Source: Hormiphora californensis (lineage: Eukaryota; Animalia; Ctenophora). Taken from it: DNA of 64,000 nt. Below the pieces are notes generated by a model. The model worked only from the letters and a program-made list of their open reading frames with translations. It was not told the origin of the DNA and did not search any database. The DNA lies in assembly GCA_020137815.1 (NCBI GenBank), contig CM035358.1:3162001-3226000 (forward strand), read 5' to 3'. Each line of letters begins with the position of its first letter. Position 1 is the first letter of the stretch. A program made the position numbers and the translations under genes. Of this stretch, positions 1-64,000 are shown in pieces.

Positions 1-578
1 ATAGCATGTTGGCTTCAAGTTTTGAGGAAGGTCGAACCCGAACCATAACCGTTCCCTCAGCCCCTCAGCGCATCTTGGAGGCCCTCAAGCTGATTCTGGG
101 TGAGGAGTGGACGGGAGTTGAAAAAAATGCTACATTAAAAGAGGTTTGGGAATGGATGTTGCCGTGGGCAACCATGTACCAGGTCGACGGAGTGTTTGAA
201 TATCTTGTGGAGGCGATGAGTAGGAACAATCAGTCTCAAGATTCTAAGCTGTCCGATGATTGGTTGGTTGAGTTTGCGATTCGGAGTAAGCATCCAGCGT
301 GGATAATGTTGGTATATGACAGGTTTGTCCTTGTTGAAACCCTAAATCTACCATCTCGGGATCTAATCTTCGCAATAACTGAACTGATCAACGCAGTAAA
401 GGACACTGATAACTATCTAGTGAATATTATAAGGTTTTTTACTTGCCCAAATCTTTTTGATGAGGTTGACGATGTGTCTGTACCAGATATAATTCCAGAA
501 ATCAGGAAATGTGAAAAGTATAAATACTATGATCAGTTTAATTATGATTATGGGCACAGTGATTTTAGTGACCGTTGA
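1..578 (+). CDS. BTB/POZ-domain protein, tandem copy 1 (3' part only; 5' end outside window)
   Basis: Reads SMLASSFEEGRTRTITV...LPWATMYQVDGVF, a BTB-like pattern, and is nearly identical to the C-termini of copies 2 and 3. Ends in an acidic/Tyr-rich tail. Confidence 0.7.
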   Translation, partial: SMLASSFEEGRTRTITVPSAPQRILEALKLILGEEWTGVEKNATLKEVWEWMLPWATMYQVDGVFEYLVEAMSRNNQSQDSKLSDDWLVEFAIRSKHPAWIMLVYDRFVLVETLNLPSRDLIFAITELINAVKDTDNYLVNIIRFFTCPNLFDEVDDVSVPDIIPEIRKCEKYKYYDQFNYDYGHSDFSDR

Positions 579-799
579 TGAAAAGTACGGCAATTGGTGG
601 TAGCTGTAAACAACTTTCTATATATTGTAACCAGTATTGGGACCAAACTTGTTTTTTAACTAGCATCTTTTATCATTTACATATTAACTTTTATATTCTT
701 TAGCTGTTGCATTACAATTTTATTGTTACAGTAGAGTGTGTTTTAAATTCAAACCCCAATTTACCGGACGTCCTAATCCCTTGACCTAATAATATATTA

Positions 800-1003
800 A
801 CACTGTCGTTTGTAGTGGAGAAACGATGTCGCAACACTGTAATGAAAAGCACACTTTACGTAGAGTGAAGGTACTAAAGCAAACTTGTTCAGCTAGATCA
901 GACTGGACATGACATCAACATGCGTTAATTACCCGTGCGCTAACTAAAATGTACGTCTCATTACGGTCTTGTGATACCGTTTATCCACTACAAGCGGCCG
1001 TGT
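800..1003. mobile_element. Degenerate MITE with TA target duplication
   Basis: Imperfect TIRs acactgtcgtttgtagtggagaaacg / cgtttatccactacaagcggccgtgt, flanked by TA. Absent from the homologous spacer between copies 2 and 3. Confidence 0.65.
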
Positions 1004-1190
1004 TAGATTGCTGGAACTCAAAAATCCCTTGAAGTTGCAGATTCTGCCCAATTCAGTCCCCGCCCTTTGCTTTACCATCGAACCACCTATGATAGTACAT
1101 GAGCCCCTTAAATTCCTTCCTCTCGACTACATGCACCCTAGAATCGACGCATTCTAACTCACTTTCTCTCCCCCTTGTAGGACGTCTTTC

Positions 1191-3621
1191 ATGACTGAAC
1201 CACCTGCCAAACGCCGTGCTCGATGCATCGAAAGCTATTGTGAGGATCTTCGTGGCCTACTGGTGAAGAGTCCAGACCTCTGGGACTTCAAAGCAATTCA
1301 GAAAGTTCTCAACGACATTTTTCGACTGTACTGTAAATCTAGCAATAAGACTAAGGAGCTAAAAGACTCCACTTTCCCTTACTCAATTCCCATCCTGATT
1401 TCCCGCAAGAACCTTCCTCCGCCTGTTATTAACAGCCTTCTTAAAATCTTGGTTGAGATGACACTGTACGATAACTCCTACTGGAAGGAATGTTACCGGT
1501 CTTTCGTCATCGATAACTTCTTGCCACTTCCAGCTTGTTACCTTCAATCCTTGAGGTTTCTCAACAGCACTAAGGGACTTTCTGTTCCCCTCTCAGCCGT
1601 TCAAGAAGTGTTTCGATATCTCGAATTAAAGATGACGTCTAAGAAAACTCTGCCTAAAAATGATAGACTGATATATTCTGAGTTGGCCAAAATGATAGGC
1701 AACTTTGAACGTGGGAAAGAAACAGAAAAATTTATGACCCTGCTAATTTCTGTCGCAGAATTGAACTCTAAACTCCATTGCCTGGATGGTAACATCGTGT
1801 TAGGTATTACCAAAAAGGTGCTCAGCTACATTAACTTGAGACATAATCTTGTTGGGAGAATGAAGAAAATTCTTGGTGATTTGGTTGAGGAAATATGTGT
1901 TTTGTCTCCAGGTAAGCTAGCTGAACTCTACATGTTCACGAATGGGGAATGCCAAAATGACGTTATACAAAACTGCAGAAGTGAGCAGAAACAAAGCGTT
2001 TGCCAGCGTCCTTAATGAGAGAAGCGCTGACATGAGATCTGATAAGGTTATCGAGGCGGTTCGGAACATAAATCGGAAGGGACTGCCCATTGCCGAGGAG
2101 ATTTACCAGGCTCTGTCTTCTTTTGTATCGGAACCCCGTGAATCTATAGAGTACTGGGCAAAAGCTTCACGTGATGCCCTCTATATCTTCCTGGAGAGAG
2201 GGAAAGTAAGGATATCCGAGGAATCCCATAAGAAACAACTCCAGGAGGCCATCATCAAGTTTCTAAGAGCTCTTCGCGACTTGGTTTGTACCACTGAATC
2301 AGTTAAGGAGGTGGTAGTCAAAATTACGCACGATGTCATTGGCTTGGCTGAGGACGAAGTATTCCGTGTTGCTCTGACCGATGATCATATCACTCTTGTC
2401 ATGGACTTGTTTGCTAAATATGGAACCTGGTTCACCAGATTATTTCCAAATTATAATTTGAATCTTGGCTTCAAATCATGCCGATCTATACTTTGGCAGA
2501 TTTCCACGCATTCATTATTGAAAAATAGTTGGTATTCGTGACATTTACAAGCTACGAAAGGCTCCTTGATTTCAAGGGTATTTGGGATTTTGGCGCTGTG
2601 AAAGTTCTTCCTAAGGAAGACATTCTCTCAATCTTGGCCAATCTTCAGTGAAACATCTCCGAACGATTATCTGGTGATACTCTCCGAACTCTTTCTTCAA
2701 AAATCTATTGATGCTCCTATTTCTCCTAAGGCCAGGAACTCTTTAGATAAAGAAGATTCTAAGTCCCTCGTTACTTCCGTCTGTGAAAGCATTGATCTGA
2801 GTGAGACTGATCCTCCGAAGTTACTTCTTCGACTATTCCTCTGTCTTGTCCGGTATTTCCAAAGTGCACAGACTAAGTTTGGGCATCCAAGAGAGGAAAA
2901 GTCTCCCAAGAAGGGTCAGACAAATGGGACAGTGAGAATCCTTGGAGAGGAAGGGGCACCAGGGGTGGAGGTCACCGAACAAGATCTGTCATCTCCCATT
3001 CTGAAAAGCATGTTGGCTTCAAGTTTTGAGGAAGGTCGAACCCGAACTATAACTGTTCCATCAGCCCCTCAGCGCATCTTGGAGGCCCTCAAGCTGATTC
3101 TGGTTGAGGATGTGAAGGGTGTTGAAGAACATGCAACACTGAAAGAGGTCTGGGAATGGATGTTGCCGTGGGCAACCATGTACCAGGTCGACGGAGTGTT
3201 TAAATATCTCGTGGAGGCGATGAGTAGGAACAATCAGTCTCAAGATTCTATGCTGTCCGATGATTGGTTGGTTGAGTTTGCGATTCGGAGTAAGCACCCA
3301 GCATGGTTAATGTTGGTATATGACAGATTTGTCCTTGTTGAAACCCTAAATCTGCCATCTCAGGACCTAATCCTCGCAATAACTGAACTGATCAACGCAG
3401 TAAAGGACACTGATAACTATCTGGTTAATATTATCAGTTATTATTGCCAACAGCAATTTTCTGAGGATAAGAATGAATATGAGTTTGTATCAAGTCTCCC
3501 GAAAATTGTTTACTCGGGTAATCTTGCAAGTTCTAAATATTTTAATAGTGATAATTATGAATATGGAGACAGTGATTACAGTGTCAGTGACTCTGATGAA
3601 GAGTACGGTAATTGGTGGTAG
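1191..3621 (+). CDS. ~800-aa helical-repeat + C-terminal BTB protein, tandem copy 2 (split by frameshifts)
   Basis: ORFs 1191-2015, 1942-2541 and 2674-3621 are collinear with copy 3. N-terminal NLS-like PPAKRRAR; BTB-like SPILKSMLASSFEEG. Frame breaks near 1945 and 2480-2650. Acceptor-like ctctcccccttgtag ends at 1180. Confidence 0.65.
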
Positions 3622-3931
3622 CTGTAAAACACTTTCTACCAGTTGGGACCAATCTTGTTTTTAAACTAGCATCTTTTTATCAATTACATTTTAACTTCTA
3701 TATTTTTCAGTTTTATAATTCATTTTATTGTTACAGTAAAGTGTGTCTTAAATTCAAACCCCGATATACCAGACATCCTAGTTCCCTGACCTCTGCCCAA
3801 ATCAGTCCCCACCTGCACCCTTTGCTTTACCATCTAACCACCTCTGATAGTGCATGTACCCCTTCGCCCACATACGCCCTAGAATCGACACTTTCTAACT
3901 CACTTTCTCTCCCCCTTGTAGGATGTCTTTC

Positions 3932-6327
3932 ATGACTGAACCACCTGCCAAACGCCGTGCTCGATGCATCGAAAGTTATTGTGAGGATCTTCGTGGCCTA
4001 CTGGTGAAGAGTTCAGACCTCTGGGACTTCAAAGCAATTCAGAAAGTTCTCAGCGACATTTTTCAACTGTACTGCAAATCTTGGAAGATGATTATTGATC
4101 TAAAAGACTCTACTTTTCCTTACTCATTCCCCATCCTGATTTCCCGCAAGAACCTTCCTCCGCCTGTTATAAACAGCCTTCTTAAAATTTTGGTCCATAT
4201 GAAACATTATGATAACACCTTATATCGGTACCGTTCTTTTGTCCTCGATAACTTCTTACCGCTTCCAGCTTGTTACCTTCAATCCTTGAGATTTCTTAAC
4301 CACTGCACTAATGGACCTTCTATTCCGCTCTCGGCCATTCAAGAAGTATTTCACTATCTCGAATCAAAGATAGCGTCTAAGAAAACTCTGCCTAAAAACG
4401 ATAGACTGATCTATTCTGAGTTGGCCAAAATGATAGTTATTTTTGGGAATGCGATTATGATCGATGTGCAAAGGGACGAATTTGTGGTCCTGCTTAACTC
4501 TGTCGCTGAGTTAAACTCTAAAACACATTTCCTGGACGGTGACTCCTTGTTAAGTCTTGCCGAAACTGTACTCAGCTATATTAACATGAGGCATAATTTT
4601 GTGGGGAAGCTGAAGGAAACTCTTGGTGATTTGGTTGAGGAAATATGTGCTTTTGTCCCCACAGTAACCTAGCTGAACTCTATATGTTCACTAATGGTTA
4701 TGCCAAAATAACTTTATACGAAACAGCAGAAGCGAGCAGAAACAAAGCCTTCGTCAGTGTCCTGAATGAGAGAAGTGCTGACAAGAGGTCTAATAAGGTG
4801 ATTGAGGCAGTTCGGAACATTAATCGTAAGGGACTGCCCATAGCCGAGGAAATTTATCAGGCACTGTCTTCTTTTATATCGGAACCCCGTGACTCTATGA
4901 ACGACTGGGTTAAAACTTCGCGTGATGCCCTCTATATCTTCCTGGAGAGAGGGAAACTAAGGGTGTCTGAGGAATCCCAGAAGAAACGACTTCAAGAGGT
5001 CATCATCAAGTTTCTAAGAGCTCTTAGCGACTTGGATTGTACCACTGAATCAGTTAAAGAGGTGGTAGCCAAAGTTACGCAAGAGGTCATTGGCTTGGCT
5101 GAGGACAGAGTATTCCGTATTGCTCTAACTGATGATCATATCACTCTTATCATGGACTTGTTTGCAAAGTATGGAACCTGGTTAACTGATTGGGGTCTTG
5201 GCTCCAAATCATGCTTATCCTTTACTCTGGAAGATTTCCACTACATCCGTTTCTGAAAAGTGTTGGTATTCGTGATATTAAAAACGTACGGCGTGATCTT
5301 TATTCAAAGAAGTTATGGGATTTTGGCGCTGGTCATCAGGAGGAACCTTCTTACACAGCTGACCAATTTTCGTGAATCATCCCCAAACGATTATCTGGTG
5401 AAACTTTCCGAATTCTTTCTGCAACAAGCAATTGCTGATTATAGTTTCGGGGCCAGAACCCTCGTTCATTCCGTCTGTGAAATCATTGATCTGAGTGAGT
5501 CTGATCCTCCAGAGTTACTTCTTCGACTATTCCTGTGTCTTGTCCGGTATTTCCAGGGTGTAGATACCGTGTTTAGGTGTGCGAGATGGGGGCAGAACAG
5601 TAGACATATTAACAAATTATATCTTTCTAAGGAGATTAAAGTTAAGGAGATGGTTAGAATCCTTGGAGAGGAAGGGGCACGAGGGGTGGAGGTTACCGAA
5701 CTAGATCTGTCATCTCCCATCCTGAAAAGCATGTTTGCTTCCAGCTTTGAGGAGGGTCGAACCCGAACTATAACTGTTTCCTCAGCCCCTCAGCGCATCT
5801 TGGAGGCCCTCAAGCTGATTCTGGTTGAGGAAGGGAAGGGTGTTGAAGAACATGCGACTCTGAAAGAGGTCTGGGAGTGGATGTTGCCGTGGGCGACCAT
5901 GTACCAAGTAGAAGAAGTGTTTGAATATCTTGTGGAGGCGATGAGTAGGAACAATGAGTCTCAAGATTCTATGCCGTCCGATGATTGGTTGGTTGAGTTT
6001 TCGATTCGGAGTAAGCACCCAGCGTGGTTAATGTTGGTACCTGACAGATTTATCCTTGTGGAAACCCTAAATCTACCATCTCAGGACCTAATCCTCGCAA
6101 TAACTGAACTGATCAACGCAGTAAAGGACACTGATAACTATCTGGTGAACATGATCAATTATTATGTTTGTCAACAGCAAAACAGGAGTGAAAGTAGCCT
6201 TTCCGTACCAAATATTCTCACGAAAATCCGTTATCTTCAAAGTATCAAATATTTTGATCGTGATAATTACAATTATGGTGAGAGTGATTACAGTGAACAT
6301 GGTTACTCTGATGAAGAATATTTTTAG
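3932..6327 (+). CDS. Helical-repeat + C-terminal BTB protein, tandem copy 3 (split by frameshifts)
   Basis: ORFs 3923-4672, 4645-5256, 5190-5375 and 5260-6327 are paralogous to copy 2 and have the same upstream acceptor-like motif. Confidence 0.65.
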
Positions 6328-6739
6328 GCATTTTTATTTAAACTGAACTGATCAGCGCAGTATTATATTTAAGGACACTGTAACTAACCGGTTAATACTA
6401 TCCGTTACGCACCAGTTACAGATTGATACCCTGATATCAGGGGGGCGCTCCCTGATATCAGGGCACGGTGCGTTCGTGCATCATGATGCCCGGGCCTGCA
6501 GATGGTTCTGTGGGAACCATGTGACATTGCTGGGTGTCACGTAAATTGAATGGAAAGTACAGCTAACGTGCATGTCAGCACTCACTTGCTTGCCGACCAT
6601 ACAGCTTGGGAACTGATGCCTGGGAATCTCTAACTGGTGCCTTATTGTTTTTGCCACCATCATTTTAACCACATGAGAGTGAGGGTGAGTTTGTAATAGA
6701 TATATTTCTAAAAATCAGGAACTGTGAGAAGCGTACCAG

Positions 6740-6934
6740 TGGTGCTTGTAGATACGGTAATGGCATTACAGTAATGGTGGGGAAATTACGTAACGTGTGG
6801 GTAATAAACACAAGTTAATGTCATATTTAGCTTGATCTAGCTGAAAAAATCGGGCTTTATACCCGTGTGCTAAGTAAAGTGTGCGTCTCAATACGGTAAT
6901 GCCATTAGAGTATCTCTACTACAAGCGACCGTGT
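6740..6934. mobile_element. Degenerate relative of the 800-1003 MITE
   Basis: Shares acccgtgYgctaa..aa.tgt.cgtctca.tacggt and ctacaagcgRccgtgt with the 800-1003 element. Confidence 0.5.
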
Positions 6935-7382
6935 GATACTTTGATCATGATAATTATGATTGTGGTGAAAGTGAACAGTTAGCCAATGTTTAGTATTCTT
7001 AGGCATTTTCTGTCTAATCAAATTAACTTTTTCTTCAATATTCAGCTGCTTTCTCGCCTAACTGAGATTTTTTTTGATATTAATTTAATCAGTTGTTTAC
7101 GTGTCTGTACCTGGGAAAATCCCCGATCCGAACCTAATTTTAACAGTTAAATCCACCCATCACGAAGCCCATAAAAACGAAACTAAATCTGCCCCAACTG
7201 CTGACAAAGACGTGCCAACTGGGTTTATTTGTCGTTAGATAAGCACAAGAGACAGCTGTACAAACAAAATTCCAGTCTTACCTTGGAAGTTACATAGATA
7301 GTAGAGACTAGAAGTAGATAGGTATAATCATTAAAGAAGTAATATTGGATCAAACCGTTGTTTGTTGGATATTAGAACTTAC

Positions 7383-10300
7383 CATCCAGTATACGTTGGT
7401 GGGTTCCTCGTCAGCATTTACTAGTTCACACTTTACAGTGGAGAGGGCGGGAGAGAACTGGAGAGCAGCACCACCATACCCGTAGATAACTAGAGAACGG
7501 GAGATAACGTGATAGATAACTAGAGAGGGAGGGAGGTAACATAATAGATAACTAGAGAACGGGAGATGACGTCAAGTGTGATATATAGCAGAAAGCGGGA
7601 GATAACGTGATAGATAACTAGAGAGGGAGGGAGGTAACATAATAGATAACTAGAGAGAGGTGATAGATAGCTAGAGAAAGAGAGATGAGGAGAAATACAG
7701 CAAAAAGAATAATTTAACAGAGCATTGACTCCACAGTATAGTTTACACTTACATTGGACCTTGAGCTCAGTTTCCTCAGACAGCTCAAATTCACCACTAG
7801 TTCCTGACTTGAACTGGAAGACACATTTGTAATCTCCCTCCTCTGTGACCTTCTTCACTTGTAGAGTATATATCACCCCTCCATCTCCATCATCCATTAG
7901 TTTGGGTAGATATTCCTCTGTCTCTGCTGTTATCTTCTTGCCCTTGTACTGCCAATAGGTCTCGTCTGGAGAGTCCTTGATACTGGATACATTACATGTC
8001 AACACAGTACTCTGATCAACCACACCATAGTGAGCCTCGCTAGTAGTCACACCTGGATAGAAGGGGTGTTGGAATAGAGGGTGGGAAGTGTGATCACCAT
8101 CTCTCTATCACTGGTACCAATATGACACAAAATAAGACGAATAGGAGACTACTAAAAAATAAGACAACTAACCTACAACGTCCAGGTTTATCACTTTCTC
8201 CACATTATTCCCTACATCCCAGCCTACTACACAGGTGTAAGAGGAGTCACTCTTTACATCGACTATTGTAGCTGTTAGGTTCTGAAAATTTAGGAGTATA
8301 GTATATATATATATACTCAGTATACCATTGAAAATACATACCGTGTTGGGCAAAAAAAATGTCCCCCCTAGACTAGCATAGTTCCAGATATCGTAGAGCT
8401 CTAAAATTTTACACAGTTACTCTATGGGACAAATAAATAGGTTCCACAAAATTTCAGACTTTTAGCTCAAAGTTCATTTTTGTGATCGGAATGAACATTG
8501 TCATTCATTCCAAAAAACATGATTATTCGGTCCAGAAGTCAAGCAATTATCTTTGGCTATCGATTTTCTTTCAAATGCGACCAAGAAAAGCCAAAACGGA
8601 CAACCACAAGGCAACCAGTGGTCATGTTTCTGACAGTTAGTCAGGTCATATGATCCCCACCGAATCGAGAATTGCTAATCAGGCTTAGTGGGCAAGAATC
8701 ACGTATCACAGTCGCTAATGAGGGATGTGTATCGAAAAAGCGACATGTGATTCGAGAGCACTTGGGTAAAGAGGCCACTTGTTCTCCACCACTAAGCCTG
8801 ATTAGCAATTCTGAATAAGTTACACGATTCGGTGGGGATCACATGACCTGACTAACAGTCAGAAACATGACCACTGGTTGCCTTGTGGTTGTCCGTTTTG
8901 GCTTTTCTTGGTTGCATTTGAAAGAAAATCGAGAGCCAAAGACAATTGCTTGACTTCTGGACCGAAAAATCATGGTTTTTGGAATGAATGTCAATGTTCA
9001 TTCCGATCAAAAAAATGAACTTTGAGCGAAAAGTCTGAAATTTTGTGGAACCTATTTATTTGTCCCATAGAGTAACTCTGCCAAGTTTTAGCCCTCTACG
9101 ATATCTGGAACTATGCTAGTCTAGGGGGGACATTTTTTTTGCCCAACACGTTATATTGACTACACAGTTAGTAAGTAAATGAAAGTATGTGTGAGATAGA
9201 GATAGCAGCCAGAGAAGATCTTGTTCCGATAAACGAAAGTTAGTAACTAAAGTAAGTAAGTAAAGGTAGATTATAGTGAGTCTTATATTCAGGAACCGAC
9301 CGAACCAAGTAAACAACCAATCAGAGCTCGCTATTTAGGTCACGTGACTGGTTATCAGCCAATCGGGGACCAGTATTTCCTGATTCGGTCGGTTCCTGCT
9401 TATATTACCATGGTCCCATCAAGCAGATTAGTTTTGATAACTTCCTCTGTTATTGAACTACCATCCTGAGTCAGAGAGAATACAGCCGGTACCTCTGTCA
9501 GACCCTTCAGCCCACATTTCAAAGTGACGTTACTGTTTGGCGTTGCAAATATCTCACTTGCAGTGATATCTGTAGTAGGATAGAAAGTTGTTATGTTCTA
9601 ACCCTCCTTTACCTGTATGGCTCAGATCGGGTCGGCGGGGCCAGACAGTCCTTTACAACATTTGTTCGGAGTGAGAGAGGGTCGAGCAAGACAAGATAGA
9701 AATATAGATCATGTGTTAATCAAAAAAGTCGTCAAGGCAAGAATTAAAATGAAAAACAACTCCAAACCTACCAACAATAGAGATAACTGCGTTGTTACTA
9801 GTAACTACCCCTGCTTCTAATGCACCCTGTTCCGGATAGGACGCTTTACAAGTGTAGGTGCCACCATCACTATCTGCCCCTGTCACCTAGTGGATCAAGT
9901 AACCAGTATTATATTATAGTGTAGTGAGGGACTCAGCTACAACGTCTCTCAAGACTGAAGTGTACCTTCCATAACTCCCTCAACTCTCAAGTGCTGGTTG
10001 GTTGGTTTTACTGTACCTCGCACTGCAAATCACTTAAGTTAATACCTAGCTCATGTGTTTACCTTCCAAAGTATTTCGTTTTGTTGGTTAGCTGAGATAC
10101 TGTTGTCGCCACTTATCTTTGTGTTGTCTTTGTACCAAGCCCAGGTGCCAGTAAAAGTAGAGGATCCTAGTTTGCATGTCATTGTGTACGCCTCTCCTTT
10201 CACTATGTTACCTCCTTTAGGCTGGATCATGAAGTCTGGGGAGGAAGGTAATGGGGAGGATTAGTCGGAGAAGTCAGGAGAAGTTCTACAGATTAAATTA

Positions 10301-12858
10301 GGGGGCCATCTGAAATAGGACTGTAACCTTTCTGTACCTATAATATTGACAGAGGCAGTAGTAGAGATACTGCCACCCTGGAATGCTCCAGAGGCAGTGT
10401 ACAGTGCTGTACAGTTGTATGTTCCACCTTCAGTCACCTAGGGAGATAGGGATAGTGATGGTTAGAATGAAAGGTTTTGAGTATCTCTGATACCTCTTTA
10501 AGATCTCTTATTCTCCAGCAGCTAACTACCTATAACACTAATGTACCGTGTATTCACTGTTGTATTCATTATTACTGTATGTCTTGTTTCCCTCCTGCTC
10601 CAGATCTCCATCACTGTCATACCAGTTTATTTTGGCTTCATAAGACAAGTTTTCTATACCACAAGTCAGGACAGTGGTCTGCCCTTTTAGTACCGTGGTT
10701 CCAGTAGGCTTTAACCGGAAATCTAACGAAGTTAGGGAGTTATTAAACGCCACTCACACATGTGTTGTGTTGTGCCAGTCTAAGTGGGTTGGGCGAACCG
10801 TCCGTGGTGGATGAAGGTCCCAGTGCAAAGATCTTAAAAAATGCTGCGAATCTAAAAATTTTATCGAAAATTTGCTCCCACCAAATTTTGAAGGTCACCT
10901 CAATAACATTAATTGTGTTTAACAACTATGTTTTTGTGGTCAGCATTAGAGAAAAAATGTTTAAATTATTTTGCATAAACGAGGAAAATGTTTTAAAAAA
11001 ATAAGATTTATCGGGGTTCGAACCCACACAGGTGCTCGCTTCTGATATCATGGGTAATCGCCTTAACCACTCGACCACTGAGGCTAATGAATTTTATCCG
11101 TTCATATATGTGCGCGCGACATGGCAGCATGGTTGTCATAGCTACACTTCTTCTGCTGCCTCATCTGCTGCTGCTAGATTAGGCAGCATTAGCAAAATAC
11201 GAATTTCGCGACTGAGATGAGGTAGAGATACCAAATTTCGTACCCCGACCTATTTTTCGACGCTCAACACGATGCACGTATCTATTTCACTCCACGATGT
11301 CTAGTTTTTGCTGTACAGCGAATTTTTGCTACTTTTAGGTGTTTATTTACTAATTTTTTGCTGCTAACTAAATTCGCAAATTAGCACAATCTTTGCACTG
11401 GGATGAAGGTGGTTTGCAGCTGATGGCTGCAGTGTTCCTCACGTTTTCCGGAGTTGTATCAGACATTCAGGACAAGGAACCCTCAAATTAATTTGTTTAA
11501 AGTAGTGTCTGATAAAACTCTGGAAAACGTGAGGAACACCGCAGCCATCAGCTGCAAACCACCTTCATCCACACACTTTTCACCACTGATACAACCATGG
11601 TTACCATGGTAATAGTCGATGGGGGTTGACTATAACTCTCAACGCATCTAGCCTCTGCCATCAAGTTACCATGGTAACATATCTCTCAAGACTAACCGAT
11701 AATAGAGATCGTAGCACTTGAACTATCAACATTCCCACCGTTAAATCCAGTAGCAGTAGCAGTACTCTGCCCTACACCAATACACACCCGCTTCAGTAAC
11801 CTGTAACAGAGAAAATAGGAATGCTTCGGACATAGCTTGTAGAAATATAATAACAACTGGGAGATCTGTTTCAAAACGGCAGACAATATCGAGCACTAAG
11901 TAGGTAGTACCTCTCTTTCCTAAGTTGGTTGTTTGAACCTCACTCCCCAGATGCAGTGCCATCCTTGTACCACTGCAGTTTGGGTGTGTAGGGGGTGGAG
12001 GACGGGAGAACACAGCTGAGTTTCAAACTACCAAGTATGGGTGTGGTCTGGGGGCTAGTGGTGAAGTCTATAACTTTTAAAGGGGCAGTAGTACTGACAC
12101 CCATGCTGTGTTTACAGGTATAGTTTGTGTCAGAGGTAGGGACGGAGGAGAGGGAGAGGACTGTGTTATTAGTTGAACTGTCGAATGTGTAGGAGTCAGT
12201 GGAGATGGATCCAGAACTAGTGCTCCATGATATATCATCCTTCTTGATCTCTATATTCGCCTGAAACAGAGAGGGATGTTAGCCTGACCCTCTTTTACCC
12301 AGTAATAAAGGAGGGTTAGAACATTAGGAGGAGATGTTTGGTTGGCAAACATAAATCATAGGACAAAATGGGGTTCAATACATACCTCTATAGCGCAGGT
12401 TATTTTTGCTGAGGATTGGGCGAGTTTCACTACATATTTGGTCTCTCCTGTCACGTACACTGAAACAGAAGTTCAAGTTAGAAAATTTGAACTAGGCTGT
12501 GAAAATACCCGTGATACTCTCTCTCCCATTGGTTTGAAACAGACGAAGATGATACCGGAGACAGGTGTGTGTGTGGGACTCATTAGATTCAGTAGATGCA
12601 ATGTGAAACCGTGTGAAATACATCCTCATTGACATATTAGTGTACATTGTAAAATTTTGAGATATAATTAATAATATAATTCTTTAGGTAGCACTGCTTG
12701 TACAACTTATAACACCCCCCAGTGTTATAAGTTTTCACTTATAACACCCCCCAGTGATACATGAAAACTTATAACACTGCTGCACTTCGAACTCCTTACT
12801 CCACTGTTTCTGTCACACTTAAAAACCGTTGGAAAGATAAGCGTGTACGAACTCTCTC

Positions 12859-12909
<51 letters not shown>

Positions 12910-14197
12910 ATGTCACACTCTCACGCCATTGCAGCACCGAGATCAAGATAACAGTTACGAACTCCCGGACCCACACATTCTTTATCTCTCTCACTCTTAC
13001 TAATCTCTCACTCTCTTTACCTATCTCAGGCGTTATCTTATCTTATACTGATTTCTCTGCCTGCTACCTTATCATGAATTCGTTCTATTGTTACGCCCTA
13101 AAGTGTCTCTCACTCTTGTTTTAAAAATTTTACAATGCAATTTTATTATGCCTATTTTCGTTGTACCTGACGTCAACAATAATGTCCCAGATTCTTACAC
13201 TTTTAGACCTCGCAGGCTCGGTCAAAAAGTAAAACTACATCACTCGCAGGCTCGTGAGGTAGTTAGACTTAGTGGCACTCGCAGGCTCGTGCACTAAAGT
13301 ACAAGAATCTGCCTCGACCTGTGGTCTCGGATCATTATTGTTGTACTTATAACACTCGACCTTCGGTCTCGTGTTATAAGTTTTCAGGTACAACTTATAA
13401 GCATAATAAAATCCTACACTATACAACTGCACCTTTAGGTTCTTCCCTCCATGTTCCTTTTGTGTCTGCAGTTGCAAAATACTGAAACGACACTGCAGTA
13501 ACTACCTCCCCACCATACTTATCCGCACAGTTGTTATCAGCAAATGTTGTGTCCAACAAGACAGTATCGTTCTGTTTTAGTTTGATGCTGGTGCTAGTTT
13601 TACTAAGGGTCCAAGTATTGAGATAACTGTTAACCACTCTAGTACCAGTATATGAAAACCAACCATTACTACCACACCCGTCTAGGTAGTACCGGGTGGG
13701 TTCCCAACCTATCCTTCCTATAGTAGACCCGGACTTGTCAAAGAAGTATATGACTTTATACTGGTCTGGGTTGTCTGCATACTGAATCTGTACTGGGTAC
13801 TTTTCTAGTTCGTTAGAGAAGGCGCATGAAGCAGTGAGACAGTCACCCGCAATTGAGTTGTATTCTAGGGGTGGGGGTTGAAGTCATAACATGGAAAACC
13901 AGTAATAGAACCTCATTTTAACAATATACCTTCAAGAACCTAATACAGTCGGACCCCGATTTAGGGGCCCCCGATTTAGTGGCACCCCGATTTAGGGACA
14001 GGATTTTTTTCCCCCGATATAGGAAATTAATCTTATTTGACCCCGATATTGTGGACACCCCGATTTAGTGGACAAGAGCCTTTCCCCCGAGGGTGTCCCT
14101 AAATCGGGGTCCGACTGTACCTAACAATTAGTATACAAGTACCTGTGCTAGCATATGAGGATTGAAGTGACAAGGCAAGGACAAACACCCACAGCAT
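7383..14197 (-). CDS. Secreted/cell-surface multi-immunoglobulin-domain protein (3' end not found)
   Basis: Signal-peptide exon 14197-14143 (MLWVFVLALSLQSSYAST) and a non-Ig N-terminal exon 13864-13433. About 6-7 Ig domains follow, with C..W..(G.)Y.C motifs (VLTCGIENLSYEAKINWY, GGTYNC, EGDYKCVFQF) in exons near 12460-12385, 12260-11885, 11800-11697, 10706-10530, 10437-10337, 10236-10063, 9887-9770, 9570-9410, 8282-8172, 8053-7752 and 7490-7383. Two apparent +1 frameshifts near 11946 and 11761. Confidence 0.8.
7484..7680. repeat. Intronic minisatellite repeating a splice acceptor
   Basis: About 6 copies of agataactagaga (minus strand tctctag|ttatct). Confidence 0.75.
8341..9151. mobile_element. 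Foldback MITE, Tc1/mariner-type (TA TSD)
   Basis: ~350-bp near-perfect inverted arms, ccgtgttgggcaaaaaaaatgtcccccctagactagc.../...gctagtctaggggggacattttttttgcccaacacg, flanked by TA. Confidence 0.9.
9290..9398 (+). mobile_element. 109-bp hAT-like MITE, copy 1
   Basis: TIR CAGGAACCGACCGAA; 8-bp TSD cttatatt. Confidence 0.92.
10819..11402. mobile_element. Non-autonomous TIR element (CCCAGTG ends, 8-bp TSD) carrying a tRNA-like segment
   Basis: TIR cccagtgcaaagat/atctttgcactggg; TSD atgaaggt on both sides. Confidence 0.9.
11011..11084 (-). other. tRNA-derived Pol III A/B-box unit (pseudo-tRNA)
   Basis: A box tggtcgagtggttaagg, B box gggttcgaacccc and a downstream T-run. No proper acceptor stem. 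Confidence 0.7.
12700..13400. mobile_element. Structured non-autonomous element with terminal direct repeats, internal (TC)n and a hairpin array (Crypton- or Helentron-like)
   Basis: gtacaacttataa at both ends; acttataacac..gtgttataagt hairpins; three ctcgcaggctcg-looped stems. Relative at 23801-24009. Confidence 0.65.
13946..14117. mobile_element. Tc1/pogo-type MITE (TA TSD)
   Basis: TIR cagtcggaccccgatttagg/cctaaatcggggtccgactg with internal ccccgatttag repeats. Confidence 0.9.
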
Positions 14198-15438
14198 GTT
14201 CAGGAGCTGCAGCCTCTGAAGCTAGTACCGATATACAATATACTACTACAAATGAACTATATACACAAGAGAGAGGAGAGATATAACAATTAGTGCAAGG
14301 CTGTTAAACTACTTCTTTTCTTGCTGTGCTGACACATTGAGTGGTGACACCCAGTGTGTGCAATACAGACACCCAGTATATCTCTAACAATAATACACCC
14401 CCCCCCCCAATATATTGGCAGAGTCCCAAGGGCTGTTAACTAGGGAATCGCAAAAAGTGGACTATAATGATGCACCAACCAAAGTTTCGGGTTTTAGGTA
14501 TAAGAACTAAAATATGAGAATTGAGATGAAATGTTAGTTTGAGTTGAAACCCATGGAATTCTTCACCTTAAAAAACTACCGCAACTGACACTTGGTTCAA
14601 TTGGAATCTTAGAATCTAAACACTATAAAGTGGTGATTCATGTTAAGTGTTAACGTGAAATGCACATTTGGCTTGATTTGGGCACTTTCAACATTTCTGG
14701 CACAGATTCTGACCTTACTTTGCGTGACGCGCGAGGTCAACTGTCTAATCAACTGCGCGCGATTTGTTTGAAAATTCCCACGCTTGCGCGGACCTTGAGC
14801 GCCAAAGCGCAGACAGCTCGAAATGACAGTCTTCGACAGACCCATGACCGCCATTTTGTGGTGAATTGGATCATAACAGGTTGATATGGGACCACAGCAA
14901 CTTCATTATTCAACAATAAAAAAGGAGAGTGGAGGAAAATAATGCCTTGGGCTCCTAAACCCGTCAGGCTTCTTTTCGCATGGCATTGGTTAGCTCTCCT
15001 CCACTCTCCCTTGAAATGATAATACACGGTATTTGACGGTAGTATAACGAAACTAAGTATTTAAACATTACTCAATCTTACACTACATTATAGTACTCAA
15101 TATGTACAAAGTATTGTACCCTGCAGGACAAACTGTCATAGTGACAGAGTCACCTCTCTCTTCTTTTCTCATTCTCTCAACATACACAAATCAATCACAA
15201 AAATATCACTCTTTTCATAACAATTGTGGGTCATTTTCATATCAATTAGGCCCCATCCCATGTTTTTTGCTTTTCAATTTCCCTATCTGTATCCGTGTAC
15301 CACTACATTTCCTCTCTCGCTACATAAATTTGTCACATAACACAAACACATAAAGGAAAAAATGCTGTCCATGATTTTCCCAGATTTTCCCACATTGTCA
15401 TATATATCGGTATAAAAATGAATAAAAGGTGGGCCCCT

Positions 15439-18400
15439 TTACATGCCAGGTCGGGCAGGTCGAGATGGGGGCATTCTCCTGTTTCCACCAGGAGGAGCGG
15501 GGGCAGGACGACTGAAATGGAACATGTTAGAGGTTGTGTTAGAATGAGGGATGGGGTGTTAAATTAAACATGTTTTTCATGGTTGTAGCACTGAATGGAA
15601 TACTGCACATGCAATTGTCAGGCAATTAGGAATTGAACATAACACAAACATGGATGTAACACAAGATAGAGGGAGACAGCATAAGGGGGAACTTTCAGGG
15701 GCACCCCTGACCCCCATCTCTCTATACAAGGGAGGTCAAGGGGCGACCCCTGACAAGTGTTGGGCTCTTACAGGTCTGCTCCAAAGGTGGGCTTTCCATC
15801 TGCAAAGCCAATCTTGGGTGTGACATTGACACCAAATCCCATGCCCGTGTTGGTGGTGAAGTTAGGTTTGGAGGGCAGGGGAGGCGGGGCTCCTCTGGTG
15901 GTGGTTGAACTAAAGAGAGGGAGAGGAGGGGAGAGAAATAGTAAGGGGACCCTAACAGACAAACAGACGGGGTTTTAAACAAACAGACGGGGTTGAAACA
16001 GATATATATAATCGTGCGATACGAGTGATAGAGATGCTAGTTCCATTCTGTTTATAGTTCCACCTCCTCTCACCTAGCTGGTCTTGATCCTGGTCGACTG
16101 GGTGGGCCGCTACTACCACCACTCTGGTGGTCTGAGGCCAGGTTCGGCCGGGATCTGCTTGTAGTCATATCAGAAGATACTTTTCTAGAGGTGGCAGGAC
16201 TGCGATGTGATGATCTGAGGGTGGGGGAGAGGGAGGGAGAGAAGAGGATTAGCGCTACATGCAAACTCAGCAAAACAACACCCTTCACACTTTTTGAGAG
16301 TTCTGTGGTAACTATGGTAACCATTAGTTACGACAGTAATACTTACGTGTTATTAGAAATTATGGGAGGAGGGAGAGGGTCGGAGGTGGTGCGAGATGAG
16401 ACTTCAGATATAGTTTGGATTGCACTTTTACAGGCATCATACATCCCCAATAATTCCTCCCTTCTCTTCACTTCTTCTTCGGACTCTTCCATCAAATTAT
16501 CAACCTAGGGGAGGAGGAGTTATTAACCTAGGGGGAGGGGGGGGTATAGTTGGGACATCAGGCTCTTTAGAGAAGGGATACAAGTTTCCATCCGACGCCC
16601 AAAACCAAAAACTTTGGGCTTGGCCCGATGAAAACCGTTCATCGACCAACTACTAGAGAATAGGAAGGAATAGGAATCAACTCACCGATTGTCCAGAGCT
16701 GTACAGCATTGGCATCAGTTCAACCTCAATAAAGACCTTCATTTTATTAACCATGAGACACATAATGTGTTTGGGTACCAGATCTTTGAAGGTTTTCCTA
16801 ATAATGTTCATATAACTGTTAACATAGGTCCGGATAACCTCGACTTGTCGTTCCAGTTGGGGGTCTTCAAACAGACCTGGAGAGAGAGAGGGGATTGGTA
16901 TGGGGCCACCATTCATTCAAGGCAGAGGAGAGAGAGGGAAAGGATTGGATCGGGATTTATAATTTTATAATGCTTTTGTACACGAATAAATACTGAAAAT
17001 ATGGGAATGAAGGACTCACGTTCAAATTTGGGTCTGGCATTCTCATCCTCCAGATCTTCCAGTGGGATTTCAGAACGGTGATTGTAGATACCTGATAGGA
17101 TGGAGAAGTATTTTCATGGAGTTATCGTTATAGCAGGGTCAGGGGACAGCTAGAGGTAAATAATTGTAAGTCGCGTAATAAGAAGATGCTAAATTTTCCT
17201 ATATCTTAATTTTAGGTTGCTTAAAAGCTTGATCTTAATTTCGGAGAGTAAGGTAACACAAATAGATCACGTGGTATATCTAACATGGAACACCCTGTAC
17301 ATTTATACCTGCTACCCTTTGGTTGAAGATACCTGAGAACAAGAACACGTGACGTCATCCAGATATATTGGAACAAGAGGAACAGAAGGGAACATATTAT
17401 ATGTGCATGTGGCACCACTACTAAGGCATATATTCTGCCACCTCCTGCTAACCGCACGGGAGAGAAGACATGGTATAGAATGAATAGTGTTACCTGCCCT
17501 AAGGAATGATGCCCTCCAATCTTCCAGGTCATCCTCATCTTTAGCCATGATACTCAGCTCCCTGTACTCACGGAACAGATATCTAGGGGGGGGGGCAGAA
17601 TGTTAGGAAACAAATATCTAGGGAAGGGGGAGGGGGCAGAATTTTAGGAAACAAGATATCTAGGGGGGCAGACTGTTAGGAAACAAATATCTAGAGGAGG
17701 CATCATGTTAGGAAAAAAGTAGAGATTATGGGAAAGTCAAGACTCTAGGGGATGGATGGATCGCCCACCTTGCATTGGGATTGAACAAGTTGATTTTGAA
17801 TTTCCGATGGAAGAATCCTCCGTGTTCCTCGTCTTCATCAGTACTCTTCATCTTGATCCCATCAATATTCAGGTAGTACTTCTGGTCTCGTTCCTAGGAA
17901 GGGATGTTAGATAGTGCAACATGCAAAGCCAGAGAGGGGAGATAGTACTTCTGGAATCGTTTCTATGGGAGTGAAGGGTTGGGAGCTCGAGAGAGGGAGG
18001 TTAGACCAACAAAGCCTACCCTGTTGAGTCTAAACACTATCATGTTTTCAACACTTACAGATTCGTCCTTGTACCAAGCCAGCGCGTCAGTATACAGTAC
18101 AAACCAGTACTCCCTCGACAAACCCTTAGTAAGACCCACATTGGTGGTGGACAACCAACCCTTCTTAATCAACTGAGAGGAAGGGGGTGCGTTAGAGAGG
18201 GAGCTGGGTAAAACGGGCAGCGTATAACACTGGAGTGGCTTGCAGCTGTATATAATTTCAGGCTTTATTCAGTCCCGCGCTGGGTGTCACACACTCTCTC
18301 TCATAGCACACACAATGCACACATGGTATCATGCTATCTCTCTCTCGTTCTCTCTCTTACGCTACTAGTTGAGACTGGGCCCTGAAACAGTGAGAGGCAC

Positions 18401-21400
18401 GTATGAACGGTTGTGTAGTAATATACATGTACACCAATATTACAGTCGGACCCCGATTTACCGGGATGCTCGGGGGAAGGGATTTGCCCGGTAAATAGGG
18501 GGTTATGGTAAGTTGGGGTCCGACTGTAGTAGTAGAAAGGTGTTTCCCAGTGCTTTGCAGCAGTAACAGGGCTGCGATATCTATCTACATACTCACCCTC
18601 TGTTGCCGAGAACCTTGTGACTGAGAGGAGGGTGTGTGAGTCTGGTGTGACTGGAGGGAGGGTGTGTGAGGTGATGTTAGTGTGATAGAGAGAGTGAAGG
18701 TAGTCAGTGGAAATATATTAGTGAATCCACGGGGGGGGGGGGGGAGACTATAGGAAATGGATTATGGAATAAAGAGATGAAGAATGAGATAAAACGTTTA
18801 CATGTCATTGAGATTACTGATTTCAATGAGTTGAGAGCTTGAAAACTATTTTTTGAAAAACCCCAAACACAAGGATCAGCAGTAACACACACATAATCAG
18901 CCCATCAATCACACCATGTCACAATCAGCCCGCACACAAGTGATACAGTGCACTACAGTTCAGTGAGTGTCAGGTGCAACTCATATCGAGAAAGTGGATG
19001 GTATACCCCTGACACACACTGAATCTTATTTTATATTAAACCGAGGTATTGTGGGGCAGCAACAGCATTATATCTTGCTATATAGGCAGGCCGCATACCT
19101 TCGACTTGTTCTGATCTCTGTTTCCCTACAACATAGTATTGGGAGAGTAGTGTACATGCAACATTAACTAGCCCCCATACATTAACAGCTCCATTCCCTT
19201 TTTAGATTATATCGTCCACCCTCCCACATACAAAGTAGCTACAACAACAGCCCCTTCAATAGTTCAGACTCTCTCGTGCAGCCAGCCTTATAGTATAAGA
19301 ATAGTATGGCTCCTTCCCCTGCCCGACCCATGGTAACAGCCCCCCCCATCCCTTAACCAGCCCTGATCCCATAGTCTCTCAGGTGAGGCTCACAGCAAAT
19401 GAAGGCTGCATTCAGCATTCAGCTCACTTCACACGGATATAAAAAAGAAGGGAATTTGCAGGAGATAGTTTAGATGCAAATGCAAGCAAGCAGGGTTTTA
19501 GGGTTTTTATCCAAACCATATGATCCAATAATTCCTTGTAACATCTCAACACGTATAATTGGAAAGAACGTGTAGCATGAAATACGTGTAACATGTAATA
19601 CCAGAGAGAGAAGACCGATTGGTAGCATATCTTACCTCGGCTTTCTTGTTTTTCAACTGAGAAACGTTAATGAACTGAGAAGTTATAAATATATGTTTTA
19701 TGAGGGCCCCTCATCACGACACTTACAACACCCACATAACAACTATAGGAACACTTTTGTAAGTTCAACACACTGCACTACATACCTGGCTCTCTTGCGA
19801 TGCAGACGACTGGACATCCTTTACATTTTCACCCTTCGCAGTTCTAAAACACAGAAAGAGTTAGTTTGATCAATAATCAATATCAGTGTTTTCTAAGTTT
19901 GATTCTGGTAATCTGGTTGTTTTGTTTCTGGGGTTTTGGGAACTTACGCATTGAACCCGATAAAGTCGTCATGGTTAGTATTCACGTAGGAGAGCTCCAC
20001 TTCTACAAGCTGGTTAACTTGGTCTCTACATGACTGTTCACACTGAGAGAGAGAGAGAGAGGGTGTGTGTTATGTTCTAACTTTATTTGGTGAGAAAGGG
20101 TCCTATCCAGCAATGCAATGAGAGATACGTATTTTCTCTTGCCTTGATAGACCCCGCGGTGTATCAAAATATTGATGTTAGTAGTCTACCAAATAATAAA
20201 TATAGCTCCACAAGATATGAAGAGTTGAACTGCTTAGTGCTTACCTCTCGAAGATACCCCGAGACTTGTTGATCTATTTCACTCTGTAACCGTGGGTAGT
20301 TCTTGATCTTGTCAATACACTTCATAATCACCTCGTGCAGTTCGGTCGATACCTGTAACAAGAATAATTTAGGTCAATATAATAAATAATATAAGGAACT
20401 GAATCTGAGACAGTCTGACAGTACGAAGACCAGTTAAAATCAGGAACCGACCAAAACAAGTAAACAACCAATCAGAACTTGTTATTTAGGTCACATGACT
20501 GGTTATTAGCCAATCAGGGACCAGTATTTCCTGATTTGGTCGGTTCCTGGTTAAAATCTAGCTGAGTCTAACTGTTACCTGTTTGATGCACTTCATGGAT
20601 GGAGGGGCGAGTTGTTCAATTTGCCGCTTAACTGTCATCTCAAACGCTGCATCTGGCGTGAATAGTCCAGATCTGACTCCATGGATATTCCTAATCGCAT
20701 ACCCGATCTCCTTTCTTAGTTCAGCCTCATCCAGTCTACCCTGAGATATGAGATATATAGAGGGAGACTACTGAATGAAAAGAATGACAAATTGTAAAGA
20801 GAAGAATATCTCAAAAGACAAATTTCCATGACGTAATCAGACAAGTTAGTACCTCGTTGAGATATCCAGGGAATCGGAGATGGAAAATTGTGTTAATTTT
20901 GGCTCCTCCACTAAGACTTTTAGTGTCAACATTTCCTCCTCCCTCTATCATCTCCTCAAAGTCGTGTGTTACCCGATTAACCATCCTGCGAGAAATAGGT
21001 GAATTGTTGGACAGGGCCCCGTTGGACAGGGAAGTTGCAGTAAATGGGAGAAATACAAGGTACATAATTTGGAAGTTGCAACAAGTAGGGGAACTTGTGA
21101 TTCTGGTTGTTAGAAAGGAGTTACTCACTGCATCATGATGCGAGGTCTCGAACTCTTGTCCTCCTTTCCCAGGAATTTAAACTCCTTCACCTCACCCTCT
21201 AGTGACGACATCTGTTGCTCCAGTTTGGACCTCAGGTTGGGCAGCACTTCCCGGATGTGATTTGTTAGTTGCTGAAAGAGGGGGTTTACATATTGTTATT
21301 AGCCAATACATACACAGTTTCTGAACAGTGTAGCATATCATTAGTCCAGTGTGTGTAATAGCGTCCTACATCACATATCTCTACCTGGTTTAATGTTTTC

Positions 21401-22177
21401 TGAAGGAAGGCAGTTCCTGCCCTCTCGGCCAAATGTCGGTACGAGGGATGGGAAAGGAAGTACTTCCTCTCGGCCGCCTGGGCCTGCTTTTATATCCTTC
21501 TTCCCATCAATGTCCTTCTGACTCCTGTTCACGACTCCGATATAGCCTGCGCGCGGGGGTGGTTAGATCTGGGGATGACCGCGCGTTACTGCGTAGTATG
21601 AGATAAAGTGTGCCAGGGAGAGGGCCACTCTAGCTTGTTTTATACCTCTCCTGAGTTGGAGGACTTTGTTGTCCAGGATTTCCTTTGCATCTGTCCCCTC
21701 GTCCATAAGATCTAGTTTGGTAATTACACCAATCGTCCTGATACCTGGGGGGAGGGGAGGCGGAGGGATTATAGAGGATTGGAGTAGAATCATTTCTAGA
21801 ATCTAGAGGGGCTATAATTATAAAGCATGTCGTGTGATTATTGATGTATATAATTCTCTATTAGATCATAGTGTGGCTCCCTGATGCTCCTTCTAGCATT
21901 TAAACACTCTTCCGGGTCACTGTCTCACGCTGACGACGTGTTCAGTTTGTTTAACATTTTACTACCTAGTTTCCCACCACATTACACCGCGCCCAGTCAC
22001 ACACAACAGCATGAGTGAAACTCTGAAGTAACTCATGATCATGTGTGATGTAACTACCTTCAGGGTCGACTTCCTTGGCAAGTTTCAGGGCGTCAGAGTT
22101 AGCAAGATCGGAGTTAGCGGGGGTTACAGCCAGAATTAGGCAGCTTGGTTTCGTAATAAACTGCATTATCATCCCTG

Positions 22178-22245
<68 letters not shown>

Positions 22246-23612
22246 GAGGGGTAGAGAGAAGAGAGGAGAAGGGGAAGAGAGAGAGAGAGAGGAAGAGAAG
22301 AGAGAGAGAGAGAAAGAAACTGTAGGAAACTCCTCTTTCTCTCTCTCTTCTCCGTGCTCTCTCCCGCGTCTCTCTCTCTCTCGCTCTCTCTCTCTCTCTT
22401 TGCTCTCGCTCTCTCCTACTCTCGAGCTTTGCCCCCCCGGGGTTTTTTTTTTTTCCTTTTTTTTTTTTTTTTTTTTGGTTTTTTTTTTTTTTCCCCCCCC
22501 GGGGTTTTAATTTTTTTTTTTTAAAAAAAAAAGGGGAAAAGGGGGGGAAAAAAGGGAAAAAAAACCCGGGGGGTTTCCGAACACCGGAAGGAACAATGGC
22601 GGGAAAAGGAGAGAGAGTGCCACCACAAAGCAACCAACGTACCCGGATCCACGACCGAAGCGGAAGGTACGAAACATGCCTGGCGCTGCTACCAAAGCAG
22701 GGGATGAGGCAGACGGGACACTGAGGAGTGAGTCCGGCCCAGAAATAAAAACAAACTAATAATAGTGGCCGTCGGCGAGGGAAGCATACAGAAGGCACGC
22801 GACCTCCAAGAAACCTGTACAAAAAAGATCGCTTGATAACGGGTCGTGAAAACGGGGAAGCCAACCAGGAAAGAGCACCATAGGGACGAAAATCCAAGCG
22901 CCCAATGACACCACACAGAAGAAATAGAAATGAAGAGATCATATTCACAACACACCGCGCGACCGAGTGACCGACCGAGTGACCGACCGAGCGACAGACC
23001 GACTGCCACCGACTGACCGACTGACTGACCGACCGACCGACTGACCGACCGACCGACCGACTGACTGTCTGACTGACCGACCGACCGACCGACCGACCGA
23101 CCGACCGACTGACCGACCGACCGACTGACTGACTGACTGTCTGACTGACTGACTGGCTGGCCGACTGACTGGCCGACTGACTGACCGACCGAGAACAGCC
23201 TACCAAGTCGCGACATACCCATAACACAATCCAGAACAATCACAGGGACAGCAACTGACAACAAAAACGACAGGCCCATCTGCCCTGCCGCGAGGGCCGA
23301 CCGCTGAGCAGGCGCCTCCATCCATCCGCAGCGCTTGAACAGGCAGCCGGACACAGGTCCAAGTCCATCAGGTCAAAATACACACACACACTTTTCTCTT
23401 TAATTCTTGCTCTGAACTCATTATTCAGAACACTTTTCTCTCATACTAGCTTCCATGCACTTCTCACTCAAAGCATCAAACATCACAAGAGGGACAGCGA
23501 GAGCCCCCCCTCCGCCGCAAACAAAAATTGGCAGTGAAAGAAGTGTGACCTATAGTTGCAGAGGGGAAGAAAAGATAAGGGTTAGGGCGTGTGCAGTAGT
23601 GACTACTGCACA

Positions 23613-23695
<83 letters not shown>

Positions 23696-26658
23696 TTCTC
23701 ATTCTCTCTCTCTCTCTCACTCAATCTTTATCTCTTTCACTCAGTTTGTTTCCAAAATCATCTAATAAAATTAGATGGCTGCTTTTACATGCTCTATTAC
23801 ACAACAATAATGTTAAAGATTCTTTCACTTTTAGGCCTCGCAGGCTCGGCCCAAAAGTACAACTACAGAGCTCGCAGGCTCGCTCAGTAGTTACACTTAG
23901 CGTGCCTCGCAGGCTCGGCAGCTAAGTAAAAGGATCTACCTCGACCTGTCGGTCTCGGTTCATTATTGTTGTATTTAGAGCACTCGGCCTTCGGCCTCGT
24001 GCACTAAAAAGTAATAGACCATTTTAACCAGTCATCTAATCATATAGTAACATCTGGGTCGATATATACATGGGGTGAGTAAGAAGTGGAGTGTGTTACC
24101 TGTCATACTGCATCCTACAATGGAATTATTGAACTCTCGTCCCTCAGTGTGAGAGAGAGAATGATAAAGGCCTGCATATGTTTGAATGTAGTGAGAAAGG
24201 TGGAAACAAAGACAGTACACCACTATTATAGTTACACACACACAGCCGCACACAGTGTTCAGTAAACACACAGTGTGCTGCCCTGAAACATGATCACTGC
24301 CAGCAGGCCCAATTGTCCATTATCCTTCTTTCCTCCCCATTCTACAGACTAAACTACTATTATTATCATTAGAATATTTCTCCATGTGGGGTCAATACAT
24401 TTCTACAACTCTTTATTGTGAGTGAGTCACTCACATTATATTTCCTTTGTCACACGCCCTCTCTCTCCATCCCAGGTGTACCCTCACCGAATGGGGTTAC
24501 AACACAAGACCATTACATTGTACGAAGATAGAGGAGTCCCGACTCACATCCCCATGTTACCATCCCGCCTTCCTAACCATGATAGCCATGTGATAGGAAA
24601 GTGGCATCTAGGTTTCTCTCGACCCTCCTTCCTACCGACTAACCGGGGATTTGACAGCTTCTATGGGTTTTACTCAGGACACATAACTTACTTTGGACAT
24701 GAGAATTGGAGCGCTAAGAATGAAAACAGGGGACATGATTTCAGATTTGTAGAAGGTGGTGAGAGTGATGTTGTCCTGGAAAATGAGAGGGGAGTACACA
24801 CCTCTATACTCTATGCCAATCGTATCAAGAAGGTGCTAGAGAGGAGGGATAAAGAGAGGGAATTGTTCATCTATCTTGCACCTGGTAACCCGCACATTCC
24901 CTATGAGCCCCCCTCTCATATGGAGCTGAGGTACAAAGCAGCGGGGGTACCGTGGAGTACCAGAGCGGGCCTGATAACTGATGTAGATGACCTAGTTGGA
25001 CAGGCACTGGACATGTTAGAGGATCATGGGATATTGAATGACACTCTTGTTGTGATTACCAATGATAATGGGGCACTCCGCGGGTATAACGGACCTCTCA
25101 GGGGTGGGAAATGGAATATGGGGGAGGGAGGTGTTAGGACCCCTACCATCCTAGTCCATCCTGCCTTTAGAGGAGGTGGGGAGTCTAACCTACTGTCCCA
25201 CGCAACAGACCTGCACGTGCTGCTCGCTAGGTTTGGGAGGTGTGGGGTGGGCAGTTGTGACGTAATTAGTGACGTCATTAGTGACGTCACATTGGATGGT
25301 ACTGATATCCTCCCGCCACTACTGAGGGGAGATAACCCAGACCGGTATTTAGTCATCAACATTGACCAGATCAATAGGGAGGGTGCGGTGAGAGATACCA
25401 GGTACAAACTACACATCGTGTGGTCTAGAAACAACACAGAACTGTCCGAACATGTGTGCGATGTAAAACATCACGTCTCATGCCGTCTAACTGATCTACA
25501 CACAGATCCTTATGAGCAGGATAACCTGTGCTTTAAACCTCCCTACATTGAGATAAAGATGAAGTTGTTAGAGTTCTTGTGTAGAGAAATACGGCGAAGT
25601 GTGGAGCCATCTAACATAGAACCTGATAGTGCTGTTAACTTTTTAACAGGGAATATTCGTTCATGGAGACCAGTTTGACTTGTGTGTGTCAGTGAATTGT
25701 TGTTTTATATTCACCCAAGTTGTATGATTAGATTTGTGTAATACATCTAAATCTCCCTCCCCCGGTAGATCCAGTCTTGTCTGAATTACCCCCCCCCCCC
25801 CCCCCCCCCGATAGATCCTGTCTAAATCACCCTCATACCATGAGGGGAGAATATCCGAAGGTTGATAGGAACGTCAGATATCCCCTTGTTGCTTCCCGTC
25901 ATCCTGTCTGTCTCCGCCTCTATCTCCCTCCTTATCTCCTCAAAGTCTGTAAACTTCTTCCCCTTCGCGTGCAGAAACTCGCCCCATTCTGGTGGACAGT
26001 GTATGTTAGATGATTTATTGGTTAACTGAATTGAACATTCAACAGCGAATTAAATACTAATCAGATGTATTGTACTAAAATAAATTTCCATCCTCTTACA
26101 TTCTCTTTGTGAAGACCGAATATTAAAATGGATATATAAATCAAGTATATCTGCCCACAAAATGGTTATAATAAATTATTACCTCCTCTTTCGATATAGT
26201 TCAACTGCAGAATGAGGGGTCGCCTTGTAACGATACCAGATCCTCGAGGTAGAAAATCTCTGGCAAAATTATTGTTATAATTAAATTATCTTCAAATTTA
26301 GTCCCTAGTATGTAAAATTATTGTTAACAGGATGCTGTTGTATAGCAGCTCTACTAGATATACAACTGAGTGCCAGGAACCGACCGGACCAAGTAAACAA
26401 CCAATCAGAGCTCGTTATTTAGGTCACGTGACTGGTTATCAGCCAATTAAGGACCAGTATTTCCTGATTCATTCGGTTCCTGCTGAGTGCTCACCTCCCT
26501 ACACAGTTTTCCAGAACACTACTTTTCCCCGCAGACTGCCCTCCCACTACAGCAATCTGGGGCAGGTCTATCACACTGTTCATCCCCACATGGGTGAACG
26601 CATCTTGTATCTTATTGACCAGGGGAATGAGGGCTTCCATCCCCGCATTGCCTGACAT
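15439..26658 (-). CDS. DNM1: Classical dynamin (GTPase-middle-PH-GED-PRD), co-orthologue of DNM1/2/3
   Basis: Exon 1 (26658-26495) reads [41 protein letters not shown]. Further motifs: [75 protein letters not shown], and a Pro-rich end RPARPGM*. The G3 (DLPG) exon was not found, and there is a +1 error near 21490. Confidence 0.96.
17578..17712. repeat. Intronic minisatellite repeating a dynamin splice acceptor
   Basis: 4 copies of atatctagRgg...ttaggaaa (minus strand cctag|atat). Confidence 0.7.
18443..18526. mobile_element. Short Tc1/pogo-type MITE, same family as 13946-14117
   Basis: ta|cagtcggacccc...ggggtccgactg|ta. Confidence 0.85.
20441..20549 (+). mobile_element. 109-bp hAT-like MITE, copy 2
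   Basis: Same TIR and core as copy 1; TSD gttaaaat. Confidence 0.92.
22180..23400. repeat. (GA)n and (GACY)n microsatellites with low-quality intervening sequence
   Basis: (GA)n at 22181-22240, homopolymer-rich noise at 22430-22575 and a GACC/GACT tetranucleotide array at 22960-23190. Confidence 0.8.
23801..24009. mobile_element. Second copy of the hairpin-array element end
   Basis: Homologous to 13174-13383 and likewise preceded by (TC)n. Confidence 0.7.
24476..25678 (+). CDS. Arylsulfatase (ARSB/I/J-like) terminal exon, nested antisense in a dynamin intron; 5' exon(s) missing
   Basis: Acceptor ctctccatcccag|gtgtac. Motifs [34 protein letters not shown] and [17 protein letters not shown]. 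The CxPxR catalytic exon was not found. Confidence 0.88.
   Translation: MYPHRMGLQHKTITLYEDRGVPTHIPMLPSRLPNHDSHVIGKWHLGFSRPSFLPTNRGFDSFYGFYSGHITYFGHENWSAKNENRGHDFRFVEGGESDVVLENERGVHTSILYANRIKKVLERRDKERELFIYLAPGNPHIPYEPPSHMELRYKAAGVPWSTRAGLITDVDDLVGQALDMLEDHGILNDTLVVITNDNGALRGYNGPLRGGKWNMGEGGVRTPTILVHPAFRGGGESNLLSHATDLHVLLARFGRCGVGSCDVISDVISDVTLDGTDILPPLLRGDNPDRYLVINIDQINREGAVRDTRYKLHIVWSRNNTELSEHVCDVKHHVSCRLTDLHTDPYEQDNLCFKPPYIEIKMKLLEFLCREIRRSVEPSNIEPDSAVNFLTGNIRSWRPV
26374..26482 (+). mobile_element. 109-bp hAT-like MITE, copy 3
   Basis: TSD ctgagtgc; lies in dynamin intron 1. Confidence 0.92.
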
Positions 26659-27432
26659 GGTGGCTGGAAGAGATCTGAGTTATGGCATCGGCCAAGGACA
26701 GGTCGAAAGATACAAATTGACAAGGATTATCTAAACTCGTTAAGTTTGAGATCAAGTAAATCCATCACGGGACATCCGAGAGACTATAGAGCGAAGTGGA
26801 TGATTGCTCATTGCTGACGGTTCGGCTTAGACTTTGGAGTTAAATGAACGGATTATTCTTAAAATATACACTTGTTTGTTTGTTTGTTTGTGATTGCTGC
26901 GTCTGGAGGATGACCTGCCCGAAAGTAGTAGAGACCGCACCGAACACGCTTATTAGGCGCCCCAGCACGTCCTCCACTCCGCCGTAGCAAGGCCACCAAT
27001 CAGTTTATGCAGAGCATGTTACTTTAGACGCTCCAGGAAGACCGTGGTCAACCACTGGCGACACCGAGCGGCGAGAGCCGCACGGCGTCGATAGGGGTAT
27101 CACACTACTCCTGGCCTAAATCAAATTCTAAGGTTTGTGTTAAGCTGGATCAGGTATCGTTTTTCCTTTGAGATACACTTGTAAGAATAAAAATCCCCCT
27201 CGTGGAAATGTAGGAGGATGGTGGTCGGTGGAGACGGTCGGCGGTTGGGCGTAACTCGTAAGTTATTGTGTTACCGATCAAAAAACTTAAAAAAAGGAAA
27301 GAAAAATTTCGAAAACGAAATTGAAAAATAAAATGCAGCTCCATTAAAAAACAATACAAGGTGAGCCGCGCTACGTACGCGCAAAACAAACACGCGCGCT
27401 TAAAACCTTTTATTTGAAATGAGCTGCTTTTA

Positions 27433-27650
27433 GTGGAAGCTCTTACAGTAATTCCCACGCCCCGTGGGAAAGTTTTCGAGCGTGGGAAAGTTTTCAAACC
27501 GTGGGAAAAGAGAGATACATACAATAACTAAGAAAAAACAATTTATTTTTTATAGTTATTGTATGTATCTCTCTTTTCCCACGGTTTGAAAACTTTCCCA
27601 CGCTCGAAAACTTTCCCACGGGGCGTGGGAATTACCGTAAGAGCTTCCAC
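27433..27650. mobile_element. Foldback MITE (TA TSD) with cgtgggaa subrepeats
   Basis: ~100-bp inverted arms gtggaagctcttac.../...gtaagagcttccac. Confidence 0.88.
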
Positions 27651-27850
27651 TATTTAGTTCTCAGAGAGCTTGTTTGTGTCATTTCTTTAGATGCCGAAGA
27701 AGCATTAAAAAAACAATCTCTATATAAACTCAGAAGTCAGATTCAACGACAAAATTCATAACTAAAAGCCATGCCATCGCCCATCATATTCATACCGACT
27801 CAAATAAGTTGATGGGCTAAATTTCGGAGACTTGAAGCGCGTGATTGATT

Positions 27851-28474
27851 CAGGGACGGCGCTGGGCCTTGGGCCCAGCAAGTTCCTGGGTGTCCGGGGC
27901 CAGGGGCGGCAGCCTCGGTCAGGGGGTGTGGGGGGTGAAACCCCCCACAAGCAGGGTCCAGGGGCGCAGCCCCGGCGGGGGTGTAGGGGGCAGAGCCCCC
28001 GCAGGCAGGGTCCAGGGGCTGCAAGCCCCGGTGGGGGTTGAGGGGGCGAAGCCCCCCGAAAATTTCGGACATTTTGAGGCGCTTTTAAACGATTTTAAGC
28101 ATTTCTGAACTCCTTTTGTGAAAAATGGAAAAAAAGATGAAAGTTTTCTGATCACAACAAAAAAAAAACTCATCCGCGCGCACACAACTTTCTGGGTGAA
28201 CCGGACACCCTGGTCATGTCAAAATGCACTGTGGCGCGCGGAAAAACCCTCTTTATGCTCTGCCGTGCGTTACAGGTGCGCGCAGTGAACCTGGGTGTCC
28301 GGCATGCCGCGGCAGAGCTCCGGACACCCGGCTGCGCGCAAATCCAAAATTTCGCAGTTTTCACCGATTTTTTTCAAATTCTTTTTGTTTTTTTCCATTT
28401 TTTCTTCTTTTCTCTCTCCGTCTTTTTGGTCTGGGTGTCCGCGGACACCCGGACACCCACGAGCGCCGTCCCTG
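27851..28474. mobile_element. Non-autonomous hAT element
   Basis: TIR cagggacggcgct/agcgccgtccctg; 8-bp TSD gattgatt; ggacaccc subterminal repeats and GC-rich hairpins. Confidence 0.92.
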
Positions 28475-28534
28475 GATTGATTTGCGCGTTATTGCTGTGC
28501 AGTGTGCACGCCACGCTGTTATTTTGTAAATTTG

Positions 28535-28695
28535 CAATGAGGCCCCTCGGAAATGTTCAAGTCATGCACAATCAAGTCACGCCCACCAATCACAGTACAG
28601 CGCAGAACGCGCGAAGCACTCCGCGCGTTCTGAGCTGTGATTGGTGGGCGTGACTTGATTGTGCATGACTTGAACATTTCCGAGGGGCCTCATTG
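28535..28695. mobile_element. 161-bp palindromic MITE
   Basis: Near-perfect palindrome caatgaggcccctcggaaatgttcaag...cttgaacatttccgaggggcctcattg. No clear TSD. Confidence 0.8.
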
Positions 28696-29482
28696 ACTGA
28701 ATTTGAATTGTGATCACACGGAACGAAACTTTTCGGTGACAACCCCGGGAAACGTTGAAAAGCGCTGCCTTATCGGGGGCCAGCAGCGTTTGCCAACGGG
28801 ATACGTTAAAATCTGGGTGTTTTGAGTGTCAGCACTTACAGTTTTTAGGGTTGGGGATAGGGCTTTAGATTTCCTTAGATGATTGAATCATACTATTATT
28901 AAAGCAAATAGGGAAATCCCATGTCCCGTTTTTTTAACCAAATATGGCACAAAATTCCTGGAAATGGCCTTTTGCACGTGTTGTCCCTAGAGGGACCCTG
29001 GCAACCTGCCAGCTTGAGCCTTAAACTGCACGTGCATCCTTGATTCATCTCTCTGCCGGTTGTGTGATTGATCGTTTGCTCGATTTGATCTGTTCACCAC
29101 GTTTCGTGAACATGACTACTCAACTTCAACACAATCGCCAGCGAGTTTGGAGGAGCCATATGTCCCAAACTGGCGCTGACGCCTATAGACTACGTGATAG
29201 AATCCTACAAAAGAGGTGATTATTATTCAAAAAATGTTGTCAACACACGTAATAACAAAGTATCAATGGCACTAATAAGAAATGACAGTAATACGTGAAA
29301 GTATTTTGAAAATGTGCTCCTTCATAAAATACTTCAGGACCTGGCAAAAGAGGACCCGTGGTTTTTCCGTCGAAAGAATCCCTGTGGTTAATTTACCTGA
29401 TAAATTTACTGATTTTAAAAATTTCAAATGATACTACACTATTTGCTTAGTTTACTGTATGACCATTTACCATCCCCGACAT

Positions 29483-29510
29483 TCGCCCGTAGGGCGAGCG
29501 GGCTTACTAG
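29483..29510 (+). mobile_element. Helitron-like 3' terminus
   Basis: Hairpin tcgccc-gta-gggcga, then gcgggctta and CTAG|T. Confidence 0.5.
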
Positions 29511-29812
29511 TAATAATAATTGAATTAGCCAAAAGGTTAAGTGGCTTAGTGGATAGAGCTCTAAACACTAAACCACTTAACCGTTTTGGCTCTACAGAGC
29601 CTTTTTTAGTGCAGGGTGCTTTTTGGCTGCGCACACCTGTGAACAGGTCTTTAAACACCCAGATAGTAATTAGTAACGGCACCCGACCTCGTGCATCATT
29701 AAAACAGTGAATATCCCATGAACTATAAACCCCTGACCCCAGCCGCCTTATAGGTAAGTTATACCATGTACCACCCTCCCCGCTACACAAGTCGGGCAGT
29801 ATATCGTGTTAA

Positions 29813-31202
29813 GGGTACGCTAACCAAAATTTTTTTTCGAGTGCAGGGAAATCTCTCACCGTAGGGTTGTAGGCCATGCCAAGGAGACCTCAAATATGCA
29901 ATTTTAGCCCTTAAGTCGAATTCATATTTTTGCTACAGCTGCTTGAAAAATGAACTGAAAATAAGTTTTTGGCATCTTAAAAATACATTTGTAAAGATAG
30001 GATCATAAAAATTTGTGGATTTGAAGAGGACAAAGAGGTGAGTACCCACAAAAATTTTTTTTGAAATCCGAGCTGATTTCCGGTCCTGAGATGGATTTCT
30101 TTTTTTTGACTTTAACGCCCTATTTGGCAAAGTTCCGAAAACATGTGAAAGCTGTAAATTGGTGAAAAGTTGCGTCTAACGATTATCTAAGTGGCCATAA
30201 ATTTTGGGCGTGTCCTTATTTGAGATAAGCTGTACAGAGTTTTTTTTGTGAAAGCCGTCATTTCAGAAATAAATAAATTCCCTGTATCTCAAAAACGGCT
30301 GATCGTAGAGACCTGAGACTATGCTTAAACGATTCAGAAGGTCCGATTTTGGGGGGGTCCTCTGAAAGACATTTTGCTCCTACTTCAACCGTTTTTGCTG
30401 TAATTGCGAAAAACAAAACCCCATCTTCGCCCTGGTGGATTTTTTGTGATTTTGTTTTTGGTGATTATAGGGACCCATATGGACCAAATAGTGAAGGAAT
30501 TAGCTTGTTACACATTTTTCCATAGTTTCGGTCCTTTCTTAGCCAAAATTCCCTAATTACAGGATATTGGAGTTTAGCTTTTGCCCTTTTCATAGAATTT
30601 GTTTTTCGCAATTACAGCAAAAACGGTTGAAGTAGGAGCAAAATGTCTCTCAGAAGACCCCCCCAAAATCGGACCTTCTGAATCGTTTAAGCATAGTCTC
30701 AGGTCTCTACGATCAGCCGTTTTTGAGATACAGAGAATTTATTTATTTCTGAAATGACGGCTTTCACAAAAAAAACTCTGTACAGCTTATCTCAAATAAG
30801 GACACGCCCAAAATTTATGGCCACTTAGATAATCGTTAGACGCAACTTTTCACCAATTTACAGCTTTCACATGTTTTCGGAACTTTGCCAAATAGGGCGT
30901 TAAAGTCAAAAAAAAGAAATCCATCTCAGGACCGGAAATCAGCTCGGATTTCAAAAAAAATTTTTGTGGGTACTCACCTCTTTGTCCTCTTCAAATCCAC
31001 AAATTTTTATGATCCTATCTTTACAAATGTATTTTTAAGATGCCAAAAACTTATTTTCAGTTCATTTTTCAAGCAGCTGTAGCAAAAATATGAATTCGAC
31101 TTGAGAGCTCAAATTGCATATTTGAGGTCTCCTTGGCATGGCCTACAACCCTACGGTGAGAGATTTCCCTGCACTCGAAAAAAATTTTTGGTTAGCGTAC
31201 CC
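29813..31202. mobile_element. Non-autonomous foldback DNA transposon with TTAA TSD (Kolobok-like GG...CC ends)
   Basis: ~600-bp near-identical TIRs, ttaa|gggtacgctaacc...ggttagcgtaccc|ttaa. Confidence 0.92.
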
Positions 31203-31320
31203 TTAAGTGTAGCGAAAAACAAAAAGAAATACAACTGATTTCCTTGCCTTGATATGATCATGGCGGATGCGGGATGATGATGATTACCGTTTCAACTTTC
31301 CAGCGCTTAGGGCCTAGAAA

Positions 31321-31560
31321 TTAGCAGCTTTAGACGTACTAGATTCCAGTGCTTCTAATGATGTCATAATTAGATGGATCCCGGCCCATAGAGGGTACGA
31401 TGGGTATGATCGAAACGAAATAGCAGACATTCTGGCTAAAAGAGGTGCTCAGGAAATCGAAGAAGTTACCCTCATACCAATCCCCAAAGCGACAGCTTAT
31501 GCCGCCCTCAGAAAAACGATATCGTTCTATTATAAGAAGGCAATGGTGTCACTTCACCCC
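31321..31560 (+). mobile_element. RNase H fragment of a retrotransposon (probably non-LTR)
   Basis: The frame from 31321 reads IRWIPAHRGYDGYDRNEIADILAKRGA, matching the W.PAH.G..GNE.AD.LAK motif. Confidence 0.8.
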
Positions 31561-31952
31561 CAGAAACCACCCCTTAAAGAGTGGTCTCATCCCATCACCC
31601 AGGACGGGGAAAGAGAGCTTCATTGCACCCACCCCTTACTGGCTAGTGCTCTGCACTGTCAAGGTGGTGAATGCTCCGAGCTATACTATACATAGTTCCT
31701 ACCTAAAGGGAGTTTGTATCCATGAAATTCTTTTTGGTAGTCGATCACCGCTTTAGAAAGTGGTTAGTGGTACAATTATAACCCCGGAAGTGAACCATTT
31801 GATGACAATTGTGTGCCAAAGTCTGCAGAAGCTACCTTGTTTTATTAAAACCTAATTATCCTCTGAATAAAGAGTTCAGAGCAAGAATTAAATTAAATAG
31901 GGAAGAAAATCGAAAAATACTAAATAATTATCCTCTTTTTATCGATAAGATC

Positions 31953-33748
31953 ATGGCTGAGATAGAGAATGTTAACATCAAGGATGACCATCCAGTGATA
32001 GATCCCCTCGACAGATCAGGTTAGGATAATTACCACCCCAACATGGTCAATAACTTGGTTCACGTACAACATTGGAATCAATCCAATTGGCCAATAAATC
32101 TAGTTGACTGCACGGAGAGCGCCAAATCTCTGCTGTTCAGTGTTCAAGATTTATTGACCATAATTGGTACCAAGTATACAATTTGTTTATTCCCAATAGG
32201 TGGAGTTGAAGACGAGGATGAGCCCACTTCAGCTCTCGGACCGAAACCCTCAGATAAATCCATCCCTCGCATCCCCTCTATCCGCCCAACTACCCCTGAA
32301 CGGGCTGGGACCCCTTCAGAAGATCTGGAGGAGCACCTAGGACCTGATGACAGTGCCTCCCAGACCGGGTTGGATCGGGGTCAGCTGCTGGAGAAGTACC
32401 AACTTGCCCTGAATGAGAGAGACAAGATCTTGAACCAGAACGGACAACTTCAGCACAAGATTGCTGAGTATTTTAGAAAGAAGAAGGGTGCTGATGAGCG
32501 ACAGGAGGTGGAAAAGAGTGTCACTGATCAGGAACAGAGGTAAGAGGTTCTGTACAGTATACAATCTAGTATAATAAGTAGCCTGCAGTTTTATACAAGT
32601 GCTTGCCATTACTACTACTTCTAAGTTAATAAGGTTTTCACCATCCCCCAACGACCGTTGTTTCAACCTCCATTTTAACCCCCCCCCCTCCTGCCGTCAG
32701 ATACACAAAGTGCCTCCAGGCCCTAGACGAGCTAGAGATTGAGAACGATCGGGTACAAAAGGAATCGGAGCTGCGGATTAGTGAAGAGAAAGAGAAGATG
32801 GAGGAGAAGAAGAGTCACGTGGATGAGATGACATTGCAGTATTTTGAGTTTAAGAAAGGAGTTGCTAAACAAGCTGTTAATAGCAGGTATGATAAACAAT
32901 TCAGTTACACTGTAACATTATAATCTCTCTCTCTGTAAATTTCAAAAAAGGGTCTCTCTCTCTCAGTTCTCTCTCCATCTCGCTTCTTCCCCTCTGCAGG
33001 TCTGGAAAACCGTTGGCGCTCAAGGACATCGACCAGTGTGTCATGAATGAGAAGAAGAAGGAGGAGGAGGTCATTGCGGTTCGGTTGGAAAATATCAAAC
33101 TCATTAATAAGGTATACTGTTCGTACTGTCGTCATCCATACTGGGAGAGAAGGAGAAAGGGGTTAGTTTGATACGGGTAATGGGTGTGGAACTGGATATT
33201 ATTTTGTAGAAAAAGAGAAAAGTAACTTCAAAAGGGAAAAGTAACTTTAGATATAAACTTACTCTTGGTCGTTGAGCATTCCTCCGTCAAGTCTGAGTCC
33301 ATGTCCAATATCTCTCACATATCGTCCCTCTTCGGCTGCACCAGAGTTATCTTCGTGGGATTCAAGTGATCCCAAACTAGAGGGAAAGAGAGAAACTATT
33401 TAGCTTATTGAGGCATTTGATCAGCAGCTGCCGACATAGTAATAAGGGTTCTCTAAAGCTAGGTATAATAAATAACAATTCTTCGAATAGCAGTTGGTAT
33501 ATTTTGCTAAGCTATGGGGGCAGACATACCTTTTTGCAGTTGATGCAGAGAAAAGGCACAGGGCAACAAGAATTACTAGAGAACACTTCATCTTGGAGTC
33601 GAGAGATTGAGAAATGAGCTATCTGGACGGCTGACGTGGCTTCTTATTGACCAACCGCCGCCAGTCTAACCAACCATCATCCACTTAGCGATTACCTTTC
33701 TATCTTCCTCTTCCCACAAAGACAGAGACAGAGAGAGAGAGATAGAAA

Positions 33749-33827
<79 letters not shown>

Positions 33828-35330
33828 AGGGAGAGAGAGAGAGTGCTGTATAAGCGTCAGAGAGAGAATAAAGATAAGGAGAGAGGCTGAGAAGTTGTCC
33901 TCTATCCCTCCTCTATTCGTAACCGCAACATCATCGGTTGGCTTGTTTCCGCTAATGGGCGATATCATTTCTCTCTATCTCTCCCCCATCTCTATCTCTC
34001 TCCCCCATCTCTATCTCTCTTTCTCAAACCATGTCTTCCCATTAGCTCAAGAAACGTGAAGCTCAACTAAAACAAAAAGAAGAGCTGGCTGATGGGCTCC
34101 ATTTGATCGACTTTGAACAGCTCAAGATTGAGAACCAGACCTATAATGAGAAGATTGAGGAGCGGAATGAGGAACTCCTCAAGCTCCGGAAGAAGATCAC
34201 TACCACTGTCCAGGTATTATAGTTGCGGTGGCGTCCCCATTGGAAGTTTTGTGGTAGTTTTGCGGTCCGGCCTGGTAGCGATGCTGATGATGTAATGTTT
34301 CAGGAAGGTCATTGGCCACTCGATTATTAGCATTAGACTTTTATTCTTTAAAGATTCAGATTCAGATACCCCGAATATTTCCCACGGTTATTGCTGCATA
34401 CCCGAAATTCGAAAGAAAGAAAAATCCGTTTTTCAAACCCGCAAGTTCTCAAAGTTTAAACCCACAATATGGTCAGCTTCTACAACTTTATATTATCAGG
34501 TTCTGACGCATGTCAAGGAGAAACTCCAGTTCGTTCAAGGAGAGAACGCTGGACAAAGAGAGAAATTGAAAGTTGTTGAGTTTGAGGTATGAAACTCTTG
34601 TTTAACTGCAACCACGAGAAACGCCAAATACTAAAACCAAACTAATACGATAAATTTATCTTTACCGTTTTGCTTCCCATATATCCTAGGTCGCCAAAAA
34701 GAGGGATATCCTTTCTCGAACGAAGCAAGCCAGGGATGCCCTTAGAATTGATAATGTTAAACAGAGAAAGAAGTGCGGCTTGATTGGACAGGAATCACTC
34801 CTTCGTGATCTAGAGGTATTGTAAAGTCGGATTTTTTGAAACTGTCACCCCCTGGGTATTTTCAAATTTCGTAAATGACCATAAATCCGGTTCCTGACGA
34901 GATAGAGACTTGAAATTTGGAGGTTACGAAGATCTTGCTAAGTTCTTCCGAACCTCCAAATTGCAAGTCTCTATCTTATCAGGAACCGGAGATATGGCAA
35001 ATTTTTTATTTCAGGGGGGTGACAGTTTCAAAAAATCCGACTTTATATTGGATCAATGTGTGATCACTTTGTTTCATTACACCTCTCTCGGTGTTGTGGC
35101 TCAGTTAAGGATTCCTTCAACCCATGTTAATTGATATGTCCTGACCCTCCTTTAAGGGTCGAGATGGGGCTCGAGCAACTAAATATTACCTTCTCGTGCA
35201 GGTTCGGAAAGACGACAGTGAGTCCCTGACGACTTCTATCGAGAACCTACAGCGCCACCACATGGACCTGCTGATGCAGGTGGATGGGGTGCGACAGAAG
35301 GTTGATGCTGTCAAGGTTCATTCTATGTGA
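31953..35330 (+). CDS. CCDC96: Coiled-coil domain-containing protein 96 (CFAP184; ciliary, DUF4201)
   Basis: 8 exons (~31953-32019, 32200-32539, 32701-32886, 33000-33111, 34045-34213, 34500-34586, 34690-34815, 35202-35330). Diagnostic segment LKQKEELADGLHLIDFEQLKIENQTYNEKIEERNEELLKLR. Confidence 0.92.
33104..33591 (-). CDS. Small secreted propeptide (neuropeptide-precursor-like), 70 aa, nested antisense in a CCDC96 intron
   Basis: Exons 33591-33530, 33376-33263 and 33140-33104 have GT-AG sites and matching phase-2 junctions. Product: MKCSLVILVALCLFSASTAKSLGSLESHEDNSGAAEEGRYVRDIGHGLRLDGGMLNDQDMDDDSTNSIPY*. Confidence 0.82.
34822..35045. mobile_element. MITE in a CCDC96 intron
   Basis: TIR taaagtcggattttttgaaactgtcaccccctg / cagggggtgacagtttcaaaaaatccgacttta. 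Confidence 0.88.
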
Positions 35331-35923
35331 TTTTAGAAGGGATCTACAGAGAGACACTGGAATTAGAGATTATCTGAAAGACTGGGACTCAGACAATAAG
35401 AGATGAACACAGGGGAAAGTGAAAATGGTTTTGAGACTTTTGAGAGATGAGTGATATGTAAATAGAAGACTTTCTTACTTAGTGCGACTGTAAATAATAT
35501 ACACGTGGCGAGTCAAATGTTTTTTAACAAATCAAAAGAAGCTGAGTTTTGACGCATGTTACCTCCAGCATTTGACGCTGCATTACAGGCTGATTACGAC
35601 ATTGTTCGCCAATCTCCTACAACGCAGAAACTCAGTCATGGATCGAGGGAGAGAGAGAGAAAGTAAGGGAAGGAGAGAGAGGAAGAGGGCAATAGAGAGA
35701 AAGACGGAGCTAGATTCATATAATTTATCTCTCATAAAATGATGAACATGCACGCATGCAGGCGTTCTAAACACAGTTAATAAAAACACGGCCCCGCGAC
35801 GTATCCCAAGAGAGATGGAGAGAGAGGGGGTGGTTAGTTAAAAAGAATTCTAGCTATTTATATTCCCCTGCTGACTCTCTGCAGTACTATAGTAAAGCCG
35901 CTCAGTAGTATATTTTGTAAATC

Positions 35924-38343
35924 ATGGTGCGTTGTCAGTTGGTGGGGGATGCGGGGGTTGGAAAGCGGAGTTTAGCTCATCAGTTTGTTATGGCTCACTG
36001 TCCCCAACATCTACCGTCAACCTTTGAAAGGTATCCATTATGTCTTCCAGCTGTCAACCTCTTTTCTTCCAGTTGTCCAGTTGTGATACTTTACATGATA
36101 TGGTTTCAACCCTTCATCTCAACCCAAGTAGAGACGGCCTCCAAGAAGAAGACACTTTACATGACGCAGCGTCCTCGGCCCGGTTCGGGTAGTCTTTTGT
36201 GGGACAATTGAATCCAAACTGAGTCTTTAGATAAGTAATATCTCCCTCCAGTTACTGCAAGATTTACGAGGGACAAGAGATAGAGTTGCTAGTTGACCTG
36301 CCAGTAGATGTACACAATGTACCCATGACTGAAGAGTATTTTAAAACTGTAAGTTCAGTGAGAATTCTAAGTCACCATAATCTTCGTAAATAATTTTTAT
36401 ACTAAAACTTCTAAACCCGGTCCAGCAGGTGCGACTGATTTAAATAAACTATTCATTTGTTGCTAGGTTGACGCTTTGATATTTTGTTTTTCTGTGGACA
36501 ATCTTGGTAGTTTTGAAAGATGTCAGAAACACTGGTTTCCTCTTCTACGACCCTTCATTTATGATATACCTTCATTCCTGGTTAGTACTGTGTGGTTAGT
36601 ACTGTGTGGTTAGTACTGTGTGGTTAGTACTGTGTGGTTAGTACTGTGTGGTTAGTACTGCGTGGTTAGTACTGTGTGGTTAGTACTGTGTGGTTAGTAC
36701 TGTGTGGTTAGTACTGTGTGGTTAGTACTGTGTGGTTAGTACTGTGTGGTTAGTACTGTGTGGTTAGTACTGCGTGGTTAGTACTGTGTGGTTAGTACTG
36801 TGTGGTTAGTACTGTGTGGTTAGTACTGTGTGGTTAGTACTGTGTGGTTAGTACTGTGTGGTTAGTACTGTGTGGTTAGTACTGTGTGCAACCCTCACCT
36901 CAGTGCTACCATCGTATTCTTAATTATCAATTCATTTGTTATTCTTAACATCTGATTTATAGTTTCGCATCCTAGGTTGGGTGTAAGAGTGACTTATTAC
37001 CGAGGACATCGATTCTTTCTGGGATAACTTCCCCTATTAGATCTCCCTCACCACCACCACCACCTCCTCCCACTATGGAAAATGGGACTTCAATTACACC
37101 GCCCCTATCAGCAGGTAAGTTGTTCAGCCCACTCCTAGAATATTGTTACTGAAGTAGGTTATTCTTCAAATTAGCTTCACAAATTACAACATGTGTCCCA
37201 TGGCCTGGTAGTAACTAGTAGAGGTCTAATGCTACTGACAGTGGCAGTTGGTACTAATATTACAGCTGACAATGGTTCATTGTTTCTAAGTAAACGCTCA
37301 GACACGAGATTCAAATTGAGAACAATAAACAAACACAATGAAAGCACATCTCTTTCTGATCTTATGTGTACTCTGTGTGAGAAAAGAATAGTTCACAAAT
37401 CACAATGTTCTAGTATTCCACACAATGGTTTATCTTGCCCTCCTTCTCTTCCCTATGTGTTATGCTGCAAACTGCTGGGACAGGACATGTCGTTCAAATC
37501 ACTCCTGAACCAATCCCCTGTAACCAACCAATGCAGTACTGTGATGTAAGTATCACTCTGTAAGACAGTCTACAGCAGCAAGAAATCTCCACCTCCCTCC
37601 CTAACCTGTGACTAGTACATTCACCTATGCCTGTTTCTGTCACCATGACGATCTAGGAGTTGCACTGTGCTCCTGTTCAGGTAAAGACCCAGGCAGTTGT
37701 AGTGTTCAGTATCCTCGCATTGTTTGGGTTGTGTTTGGGGGTTTGTACTGCCAAATCGGTCATGTGGTGGCAACATAAGAAGGAGTTGTTAGAGGCACAT
37801 GAGAGGAGGAAGAGGCTGAATGCTCCTACATCACCTGACTTGAGAGGAGAGGAGATGCTGGGCAAGTTGGAGGCGGCTTAGCAGTTTGATAAGGTGTGTC
37901 TTGTTTAATAAGGTGTGGAGGATCTCTCTCCTATTTAGCTGAGCCTTTGGGATCATTCATCTCTCTCCTGCGGTGTATTTAGCTGAGCCTTTGGGATCAT
38001 TCATCATCACCGCATCATGTCCTCTACTTTCATCTCCGTCTCAGATTCATCACTCTCTACTTTGTACCACTTTACAATAACTCACCGCATCATGTCCTCT
38101 ACTTTCATCTCTTTGATCGTCTCTACTAACAACCCCCTACCCAGGTCCACTAACAACTCTCCACCCCCAGGTCCACTCTTTGTAACTTGGGAACTGGGGG
38201 ATAACCTGGCCCGACAGCTGGCATGCCAATCCTACCACGAGTGTTCCACAAGGGAGGACACATCCTCGATTAACAGACTGTTCTCGAGTGTAACAGACAA
38301 AACTAAGAATCCATCCCAGAGTTGTGTGTGTACTGTCCAGTGA
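35924..38343 (+). CDS. Atypical Rho-family small GTPase with a Pro-rich insert and CaaX box
   Basis: Exons ~35924-36030, 36252-36348, 36467-36580, 36977-37114 and 38171-38343. Motifs CQLVGDAGVGK, PSTFE, IFCFSVDNLGSF..HWFP, LVGCKSDL, YHECS and C-terminal CTVQ*. Confidence 0.85.
36581..36888 (+). repeat. 14-bp minisatellite (GTTAGTACTGTGTG)x22 starting at the splice donor
   Basis: Read directly: 308 bp, with two variant units (gcgtg). Confidence 0.97.
37229..37881 (+). other. Possible nested Cys-rich single-pass membrane protein gene or pseudogene in the Rho intron
   Basis: ORF 37193-37549 is Cys-rich with NxT/S sites. ORF 37660-37881 has a TM segment (AVVVFSILALFGLCLGV) and a charged tail. 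The splice phases do not join cleanly. Confidence 0.35.
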
Positions 38344-38434
38344 AAGAGAGGGGTGTTTTTTTGCTTTGAAAATCTATCTCACGTGTGTGTTTTTATGAAC
38401 TACTTTTTAGTTCTTTTCCAAAATCATTGTTTTT

Positions 38435-39502
38435 CTAGACCTTCTGATTGTTCCGTGCAATGAATGCTCGAGAGGAGAGGCTGGAAGGGTTCCGATTGAC
38501 GCCCCAATTCTGGCCACTTCCAGCAGAAGAATCCCCGGTTGTACCACGTGGGAATCGGAGAACCCCATAACGTACCAAGTCTCGGACCATAGTGCGGATA
38601 CCAGTATTACGGAGGCAAATTATAAGGGGGTTATAGGCAACTAGCATGGCCTGACAGATCACGGCTTCAGTGAATTGTAGATAATAATACCAGTAGGGCC
38701 AGGGATGATCAGGTTCCGGGGCGGGCTTGAAGTCTATTAGAATCTCAGATCCAATCGATAGTACACACCAAATGAGTAGCCCAACATTTAGATACAATAT
38801 CATAATGGCACTTCTCCGCTTCATGTCGGTGAGCTGGTTTCCACAGGTGAACAAGTGGACTACAGTGAGAAGAGAGAGGACTAGAGAGATCCCAGTGTTG
38901 ACCAGGAACATCAAAACAGAAAGGGTGAACCTAAGAAATGTAGCCCCTGTGTCTTTTGTGTTTACTATATCTAGAACTGTTTGTAAAGCACTAGACCACT
39001 CATACCTATCGCCTCCAAAGTTTATCAACATAGCCCCGCTTGATAACCAGACGAAATTCACTGCAACAAATGTCCATGTAATGATAGAGACACTCTTCTC
39101 ATGTGATATGACCCACAGGGGAAACCTGATCTTGATGTATCTAACAAATGATATGGCGCATGTGATTGCCATTGAAGAGAATCCCAGAACGTATGTAAAA
39201 AGGCAGACACCCCGTCTTGCTAGGGTTGTATCAACAATGAACATGGGATCACGTATTGGCTTTATCAGGTTGTAGAGAGAGGAGACAGCACGGAGGAGAA
39301 ATAGGAAATCAACTGCAGCAAGAAGTTGGAATAGTCTGGAAACGATGGAGGGGGGCTGTTTGTAGTTGTAGATAAACACCACAGGATTTAGGAGAAAGGA
39401 GATCAGAGTAGAGATGATGAGAATAACGGCGAAGATAACGGTGAGAGGAGTATCCCAGTCCGAGTTGTGGGGATAGTTGGTATCGGGGTAGAATATTGCC
39501 AT
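38435..39502 (-). CDS. Intronless orphan rhodopsin-class GPCR
   Basis: 355 aa with 7 hydrophobic segments; LNP (TM1), LAAVD (TM2), ISFVRYIKIRFP (DRY-like) and YNPLII (TM7). Confidence 0.9.
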   Translation of the reverse strand: MAIFYPDTNYPHNSDWDTPLTVIFAVILIISTLISFLLNPVVFIYNYKQPPSIVSRLFQLLAAVDFLFLLRAVSSLYNLIKPIRDPMFIVDTTLARRGVCLFTYVLGFSSMAITCAISFVRYIKIRFPLWVISHEKSVSIITWTFVAVNFVWLSSGAMLINFGGDRYEWSSALQTVLDIVNTKDTGATFLRFTLSVLMFLVNTGISLVLSLLTVVHLFTCGNQLTDMKRRSAIMILYLNVGLLIWCVLSIGSEILIDFKPAPEPDHPWPYWYYYLQFTEAVICQAMLVAYNPLIICLRNTGIRTMVRDLVRYGVLRFPRGTTGDSSAGSGQNWGVNRNPSSLSSRAFIARNNQKV

Positions 39503-40527
39503 AACTTTACAAATATGATAATATCAGAAAATATAATAGGTTATTTTGTTCAGACTCTGCTGGTGGAAAGCAACAGCCAACAAATAGGGTACAACATTGA
39601 ACTGTAAGATAGTGCATGGTTATCACTTATCAGAGACGGCTTCTTATATTTCTCGCTCACGCACTTCATATTTCTTCATTTCTCTCCCAACGCGTCTCCC
39701 TCTCCCTCGCGTGACGCGGGAGCCACTTCCTAGGCCCTCATGTACATGTACAACGTAATATGTGTCAATGTTGCTCCCGCTAACACACTTTTTATCAGCT
39801 ACCCTAGGGCCTAGAAATACTTGGTGATAAGTCACGCGAAGTGTTTCATACATCCCCTGCCGCCCACTAGTGGCCACTTGCTGGAAAGTTACCACTGCGG
39901 GGATTTCTCAGTTTCCATACCCTCAGTGAGAATTCTCCCCTGTGGCCTGTATAGATGTTAACATTTGCCTGGGTCCGCTGATATCAAGCTACAACGTTCT
40001 GGTGCAAATGGGACCACCCTGTCCTGGTAGTATTTTCTCTAGAGAAAGTATATGGACGAAGAGTCGCAGTATTAAATGTCAATAACCTTCCTAGCACCCT
40101 AAAAAGTCTTGTTGTGTGAAACAGTGCCGAGCAAGGCAAAAAAGTCATATGACGGACTCTTGAACTAGCAAGTGCAGTTCCAGTGATAGCATGTGCGTCG
40201 CGCGCGAGATACAGCTTGTAATGAAAGGACCCCTGAGTTGGCGCGGTAACCAGGACGACGTCCCGGCCACAGCGTGCCTCGGGAATCTATTTGTAGGCCG
40301 AAATTGATCGACCCCTATCCTGATTTAAGAAGAAATGACAACAATTCTTGGATTTCACAAAAAATAGCCATATTTTACAGAAAGATATACCCTTGTACAT
40401 AAATAAACAATAATCAATAAGTGCTATACACAGAGTCGATAAAGGAAAAAAACAATGGAGTGACAGACTAGCTGACAGTAGAACCAATAAAACAAATATA
40501 ATACACCGTCCTATCTCTCTGTACAAA

Positions 40528-41431
40528 TCCTTATTATAAAGTACAAATGCGTGGCGTGATGGTGAGGAGGAGGATGTAGTATCCACACGTGCAAATAGAG
40601 GGGGTTGCCAAGGAGGTGCCTTGGAAGGGGTATTGGAGAGGGGATACTGCACGTGCATGTTGTTGGTTGTTTGTTGCGTGTTCCTGTGTTGTTCCTGTGG
40701 TGTTTTGGGATCTACTACTGGGGCCGCCATGATTGACAAAGCCTTTCTACCTACGTACCCCGTTGATTCTCTACACACAGCTACAATTTTACGGATCTTT
40801 ATCACCTGATTCTACATGTTATTCAGCGGGATTTCCCTTGATGTTTATCACCAGCGCTCTACCACTCTACCAACCTCCGTATTCTTTACCCCGACATGGA
40901 GAGACGAAGAGTAAGAGGGGGAGAGACATATAGAGACGGGTGGGGGGGCTGTTGCATCTACTTCAATGGGCTTTCTAGTCTCTATTATAATAAGCAAATG
41001 AACGTCGTGGTGAGGAGGAGGATGTAGTATCCACACGTGCAAATAGAGGGGGGTTGCCAAGGAGGTGCTCTGGGAGGGGTATTGGAGGGGGAATACTGCA
41101 CGTGCATGTTATTGTTTGTTTGTTGCGTGTTCCTGTGTTGTTCCTGTGGTGCTTTGGGATCTACTGCTGGGACCTCCATGATTGCCAAAGCCTTTCTACC
41201 TACGTACCCCGTTGATTCTCTACACAGCTACAATTCTACGGATCTTTATCACCTGATTCTACATGTAATTCAGCAGGATTTCCTTTGATGTTTATCACCA
41301 GCGCTCTACCATTTTACCAACCTCCGTATTCTTTACCCCGACATGGAAAGACAAAGAGTGAGAGGGGGAGGGGGGCATAGAGACGGGTGGGGGGGGGGGG
41401 GGCTATTGTAGGACTTCAATGGGCTTTCTAG
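40528..41431 (+). mobile_element. Head-to-tail dimer of a ~450-bp non-autonomous Helitron
   Basis: Units 40528-40978 and 40979-41431 each start with TC plus an AT-rich TATTATAA stretch and end caatgggctttCTAG. The internal junction is CTAG|TC and the outer flanks are A and T. Confidence 0.75.
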
Positions 41432-41514
41432 TAAACAATAACAACCAACACAATAATACCACTCTCAGTGTCCCTAGTTTCCCACTGAGAGACATCTCCA
41501 CTCTCTCTCCCCCA

Positions 41515-44500
41515 CTAAGCAGAATCCTTGGGACGTGGTGAAACAGGGAAATCTGTTTTCTCAATCCACTCTGCCACTTTCAGTCGAGTTCGTTCCAGAA
41601 TTGTTGGGTCCTCACTTTTACAGTAGAATAAAAGATGATTCTGGGACCAGGACAGAGGGACAAACATGCTGCACTGAGAGAGAGGGGGTGTTAGATATGT
41701 GAAATATGGGGATTTATCTGGAGGCTAGGATACAGAATTGTTATGTTCTAACCCTCCCTTAACGTTGTAAAGGAAAGGGGCCCGAATCACAGTCTAGCCA
41801 GGCAAATACAGAATAGGAATATTGGATCACTGTGTTGCAGTACAGACCTGGTTATACATCTGTGCAGTGGAGATGGTGCCATGTTTATCATAGAAGATGA
41901 CAGGTTCCATCGGATCACCATTCTTACTCCACTTGCCAAAGTTCAGCTTTAATTTCTAGCAGGGGAATGAGGAATGTAGTAAATATGAGGTGGGAGAATT
42001 AGAATTAGAAAGATAGGAATCACAATCAGATAGGGACCTAACAGCCCTTATTACCTCAACAGTAAGATGTGGTGTAAGGTCCTCCTCACCTCCTAATACC
42101 TCCTTCAATAGGGTCTTATTGTCCTGAAAAACAATATAAAATAGAAATGTCCAACTGAGCAGGTTTAAATTAGAAAGGGACATGCTTGTTCTATTGCTTA
42201 CCGGGAAGGTACGATTTGAGGGTGGGGTCTCCCTTATTAATGTGTATAACTGCCTCGTGTGTATCCGGCGCAGGAGAGCTTTAGCCTGCAAGAAACGCTA
42301 GTTGGCACGGTCAGTTCATTGTGTCAGAAGTCATTGTGTTAGGTGAATAACATGACAGAAACATATGAATTTGTCCAATGATATCAGTAACATACCTGTT
42401 TCATTTCCTCAGTGGTACTACCCCTAAAGTTAGATATTTGTTCGAGGATTCCGTCAGTCAATGTCAGATAAACCTCCATGTTATTTGGGGATTCTGATAG
42501 GCTGCATTCTGGGTACAAATCTGACGTGTCTACCAGTCGTAACACATCGGCAATCCTGGGGATAATCTCTATCAGTACTGTGGTGGTATAGTTGTGGGTT
42601 AACGGGTGGAATTAGACTCACATTAACGCGACAGCTACAGTTGTTGGGTGTTGGTATGCAATCCGTCGAAGGTGCATTCTCAGATAAAACATGTTGAACA
42701 GGTTGTCCTTTTCCTACGAAGCAATAAATTGTGGTAATTATGTGGGATTAAATTCCAGAACACCAACTTGACTGAACGACTGTCTACTACAATGTTCTAG
42801 ACATGCTGTCTAGACATAATTGCCACACCTACATTCCAAAGGTGTTAAAAATGTCAGTTTATGCTAAAGTGGATTGTTGCTGACTCACACTTTTGTTGTG
42901 AGAGAGGCTCCGCGCGCGCTCAACAGTCGTGAAATGGAAACATTCCACAGAATCTGTGGAACTTCGCGCGTCAATCAGGAAACACGGTTCTCCGGGAGAT
43001 TTAGATACTAGAGGGTCCTCGAATTAACTGGTTTAACAGATTTCCACTTTACTGTCACCACAACAGCTAGTTATATCTTGACTGTTTTAAACATTTATAA
43101 CTCACTGCTGCAGCATTCTGCTTCAAGCTGCAGGCTGCATGCAGCATATAAACGAGAAAGCAGATTGAGAGAGAGTGCAGTATGCGTGTAACATGTACTA
43201 TCCACAGACAGTATACACTAATAACTGCTGGTGTGTACAATGTATACCTTGTCTCTGATGGCTATCCTCTGCTCTCCCTCACAGTCGACCAGTTTTATTC
43301 GGTTTATCAATCGCCTAATGAGAGAAAGCATTTCTTAATTAACACAGCAATCTGAGTTAATTAATTAAAATTTCACACTTTTTCCCTGCCAATCACCAGC
43401 GAATTGATCGGCCGTGTCCTGGCTCAAACCCTTTCTACATCCAACTCCCTGAAATACCTACCCTCCCCTGACCCATCCCCCCTGACCCCTCCTACCTCCA
43501 ATCAAAAGTGCAGTTGAGTCCAAAGAAATAACAATCCCGTAACAGGTAATCAAATTTATCCACATCAATCCCTGTTCTCTCATTAGCGACTATCTGAAGA
43601 CGGGGGAAGTATTAGTTGTCTTTCTGTCAGTAGAATATACTGGACTCAATGAAATAATAACTTCCTATCTCTGCTTGTAATATATGTCGTCATAGAGATA
43701 ATACATACAGGCTAGGTGGTATGACAGGGTGTGTCATTTACTCGGCTTGGATTGACATACAAGCTATCTAGCGTATTTGATTATTCCACTAGGATATCAA
43801 TCGACAATCATTACACCTTATTATAGGCCAGTCATATGACGTTGTGAAATGGAACTAATTGATCTAAAAGCGATTCTCTACAACCACTGGTGGTTGTAGA
43901 GACCCATTGGAGGGCCCTGGAAGTGGAATTGCTTTTAGATCAATTACTTCCTTTTTCAGCGATATATCGACGTCATATGACTGGCCTATTATTACACTTT
44001 CGGTGTTTCTTCCTGATGTATGGAATGGTCTCCCCCTTGAGCTCAGATCAGTTCATCCTGTTGATCTGTTTAAGGCAAGACTAAAGACAAGGTTATTCCA
44101 GGAGGCATTCGGATCTGCTTCAGAGTTGTAATCGGAGGTGCCCTATCCTTCCCCTTTCCCGTGTCGAGCAGACAATTCTAGCATAGCAATTCCTTACTAC
44201 TTCCCTTCCTAGGGCTATTATAGCAGGGGGGCTGCTGATGCAGTTGAGCTGACTTTTGTTTGTAGCATGAGGGCTGCTGGCTTTGTTATCCCGATTTATA
44301 GTCTGTTATTTAATTTCAGCTAACAAGTTGTTTTCCAGAAGTTTATGTGTCCCGTTTTTCCTTAGGCTTTTTTCAATTTTTTGGAGTATATAATCAGTAG
44401 ATGTGTCTATTTTGTTCTAAGTGAGTCAGGATATTAACTATCTTGGTGTACCGCTCTGAATCTGGGCAGTGTTGGACTCATGTCAATGATCCAGCCCTGT

Positions 44501-47500
44501 CTGGACTGAGCGGTATACTAAAAACCCTTTATTATTATTATTATTATTATAATATATATAATATATGCCTAAGTGCTGCATGCTATTTTAGTCTGTAGTG
44601 TGTAACCAAACACTCACTGTAACCTAGATAGTAACTGAAGACTCCAATTCCAGCTAACCCCCGCTCTCTTCCCTCTCCCTAGCTGGATATCTCTATGTCC
44701 AGTTTCGTTCCTTTTGCATTATTTTACTCGACCCTCTTATCAAATCACAAGCTTTGCAAACTGCTGCCTTTCTTCCATTGCCTTTCCCACATTTGTCAGC
44801 CTCCTAACTTGCTAACTGTACAACTTGCTAACTGTATAACCCCTTGAAGGATCGAAATGGAAGCTCAGGACCTGTTTAATATTGGTGGTGATGACACCAG
44901 ACTACTTCTGGTAGCGTCCTACCTCAAGTACATCCTACCTGTACTGGTAGTGGTGACAGTAGCACTTTCAATAGTCAACCTGGTAATGGCAGTGAACAGT
45001 GAACCGTGTCAGAGACCCAGCTACCTTGTCTACTGCAATATCCTAATGTCAGGTATAGTGTGTTTATTTGCTGTCAATACAACTCAGCACTGGTGCAGCA
45101 CCAGCACTGCTGCAGTACACAGTAGTATCACACGTCAGGGGTGTGTGTGTTCTGTGTGTACAATGTGACACTACTGTAGTAGCTATATTAGGCAGATGGG
45201 GGTGCACGCACTTTTATTGAGTTCACTATGACACCTCATTTACTCTCCAGATTTAGTGATAGCACTGGGGGCTGTCTTCCTGACCCTGTACATTGTGAAA
45301 CCTGGTACAACATGGTTTTTACACTGGTTCAATAACATGATATGGATCTCATTCTATGCTGGGGAACCACTACTATTCACCCTCGCTCTCCTAAGGGTAA
45401 TACCAAGATAATCCCGTCTCAAGACCTCAGCTGATATTTTATAATCACTTTTAATTCTGTTAATGAAAAATACCTAATGCCTAACTCCCTGCAGATCATG
45501 GCTTGGAGGTTGAGTGCAAATTACTGGATAGATAACGGTCCTAATGTTGCTAAGATTATGATGGCAGTATCTTGGTGTGTGGGTCTAACTGTCACCATTC
45601 TACACAATATCTACCCTAAATGGACAGATCCCTGGACTCTTGCCAAGGATGTCCTAAACTTGACACTGATATTCAGCACAATAGTACTAAACTTGGTAGT
45701 GTGGTTGAGGTTGAGGCAGCTGAGGCAGTTCCCACAGTATTACAATTGTGCAGTGACATCACTGTGGTTGTTCATCAACTACCTACCGTGCAGCCTTTAT
45801 TATGCTACCTGCTACTCCATATGGGTGGTGGGATACATCATCGGTAAGAATGAACGGGAGATTCTCCCGAGGAGAAATTTAAAAAAAGGGAGATAGGGAA
45901 GGAAAGGGTAGGGTAGGGAAGGAGAAAGAGAGAAAGGGAGAAGGACCGACAGAAAGACATCCCCAGTGGTGCTCGATTGAAAATCTTAACTCTATCGAAA
46001 TATTTTGAACGGCAAAATTTGAAGAAAATAGCTCATCTGAACGGCAAAATTCACAACAACCAAAACCAAACCCAATTTGTGACTAAGTGTGGTCTAATGA
46101 ACAGTTTAGAACCGTAGATAGGCGGTAGATCGGTAAGATAGAGTCAATTTATTTCATAGGTCTACTAGTGATACTTAGTCAAAATTTGCCAAAATGGCTT
46201 ATTTGATGAGTTAAAATTCAAAACAACCAAAACCAAACCCCATTTGTGACTAAGTGTGGTCTAATGAACAGTTTAGAACCGTAGATAGGCGGTAGATCGG
46301 TAAGATAGAGTCAATTTATTTCATAGGTCTACTAGTGAGACTTAGTCAAAATTTGAGAAAATGGCTTATTTGATGAGTTAAAATTCAAAACAACCAAAAC
46401 CAAACCCCATTTGTGACTAAGTGTGGTCTAATGAACAGTTTAGAACCGTAGATAGGCGGTAGATCGGTAAGATAGAGTCAATTGATTTCATAGGTGTAGT
46501 GAGTATTAGTGACACGAATAAGGTATAAAGCCGTTGAAAAACGTCAATCTACATCTCCGATGTGGCCGAGTGGCTAAGGCGCCATACTTATCACACACAA
46601 GGTCCCGGGTTCGAACCCCGCACATAAATTTTACATTTTTTACTGAAATTTTCCAACGGCAACGCTTTTTTGAACGGCCAATTCAATTTGAACGTTAAGC
46701 AATCGAGCACCACTGGGAAGACATCTAACATGTTTTTTATTTCAGATGACCCACATTTGTGCACTACCGAAACATGGTTTGGTCTTCTTCTTTGTTCAAA
46801 TGTTGGCCGACACTATCTAGCAACATGCCTCATGCTCCTTCAGTCACTAGGGAACAATCTAATCCTCTTGTCCGAGGCACAAAACAGAGAGACATTGCGA
46901 CTTCTTGTTCTTTACGTTATTGAAATGTGTCGATGTGATAGAAACACTTTCTCTGCATCTGATTATGATTACTTGATGTGATGTATTCTCACCTCATAAA
47001 GAAAACTTTTTGATTCGTCTCGTCCTGTGAAGGGCCATCGTTGGGTCTGGTGATGAAAATAGTGTGATAATTAATAGAAACTGAAGATTATAGGAGCTGA
47101 AGATTAGGAGCTACCAATTTCGAAAAATAATTGTTGGGCAATTCCACAACTTTATCTGTTCAATACAACATTTATTTCCTTATAAAGATATTTTTACCTC
47201 GTTTTGTTTAAAATCCTTGGCATTGACGAGTTCCTTAATAAAAGTAATATCAGTTGAAGTAATACCACATTCCTCCAGTGACGTCCTAACCTTTTCGTGA
47301 TGCTCTAATATGTGATCTAACGGTGATAGAGAGGGGTTCATAAAATTGAAAACAGGAGTAATAACTACGGTAGTTGAGATGCTAGAAGTAATTTCAATAT
47401 TGAGTGCAGTAGGAGTTGATAAGGACCATTACCGAAAACAAGACAGGACTGCAGTTCGTGAGACCAGGAAAACCGGCCTTCAATAAAAGAATTGTCAAAC

Positions 47501-48221
47501 AAGTGGGAGAAGGGACCGTGCCCTAAATCATGGATCAGACCTGCTATCTGAGAGGGAGGGGATAGGAAGGCGTGTTATGTTATACATGTAACATGTTCCT
47601 TTATATTTGTATGTGTGGGACGCGGTGAAACAGGGTGGAGCAAGCCAAAGTAAGGCATTAAAATGTCAGCTTTGCCTTTCAAGATAGGTACCTATATTTT
47701 ATTGCGTTACTACCAGGAACCGACCGAATCAGGAAATACTGGTCCCTGATTGGCTGATAACTAGTCAGGTGACCTAAATAACGAGTTCTGATTGACTGTT
47801 TACTTGTTTCGGTCGGTTCCTGGTTACTACCTGGACACACAGTTTATCCACTGGAGTTATGGTGTCAGTTTGTGTTGACAGTCTGTCAATAAACTGTCCT
47901 GCGAGATAGGCCACACCAATACTGTGCTCAAATCTATTGTGAGTCGCTCCTAGATAGATAGGGAAAGTGTTTCAATATATTATGAAGCTAAACGATATAT
48001 CGCATTACTATAACACACACCCGATCACACTAGAATTATATCCTTAGCCACTCTACCGATATTAACCTCCTACCCAAACACCTACCAGGGTACACATAGT
48101 AGCATGTCCCGGTTTGTTTTATATTTCGTAATCTCTGGAACTCAGGAGTATCAATAATAAGTACCAGCGTCCTCTCCAGCTCTATAGTTCCGTGTATGGG
48201 GTCATTAAAGATATAACTCAT
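41515..48221 (-). CDS. SAMHD1: SAMHD1-like HD-domain dNTP triphosphohydrolase (no SAM domain seen)
   Basis: Motifs [70 protein letters not shown]|[20 protein letters not shown] and AYQHPT. Last exon ends PKDSA*. Confidence 0.93.
43823..43989. mobile_element. Short MITE
   Basis: TIR ataggccagtcatatgacgt / acgtcatatgactggcctat. Confidence 0.7.
43998..44550 (+). mobile_element. 5'-truncated L2/CR1-group LINE 3' end
   Basis: Reads [24 protein letters not shown], followed by a 3' UTR ending in an (ATT)n tail. Confidence 0.8.
44857..46981 (+). CDS. Divergent 7TM GPCR, 4 exons, nested antisense in a SAMHD1 intron
   Basis: Exons ~44857-45052, 45251-45395, 45495-45843 and 46746-46981 join in frame. 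Motifs YCNILMSD (TM2), LALLR (TM3), VSW (TM4), NYLP (TM6) and LGNNLIL (TM7). Confidence 0.8.
45962..46717. mobile_element. Non-autonomous TIR element (CCCAGTG ends, 8-bp TSD) with ~168-bp internal tandem repeats and a tRNA-like segment
   Basis: TIR cccagtggtgctcgattg/caatcgagcaccactggg; TSD aagacatc; ~2.6 repeat units at 46055-46495. Confidence 0.92.
46556..46621 (+). other. tRNA-derived Pol III A/B-box unit (pseudo-tRNA)
   Basis: A box tggccgagtggctaagg, B box gggttcgaacccc and downstream T-runs. Confidence 0.7.
47714..47822 (-). mobile_element. 109-bp hAT-like MITE, copy 4 (inverted)
   Basis: TSD gttactac. Confidence 0.92.
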
Positions 48222-48991
48222 GCTAGATAGAGATCAGGGTTGTGAACATAGTTATATTGGAGGAGTGGTGGATAATATGGGAAGGAATGTCTTCAGGGGT
48301 TTTCAGGAAGGGTGCTGGGTACTGGCGGGGGTACTGCACCGGGGAGAAAACAAAGCATTTAACAGTTGAAGCCGATGTTATAACTCTTTACAATATACAT
48401 CTAACGGCGCACGTGATCACAAAAATCTTTGATATTTACAAACTTGGAACACGATCTTCATGTCTAGGGGTCAGCCACAGTCTCAAAGAGATGATTAAAA
48501 TATTTGACAAAAACTAACGCTATCTGTGAACAACCCCATAACACTTTTTAAACAGCACCATGATTTATAGTGTCACACAAATCATGTTGTCTGTTGTGGG
48601 AGCTTCCTGTTGGGATAGAGACGGTTTAATAACCATAGATCTAAACTTCAACAAATCACTCCCTAACAAATTAATTAAATAATATTTATAGGTTGGGGAG
48701 AGGTTTCAAAAAACGATGAACAGAGATACAAATCAAATCACATTTGATATTATTAACTTTATAAAGTTGAGAAAACTAAACCCTGGTATGGTAAAAGTAG
48801 AAAATATATTCTGCCCCATTTGAAAATGATATGAACTAGGGGTATCGAAAAACGGATCGCTCACTCTCTCTTTCTCAGCTCTCTCTTTCTCTTTCTCATT
48901 CTCTCTTTTCAAAGTTAGTTGCTCGTATATACGGTTATAGGAAAAATATAGAAATGTATCAATATTAGATATAAATTAAATTAATAACTTA

Positions 48992-51900
48992 CTCGACCAA
49001 AACGCGGAGTTTTTACGTCAGCCGACCCGAAACCGGATTAAATTTGGGCACCCGCTGGTCTAAGGGTCTCCAAATACGTCAAAATATGTTTAAATTATCA
49101 TTTGGGATCATGCAGACCTTTTAATTACATGTAATTACCCTTTAATTACATGCAATTACATTTTAATTACATGTAATTACTTCCAATTACATTCCAATTA
49201 CTTCAGCACCTCGAGAGCTTTCGAACGCACCCTAGAACACCTTTATACTCCTTCTAATTGCCGAGTTCTGTATACCCCATATTTTGACTGTTTTTCGCGT
49301 CCTACCCATTATAGGTTTGGGCACACCCATCGCCACACCCCCTATACGTCGCGGGACCTCGAGACCTTTCCAACGAGCCATAGAACACCTCTCTACTACT
49401 TCAGGGGGCTTCAAAACTTTCACTCTAAAAATATCTATGGTTTTATGGTTTATGGTTACCTCGACCAAAACGCGGAGTTTTTACGTCAGCCGACCCGAAA
49501 CCTGATTAAATTTGGCCACTCGCTGGTCTCGGAGCCTCCAAATATGTCAAAATATGTCTAAATTGTCATTTGGGGTCATTTAGACCTTTTAATTACATTT
49601 AATTACCCTTTAATTGCATGTAATTACATTTTAATTACATGTAATTACTTCCAATTACATTCCAATTACTTCAGCACCTCGAGAGCTTTCGAACGCACCC
49701 TAGAACACCTTTCTACTCCTTCTAATTGCCGAGTTCTGTATACCCCTTATTTTGACTGTTTTTCGCGTCCTACCCCTTATAGGTTTGGGTATGGCCATCG
49801 CCACACCCCCTATACGTCGCGGGACCTCGAGACCTTTCCAACGAGCCATAGAACACCTCTCTACTACTTCAGGGGGCTTCAAAACTTTCACTCTAAAAAT
49901 ATCTATGGTTTTATGGTTTTATGGTTTTATGGTTACTCGACCAAAACGCGGAGTTTTTACGTCAGCCGACCCGAAACCTGATTAAATTTGGCCACCCGCT
50001 GGTCTCAGAGCCTCCAAATATGTCAAAATATGTCTAAATTGTCATTTGGGGTCATTTAGACCTTTTAATTACATGTAATTACCCTTTAATTACATGTAAT
50101 TACATTTTAATTACATGTAATTACTTCCAATTACATTCCAATTACTTCAGCACCTCGAGAGCTTTCGAACGCACCCTAGAACACCTTTCTACTCCTTCTA
50201 ATTGCCGAGTTCTGTATACCCCTTATTTTGACTGTTTTTCGCGTCCTACCCCTTATAGGTTTGGGTATGGCCATCGCCACACCCCCTATACGTCGCGGGA
50301 CCTCGAGACCTTTCCAACGAGCCATAGAACACCTCTCTACTACTTCAGGGGGCTTCAAAACTTTCACTCTAAAAATATCTATGGTTATGGTTTATGGTTA
50401 CTCGACCAAAACGCGGAGTTTTTACGTCAGCCGACCCGAAACCGGATTAAATTTTGCCACCCGCTGGTCTCAGGGCCTCCAAATATGTCAAAATATGTTT
50501 AAATTATCATTTGGGATCATACAGACCTTTTAATTACATGTAATTACCCTTTAATTACATGTAATTACCCTTTAATTACATGTAATTACTTCCAATTACA
50601 TTCCAATTACTTCAGCACCTCGAGAGCTTTCGAACGCACCCTAGAACACCTTTCTACTCCTTCTAATTGCCGAGTTCTGTATACCCCTTATTTTGACTAT
50701 TTTTCGCGTCCTACCCCTTATAGGTTTGGGTATGGCCATCGCCACACCCCCTATACGTCGCGGGACCTCGAGACCTTTCCAACGAGCCATAGAACACCTC
50801 TCTACTACTTCAGGGGGCTTCAAAACTTTCACTCTAAAAATATCTATGGTTTTATGGTTATGGTTTTACTCGACCAAAACGCGGAGTTTTTACGTCAGCC
50901 GACCCGAAACCGGATTAAATTTTGCCACCCGCTGGTCTCAGGGCCTCCAAATGTGTCAAAATATGTCTGAATTGTCATTTGGGGTCATTTAGACCTTTTA
51001 ATTACATGTAATTACCCTTTAATTACATGTAATTACAGTTTAATTACATGTAATTACTTCCAATTACATTCCAATTACTTCAGCACCTCGAGAGCTTTCG
51101 AACTCACCCTAGAACACCTTTCTACTCCTTCCAATTGCCGAGTTCTGTATACCCCTTATTTTGACTGTTTTTCGCGTCCTACCCCTTATAGGTTTGGGTA
51201 TGGCCATCGCCGCACCCCCTATACGTCGCGGGACCTCGAGACCTTTCCAACGAACCATAGAACACCTCTCTACTACTTCAGGGGGCTTCAAAACTTTCAC
51301 TCTAAAAATATCTATGGTTATGGTTTTATGGTTATGGTTTACCTCGACCAAAACGCGGAGTTTTTACGTCAGCCGACCCGAAACCTGATTAAATTTTGCC
51401 ACCCGCTGGTCTCAGGGCCTCCAAATGTGTCAAAATATGTCTGAATTGTCATTTGGGGTCATTTAGACCTTTTAATTACATGTAATTACCCTTTAATTAC
51501 ATGTAATTACATTTTAATTACATGTAATTACTTCCAATTACACTCCAATTACTTCAGCACCTCGAGAGCTTTCGAATGCACCCTAGAACACCTTTCTACT
51601 CCTTATAATTGCCGAGTTCTGTATACCCCTTATTTTGACTGTTTTTCGCGTCCTACCCCTTATAGGTTTGGGTATGGCCATCGCCACACCCCCTATACGT
51701 CGCGGGACCTCGAGACCTTTCCAACGAGCCATAGAACACCTCTCTACTACTTCAGGGGGCTTTAAAACTTTCACTCTAAAAATATCTATGGTTTTATGGT
51801 TTTATGGTTTTATGGTTTATGGTTTACTTGACCAAAACGTGGAGTTTTTACGTCAGCCGACCCGAAACCGGATTAAATTTGGCCACCCGCTGGTCTCAGG

Positions 51901-54140
51901 GCCTCCAAATATGTCAAAATATGTCTGAATTGTCATTTGGGGTCATTTAGACCTTTTAATTACATGTAATTACCCTTAAATTACATGTAATTACATTTTA
52001 ATTACATGTAATTACTTCCAATTACATTCCAATTACTTCAGCACCTCGAGAGCTTTCGAACGCACCCTAGAACACCTTTCTACTCCTTCTAATTGCCGAG
52101 TTCTGTATACCCCTTATTTTGAATGTTTTTCGCGTCCTGCCCCTTATAGGTTTGGGTATGGCCATCGCCACACCCCCTATACGTCGCGGGACCTCGAGAC
52201 CTTTCCAACGAGCCATAGAACACCTCTCTACTACTTCAGGGGGCTTCAAAACTTTCACTCTAAAAATATCTATGGTTATGGTTTATGGTTTATGGTTTTA
52301 TGGTTTTTTTTCATCTGGTATTAAGGGCCTGTCGGCTCGGCCCCGTTGTTTTAGTTTTAGGGGGGATGTTTTAGGGGGGATGGGTTGAGTTTGGGTTATA
52401 TTCGGGTCGGGGGGCCTTGCCAGGCCCCGAATGGTTACTCGACCAAAACGCGGAGTTTTTACGTCAGCCGACCCGAAACCGGATTAAATTTGGCCACCCG
52501 CTGGTCTCAGGGCCTCCAAATATGTCAAAATATGTCTGAATTGTCATTTGGGGTCATTTAGACCTTTTAATTACATGTAATTACCCTTTAATTACATGTA
52601 ATTACCCTTTAATTACATGTAATTACTTCCAATTACATACCAATTACTTCAGCACCTCGAGAGCATTCGAACGCAACCTAGAACACCTTTCTACTCCTTC
52701 CAATTGCCGAGTTCTGTATACCCCTTATTTTGACTGTTTTTCGCGTCCTACCCCTTATAGGTTTGGGTATGGCCATCGCCACACCCCCTATACGTCGCGG
52801 GACCTCGAGACCTTTCCAACGAGCCATAGAACACCTCTCTACTACTTCAGGGGGCTTCAAAACTTTCACTCTAAAAATATCTATGGTTTTATGGTTTTAT
52901 GGTTTTATGGTTTATGGTTTATGGTTTACTCGACCAAAACGCGGAGTTTTTACGTCAGCCGACCCGAAACCGGATTAAATTTTGCCACCCGCTGGTCTCA
53001 GGGCCTCCAAATGTGTCAAAATATGTCTGAATTGTCATTTGGGGTCATTTAGACCTTTTAATTACATGTAATTACCCTTTAATTACATGTAATTACATTT
53101 TAATTACATGTAATTACTTCCAATTACATTCCAATTACTTCAGCACCTCTAGAGCTTTCGAACGCACCCTAGAACACCTTTCTACTCTTTCTAATTGCCG
53201 AGTTCTGTATACCCCTTATTTTGACTGTTTTTCGCGTCCTACCCCTTATAGGTTTGGGTATGGCCATCGCCACACCCCCTATACGTCGCGGGACCTCGAG
53301 ACCTTTCCAACGAGCCATAAAACACCTCTCTACTACTTCAGGGGGCTTCAAAACTTTCACTCTAAAAATATCTATGGTTTATGGTTTTATGGTTTATGGT
53401 TTTATCGACCAAAACGCGGAGTTTTTACGTCAGCCGACCCGAAACCGGATTAAATTTGGCCACCCGCTTGTCTCAGGGCCTCCAAAGATGTCAAAATATG
53501 TCTGAATTGTCATTTGAGGTCATTTGGACCTTTTAATTACATGTAATTACCCTTTAATTACATGTAATTACGCTTTAATTACATGTAATTACTTCCAATT
53601 ACATTCCAATTACTTCAGCATCTCGAGAGCTTTCGAACGCACCCTAGAACACCTTTCTACTCCTTCCAATTGCCGAGTTCTGTATACCCCTTATTTTGAC
53701 TGTTTTTCGCGTCCTACCCCTTATAGGTTTGGGTATGGCCATCGCCACACCCCCTATACGTCGCGGGACCTCGAGACCTTTTCAACGAGCCATAGAACAC
53801 CTCTCTACTACTTCAGGGGGCTTCAAAACTTTCACTCTAAAAATATCTATGGTTTATGGTTTATGGTTTATGGTTTTATGGTTTTTTTTCATCTGGTATT
53901 AAGGGCCTGTCGGCTCGGCCCCGTTGTTTTAGTTTTAGGGGGGATGTTTTAGGGGGGATGGGTTGAGTTTGGGTTATATTCGGGTCGGGGGGCCTTGCCA
54001 GGCCCCGAATGGTTATGGTTATGGTTTTTTTTTCATCTGGTATTAAGGGCCTGTCGGCTCGGCCCCGTTGTTTTAGTTTTAGGGGGGATGTTTTAGGGGG
54101 GGTGGGTTGAGTTTGGGTCGGGGGGCCTTGCCAGGCCCCG
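48992..54140. repeat. Composite satellite: ten ~475-bp A units and three ~125-bp B units (A7-B-A3-B-B)
   Basis: A units start near 48992, 49460, 49937, 50401, 50869, 51343, 51827, 52438, 52929 and 53405. B units start near 52305, 53883 and 54025. Linkers are variable (TTTATGG)n. Confidence 0.95.
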
Positions 54141-54573
54141 AATTAATAACTTATTGTATAGTATACTTTACATACATTGATATTCATAGCGTATGTAATA
54201 ATTAAATGTTTTAAAAAATAAATAATAAATGGTCTTATCGTATATCTATATAAGTATAATGATTAATGTAATAGGTATCTGTTACATAGTCTCCTGATCT
54301 AGGTCAAGATAAAACTCTGGGTCTGAAACCTGCGTGTGTCATCTACGCCATGAGCCGGTGTTACTCAACACGAATTTCATTAAGTTGAAGATGCACACGG
54401 CGTGTCTCTACACAGAGATTGTAACGTGACCCAAATATCAGGATAACTAAATATATTTGTGTGGTATTGAATCGTGCCAGATAGAACTTAATCAACACGC
54501 AATGGATTCAAAGCTCTCATTCTTGCACAACTCAAATACCACGATAATGCTTTTTAGAAAAGTAGTTGTGCAC

Positions 54574-55938
54574 TTAGTAGATGGAGGGAGCCACATAGCA
54601 CCCTCTCTGATTCATGTGCGTGTACTGGTGGTCTTGACTCTTGAATGTGAAGGGGTCAACTTGTTCCCGACGTTTCTGTTCCAGCATTCTGTGGTGCTAC
54701 AAGGGGAGAAGTAGGGTTGACTTTGTAACCAATGTTAGCATCTTGAAGTTGCTAAAAGAAAGCTTATTGTTGTTCTAGAGAGTCAAGGTTGCTACCATCC
54801 CGGCAAGTTGGCGGGTACCACTCACCTCAACCTGTAGGAATCCCAACCACTTTCTCAGCAGGTCCATAAGACTCTCTCCAGGGTGTGAGAGATGGAAGAG
54901 AGCTACGTTCCTGTCCCGGCAATACTGGTATCCCATATCCGCCACTATCACAGATATATCCCTCTCCTGCGGGTAAACCGGGATAGGATAGAGAATGAGG
55001 GAGATTGGACAAAGAGAATATGATAATATGAGCTCTAGGAGGATTAAACTTACACACTGCTGCAGGGCTAAGCTGGGAACATGTGCATTCCAGTTGAGCT
55101 CCTTCAAGATCCGTGATTTTGTCTGGCTGACCTTCTTCTTTAGCCTGAACTCGTCAATAATGGGTAGTTCGGAGTGAGCACTTAATGTTAGTAGGTAACA
55201 TTGTAACATCATGTTAAAGATCTCGTTACTGTAATCCTCCAACATATCGATAGCCAGGCTCCTGAAATAGGATGTTATTAACCAGGCGTGTCAGGAGATC
55301 ATGTCATGGGGGAGGAGGTAGGAGACGGCATATGAGGGTAGATACTGGATAGTTGAACTTACAGAAAAGCTAGAAATTCAGGTTCAGACGCGGGTTCAAA
55401 GGTTTGCCTCATGTAGTACAGGACACATGACAGAATGTTCTGAAATGAGTAAATGTCAGTCTTCAATGTCAGAGTTTTGTAATAAAAAAGAGCGAAACAG
55501 TTATAATTGGGGATTAGTGTGATGTTGTATACCTTGTCTGAGAAGAAAAAGAACACATCTTTGTTCATCATGACACTGATGTCTTTCCCTGAGTGAGTGA
55601 GTGAGTGAAGTGCTGGGTGAGTGCAGCTCAGTGACAAAGTGGAATTGAACTACTGCTTGAGTGCTTGACGCGAGTGTTTCTAGACATCTAAAAAAATATT
55701 GACACTTACCGGACAAGATCTGTCGTAACCGATCCAGGGTGTGATCAGCCTTGTTATTGAGCCCACCAAGAATGGCACTTCCACCCGTGTATCCACCGTA
55801 CATGTTCATATCGTTAGGCTGACGCCTCATAACCATAGGGACCTTCCACAGTTGGTCCACGATGTACGTGTTGTTAGTGGAAACTGTTGTCATGCTTCGA
55901 GTCTTCATTGCTGATTGCTGAGACTGTGTCTTGATCAT
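54574..55938 (-). CDS. Uncharacterised 5-exon protein with a weak cyclin-box-like segment
   Basis: Exons ~55938-55710, 55588-55362, 55262-55054, 54967-54826 and 54696-54574 have canonical splice sites. KSRILKELNWNAHVPS resembles cyclin N-box helix 5. Ends VAPSIY*. Confidence 0.6.
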
Positions 55939-56021
55939 CGCTAAACTGATTTAAAAAAAAAGTATTCTTAATTCTACAATAGTCAATATCGCTTACTCGG
56001 AGGCACTTAGGGTCACTAAAC

Positions 56022-58050
<2,029 letters not shown>

Positions 58051-58296
58051 AAAGTATCAATTTAGTGCCAATATAGTTCAGGGGATGTGAGGTCTATGGG
58101 AGGCCTCTGGTCGGTACCTATAACTTGCTTAACAGCCCTCGGGGCCACAGAAAATGGACAAGACACAAAACGGCAAGTCTTTTTTGGGTTACTGAAAAAA
58201 TTCGGGCGACAAATTTTAAGAATTTCCGAACGCGCACAAAAAACATTTCGTGCGCGCAGGTAAACAGAACAAAACTGCGCGTTACCAAATTGCGCG

Positions 58297-58316
58297 TTTA
58301 AAGAACTCGCGCCAAA
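58297..58316 (-). promoter_or_regulatory. Candidate E2F/CDE-CHR element
   Basis: TTTGGCGCG-AGTTC-TTTAAA in a CGCG-rich island upstream of the cyclin-like gene. Confidence 0.4.
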
Positions 58317-58483
58317 CGATCCAGGCATGAGTCATTGCGCGCTACGTAACAATTGCACCAGGGAAGCAGAGAGAAGAAGCGGATTTGCTTTTCAAGTGAT
58401 AAGCGAGTATTATACAAACACACAGAACCCTCTACACAAAATTATACACACACATACACACATGAACAAAGTAAAAAGTGAGT

Positions 58484-61056
58484 TCAGGTTGATCTTTGAA
58501 GCATGGTTTTGATAAATTCCACTGCTCCTGAAAACTGCATCCACATGTATTGGTCCTGAGAGATAGGAAGGTATTACAACCAGAGTGGGAAACATGTCCC
58601 TTGTTATAGTAGGGGATCAATGATGACATTATGATAACGAACCTGGCCAGATATGTTGCGAGGTAAGAAGTAGTTGATGTATTCAATGGTGGAAAGAAGA
58701 TTGGGTGGGTTACAGTGGATTATTATGTAGATTAACACTGGCATGAGGTCATCCGCTCCTGAGATTATAAAGAGATATCGTGATATAGAAATTCTATCAT
58801 CTCAACGGATTATTAATTGCTAAACTAATAATTGGTTAATTGACATCTAATTAACATCTTCTAACCTGGTACTGAGCTCTCGTCAGTAGTCCCATCTAAC
58901 ACAGTCAGACCACTAGCACCAACAAAAAGTAGTTTAAAGATGGTAAACACACAGCTTATAACACAGGACAGTTTCCCACTGGGTGACTGAAATAAGTTGT
59001 GTTAATCATTTCATCCAATGACTGACTAAAGTTGCCACCAATATCTGTCCTGTATCTTGGTCTAAAGACTAATGAAGTTCTAAACACCTTGAATGCAGGT
59101 AGAAGGTTAAGATGATACTGAGCTGGGGTCCAGGGTGCCTCACGGTGGTACCTCGCAGGTATTTGTATATCAGGGTGGTCCAGAGATGCAGTTACTTGCA
59201 ACTCATTCAGCCTCTGTCGGAACATCCTGGGAGATATGAGGAAGATACAATCTTGATTGTCGACTCAGCAGTCAGCACAAAAGAGCTCAATCGATCCAAT
59301 TAAGAACCGAGAGCAGCAAACAAATTAGGAAGGTATGAGGAAGATAGTGAATGATCGAGAGAGATATGAATGCTTAGGGAAACGTTAGCCCCCACCCTTC
59401 TCCCTCTTCTTTCTCTAACTCCCCAAATCCCTATCCTTCCACAGACTACACCATCCTGTTCCCTTCCACCCCCATCTCCCAACCCCCTCCCAACTCACAC
59501 GTCCTTCTCCTTCCACCCCCATCTCCCAACCCCCTCCCAACTCACACGTCCTTCTCCTTCCACCCCCTTCTCCCAACCCCCTCCCAACTCACACGTCCTT
59601 CTCCTTCCACCCCCTTCTCCCAACTCACACGTCCTTCTCCATCCACCCCATCCTAACTCACACGTCCTTCTCCTTACTCCCCCTTCTCCCAACTCACACG
59701 TCCTTCTGGAGCTGAGCGTCACCGTTAGGCAGGAAGGCATTGTTGAAAAGGAGACTAAAGAAGTTAACCTCAGCTAACCTCAGCACCTCTTTCAGGTGGG
59801 CCTCCATAGAGGGACACTCGTTACTAATACACTCCCTCTCGTCACACGAGGAGTGGTTTATACCTGTAGCACAATGTAGTGATAAAAGAGGTAGATAAGG
59901 TGATGATGGTGATGGTAGCACAATGTAGTGATAAAAGAGGTAGATAAGGTCATGGTGGTGATGGTGAGATAGAAGCACAGTAAGATGTTGAGTATTGAAT
60001 GATAGCACCACGCCATTTTCCAGCTGTGGACATGGAATCAGGTCCCCTACTGTACTTACCAAGTGTCTGGATGGACATGTCCTCAACCATTCTCTCATTA
60101 ACAAAATCACAGTACTCGTAAAACACCTCTGCTTTCTCGTCTGCCATCGGGGCTTCCCGGAACCGTCTTCTGTATTCCCGGAACTAGAGTGATATTAGGT
60201 GATATTAGGTGATATTAGGTGATATTAGGTGATATATTAAGTGTCATTGTGTTGATAATTGGCTATTATTTGCCTGGCTAGACTGTGTTACAAATGTAAA
60301 GGGAGGGTTAGAACATAACAAGCTATTATATATAACGTTATATAAAGTAGTACCCGTTGAACAAATAAATCATGTCTGGAAATAAAATCATCATGTCTGG
60401 AATAAAATCAGGGACCAGATTACTGTTTTTTTCTTCTCGCGTCCTAGAAAGTACTACCCACCTGTTCATCAAAGCTCCGTAGGAAATTAGCAGTAACCAA
60501 ACTAGCCAGGCTCTCATAAAAGAACTGATGTTTCAGCTCGAGTCTGTTCTGGGCCCGTGCCACGAACTCTTTAGATCGGAGCAGATCACATTTCCTCTCC
60601 GTGAGATACTGGATGTACAGGGTCAGGTCGCTGTTGTATTCCTCTAGGGAGGTCAGCACTGTTGTCAGCCTATGTGGGGGTGAGCGATTTAATTGGAATC
60701 GTGGGAGTGAGCGGTGGTATCACGGGAGTTGTTACAATATCAGGATCCTCGATAGTTATGTGATGGGTTGCATGTGGTAGAAGATTAGGATGGAATACAG
60801 GAGTTTAGCACTCAATATCCTAGACGTGTGACACATGCACTGCCGTACTCAATACAAGACTGAAGACAGTCGGAACAAGGTTATCTCAAGTCACACTCTA
60901 GTACTCACCAAGATCAAGCTGTTCATTGTACTCACACATTCAAGTCAGACATTGTACCCACCGATTTGGAGGAAGTTGTTGTAGAGCAATGATGGCCTGT
61001 TCCAGTTGAACAGTGTTCTTGTTGTTGTTAACACGGGCCTCAGCAAACTCACTGAA

Positions 61057-61090
<34 letters not shown>

Positions 61091-64000
61091 TGTGTGTGTG
61101 TGGGATGAATGGACATATTTCATCTGCCATATGCCCATCCTATTATGTGTATGTGCTATAATTCAACATGCAGCATTTACCATAGAACACATTAGGATAT
61201 ACAAGCAGACATACAAACAGACATACAATCAGACATACAAACAAACAAACAGACGAGCAAATCATGGCATAATGGACATGAGAGTATCAGACCTTTTCTC
61301 TCCCAGGGGAGAGAAATGGAAACAGCGCCATAGATACCACATACCCGGGTTGGTATGGAGGTTTGCTGAGCGTATCCCATGGTTTAGTAACAAACAAACA
61401 TGAGACGTGCGAGATGAGTGAGAATTTATGGATTCGAAAGTTTTAGAAGATTTCACAAATTTACTATCTACCAATTAATTACTAATTGTGTAATTACTAA
61501 TTAATATTACTAATTACCTGTGAAGGTATTCGAGGAGTTGGCGGTGTTCCGATGTGACATCATCATGCAAAACAAGGGCTGTAGTTCCTCCAGAGGGGGA
61601 CAAACTATATAATGGAGAGGGGGGTTCATGCACAATACAAATATTGTCAGGCACTGGCTGTAACATAGCACACGCTACGCCGCCTCACGCATCCGCACCG
61701 GGACGAAGGCCGGGTTTGGAGAGGACAGTCTTTTATGAGACAACACAAACGGTACGGGGCAACCGTTCTTTCATACTCATAACATTTGATATACCCAGAT
61801 AATGCACACATGTTCCAAAAGGAACTTTCCCTTGCAATCATTCGACAGTTCACTAAAGACCTCTTTATCATATCCCTTACCTTATAAGGTCAATGGTACA
61901 AGGTGCGTTGTTGGCGAATTTGGGGTAATAACTCCTGTAGAAATGTGGAAATAGAGACAGGGCTATTTTCAGTTTGTCTGTCGCGTGCTCCACCAATTTC
62001 TCCTCGGATACCTTGGGGAGAGGATGTATCAGATATGTATCGAATCATGATTCATGAGTGAAATATAAAGGAGAATAAAACATGTCAAGGAGAAAAGTTA
62101 CACCGTCTTAAAATCTCTATGAGTACTCATATTCACCTATACCTGGACATGAGAGGGTCCGCCTTGTTGGTCCAGTAGGTTGATAGGGGACCGGTGTGCT
62201 CGTGTGTCGCCGTGCTAATCTCACTACACAACAATGTACTACTGATACGGGATAGCCCCGGTGTACTTAGACCCGGTGTACCTAGAAAACAACACTAGTT
62301 TAACAACACTAGTAAACAACACTAGTTTAACAATTCATCATAATTATAATAATTAACAATAATTGTCTCACAAAAAGACAGCCCTCTCCGAACTCGAATT
62401 GTGAGCACGACGTTACAGTTGAATGTAATATGACAACAGGTTTTAGTAGTTGTCAACATTTGGTTGTGGATCATTGAGGAAAAAAACTCTTATATATAAT
62501 AACAGTATCTGACCTGATGGAAAAGTGGCTGACTCCTCAAGAAAGGCTCCACTATGCCTGACTGACTCGCTGATGAACACCCGACCTACAACTAGCCGCA
62601 TTGCCACTGTGAGCTGAATCTGAGATAAAGATTTTATCACTTTGAGTCGACAACAACAATAGCTGATAATGACACTCAGTACTCCCCCCAAGATACTCAC
62701 ATTCCGATCCCATATCCCCGGCATCTCCAGCCCCCTCTGGGAGATCCTCCATAGTAAACTGGGTGGACTGATCCAGTATGGGAGTCTTCAGGTCCTCTTC
62801 CTCCCCTGGACGGAGTGTCCCACAGTCACCTTCGGCAGAGATCATGGTCTCCCCACTTTCCTCTGCTACCAGTGGCAGTGATAAACCATCCTCACTTGCA
62901 GCTGGGTGGGAATGAGTTAGGAAGGGAGATTTTATAAAGTGAGATGAATGGGATAGGGCGGGTGGGGGAAAGTAGTTCTTGGATCAAAGAGAAAGAGGAA
63001 TAGGTTAGTGGGTGACTGGTGCCAGTATGGATGTTCGTGTGAAGGCAATAAAGCCAGAAATATTCACTGTCAAGCATACTTCCCCTACTCCTAGCTTCTT
63101 TTCTCTCTCTCTCTTTCTTTTTCTCTCACTCTTTCTCTCACCTCCATCTTCTTGCTGGTTTTTATCAAGACTATCGTAAGAGGCAGCCGATGAGAGACTG
63201 ATACCGTCTGGTGTGGTTGCCATTTGAAGGGTCGGGTTGTGGAACAGTAGATCAAAGTCGTGAAACAACCCTGGAGAAAGAAGGAGTATGTGTGTTAGTC
63301 TTACTAACAGGAACCGACCGAAACTAGTAAACAACCAATCAGAACCCGTTATTTAGGTCACGTGACTGGTTATCAGCCAATCAGGGACCAGTATTTCCTG
63401 ATTCGGTCGGTTCCTGACTGATATAAAACTGATAAATGTTGTCTCACAAAAGACTACCCTCTCAGAACTGGGCCGAGGCTTTCATTCGCAGCGTGCACAA
63501 AGAAACGGTCATGCAGTATCATGACAAGATATATATGGTTCATATCAGTGGTCTACAAGTTGAACTTACTTCCTTTCATGTCCTCCTGCACACTAAGTGG
63601 ATCACCTAAACTTGGTTCTAGTACCCGGTCAATAATGGATCCATCGTTAGTACTATCCAGGTTCTTACCCAGCACCTGCAGTGGAATTAACATTTAAATA
63701 CTCCTCCCATGCCACTCCCCCTCCACTTGTTTGGATATTTGGATCCCAGGCCAATTTTTTGATCGATTGTTTTACTGACCTCAGTTTGACTCTTCAATTT
63801 ATCACCGTGTGTGGATGGCAGTGAAAACACAAGAATCTCTTCCTCGGCTGTTGGGTTAGGTAACTCTGGCTTGTTCTTCTTCTGGCCCTTATCTGATCCA
63901 GGTGCTGGGGGTCTCTCTGGACGGGCGGGCCGGTCCCGTAGGTACCTTTGGGAAAGACGATCTCACTAAAAAATAACTGATTTTCGGAAGTTTTGGACCA
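58484..64000 (-). CDS. GAPVD1: GAPVD1/RME-6 (VPS9-domain Rab5 GEF), 3' part
   Basis: Motifs HPDIQIPARYHREAPWTPAQ, SPSGKLSCV and [49 protein letters not shown]. The 5' end lies beyond the window. Confidence 0.92.
59462..59707. repeat. Minisatellite repeating a GAPVD1 exon end and splice donor
   Basis: 6 copies of aactcacacgtccttct (minus strand AGAAGGACGT|GTGAGTT). Confidence 0.85.
63308..63416 (+). mobile_element. 109-bp hAT-like MITE, copy 5 (no TSD match)
   Basis: Same TIR and core as the other copies; flanks cttactaa / actgatat differ. Confidence 0.88.

What the first reader, a model, noticed from the sequence alone, without database searches (positions are those of the whole stretch)
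33104..33591. Hidden 70-aa neuropeptide-precursor-like gene antisense inside a ciliary gene intron
Seen: three small minus-strand exons (33591-33530, 33376-33263, 33140-33104) with canonical sites and matching phase-2 junctions. They splice to MKCSLVILVALCLFSASTA-KSLGSLESHEDNSGAAEEG-RYVR-DIGHGLRLD-GG-MLNDQDMDDDSTNSIPY*. The ORF track misses it entirely. Established: a signal peptide, acidic spacers, an R-x-x-R convertase site and a Gly amide donor are typical prepropeptide architecture. Inference: the mature product is DIGHGLRLD-amide or DIGHGLRLDG-amide, a possible lineage-specific signalling peptide hosted in a motile-cilia gene.
Basis: partly seen in the sequence, partly recalled or inferred. 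Interest (0 to 1): 0.92.

Follow-up and report, generated by a model that had tools for sequence, protein, structure and literature searches.

The report
Small comb-jelly signalling-peptide precursor gene
A real, spliced and polyadenylated three-exon gene on the minus strand encodes a 70-residue secreted peptide precursor; it is a previously undescribed paralog of a known comb-jelly neuropeptide-precursor family that shares the core IGHGLRLD, so it is a useful addition, not a new kind of thing.

Summary
The three minus-strand exons, their GT..AG sites and their phase-2 junctions are as described. Contigs from marine metatranscriptomes of three studies carry both junctions exactly, and one carries a non-templated poly(A) tail at 32877.

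The genome is almost certainly Hormiphora californensis. The gene is single-copy. Five of six variant sites in a diverged contig are synonymous.

The core peptide is not an orphan. IGHGLRLD occurs twice, letter for letter, in a second three-exon, phase-2 gene on contig C13. That gene is the clear ortholog of Mnemiopsis ML056913a, a published precursor expressed in nerve-net and aboral-organ cells whose synthetic peptide speeds swimming. The lobate TFQamide precursor carries the same [DE]IGHG[LF]x[LM][DE] motif.

The window gene is therefore a divergent, single-motif paralog of a known ctenophore family. The proposed DIGHGLRLDG-amide is unproven. It has mass-spectrometry precedents in ctenophores, where the amide-donor Gly is followed by an acidic tail and no basic site (WTGamide, TFQamide).

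"Inside an intron" is only partly right. The last exon and 3'UTR run antisense across a whole coding exon of the host, a CCDC96/CFAP184 ortholog.

Neuronal expression and the mature product remain untested. An earlier report of this scan describes another intron-nested peptide precursor in this genome.

The parts
33592..33614 (-). 5'UTR, minimum extent. No upstream ATG. X2 contigs stop matching the genome at 33613/33614.
33530..33591 (-). Coding exon 1 (62 nt). It encodes MKCSLVILVALCLFSASTAK plus 2 nt. The signal peptide has its predicted cut after Ala19 (S-T-A|K).
33377..33529 (-). Intron 1 (153 nt, GT..AG, phase 2).
   Evidence: joint 33376>33530 in X2, X3, X4
33263..33376 (-). Coding exon 2 (114 nt). 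It holds an acidic spacer, RYVR (residues 39-42), the conserved core DIGHGLRLD (43-51) and GG (52-53).
33287..33312 (-). DNA encoding the family motif D-IGHGLRL-D. It is identical at protein level (IGHGLRLD) to both repeats of the C13 paralog.
33141..33262 (-). Intron 2 (122 nt, GT..AG, phase 2).
   Evidence: joint 33140>33263 in all four runs
33104..33140 (-). Coding part of exon 3: the acidic C-terminal tail ...MDDDSTNSIPY and TAA. The last 8 nt overlap the end of the host exon.
32877..33103 (-). 3'UTR (227 nt) ending at a poly(A) site at 32877. It is antisense to host exon 33000-33111, host intron 32887-32999 and the last 10 nt of host exon 32699-32886.
   Evidence: (contigs 32932/32959-33140; T18 loose end before 32877)
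33000..33111 (+). Host CCDC96/CFAP184-like coding exon. It aligns to human CCDC96 residues 350-382 and is fully covered in antisense by the small gene's last exon.
33112..34045 (+). Host intron (934 nt). It contains the small gene's promoter region, exons 1-2 and 29 nt of exon 3, and includes a (GA)n tract at about 33712-33849.
34046..34210 (+). Host exon with the CCDC113/CCDC96 coiled-coil signature (LHLIDFEQLKIENQ). PF13870, E 4.9e-19. Aligns to human CCDC96 residues 390-440.

Best explanation
This is a single-copy, three-exon, protein-coding gene of Hormiphora californensis. Its ~460-nt polyadenylated mRNA encodes a 70-residue prepropeptide of the ctenophore IGHG-motif peptide-precursor family. 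That family includes Mnemiopsis ML056913a, its Hormiphora ortholog on contig C13, and the lobate TFQamide precursor ML030215a.

Shown:
- transcription, both splice junctions and a poly(A) site;
- a synonymous bias of natural variants;
- exact conservation of IGHGLRLD between the two Hormiphora paralogs, which also share the three-exon, phase-2 / phase-2 gene structure;
- proprotein-convertase and peptidylglycine-monooxygenase-like genes in the genome.

Inferred:
- The signal peptide is removed after Ala19.
- A furin/PC-type convertase cuts after R39-Y-V-R42 and frees the conserved core.
- The core is released as a short secreted signalling peptide. The most likely form is DIGHGLRLDG-amide, with Gly53 as amide donor and the acidic tail 54-70 discarded. 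This follows the mass-spectrometry-proven ctenophore peptides WTGamide (...WTG-G-AMQEEE) and TFQamide (...TFQ-G-LAEDD). A non-amidated IGHGLRLD peptide, as expected for the C13/ML056913a repeats, is the alternative.
- By analogy with ML056913a it would be made in peptidergic (neural or sensory) secretory cells.

The 3' exon runs antisense over a CCDC96/CFAP184 coding exon. The two genes could therefore interfere with each other, but nothing here shows that they do.
For: - Exon model and translation.
- Spliced contigs from three studies and a poly(A) tail.
- Single intron-containing copy in the genome.
- Variants in a ~5% diverged contig: 5 of 6 listed sites are synonymous third positions (6 of 7 counting the split Asp codon), P 0.003-0.017.
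- Signal peptide: n-region MK, h-region LVILVALCLF (mean Kyte-Doolittle 3.5), small residues at -3 and -1. The N-terminus resembles validated ctenophore precursors, for example VWYamide MKCFVVLVALLVLSQSA|SLNS and NPWamide ...|KSIL.
- The motif [DE]IGHG[LF]x[hydrophobic][DE] hits 3 places in 110.7 Mb against 0 in the reversed control: this gene, and two repeats 39 nt apart on C13. With one mismatch allowed, the extra hits are metalloprotease zinc sites or chance.
- The C13 gene is SP-...EEIGHGLRLDSAEEEIGHGLRLD...EEELVGHGIKSNHAWRK, also with phase-2 introns. It is colinear with ML056913a as printed in the papers' supplements.
- BLASTP of the two exon-2 pieces: 8/12 identical, E 3e-5.
- ML056913a: in situ signal in subepithelial nerve-net neurons, the aboral organ, gut/mouth sensory cells and tentacles; its peptide raises swimming speed; homologs across ctenophores, including Hormiphora TSA records.
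- Mass-spectrometry precedents for amidation without a basic site after the Gly.
- P_proprotein (6 matches) and Cu2_monooxygen loci in the genome.
Against: - Similarity to the family is confined to the 8-9-residue core plus shared architecture. Outside it the exon-2 pieces do not align, so convergence or motif shuffling cannot be excluded.
- The C13/ML056913a copies have no Gly after the motif, so amidation is not a family trait.
- RYVR is only a minimal R-x-x-R site, and the family normally flanks the motif with acidic residues.
- The released C-terminal part is strongly acidic, which is unusual for bioactive peptides.
- No tissue or cell-type data, no peptide mass spectrometry and no SignalP run were available.
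- Orthologs in other ctenophores could not be searched. The one exon-2 hit in 1.84 billion proteins was an unrelated repeat protein, and the JGI metagenome contigs gave only chance hits. Those collections evidently lack ctenophore transcript proteins: the gene's own product is not in them either.
Confidence: 0.65

Rival explanations
1. It is a secreted small acidic peptide or protein with a non-neuronal role, for example a product of digestive, epithelial, tentacle or defence cells. The IGHG core would serve some other purpose, such as a sorting or processing element of the pro-region.
For: - In the TFQamide precursor the peptide found by mass spectrometry is not the IGHG segment.
- ML056913a is also expressed in gut/mouth and tentacle cells.
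- Hayakawa et al. note peptide-processing genes in digestive and epithelial clusters.
- The mature region is very acidic.
Against: - The mass-spectrometry screen kept only amidated peptides, so IGHG peptides would have been missed.
- The core is the only segment conserved between paralogs and across orders, which fits a ligand better than a spacer.
- ML056913a is expressed in neurons with neurites and has a behavioural effect.
Confidence: 0.22
2. The transcript acts mainly as a natural antisense RNA that regulates the host CCDC96/CFAP184 gene. The 70-codon ORF would be incidental or secondary.
For: - The last exon covers a whole host coding exon, the host 5' splice site at 33112 and an adjacent intron in antisense.
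- In three of the four runs only the small transcript, not the host mRNA, was assembled from this 5-kb stretch.
Against: - Synonymous bias of variants in the ORF.
- First-ATG ORF with a signal peptide.
- The core peptide is identical to that of an unlinked paralog that has no relation to CCDC96.
- Antisense overlap is commonplace in this compact genome.
Confidence: 0.08
3. There is no gene here. The ORF and splice sites are chance, and the contigs come from contaminating DNA or another organism.
For: Contigs from environmental samples cannot by themselves show strand or expression level (caveats printed).
Against: Exact GT..AG junctions in 99-100% identical contigs from three studies, a poly(A) tail, and no intronless copy in the genome.
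Confidence: 0.01

Closest known systems
Mnemiopsis leidyi ML056913a neuropeptide precursor (Sachkova et al. 2021, bioRxiv 10.1101/2021.03.31.437758) and its Hormiphora ortholog at G000:C13:~2617000 (L010)
   Same: - About 70-85 residues, with signal peptide, acidic pro-region and no cysteine in the mature part.
- Core [DE]IGHGLR[LM]D. IGHGLRLD is identical in the C13 gene.
- Three exons with both introns in phase 2: signal peptide in exon 1, motif in exon 2, tail in exon 3.
   Different: - One motif copy instead of two plus a degenerate third (LVGHGIK).
- The motif is preceded by RYVR and a 22-residue spacer instead of EE.
- It is followed by GG and an acidic tail instead of acidic or dibasic spacers.
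- It lacks the ...GHGIKSNHAWRK C-terminus.
- No alignable similarity outside the core.
TFQamide precursor (Bolinopsis mikado; M. leidyi ML030215a; Hayakawa et al. 2022, PMC9525235)
   Same: Short precursor with [KR]SL after the signal peptide and IGHG motifs (EDIGHGFALD, DDIGHEFKLD, IIGHGLSLEN). An amidated product is made from a Gly that is followed by acidic, not basic, residues.
   Different: Three motif copies. The proven amidated peptide (…LKSGTFQ-NH2) lies between the motifs and has no counterpart here. It is listed so far only for lobates (Supplementary Data 1 of that paper).
WTGamide precursor (ML02212a; Hayakawa 2022, Sachkova 2021)
   Same: In WTGamide this is KR|AKFSMSNYRGHKQGNRGWTG-G-AMQEEE, and amidation is proven by mass spectrometry.
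   Different: No sequence similarity in the peptide. This is an analogy of processing only.
Nested intronic and antisense-overlapping genes of Hormiphora californensis (Schultz et al. 2021, PMC8527503)
   Same: A small gene on the opposite strand, largely inside a host intron. 2357 such genes are reported in this genome.
   Different: About 32% of this transcript's span lies beyond the intron boundary, over host exons.

Membership tests
Ctenophore IGHG-motif peptide precursors (ML056913a / TFQamide-precursor type) | Core motif [DE]-I-G-H-G-[LF]-x-[LM]-[DE] | tested here: met
   DIGHGLRLD at residues 43-51. A genome-wide degenerate pattern gives 3 hits against 0 in the control; the other two are in the ML056913a ortholog. 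The motif is printed in the ML056913a and TFQamide precursors.
Ctenophore IGHG-motif peptide precursors (ML056913a / TFQamide-precursor type) | Short (<100 aa) precursor: N-terminal signal peptide, acidic cysteine-free pro-region, no Pfam domain | tested here: met
   70 aa. Hydrophobic h-region and S-T-A|K cut site. Exon 2 and exon 3 pieces have pI 4.5 and 4.05. No Pfam hit. SignalP itself was not available.
Ctenophore IGHG-motif peptide precursors (ML056913a / TFQamide-precursor type) | Shared gene structure with a bona fide member | tested here: met
   The C13 ortholog of ML056913a also has three coding exons, with exon 1 of 65 nt against 62 nt here, and both introns in phase 2.
Ctenophore IGHG-motif peptide precursors (ML056913a / TFQamide-precursor type) | Sequence similarity beyond the core motif (common descent rather than a shared motif) | tested here: inconclusive
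   BLASTP aligns only 12 residues (8 identical, E 3e-5 pairwise). The DNA alignment is conserved only over ATTGGACATGGACTC and its neighbours.
Ctenophore IGHG-motif peptide precursors (ML056913a / TFQamide-precursor type) | Expression in peptidergic neurons or sensory cells | not testable with these tools
   Only environmental metatranscriptome contigs were available. The Mnemiopsis data are from the literature.
Amidated neuropeptide precursor (general metazoan definition) | Convertase site N-terminal of the peptide | tested here: met
   R39-Y-V-R42 is the minimal R-x-x-R motif. P_proprotein domains are present in the genome. Cleavage itself was not shown.
Amidated neuropeptide precursor (general metazoan definition) | C-terminal Gly amide donor followed by a processing site | tested here: inconclusive
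   GG is followed by MLNDQD and no basic residue. Ctenophore mass-spectrometry precedents exist for G followed by AMQEEE and by LAEDD. A Cu2_monooxygen (PHM-like) locus is present.
Amidated neuropeptide precursor (general metazoan definition) | Mature peptide detected, and active on a receptor or behaviour | not testable with these tools
   This needs peptidomics and bioassay.
Nested intronic gene sensu Schultz et al. 2021 | Transcript within one host intron, with at most 15% overlap with host exons at either end | tested here: not met
   The transcript spans 33614-32877 (738 nt). The 235 nt from 33111 to 32877 lie beyond the intron 33112-34045 and cover host exon 33000-33111 and 10 nt of exon 32699-32886.

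The most novel reading that the evidence does not exclude
IGHGLRLD-type peptides would be an ancient, pan-ctenophore signalling-peptide family. Hormiphora would have split it into two channels: a multi-copy, non-amidated precursor on C13 and this single-copy, convertase-released, C-terminally amidated form (DIGHGLRLDG-NH2). The amidated gene is transcribed antisense through a coding exon and splice site of the ciliary CCDC96/CFAP184 gene. Peptide production and assembly of a cilia-regulating complex would then be mutually exclusive, or coupled, in the same cells.
Probability: 0.1. Interest if true: 0.65.

Novelty: new member of a known kind. Interest (0 to 1): 0.42.

Why it matters
Ctenophore neuropeptides bear on whether nervous systems arose once or twice. 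Only a few dozen precursors are known, and almost all come from lobates.

This locus adds a cydippid paralog to one of the few families that has functional data (ML056913a). It shows that the 8-residue core IGHGLRLD is the conserved unit, both within a genome and across orders. That points to the IGHG segment, not only the amidated TFQ peptide, as a candidate ligand.

It also gives a concrete peptide to synthesise and look for (DIGHGLRLDG-NH2 or the free acid). In addition it is a clean example of a highly represented small mRNA overlapping a ciliary gene's coding exon in antisense.

Tried and rejected
- phmmer of exon 2 against 1.84 billion representative proteins gave one hit, P0001. This is a 726-aa beta-helix repeat protein with RIVRSIGHGVFL repeats. 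I rejected it as chance or repeat inflation. The gene's own product is absent from that library, so the blank says little.
- A degenerate RDIGHGLRLD pattern in JGI metagenome contigs gave 5 hits. All are GC-rich with no matching context, so I treat them as chance.
- Pfam on exons 1 and 2 found nothing.
- A full-text paper search for DIGHGL, GHGLRLD and RYVRDIG gave 0 papers. The link to known precursors came only from searching the supplements of PMC9525235 for IGHGL.
- Relaxing the genome pattern by one mismatch added four tandem metalloprotease genes (HEMGHGLGIEHS zinc site) and isolated chance ORFs. None is a family member.
- I considered a trans-spliced leader at the 5' end. The loose letters beyond 33614 do not match the published Hormiphora leader. 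The only leader copy in the window is at 11482-11510.
- I considered a paralog as the source of the ~5% diverged contig. The genome holds one copy, so it is an allele or a close relative.
- All searches used the exon pieces by reference, and the published Mnemiopsis and Bolinopsis sequences were compared by eye, not typed into tools.

Full report
**Observation**

Read on the minus strand, the window shows the following:
- an ATG at 33591;
- a 62-nt first coding exon ending ...AAAAG|GTATGT;
- a 114-nt second exon (33376-33263) preceded by a pyrimidine tract and TAG, and followed by GTAAGT;
- a third exon starting at 33140 after ...CTCTCCCAG, with TAA at 33106-33104.

Both junctions split a codon after its second base. 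The three in-frame pieces translate to MKCSLVILVALCLFSASTAK, LGSLESHEDNSGAAEEGRYVRDIGHGLRLDGGMLNDQ and MDDDSTNSIPY. The split codons are AG|T (Ser) and GA|T (Asp).

**RNA evidence**

A search of public runs with 31000-36000 found only marine metatranscriptomes holding 6-8% of the sampled words. I laid contigs of four of them, from three studies, on the stretch.
- The joint 33140>33263 appears in all four runs. The joint 33376>33530 appears in three. Both have CT..AC ends on the + strand, which is GT..AG for a minus-strand RNA.
- Two single contigs (X3 record 10, X4 record 13) carry the coding sequence across all three exons (from 33591 in X3, from 33587 in X4) plus 3'UTR, at 99-100% identity.
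- One X2 contig ends at 32877 in 18 non-templated T's on the + strand. This is a poly(A) tail of a minus-strand mRNA.
- The mRNA is therefore at least 33614-33530, 33376-33263 and 33140-32877, about 460 nt.
- In three of the four runs this small mRNA is essentially the only thing assembled from the 5-kb stretch. Host-gene contigs appear only in X1. This records presence, not a measured level.

The genome holds only this one intron-containing copy, so the spliced contigs cannot come from DNA.

**Coding constraint**

One X2 contig is about 5% diverged. Its six listed differences inside the coding exons are five synonymous third-position changes and one Cys3>Phe in the signal peptide. A further variant at the split Asp codon is also synonymous. 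The chance of this under no constraint is 0.003-0.017. This is one haplotype and few sites, but it points to selection on this frame.

**Organism and surroundings**

The assembly has 110,691,255 bases in 45 contigs. The Hormiphora californensis assembly is described as 110 Mb in 44 scaffolds (PMC8527503). The 3' 29 bases of that paper's spliced leader occur 626 times in this genome and never in the reversed control. I take the genome to be H. californensis or something very near it.

The + strand gene is a CCDC96/CFAP184 ortholog.
- Exon 34046-34210 matches Pfam CCDC113_CCDC96_CC at E 4.9e-19. It aligns to human CCDC96 residues 390-440 in the axoneme structure 8J07.
- The + strand stretch 33000-33111 has a CAG acceptor and a GTATAC donor, is open in the phase required by both neighbouring exons, and aligns to CCDC96 residues 350-382, colinear with the next exon. 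It is a real host coding exon.
- The host intron is therefore 33112-34045.

The small gene's promoter, exons 1-2 and the first 29 nt of exon 3 lie in that intron. The rest of exon 3 runs antisense across the host 5' splice site, the whole 112-nt host exon, the next host intron (32887-32999) and 10 nt of the preceding host exon. "Inside an intron" is thus only partly right. By the 15%-overlap rule of Schultz et al. this is an antisense-overlapping gene, not a strict nested one. Such arrangements are common here: 2357 nested intronic genes are reported.

**What the protein is**

The N-terminus has the classical signal-peptide layout: MK, a 12-residue hydrophobic core (best 10-residue Kyte-Doolittle mean 3.5), then S-A-S-T-A with small residues at -3 and -1. 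The remainder is cysteine-free and acidic, with no Pfam match.

Sequence searches of large protein and metagenome collections gave nothing real. Those collections do not even contain the gene's own product, so the blank is uninformative.

The decisive lead came from searching the supplements of Hayakawa et al. 2022 for short pieces of the peptide. IGHGL occurs in two published ctenophore precursors:
- the TFQamide precursor of Bolinopsis/Mnemiopsis (ML030215a), with EDIGHGFALD, DDIGHEFKLD and IIGHGLSLEN;
- Mnemiopsis ML056913a, with EEIGHGLRMD, EEIGHGLTLD and ELVGHGIKGS.

I then searched the window's own genome with a degenerate pattern for [DE]IGHG[LF]x[hydrophobic][DE]. It hit three places against none in the control (about 0.16 expected by my own estimate from the pattern's information content): this gene, and two sites 39 nt apart on contig C13.

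The C13 locus is a three-exon gene whose pieces read:
- MFKFTVVFFLIATLVTISTSR
- VESEEIGHGLRLDSAEEEIGHGLRLDNSLD
- AMVDSETAELAESAEEELVGHGIKSNHAWRK*

Both of its introns are in phase 2. By direct reading it is colinear with ML056913a, down to the shared ...EEELVGHGIK(G/S)(S/N)HAWRK end. It is therefore the Hormiphora ortholog, and Sachkova et al. list Hormiphora TSA homologs for ML056913a.

The eight residues IGHGLRLD are identical in the window gene and in both C13 repeats (BLASTP 8/12 identical, E 3e-5 for the pair). The window copy shares the codons ATT GGA CAT GGA CTC with the second C13 repeat. The two genes also share architecture: the signal peptide fills a 62- or 65-nt exon 1, the motif is in exon 2, the tail is in exon 3, and both introns are phase 2. 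Outside the core there is no alignable similarity.

Relaxing the pattern by one mismatch adds only metalloprotease zinc sites and chance ORFs. As far as this pattern sees, the family in this genome has two members.

**What is known about the family**

ML056913a was predicted by NeuroPID. [quoted passage not shown] Its synthetic peptide increased swimming speed (Table S4). Which segment was synthesised is not in the text held here.

The mass-spectrometry screen that found TFQamide kept only amidated peptides, so it could not have reported free IGHG peptides.

**Likely processing**

Convertase P-domains and a PHM-like monooxygenase are encoded in the genome.

The weak point of the amide proposal is that GG is followed by MLNDQD, not by a basic residue. 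Ctenophores do have mass-spectrometry-proven amidated peptides with this layout:
- AKFSMSNYRGHKQGNRGWTG-NH2, from ...KR|...WTG-G-AMQEEE;
- ...LKSGTFQ-NH2, from ...TFQ-G-LAEDD.

By that analogy DIGHGLRLDG-NH2 is the best single guess, and I put it at roughly one in three. The C13/ML056913a copies lack the Gly, so a free-acid IGHGLRLD peptide is the family-wide alternative. G38-R39 could also mark an amidated N-terminal fragment. None of this is shown.

**Verdict**

The gene is real (about 0.97). It is very probably secreted (about 0.85) and probably a diverged paralog of the ML056913a/TFQ-type family (about 0.8). It plausibly encodes a signalling peptide (about 0.55-0.65).

It is a new member of a known kind, not a new kind:
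- small ctenophore precursors of this layout are published;
- the family's Hormiphora ortholog is already listed;
- nested and antisense genes are a documented feature of this genome;
- an earlier report of this scan (s1-872971) describes another intron-nested peptide precursor in the same genome.

What is new:
- the paralog itself;
- the recognition that IGHGLRLD is the conserved unit shared by ML056913a-type and TFQ-type precursors;
- the possible amidated variant;
- the antisense overlap with a CCDC96 coding exon.

**Limits**

- There are no stranded raw reads, no tissue data, no SignalP run and no access to other ctenophore genomes.
- The joined 70-aa model was deliberately not sent to any search. 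All searches used exon pieces by reference.
- The published Mnemiopsis and Bolinopsis sequences were compared by eye from the papers' text.
- One oddity remains unexplained. X2 contigs stop matching at 33613/33614 and continue with letters resembling the gene's own 3'UTR in the opposite sense. This is not the spliced leader and is most likely a chimeric contig.

Noticed in passing
window 38435-39502 (-): An intronless 355-aa ORF. It has no Pfam hit, but its ESM-Atlas features score 0.96-0.97 to rhodopsin-type (7tm_1) GPCR clusters. It is a likely orphan ctenophore GPCR about 5 kb from the peptide gene. No evidence links the two.
   Followed up: partly
L010 (G000:C13:2615651-2618676), minus strand; motif hits at C13:2617151-2617215: A three-exon gene encoding the Hormiphora ortholog of the Mnemiopsis neuropeptide precursor ML056913a. 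It has two exact EEIGHGLRLD repeats and an ...ELVGHGIKSNHAWRK end, and both introns are in phase 2.
   Followed up: yes
L012 (G000:C7:2574000-2583999), + strand: Four tandem, apparently intronless matrix-metalloproteinase-like ORFs (zinc site HEMGHGLGIEHS, RRKR-type pro-domain site). The last has a long PATEA/PTKPA low-complexity tail.
   Followed up: partly
window 33613-33614 and beyond (X2 contigs): Two contigs stop matching the genome at the 5' end of the small mRNA. For the one whose extra letters were shown, they resemble the gene's own 3'UTR read in the opposite sense (GAACTGATGAGAGAGACCCTTTTTT...). They do not match the published spliced leader. This is probably an assembly or cDNA chimera, but it is unexplained.
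   Followed up: partly
window 33712-33849: A long (GA)n/(TC)n tract in the host intron, roughly 100-230 nt upstream of the small gene's 5' end. The reads tool skipped it as a repeat.
   Followed up: no
window 11482-11510 (-): One copy (2 mismatches) of the Hormiphora spliced-leader 3' end. The genome as a whole has 626 matches to this 29-mer, which identifies the species.
   Followed up: partly
window 32953 (3'UTR of the small gene / host intron): A 2-nt deletion polymorphism in a short (TC)n run, seen in contigs of X2 and X4.
   Followed up: no
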